Of a stretch of DNA of 5,009 nt, positions 1 to 5,009 are shown one piece after another. The notes below the pieces were generated by a model that was not told the DNA's origin, searched no databases, and saw nothing but the letters and a program-made list of their open reading frames with translations. The position numbers and the translations under genes were made by a program. The number at the start of each line of letters is the position of its first letter. Position 1 is the stretch's first letter. The stretch comes from an archaeon. GTDB taxonomy: Archaea > Iainarchaeota > Iainarchaeia > Iainarchaeales > CSSED10-239. Location: assembly GCA_035387745.1 (NCBI GenBank), contig DAOOON010000015.1, positions 12,825 to 17,833 on the forward strand. The letters are read 5' to 3'.

Positions 1-679
1 TTATCTTTAATTGTAAATAGAGTTTTTCAAGTCCATTTTCTGCTAAAAGCTTTGCGTCTTCAAAAGAAAGGGCTTCAAAATCACAAGTCAAATAATAATT
101 CAAATCAAAATAGTCTTTTTTTAGTTTTAGTATTTCCTTTAGTGCAGAAGAACGGTAATTATAAAACCAGAAATCATAGATTTCTTGGGTTAAAATATTT
201 TTTATTTCTGGTAAATCCATTAAATCTTGGACAACAATAAACTTTTGCTCCTTTCTCTGCGTATATTTTTGAATATCTGTTATTTTCTGCAAGTTTTTTT
301 CTTTAAATTTTTCGTCTCTGCAAGTTTTTTTCTTTAAGGCTTCAATCTTGATATTTGGGTAAACTGTTTTTATTTTTTCAATGATGTTTTGAAAATTTTG
401 ATTATAGTTCTCAAAGTATTTCCCCTCTAAGTAATCAAAAATTATTTTTTGCGGTTTTTGTTTCATTATCAATTCCAGACAAGATGCTAGAGTTTTTGGT
501 TTTTTAGAAGAAAAAAGCTCAAAGTCAAGGGACAAGAAAGAAAAAGAATTAAGAGAAAACGGAAAATATGGCATAAGCAGAGGGGGTTTTGGCGAATTGT
601 TGTTAGGTTCTTTGTCAATATTTTCGTCTTCCGCAGCAATTAGCGGAAAGTAGGGGGGTATTACAAGGATTGTTTTCAT
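1..679 (-). CDS. Hypothetical protein, N-terminal 226 codons. The 3' end lies beyond the left edge of the window. Not in the supplied ORF track.
   Basis: Hand translation of the minus strand from ATG (679..677) gives 226 codons with no stop, down to position 2: MKTILVIPPYFPLIAAEDENIDKEPNNNSPKPPLLMPYFPFSLNSFSFLSLDFELFSSKKPKTLASCLELIMKQKPQKIIFDYLEGKYFENYNQNFQNIIEKIKTVYPNIKIEALKKKTCRDEKFKEKNLQKITDIQKYTQRKEQKFIVVQDLMDLPEIKNILTQEIYDFWFYNYRSSALKEILKLKKDYFDLNYYLTCDFEALSFEDAKLLAENGLEKLYLQLKI... An open frame this long in DNA this AT-rich is unlikely by chance. The composition is protein-like, unlike the shadow ORF at 52..240 (+). The layout weakly recalls the Rossmann-like N-terminal module of B12-binding radical SAM enzymes (MKxxLVxPP start, then an LxxAGL-like segment). 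No CxxxCxxC motif is visible, so no family is assigned. Confidence 0.6.
   Translation of the reverse strand, partial: MKTILVIPPYFPLIAAEDENIDKEPNNNSPKPPLLMPYFPFSLNSFSFLSLDFELFSSKKPKTLASCLELIMKQKPQKIIFDYLEGKYFENYNQNFQNIIEKIKTVYPNIKIEALKKKTCRDEKFKEKNLQKITDIQKYTQRKEQKFIVVQDLMDLPEIKNILTQEIYDFWFYNYRSSALKEILKLKKDYFDLNYYLTCDFEALSFEDAKLLAENGLEKLYLQLKI
286..337. repeat. Perfect 21-nt direct repeat, two copies (TCTGCAAGTTTTTTTCTTTAA at 286..306 and 317..337), spaced 31 nt apart
   Basis: Read directly from the sequence; both copies are identical over 21 nt. Both lie inside the minus-strand ORF. The 31-nt spacing is not a multiple of 3, so the copies are read in different frames: LKKKTCR versus (F)KEKNLQ(K). 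Confidence 0.9.
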
Positions 680-739
680 AGTAGAAAACTTTTGGCTTGA
701 ATTAAATATTTTGTGAATTTGAAGCTTTATATATGTTTC

Positions 740-756
740 TCACAAAATTTTTGTGA
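740..756. promoter_or_regulatory. Perfect 17-bp palindrome TCACAAAA-T-TTTTGTGA, a candidate operator for the adjacent Lrp-type regulator
   Basis: The 8-bp arms at 740..747 and 749..756 are exact reverse complements around a central T748. The half-site TTTTGTGAA recurs at 709..717, 40 nt upstream of its copy at 749..757. The architecture (GC-containing half-sites flanking an A/T core) matches that described for Lrp-family binding sites. The palindrome directly abuts the AAAACGCAAT-TATA element of the downstream gene. Confidence 0.5.
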
Positions 757-773
757 AAACGCAATATTTATAT
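756..773 (+). promoter_or_regulatory. Putative BRE plus TATA box (AAAACGCAATATTTATAT) for the Lrp-like gene
   Basis: A purine-rich segment precedes TTTATAT (767..773). The TATA centre is about 27 nt upstream of ATG 797, consistent with a leaderless archaeal transcript. No Shine-Dalgarno sequence is seen before 797. Confidence 0.5.
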
Positions 774-796
774 GCATTTTTCTCATAAATACAAAT

Positions 797-1804
797 ATGC
801 AGGAAATAGACAAATTTGACATGCGTTTTTTAGTAGAGTTAGAGAAAGATTCCAGGCAGCCAATCTCTAATATCGCAAAGCTTCTTAAAACCTCACAGCA
901 AGTCTTAAGTTATCGCCTAATTAATTTAGAAAAACGTCATATAATTCTTGGTTTTTACACAGTTATTAATTTTGTTAAATTAGGTTATACCAGCTACAGG
1001 ACAATGATAAGATTAACAAATATTTCTCCAGAAATTCAAGCAAGGCTAATTTCTTTTATAAAAGAAGACAACAATGTATCTTATCTTGCAGAATGTACAG
1101 GACACTGGGATTTGATTGTTGATTATCTTGCAAAGAACATTGTTCAATATTATTCTTTCTTAAAAGACATAAGAGAAAAGTTTCCGGAGAATATTGGAAG
1201 CATAGATGTTCTAACAACTCTTGAAAACATATATTTTGGCAGAGATTATTTTGCAAAGAAATACAGAGAAATAAACAAGAAATCATTTATTGACACAGAT
1301 TATCTAACCACAGAAAAATTAGATAATTTAGATTTAAAAGTACTTTATGAAATATCTAAAAATGCAAGAGTCGGTGCTATGGAGCTTGCAAATAAAGTTA
1401 AGACTTCTCCAAACACCATAATCTACAGAATAAAGAGCATGCAGGATAGAAACATAATCGAGGGCTTTAAACCATATCTAAATATTGAGAAGACCGGAAG
1501 ATTTGCTTACAAGTCTTTAATAAAGTTCAATAACATTAATGAGCAAGCAGAAGAGCTGTTGATTACTTTTCTTCAGAATAATCTGTGTGTCTTTGATATC
1601 ACAAAGGTTATTGGTTATTGGGATTTTGAGATTGACTTTGAAGTTAAAAACTCAGATGAGATGATTGATTTTACAAGAACAGTAAGAGAGAATTTTAAAG
1701 ATTTAATAAAAGAGTTTGAAACAACCCCAATCTATAAAGAACACATTTTCAATTATTTCCCTGGAGATCTTCTGTCTCCTGAGAAGAAAAGTAAGAAGAA
1801 ATAA
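797..1804 (+). CDS. Tandem (two-module) Lrp/AsnC-family transcriptional regulator, 335 aa
   Basis: The track ORF 713..1804 starts at a GTG. Its first 28 residues (MNLKLYICFSQNFCENAIFICIFLINTN) overlap the promoter elements and look non-native, so ATG 797 (MQEIDKFDMRFLVELEKDSRQPISNIAKLLKTSQQVLSYRLINLEKRHIILGF...) is preferred. That segment is the classic Lrp/AsnC N-terminal HTH followed by an effector-like domain (YLAECTGHWDLIV). A second full module starts near nt 1316: LDNLDLKVLYEISKNARVGAMELANKVKTSPNTIIYRIKSMQDRNIIEGF... followed by ITKVIGYWDFEID. The two halves align along their whole length. Confidence 0.85.
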   Translation: MQEIDKFDMRFLVELEKDSRQPISNIAKLLKTSQQVLSYRLINLEKRHIILGFYTVINFVKLGYTSYRTMIRLTNISPEIQARLISFIKEDNNVSYLAECTGHWDLIVDYLAKNIVQYYSFLKDIREKFPENIGSIDVLTTLENIYFGRDYFAKKYREINKKSFIDTDYLTTEKLDNLDLKVLYEISKNARVGAMELANKVKTSPNTIIYRIKSMQDRNIIEGFKPYLNIEKTGRFAYKSLIKFNNINEQAEELLITFLQNNLCVFDITKVIGYWDFEIDFEVKNSDEMIDFTRTVRENFKDLIKEFETTPIYKEHIFNYFPGDLLSPEKKSKKK

Positions 1805-2332
1805 TTATTCTGTTTTTTCTTTCTTTGGGAAGATTTTTATTGTAATGCTAAATATCATTCTTGCTACAAATTCTATAATTACAATGAACACAAAATAATA
1901 TACTAACAATGATAATTTAGAAGGTATGTCTTTTAATAATTCTATAACTGTAGGCATAGAGAAATAAGAAACATTTACTAAAAATATTCCAAGAAGTGTA
2001 AATGGAAGCATCTTTGCTAAATCTCTAGATAAGTCTTCGTCGTGATATGCTGTAATTCTTATTGCTCCAATTAATGCAATAGCAGTTAACAATATTGTTT
2101 CAATGGTTAGTCCTTCTGCTAAGAAAGAAAGGATTATTGTTAATACTACAAAACTAAAGAAAATTATAATTGGTGTAAAAAAGAGATACTTTATAACATA
2201 TAAAATATTATAGAATAGTTTTTTAAAAAAAGAATTTTTCGCATCTTTGTATTTTTCTAAACTTATAGAAACAATGTCTCTTTTGGCAATAAATCTATAG
2301 AATTTAAAAATAAATATAGAGTAAATAACCAT
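1805..2332 (-). CDS. Multi-pass integral membrane protein of unknown function, 175 aa
   Basis: Four to five hydrophobic stretches of transmembrane length: FFTPIIIFFSFVVLTIILSFLA, IETILLTAIALIGAIRITA, MLPFTLLGIFLVNVSYF and LSLLVYYFVFIVIIEFVARMIF. There is a short charged loop (YHDEDLSRDLAK) and a Lys-rich C-terminal tail. No family motif was recognised. A TATA-like AT-rich segment lies about 27-30 nt upstream of ATG 2332, around 2358..2368. Confidence 0.7.
   Translation of the reverse strand: MVIYSIFIFKFYRFIAKRDIVSISLEKYKDAKNSFFKKLFYNILYVIKYLFFTPIIIFFSFVVLTIILSFLAEGLTIETILLTAIALIGAIRITAYHDEDLSRDLAKMLPFTLLGIFLVNVSYFSMPTVIELLKDIPSKLSLLVYYFVFIVIIEFVARMIFSITIKIFPKKEKTE
1808..1838 (+). terminator. 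Oligo-T tracts immediately after the Lrp-like stop codon, a candidate archaeal intrinsic terminator
   Basis: A T6 run at 1813..1818 sits within a T-rich tract from 1808 to 1826 (TTCTGTTTTTTCTTTCTTT). A T5 run follows at 1834..1838. Archaeal RNA polymerase terminates at oligo-T stretches. These tracts lie inside the last codons of the convergent membrane-protein gene. Confidence 0.35.
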
Positions 2333-2406
2333 TCCTATAACAAAGAAAGCAAGTGGTTTTAATATTTCTATAGCGTCCGCAAAATTTATTGAAATCAGAG
2401 ATATAT

Positions 2407-2427
2407 AAAACGCAATTATATTTATAT
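2407..2427 (+). promoter_or_regulatory. Second copy of the AAAACGCAAT-[TAT]-ATTTATAT promoter-like motif, plus-strand oriented, overlapping the helicase stop codon
   Basis: AAAACGCAAT at 2407..2416 is identical to 756..765. ATTTATAT at 2420..2427 is identical to 766..773, with a 3-nt TAT insertion between the two blocks. In the plus orientation it would start transcription near 2451, antisense to the helicase 3' end. Alternatively, the reverse-complement TTTATATAT (2409..2401) could serve the downstream membrane-protein gene. Confidence 0.3.
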
Positions 2428-4332
2428 TTGTTTTGTTGTAGTTTTTTTACTAAAAAATTCTTCTATCTCTATTTTAAGGTCTTTACTAATAACAAACTGC
2501 ATATCCTTTGGGAAACATTTTCTATAGTTCTCCCAATGGAATCTCGCATCAATAAAAACAATTACTCCTTTGTCTGTGTCTGTTCTTATGACTCTTCCAG
2601 CGCTCTGAATTACTTTTTGTATTGCAGGATGAATATAAGCATAGTTCCAGCCATTTCTAAACTTAATCTCATAATAGTCAATCTTTGCTTTTGTCTCGAT
2701 CTCCATCTTTGCAAGAGGTATTCCAACAATCACTGCGCCGATAAGAAGATTACCAGGAAGATCAATTCCTTCAGAAGCTTTTCCCCCCATTACAGCCATT
2801 AGTACGCTTCCAAACTTTTTAGAGTGTTTCTTAAACCCAAGAATCATTTCTTCAAAGTCCTTGCTATCCATTCTTTCTTCTTGAACAATAGTTGGTTTAT
2901 TACAATTAATTAATGGAATAATATCTCCTAAAACTTCAAAGCTTGGAAAGAAAACAACACAGTTACCAGGAATTGCATTTACACACTTCTCAACGTGGCT
3001 TGCAATCTTTTTATACTCTAAATTGTTTCTTTGCGTGTATTTTGTAGAAACATCAGTAATCAAAAGATTTAGTCTTTTTTCTTTTTCAAATGGCGAAGAA
3101 TATTCTTTTGTTGTTGTTTCTTCTTTTTTCAATCCTAAGATATCTGTATACATTGAAAGCGGAGTAAGTGTTGCTGACATCAAGATTGAAGAATAGCAGT
3201 TTTCAAATATTTTCTTAGTTAGTGGAGAGACATCTAAAGCATTATACTTAACACTAATCCCGTTCTTTTCTTTTCTTATAAACCGGATGTGCGCATCTTT
3301 TTCTTTTATCCATTCTTCAAGGAATAACCCTACAGAGATAAGAGCAGAGCTGCTTTCTTTTAGGTCTTCAATATACTTAAGTCCTGATTCATCAAGTTCT
3401 TCAATAACTGAAATAACGTCTTCTCTAATTTCTTTTATCAAGATTTCTTCTTTTTCGATTCTATCTTCTTTTATTTTTTCTAGTTTTTTTTCTGCAATTC
3501 TTTCGATGTGGTCTAGTTGTTTTTCAATAAGGTTTTTAAGTTTGTTATTCTTGATTTCTTTTGCTTCTTTTATTGCTCGATGAAGCGTATTTGTGTTTAA
3601 GGATTTAGAAATCAGTTTCAAAAGTCTGTCCTCAAGGTTATGCGCTTCGTCAATAACAATTATACATTCTTCTAAGTTGACTCCAATCTCCGAAAGTGTT
3701 GATTCCATAACCTTGCTTGAGAAAACATGATAGTAGTCTGCAATAATAACTCTGCAGCTTTTAGCAAAAAGTTTTGCAAGCTCATATGCACAAACAGGCT
3801 GTCTTTCTCCTGTTGCGCTCTTTAGTTCTTCTGCTATCTTTTTAATTTCAAGATGTGTTAAGACTTCTTTTTCTGATAGCTTCTTTTCTAAAAGATAAGC
3901 TAATAAGTCTCTTTGTCCTTTGTTACTTGGTCTAATATTTTCAAAAAAAGGGCATTGTTTTTTTTTGCACGCCATAAGACAGATTTCATAAAAGTTAGAA
4001 TCGGTTCTTGAGATGACTGGCTCGATGCACATGTTTTTCTTTCCAACAAAGTCAATGGCTTTAATCTTTAAGTCATATTTATCGTTAAGATCATCAATAA
4101 CTTCTAAAGCAATCTTATGTTGAGATATCTTTGGAGTCAAGAAAAGAACTTTCAAGTCCTTCTCAATAGCCAAGGTGATTGCTGCAGAAAGAGCAGAGTC
4201 TGTTTTTCCAGTCCCTGTTGGTGCATGCACAAGTATGTTTTTCCCTAAGGAAATACTCTCATAGATATCCCTAATGATATCCTTTTGTCCTTTTCTAAAA
4301 GAATCATGTCTAAAATAAAGTTGCGCTTTCAT
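2422..4332 (-). CDS. xpd: XPD/Rad3-family (DinG-like) superfamily 2 5'-3' DNA helicase with an Fe-S cluster domain, 636 aa
   Basis: Motifs verified in the nucleotide sequence: Walker A HAPTGTGKT (nt 4227..4201) and DEAH box in VIDEAHNLED (DEAH = nt 3651..3640). Other motifs seen: Q-motif-like FRKGQ, motif III SILMSATLTP, motif IV VVFFPSFEVL, motif V MGGKASEGIDLPG and motif VI QSAGRVIRTDTDKGVIVFIDARF. A cysteine cluster sits between motifs Ia and II (C102, C118, C122, C127, C181; nt 4029..3790), as in the XPD 4Fe-4S domain. A Lys/Glu-rich helical insert (residues about 250-310) sits where the Arch domain would be. Confidence 0.93.
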   Translation of the reverse strand: MKAQLYFRHDSFRKGQKDIIRDIYESISLGKNILVHAPTGTGKTDSALSAAITLAIEKDLKVLFLTPKISQHKIALEVIDDLNDKYDLKIKAIDFVGKKNMCIEPVISRTDSNFYEICLMACKKKQCPFFENIRPSNKGQRDLLAYLLEKKLSEKEVLTHLEIKKIAEELKSATGERQPVCAYELAKLFAKSCRVIIADYYHVFSSKVMESTLSEIGVNLEECIIVIDEAHNLEDRLLKLISKSLNTNTLHRAIKEAKEIKNNKLKNLIEKQLDHIERIAEKKLEKIKEDRIEKEEILIKEIREDVISVIEELDESGLKYIEDLKESSSALISVGLFLEEWIKEKDAHIRFIRKEKNGISVKYNALDVSPLTKKIFENCYSSILMSATLTPLSMYTDILGLKKEETTTKEYSSPFEKEKRLNLLITDVSTKYTQRNNLEYKKIASHVEKCVNAIPGNCVVFFPSFEVLGDIIPLINCNKPTIVQEERMDSKDFEEMILGFKKHSKKFGSVLMAVMGGKASEGIDLPGNLLIGAVIVGIPLAKMEIETKAKIDYYEIKFRNGWNYAYIHPAIQKVIQSAGRVIRTDTDKGVIVFIDARFHWENYRKCFPKDMQFVISKDLKIEIEEFFSKKTTTKQI

Positions 4333-4674
4333 TTATTGTTTCTTCTTAAATCCAAAGATTTGGTTGTATTTTTCGTGGTCAACAAATTCTACAATCACAA
4401 CAACAATTTCAATTTCGCCAGTTCCTGTAATTGTATATAAAAGTCTCCAATAGTCTGCTAGTCTTACTTTAAATAAAAATTTAATATTGTATTTTTTTAA
4501 AAACCATTTTGGTATTTGTTTAGATTTTATTGGTTCTCCAAAATGAGGGTCTTGTTTAAGCAATTCTATTTTTTCAGCAATAGATTTACTAATCATTTTT
4601 CCAAGTTTACTATTATCTTTATTTATCTCTGAAATTGTCTTTTTGGCAGTTTCAGAAAATCTAATTTCTACCAT
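4333..4674 (-). CDS. RelE/ParE-superfamily type II toxin (mRNA interferase-like), 113 aa
   Basis: MVEIRFSETAKKTISEI...IAEKIELLKQDPHFGEPIKSK...LFKVRLADYWRLLYTITGTGEIEIVVVIVEFVDHEKYNQIF follows the RelE/ParE pattern: a short N-terminal beta strand, a helical hairpin, the core (R/K)(L/V)RxGDYR(I/L)IY-like strand, and a C-terminal H/R-x-x-x-Y. It resembles archaeal RelE. The track start at 4680 is a TTG; ATG at 4674 is preferred. It is preceded by AGGA (4685..4682) with a 7-nt spacer. It overlaps the upstream ORF by 14 nt, typical of antitoxin-toxin coupling. Confidence 0.75.
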   Translation of the reverse strand: MVEIRFSETAKKTISEINKDNSKLGKMISKSIAEKIELLKQDPHFGEPIKSKQIPKWFLKKYNIKFLFKVRLADYWRLLYTITGTGEIEIVVVIVEFVDHEKYNQIFGFKKKQ

Positions 4675-4978
4675 ACACAATTCCTTTTTTGATAATGTCT
4701 TTTAGTTTTTTTGTTGCGGGATGTATATAAGTTATTCCTTTTTTAGAATATATTATTTGGTTTGTGTGTTGAAAATATTTTAATATTTGTTCTAAATGTT
4801 CCTTGCTCACTTTATCCTTAACCTTTTTTTCAAGTTCTTTTTCTTTCATGATTGCTTCAGGATATTTTTCAAGTATGTCTCTTATAAAGAACACTTCGCT
4901 ACCAGTAGGGTAATAATCAATCATTGGTTCTTTAAGTTTTTTTGTTTTCTTTTCTTTAACAACATATTTTGTAGTCAT
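4661..4978 (-). CDS. Putative cognate antitoxin: basic 105-aa protein with no recognised family and a possible C-terminal winged-helix
   Basis: It sits immediately upstream of the RelE-like gene and overlaps it by 14 nt (its TAG is at 4663..4661; the toxin ATG is at 4674..4672), which is the canonical antitoxin position. The protein is Lys/Glu-rich. The segment VSKEHLEQILKYFQHTNQIIYSKKGITYIH looks like a recognition helix plus beta-hairpin wing. No RHH, Phd, AbrB or Xre-type motif was recognised. Confidence 0.6.
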   Translation of the reverse strand: MTTKYVVKEKKTKKLKEPMIDYYPTGSEVFFIRDILEKYPEAIMKEKELEKKVKDKVSKEHLEQILKYFQHTNQIIYSKKGITYIHPATKKLKDIIKKGIVYGRN

Positions 4979-5001
4979 AATAATAATAGTACCAAAAACA
5001 G

Positions 5002-5008
5002 TATTTAA
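5002..5008 (-). promoter_or_regulatory. TATA-like box (TTAAATA on the minus strand) for the three-gene operon
   Basis: The reverse complement of 5001..5009 is CTTAAATAC. The box centre (about 5005) is 27 nt upstream of ATG 4978. This is the same spacing seen at the Lrp-like gene and implies a leaderless operon transcript. Any BRE would lie beyond the window edge. Confidence 0.4.
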
Positions 5009-5009
5009 G

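Follow-up and report, generated by a model that had tools for sequence, protein, structure and literature searches.

A gene for an XPD/Rad3 helicase (xpd) directly follows two small genes resembling a toxin–antitoxin (TA) pair on the minus strand of the window, a 5,009-nt stretch of DNA from a DPANN archaeon. This arrangement raises the question of whether the helicase is a component of the TA system, or whether a TA cassette has come to lie between a housekeeping gene and its promoter. Both readings were put forward in a preliminary description of the sequence, together with the proposal to survey the neighborhoods of pair homologues; xpd at the same locus without the pair in related genomes was named there as one sign of an incidental insertion. 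The window belongs to a clade of AT-rich DPANN archaea, with relatives labelled Candidatus Iainarchaeum, Diapherotrites or Pacearchaeota. Comparison of these and more distant loci makes it probable that the 105-aa and 113-aa genes are a chromosomal type II TA cassette, situated in an accessory-gene hotspot upstream of housekeeping xpd.

Gene organization of the locus

Reading of the minus strand, together with the list of open reading frames (ORFs), yields three genes without spacers (Table 1). All the coordinates that the preliminary description had given for these genes, for the Shine–Dalgarno (SD)-like AGGA and for the toxin–xpd junction proved correct. The first two genes show the architecture of a TA operon, being small, co-oriented and adjacent, with the antitoxin candidate upstream and overlapping the toxin candidate. 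This overlap is 14 nt in the window (4674..4661) and 8–14 nt across all relatives. GGA or GGG is kept ahead of the toxin start in all pair types, a pattern confounded by conservation at the protein level. An alternative toxin start at TTG 4680 (115 aa), an extension from the ORF list, was rejected in favor of the ATG at 4674 because all homologues begin MVEI, MVRI or MIKL.

Table 1. Features of the xpd locus (positions within the window)
Feature	Position	Strand	Remarks
TATA box TTAAATA, putative operon promoter	5008..5002	−	Almost unchanged in every clade locus, flanks included
Conserved 23-nt spacer CTGTTTTTGGTACTATTATTATT, TATA box to first ATG	5001..4979	−	
105-aa ORF, antitoxin candidate	4978..4661	−	ATG at 4978, TAG at 4663-4661
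AGGA, SD-like	4685..4682	−	Toxin ATG 7 nt downstream; lies within the antitoxin's conserved KKGI codons
113-aa ORF, toxin candidate	4674..4333	−	ATG at 4674-4672
CAA TAA ATG, toxin stop/xpd start	4338..4330	−	Sequence reading
xpd, 636 aa	4332..2422	−	
Walker A GTGKT	4215-4201	−	XPD residue 40
DEAH	3651-3640	−	XPD residue 228

The junction between toxin and xpd is less constant. It reads TAA CAA ATG in two relatives (L011 and L013), and the xpd ATG is in frame with the toxin ORF in the window; the frame is not conserved, because the gap between the genes is 5 nt in L007 and 2 nt in L010. The two genes had earlier been called translationally fused, a term that does not apply to separate ORFs with an intervening stop codon and a variable frame. 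'Possibly translationally coupled' is the most that the sequence supports. Tight packing is also unremarkable in itself: related loci show the toxin gene touching or overlapping its downstream neighbor whatever that neighbor is, such as a methyltransferase-like gene in L009, L020 and L030.

A conserved promoter element precedes the first gene

The TTAAATA element lies 23 nt from the first ATG, with its center at approximately –27, which is the geometry of leaderless-type flavodoxin and Lrp promoters in the same genomes. No SD sequence is found in the intervening spacer, as would fit a leaderless transcript. In all related loci a BRE-like CGAAAC box lies upstream of TTAAATA; in the window genome this box, like an upstream TGGACA..ACCCCC element, falls just beyond the window end. 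TTAAATA had been described as the only promoter-like element of the region. The element and its geometry stand, but other TTWAAWA heptamers occur on the minus strand (at 4494-4501, 3839-3845 and 3533-3539), and the window has no excess of TATA-like heptamers (24 against 35 expected). What singles out the element at 5008-5002 is the combination of geometry, near-invariance and the BRE-like box in all related loci.

Whatever the pair type, the ∼60 nt ahead of the antitoxin ATG scarcely vary. The conserved element is not specific to the pair, however: it also occurs in L024 and L025, where the locus has no antitoxin, and it precedes unrelated RhuM and HD cassettes. As for xpd itself, we found neither an SD sequence before its ATG nor a TATA-like sequence 24–30 nt upstream, and the toxin gene contains no good TATA box at the right distance.

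The small proteins resemble an antitoxin and a RelE-superfamily toxin

In the 105-aa protein, a disordered, Lys-rich N-terminus leads into a winged helix-turn-helix at residues ∼27-84, and residues 90-98 form a C-terminal helix. Its AF2 model (pLDDT 68.5) has the topology H-b-H-H-wing-H, and its Foldseek matches are all winged-helix proteins, all of them weak (E ≥ 0.16); searches of Pfam and NCBIfam gave no match. From these predictions we assign the protein, with moderate confidence, a winged-helix fold and hence the DNA-binding domain expected of a type II antitoxin. A profile search retrieved 152 clusters of small stand-alone proteins, and the family (∼150 clusters at 50% identity, no Pfam model) is previously uncatalogued. 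Wherever the genomic context of a member was examined, a RelE/YoeB-like toxin follows it, intact or as a remnant; these loci are all archaeal, with DPANN-type or Methanosarcinales labels.

The 113-aa protein passes PF05016 marginally (23.3 bits, cut-off 23.0), as do four further family members (23.1–24.0 bits). The NCBIfam model RelE_StbE does not reach its cut-off on the window toxin (17.1 versus 27.9), YoeB_toxin gives 25.9 against a cut-off of 27 on the L017 toxin, and PADLOC returns no match for the toxin. The AF2 model (pLDDT 80.8; H8-19, H23-41, E47-49, E67-71, E76-84, E90-99) has the N-terminal helical hairpin on a 3–4-stranded antiparallel sheet that is characteristic of the RelE/ParE fold. 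Foldseek ranks 1–12 in the PDB are all ParE, YoeB, HigB or YafQ toxins (probability 0.82–1.0, TM ∼0.5–0.58), and the family profile finds YoeB in the PDB at E = 0.011. At the level of fold, then, the protein is predicted to belong to the RelE/YoeB/ParE superfamily, and in this sense its earlier designation as a RelE-like toxin holds; at the level of sequence, membership is borderline.

Residues invariant in the toxin family are Y75-W-R77-L-L-Y-T and, near the C-terminus, H100 and Y103. R77 aligns with the conserved Arg of the YoeB motif HRLVY, and the position of the YoeB general base, Glu46, is not conserved, being Lys or variable. The protein is presumably a ribosome-dependent mRNA endonuclease. 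Conservation of the C-terminal His/Tyr and of the Arg would favor an RNase of the RelE/YoeB kind over a gyrase inhibitor of the ParE kind; RNase and gyrase-poison activity are not distinguishable by sequence here. Values of dN/dS (0.09–0.24 for the antitoxin gene, 0.12–0.35 for the toxin gene) show purifying selection on both.

xpd encodes an ordinary helicase

The XPD/Rad3 identity proposed earlier is well founded. XPD scores 266.5 bits with TIGR00604 (rad3), above the cut-off of 246.95, contains the DEAD_2, HBB and Helicase_C_2 domains, and matches archaeal XPD structures (4a15, 2vsf, 9p55) over its full length. The Fe–S cysteines (C102, C118, C127, C181) are conserved in L007 and L009. XPD also scores 389 bits with the PADLOC model 'typeIV_DinG, CAS-IV-A associated'. 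We read this as most likely a generic XPD/DinG match, because the gene is the clade's syntenic xpd orthologue, which passes the TIGR00604 cut-off, and no cas genes lie nearby. The synteny of the xpd locus is kept with or without the pair. This is an ordinary superfamily-2 5'-3' DNA helicase with a housekeeping role, outside the TA module.

The pair and xpd occur apart

Five distant loci, with Woesearchaeota or Methanosarcinales labels, encode an antitoxin-family protein of 86–97 aa followed by a toxin homologue of 105–123 aa. In the neighborhood survey that had been proposed, none of these five loci is linked to a helicase: xpd lies within 7 kb at none of them, and their contexts are unrelated. 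The toxin is disrupted at two of the five.

At least six lineages have xpd at the same syntenic locus and lack the pair (L023–L027, L029). An HD gene precedes xpd in L023 and a restriction–modification system in L027, while L025 and L026 have xpd alone. In L024 (xpd 58% identical), a flavodoxin/Fer4 gene is followed by a 103-nt spacer and then xpd, with a similar promoter element immediately before xpd. Closer relatives (xpd ∼86%) show the pair in stages of loss. In L028 the antitoxin persists beside a toxin gene reduced to its final ∼25 nt, and a deletion scar is all that is left of the pair in L029 and L038. Deletion or disruption of the toxin is seen in L015 and L019 as well as in L028. In L009, L020 and L030, methyltransferase-like genes lie between the pair and xpd. 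At least three divergent pair types occupy this one xpd-adjacent site, across lineages with xpd only 63% identical. This patchy, context-independent distribution, with decay and replacement, is what is expected of type II TA systems. As judged from these loci, xpd does not co-occur with the pair as the third gene of a helicase-including module would.

The history of the pair points in the same direction. Relative to the window type, L009 has closely similar flanks (xpd 91% and flavodoxin 90.5% identical), whereas its pair is only 54% and 51% identical. Relative to L007, the relationship is reversed, with xpd 63% identical and the pair 81% and 72%. The same reversal between pair and xpd is seen in dN values. 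The pair is thus phylogenetically discordant with its flanks, where a three-component module would have a congruent history.

An insertion footprint in an accessory-gene hotspot

Codons 1-25 of xpd are present twice in L007 and L010: an exact 76-nt copy of them separates the HD gene from the promoter-plus-pair cassette, and the full xpd gene lies 835 nt downstream. This second xpd 5' end, flanking the cassette, marks an insertion in the L007/L010 lineage. Together with the pair-less xpd loci, the similar promoter element that directly precedes xpd in L024, the L029 scar and the L028 orphan, it supports the first reading in the preliminary description, that of a mobile TA cassette between xpd and its promoter. 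Other cargo found upstream of xpd includes restriction–modification, diversity-generating retroelement (DGR), RhuM and methyltransferase-like genes, and the stretch is an accessory-gene hotspot.

According to the favored reading, the cassette occupies the space between xpd and the conserved BRE/TATA promoter, and therefore all three genes of this strain would most probably share one leaderless mRNA. Translation of the toxin would be coupled to that of the antitoxin through the 14-nt overlap and AGGA, and translation of xpd would proceed by termination–reinitiation at UAA-AUG. For xpd, the coupling argument is plausible. Toxicity, its neutralization and autorepression of the promoter are inferred, as are co-transcription and translational coupling of xpd and any regulatory effect on it. 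Divergent pair types kept at this one position under purifying selection are more persistent than a simple accidental insertion predicts, and the position itself could be selected, perhaps because genes placed there are expressed from the xpd promoter.

Alternative explanations

The second reading in the preliminary description, a three-component module, makes XPD a functional third partner, with the three genes working and being inherited together. The pair does abut xpd in both the window type and the L007/L010 type, a single upstream promoter is common to the three genes, xpd lacks an obvious promoter or SD sequence of its own, and XPD scores highly on typeIV_DinG. Such a module nevertheless fails the refuting condition set in the preliminary description itself, and the comparative data largely refute it: xpd is missing from the vicinity of all five distant pair loci, at least six lineages have xpd without the pair at the syntenic locus, L028 has lost just the toxin and L029 both genes of the pair, methyltransferase-like genes are intercalated in three loci, the phylogenies of pair and xpd are discordant, and the PADLOC match, with no cas genes nearby, is most likely generic. 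We consider it highly improbable. Hardly more credible is the idea that these are not TA genes at all, but encode small lineage-specific proteins with some unrelated function, sharing no more than a fold with RelE/ParE. Canonical architecture, in which a small gene of DNA-binding type overlaps the RelE-fold gene that follows it, argues against this, as do a patchy distribution independent of context, the typical type II behavior of toxin-first decay (L028, L015, L019) and cassette-type replacement, and the top 12 structural matches, every one of them a TA toxin. In favor of the idea are the threshold-level sequence scores, the lack of a PADLOC match for the toxin and catalytic residues only partly conserved in comparison with YoeB or RelE.

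The winged-helix protein, with or without its RelE-like co-factor, might instead have been domesticated as a dedicated regulator of the xpd operon, no longer serving as an addiction or defense module. Divergent pair types have long been retained at exactly this site, both genes are under purifying selection (dN/dS 0.09–0.35), the antitoxin outlasts the toxin in L028, and conservation of the promoter is extreme. However, the promoter element is also present in the antitoxin-less L024 and L025 and before RhuM and HD cassettes, xpd is expressed without the pair in many relatives, orphan antitoxins are a common stage of TA decay, and the family occurs in unrelated contexts elsewhere. Domestication strikes us as unlikely. 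A further, rather speculative idea, to which we attach a low probability, is that the stretch upstream of xpd is a dedicated cassette-acquisition site, where cassettes are shuffled by recombination at a shared element in a loosely integron-like manner. A TGGACA-N4-ACCC..GAAA-TATA element precedes each co-oriented cassette (the TA pair, RhuM, HD, another small gene and xpd itself), and insertions are flanked by duplications of this element or of the xpd 5' end. If so, control of xpd expression would pass, as a by-product, to the autoregulated promoter of the TA cassette that happens to stand first. The hotspot and its recurring promoter-proximal motif may merit a separate look.

Interpretation of the locus as a TA cassette upstream of xpd removes a tempting false lead, that of a RelBE–XPD three-component system. 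Metagenomes here supply a natural allele series at one locus (intact, swapped, orphan antitoxin, clean deletion and ancestral empty site), an illustration of how a chromosomal TA cassette passes through its life cycle in reduced genomes. With these alleles as ready controls, one could ask whether the promoter of a TA system is able to capture the expression of an essential gene lying downstream.

Comparison with known systems

The pair resembles YoeB–YefM and RelBE (PF05016, PF06769), with which it shares the order of an upstream antitoxin overlapping a toxin of ∼110 aa, the predicted toxin fold, and both the Arg of the 'RLVY' strand and the C-terminal His/Tyr. It differs in its antitoxin, which is a predicted winged-helix protein with no Pfam model rather than YefM/Phd, RelB (ribbon-helix-helix) or HigA (XRE), and in its host, a DPANN archaeon. 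Compared to YoeB, the toxin carries a family-specific, invariant YWRLLYT...DH..Y..FG(F/Y)KKK signature and no equivalent of Glu46. ParDE is similar in that, among Pfam models, PF05016 ParE_toxin fits best and Foldseek ranks the ParE-type toxin 5ceg_B first; however, ParE is a gyrase poison, and the C-terminal His/Tyr and Arg here lean toward a RelE/YoeB-like RNase.

Tripartite TA systems are known, toxin–antitoxin–chaperone systems among them. The locus recalls these, and the DinG/Csf4 of type IV CRISPR, in having three co-oriented genes behind one promoter and a PADLOC typeIV_DinG match, yet its helicase gene shares neither inheritance nor distribution with the pair, and cas genes are lacking. 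As for the helicase, it aligns over its full length with Thermoplasma acidophilum Ta0057 XPD (4a15, 2vsf), and the Walker A, DEAH, four Fe–S cysteines, HBB/arch and Helicase_C_2 are alike. The protein itself is without notable difference from archaeal XPD; it is only the neighborhood upstream of its gene that varies.

Organization of the three genes

The preliminary description reported three minus-strand genes without spacers, and a second reading of the minus strand together with the ORF list confirmed all of their coordinates (see table). It also described the genes as translationally fused. They are, in fact, separate ORFs, and the in-frame TAA-ATG junction is not conserved; the corresponding gaps in relatives are 2, 3 and 5 nt. 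Genes in these genomes normally lie without spacing, and the toxin gene abuts or overlaps whichever gene comes next. Nor can TTAAATA be regarded as the sole promoter-like element, as TATA-like heptamers are not rare in this DNA, whose G+C content is 25–35%.

G+C content is ∼25–27% for the pair (window 4333–4978) versus ∼30–37% for xpd (2422–4332), a modest compositional hint of accessory status. Elsewhere in the window, the Lrp/AsnC regulator gene (797–1804, plus strand) encodes a tandem-domain protein with two HTH_AsnC domains, and its start in relatives corresponds to ATG 797, versus GTG 713 in the ORF list. It converges with a gene for a 175-aa multi-pass membrane protein (1805–2332, minus strand), with zero intergenic bases.

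Features of the window and of related or comparison loci (L numbers); A, B and C are divergent versions of the pair
Feature	Position or locus	Strand	Remark
105-aa ORF (antitoxin candidate)	ATG 4978 to TAG 4661	−	minus-strand reading and ORF list
113-aa ORF (toxin candidate)	ATG 4674 to TAA 4333	−	14-nt overlap with 105-aa ORF
AGGA	7 nt before ATG of 113-aa ORF	−	
636-aa ORF (xpd)	ATG 4332 to 2422	−	starts directly after toxin stop
Toxin stop/xpd start junction	4338..4330	−	CAA TAA ATG
TTAAATA	5008..5002	−	23 nt separate it from first ATG
Pair A directly before xpd	window, L001, L003, L011, L013		
RhuM + SSF transporter, or C1 peptidase, then pair A	L002, L004, L005, L006		
Diversity-generating retroelement, then pair A	L012		
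Pair B, then methyltransferase-like pseudogene	L009		three pieces
Pair C, then intact methyltransferase-like genes	L020/L041, L030		one or two genes
HD gene, then pair B	L007, L010		
HD gene only	L023		
Restriction-modification system	L027		
No gene between flavodoxin/Fer4 gene and xpd	L024		103-nt spacer
No co-oriented gene before xpd	L025, L026		different divergent gene 290–320 nt upstream
Duplicate copies of xpd 5' end	L007:7811-7886 and 8646-8721; L010 about 986-1061 and 1817-1892		
Recurring motif	L001:9645-9696		equivalents in L002, L005, L007, L009, L011-L013, L020, L023, L024, L028, L039
Methyltransferase-like genes	L009:5904-6656; L020:1531-2340, 3431-4987; L021:256-978; L030:1767-2528		

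Identity of the encoded proteins

The 113-aa protein scored 23.3 bits against PF05016 ParE_toxin (cut-off 23), and its relatives 23.1–24.0. All 12 of the best Foldseek matches of its AlphaFold model (pLDDT 80.8) in the PDB are RelE/ParE-superfamily toxins (ParE, YoeB, HigB, YafQ). With the family profile, YoeB is recovered at E = 0.011, and R77 falls on the Arg of the YoeB HRLVY strand; H100 and Y103 are invariant. The threshold Pfam score, the structural matches and the profile match agree, at the level of the fold, with the RelE-like toxin proposed from the sequence alone.

No Pfam or NCBIfam family was found for the 105-aa protein. In its model (pLDDT 68.5), a winged helix-turn-helix precedes a helix at the C-terminus; the structural neighbours of this model were generic winged-helix proteins only, none of them significant. 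Searching 1.84 billion representative proteins with the antitoxin profile yielded 152 clusters, nearly all of stand-alone proteins shorter than 175 aa; the sole exception, a 310-aa protein, matched a short part of the profile only. Of these, none of the 45 scanned had a consistent Pfam family. PADLOC assigned the pair to no defence system and gave a weak AbiEi match for the antitoxin (E = 0.003). With dN/dS values of 0.09–0.35, both small genes are under purifying selection. Neither viral contigs, scanned with the toxin alignment, nor plasmids, searched with the toxin by tblastn, yielded relatives; these searches give no evidence of the pair being carried by known viruses or plasmids.

The helicase is a bona fide XPD/Rad3 protein, as first described: it scores 266.5 bits on TIGR00604 (cut-off 246.95), has the DEAD_2, HBB and Helicase_C_2 domains together with GTGKT, DEAH and four conserved cysteines, and archaeal XPD structures align with it over its full length. 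The same protein (window 2425–4332, minus strand) matches the PADLOC model PDLC01439 'typeIV_DinG, CAS-IV-A associated' with 389 bits (E = 9e-117), and no cas genes lie near xpd. This model seems to catch ordinary archaeal XPD and could yield false defence-system calls.

Contents of the xpd locus in relatives

Metagenomic contigs and MAGs of an uncultured archaeon (L001–L006) match the window with full or almost full identity; more distant relatives are labelled Candidatus Iainarchaeum, Diapherotrites or Pacearchaeota at NCBI. Gene order is conserved, with a divergent flavodoxin/Fer4 gene upstream and Lrp/AsnC, TrpRS, NT5C, Pyr_excise and CNNM downstream. What lies between the flavodoxin gene and xpd differs from locus to locus (see table). 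Five relatives (L023–L027) carry xpd at the same locus without the pair. L021 (xpd 73% identical) was left out of the presence scoring because only 255 nt of its contig precede the methyltransferase-like gene.

We also scanned metagenome contigs with the promoter sequence alone and so sampled, without bias, whatever lies behind that promoter. Six of the 14 matches were unrelated chance matches (L031, L032, L034–L037), and the scan contributed two further alleles, both decisive, from close relatives (xpd ∼86% identical). One, L028 (1687–2003), has an orphan 93-aa antitoxin homologue, the last ∼25 nt of the toxin gene (...GFKKK stop), and then xpd. The other is a scar in L029 (2728–2821) and L038 (3' end), where an antitoxin 5' remnant of ∼30 nt, its ATG lost, is joined to the last ∼20 nt of a methyltransferase-like gene, followed by xpd. 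All three loci are natural deletion alleles. In L029, xpd also carries a single frameshift, located in an A-run near codon 380, that may reflect an assembly error.

Five species-representative genomes with the labels Woesearchaeota or Methanosarcinales carry distant homologues of the pair (toxin identity 38–45%), in each case as a two-gene unit in an unrelated context. Two of the five toxins are damaged, one frameshifted (L015, 3830–4200) and one C-terminally truncated (L019, 6947–7264), and in both the upstream winged-helix gene is intact, a pattern that fits toxin-first decay.

Discordant histories and an insertion footprint

Pair and flanks give conflicting pictures of relatedness. Between L009 and the window type, XPD is 91% and the flavodoxin protein 90.5% identical, versus 54% for the antitoxins and 51% for the toxins. 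Between L009 and L007, XPD is only 63% identical, versus 81% for the antitoxins and 72% for the toxins. The dN values show the same reversal. It follows that exchange of the cassette has taken place independently of the sequences on either side.

L007 and L010 each contain two identical copies of the first 76 nt of xpd (codons 1–25). The upstream copy directly follows the HD gene stop; the second, 835 nt downstream, heads the real xpd, and the two enclose the promoter and the pair. Weaker similarity extends ∼40 nt farther upstream of the copies, into the 3' ends of the HD and toxin genes, with 84% overall across 97 nt. The arrangement in L023, with HD directly before xpd, is presumed to be ancestral. 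The duplication is a direct footprint of a promoter-plus-pair cassette inserted before xpd.

Promoter and expression of xpd

Immediately upstream of the antitoxin ATG, a stretch of ∼60 nt has the sequence CAyTGGACAAcyACCCCCGAAAC-ac-TTAAATA-ctGTTTTTGGTAcTATTATTATT (60-bp promoter sequence, CATTGGACAACCACCCCCGAAACACTTAAATACTGTTTTTGGTAC). This stretch is almost invariant in every locus of the clade, even where the pair proteins are only ∼50% identical. By the general consensus, CGAAAC followed by TTAAATA is a good archaeal BRE/TATA pair. Among the 44 genes of related loci whose upstream regions were inspected, those for flavodoxin and Lrp likewise have their TATA box centred about −27 from the ATG, and other genes have GGTG/GGAG leaders; a leaderless first cistron is therefore plausible. 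In L024, which lacks the pair, a similar element (GGCCAGGTACCCCCACAAAG ... TTAAATA ... TTTTGG) stands directly before xpd, which fits a pair sitting between xpd and the original xpd promoter. Rfam (permissive threshold) and tRNA scans of the window, outside which most of the conserved element lies, had no matches and so provide no evidence for it being either an RNA gene or an attachment site of the tRNA type.

Neither a Shine-Dalgarno sequence nor a well-placed TATA box precedes the xpd ATG. The only stretch resembling a TATA box close to the 3' end of the toxin gene, GATTTAAG/GATTTAAAAAG at −19..−10, was rejected as evidence of an internal promoter: it is too near the ATG for the transcript to include it, and it encodes the family-wide FGFKKK tail, which is kept in homologues unlinked to xpd. 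In the window, xpd most probably depends on read-through transcription and reinitiation at UAA-AUG.

Cargo and a recurring motif upstream of xpd

Co-oriented genes at the hotspot upstream of xpd follow the motif TGG[AC]C[AC]-N3-7-ACC[CT], then GAAA and a TATA box. It lies just beyond the window end, with its 3' part within window 4979–5009, and the genes behind it are the TA pair, RhuM, HD, another small gene (L039) and xpd itself (L024). There were 16 matches in 203 kb (both strands) versus 1.8 in shuffles (maximum 5). The motif could act as operator in a small regulon, or as a site of recombination.

In L002, direct repeats flank two insertions. Those on either side of RhuM are 12 bp long, CTACCCCCGAAA (8529–8544 and 9650–9664); those on either side of the SSF transporter are 37 nt long and 86% identical (7073–7109 and 8480–8516), and are flavodoxin-proximal intergenic sequence. 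These duplications and the excess of motif matches over shuffles would support a cassette-acquisition site marked by the motif, a reading we consider improbable.

Other cargo includes the L012 retroelement (2817–6543), made up of a reverse transcriptase (RVT_1), the accessory protein bAvd and a target protein of 450 aa whose C-terminus is FGE-sulfatase/C-type-lectin-like. L027 (1534–3460; XPD 60% identical) has a type II restriction-modification system (N6_N4_Mtase and a HinfI-like endonuclease) at the same position. The family of methyltransferase-like proteins (240–270 aa) shows weak Methyltransf_23/25 matches together with the motif LDDGAGxGxF. L020, L021 and L030 have intact copies immediately before xpd, and L020 has a further paralogue (1531–2340) upstream of the pair.

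A probable toxin–antitoxin cassette beside a housekeeping gene

The preliminary description had offered two readings, a mobile cassette between xpd and its promoter or a three-component module that includes the helicase. The L007/L010 footprint, the xpd promoter of L024 and the independent exchange of the pair all favour the former. The latter fails on co-occurrence, as none of the five distant pairs has xpd within 7 kb and xpd occurs without the pair, and on co-evolution, given the discordant identities. It had also been remarked that no described RelBE-XPD module was known; we too found no RelE-XPD module in the literature searched, and our data argue against the existence of any.

We favour, with good though not full confidence, a type II TA cassette of winged-helix antitoxin and RelE/YoeB-like toxin that would reside in an accessory-gene hotspot and be co-transcribed with a housekeeping xpd, itself outside the system. 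A different possibility is that the antitoxin, with or without the toxin, has been co-opted as regulator of the xpd operon. While this would account for the L028 orphan antitoxin and for divergent types having persisted so long at this one site, the conserved promoter element is also present where the locus encodes no antitoxin and in front of unrelated cassettes, and we hold such co-option to be rather unlikely.

For the favoured TA cassette, the closest known systems are the type II systems YoeB-YefM, RelBE and ParDE. The window pair differs from these in its winged-helix antitoxin family, which lacks a Pfam model, in the family-specific toxin signature YWRLLYT...DH..Y..FGFKKK, and in its DPANN host.
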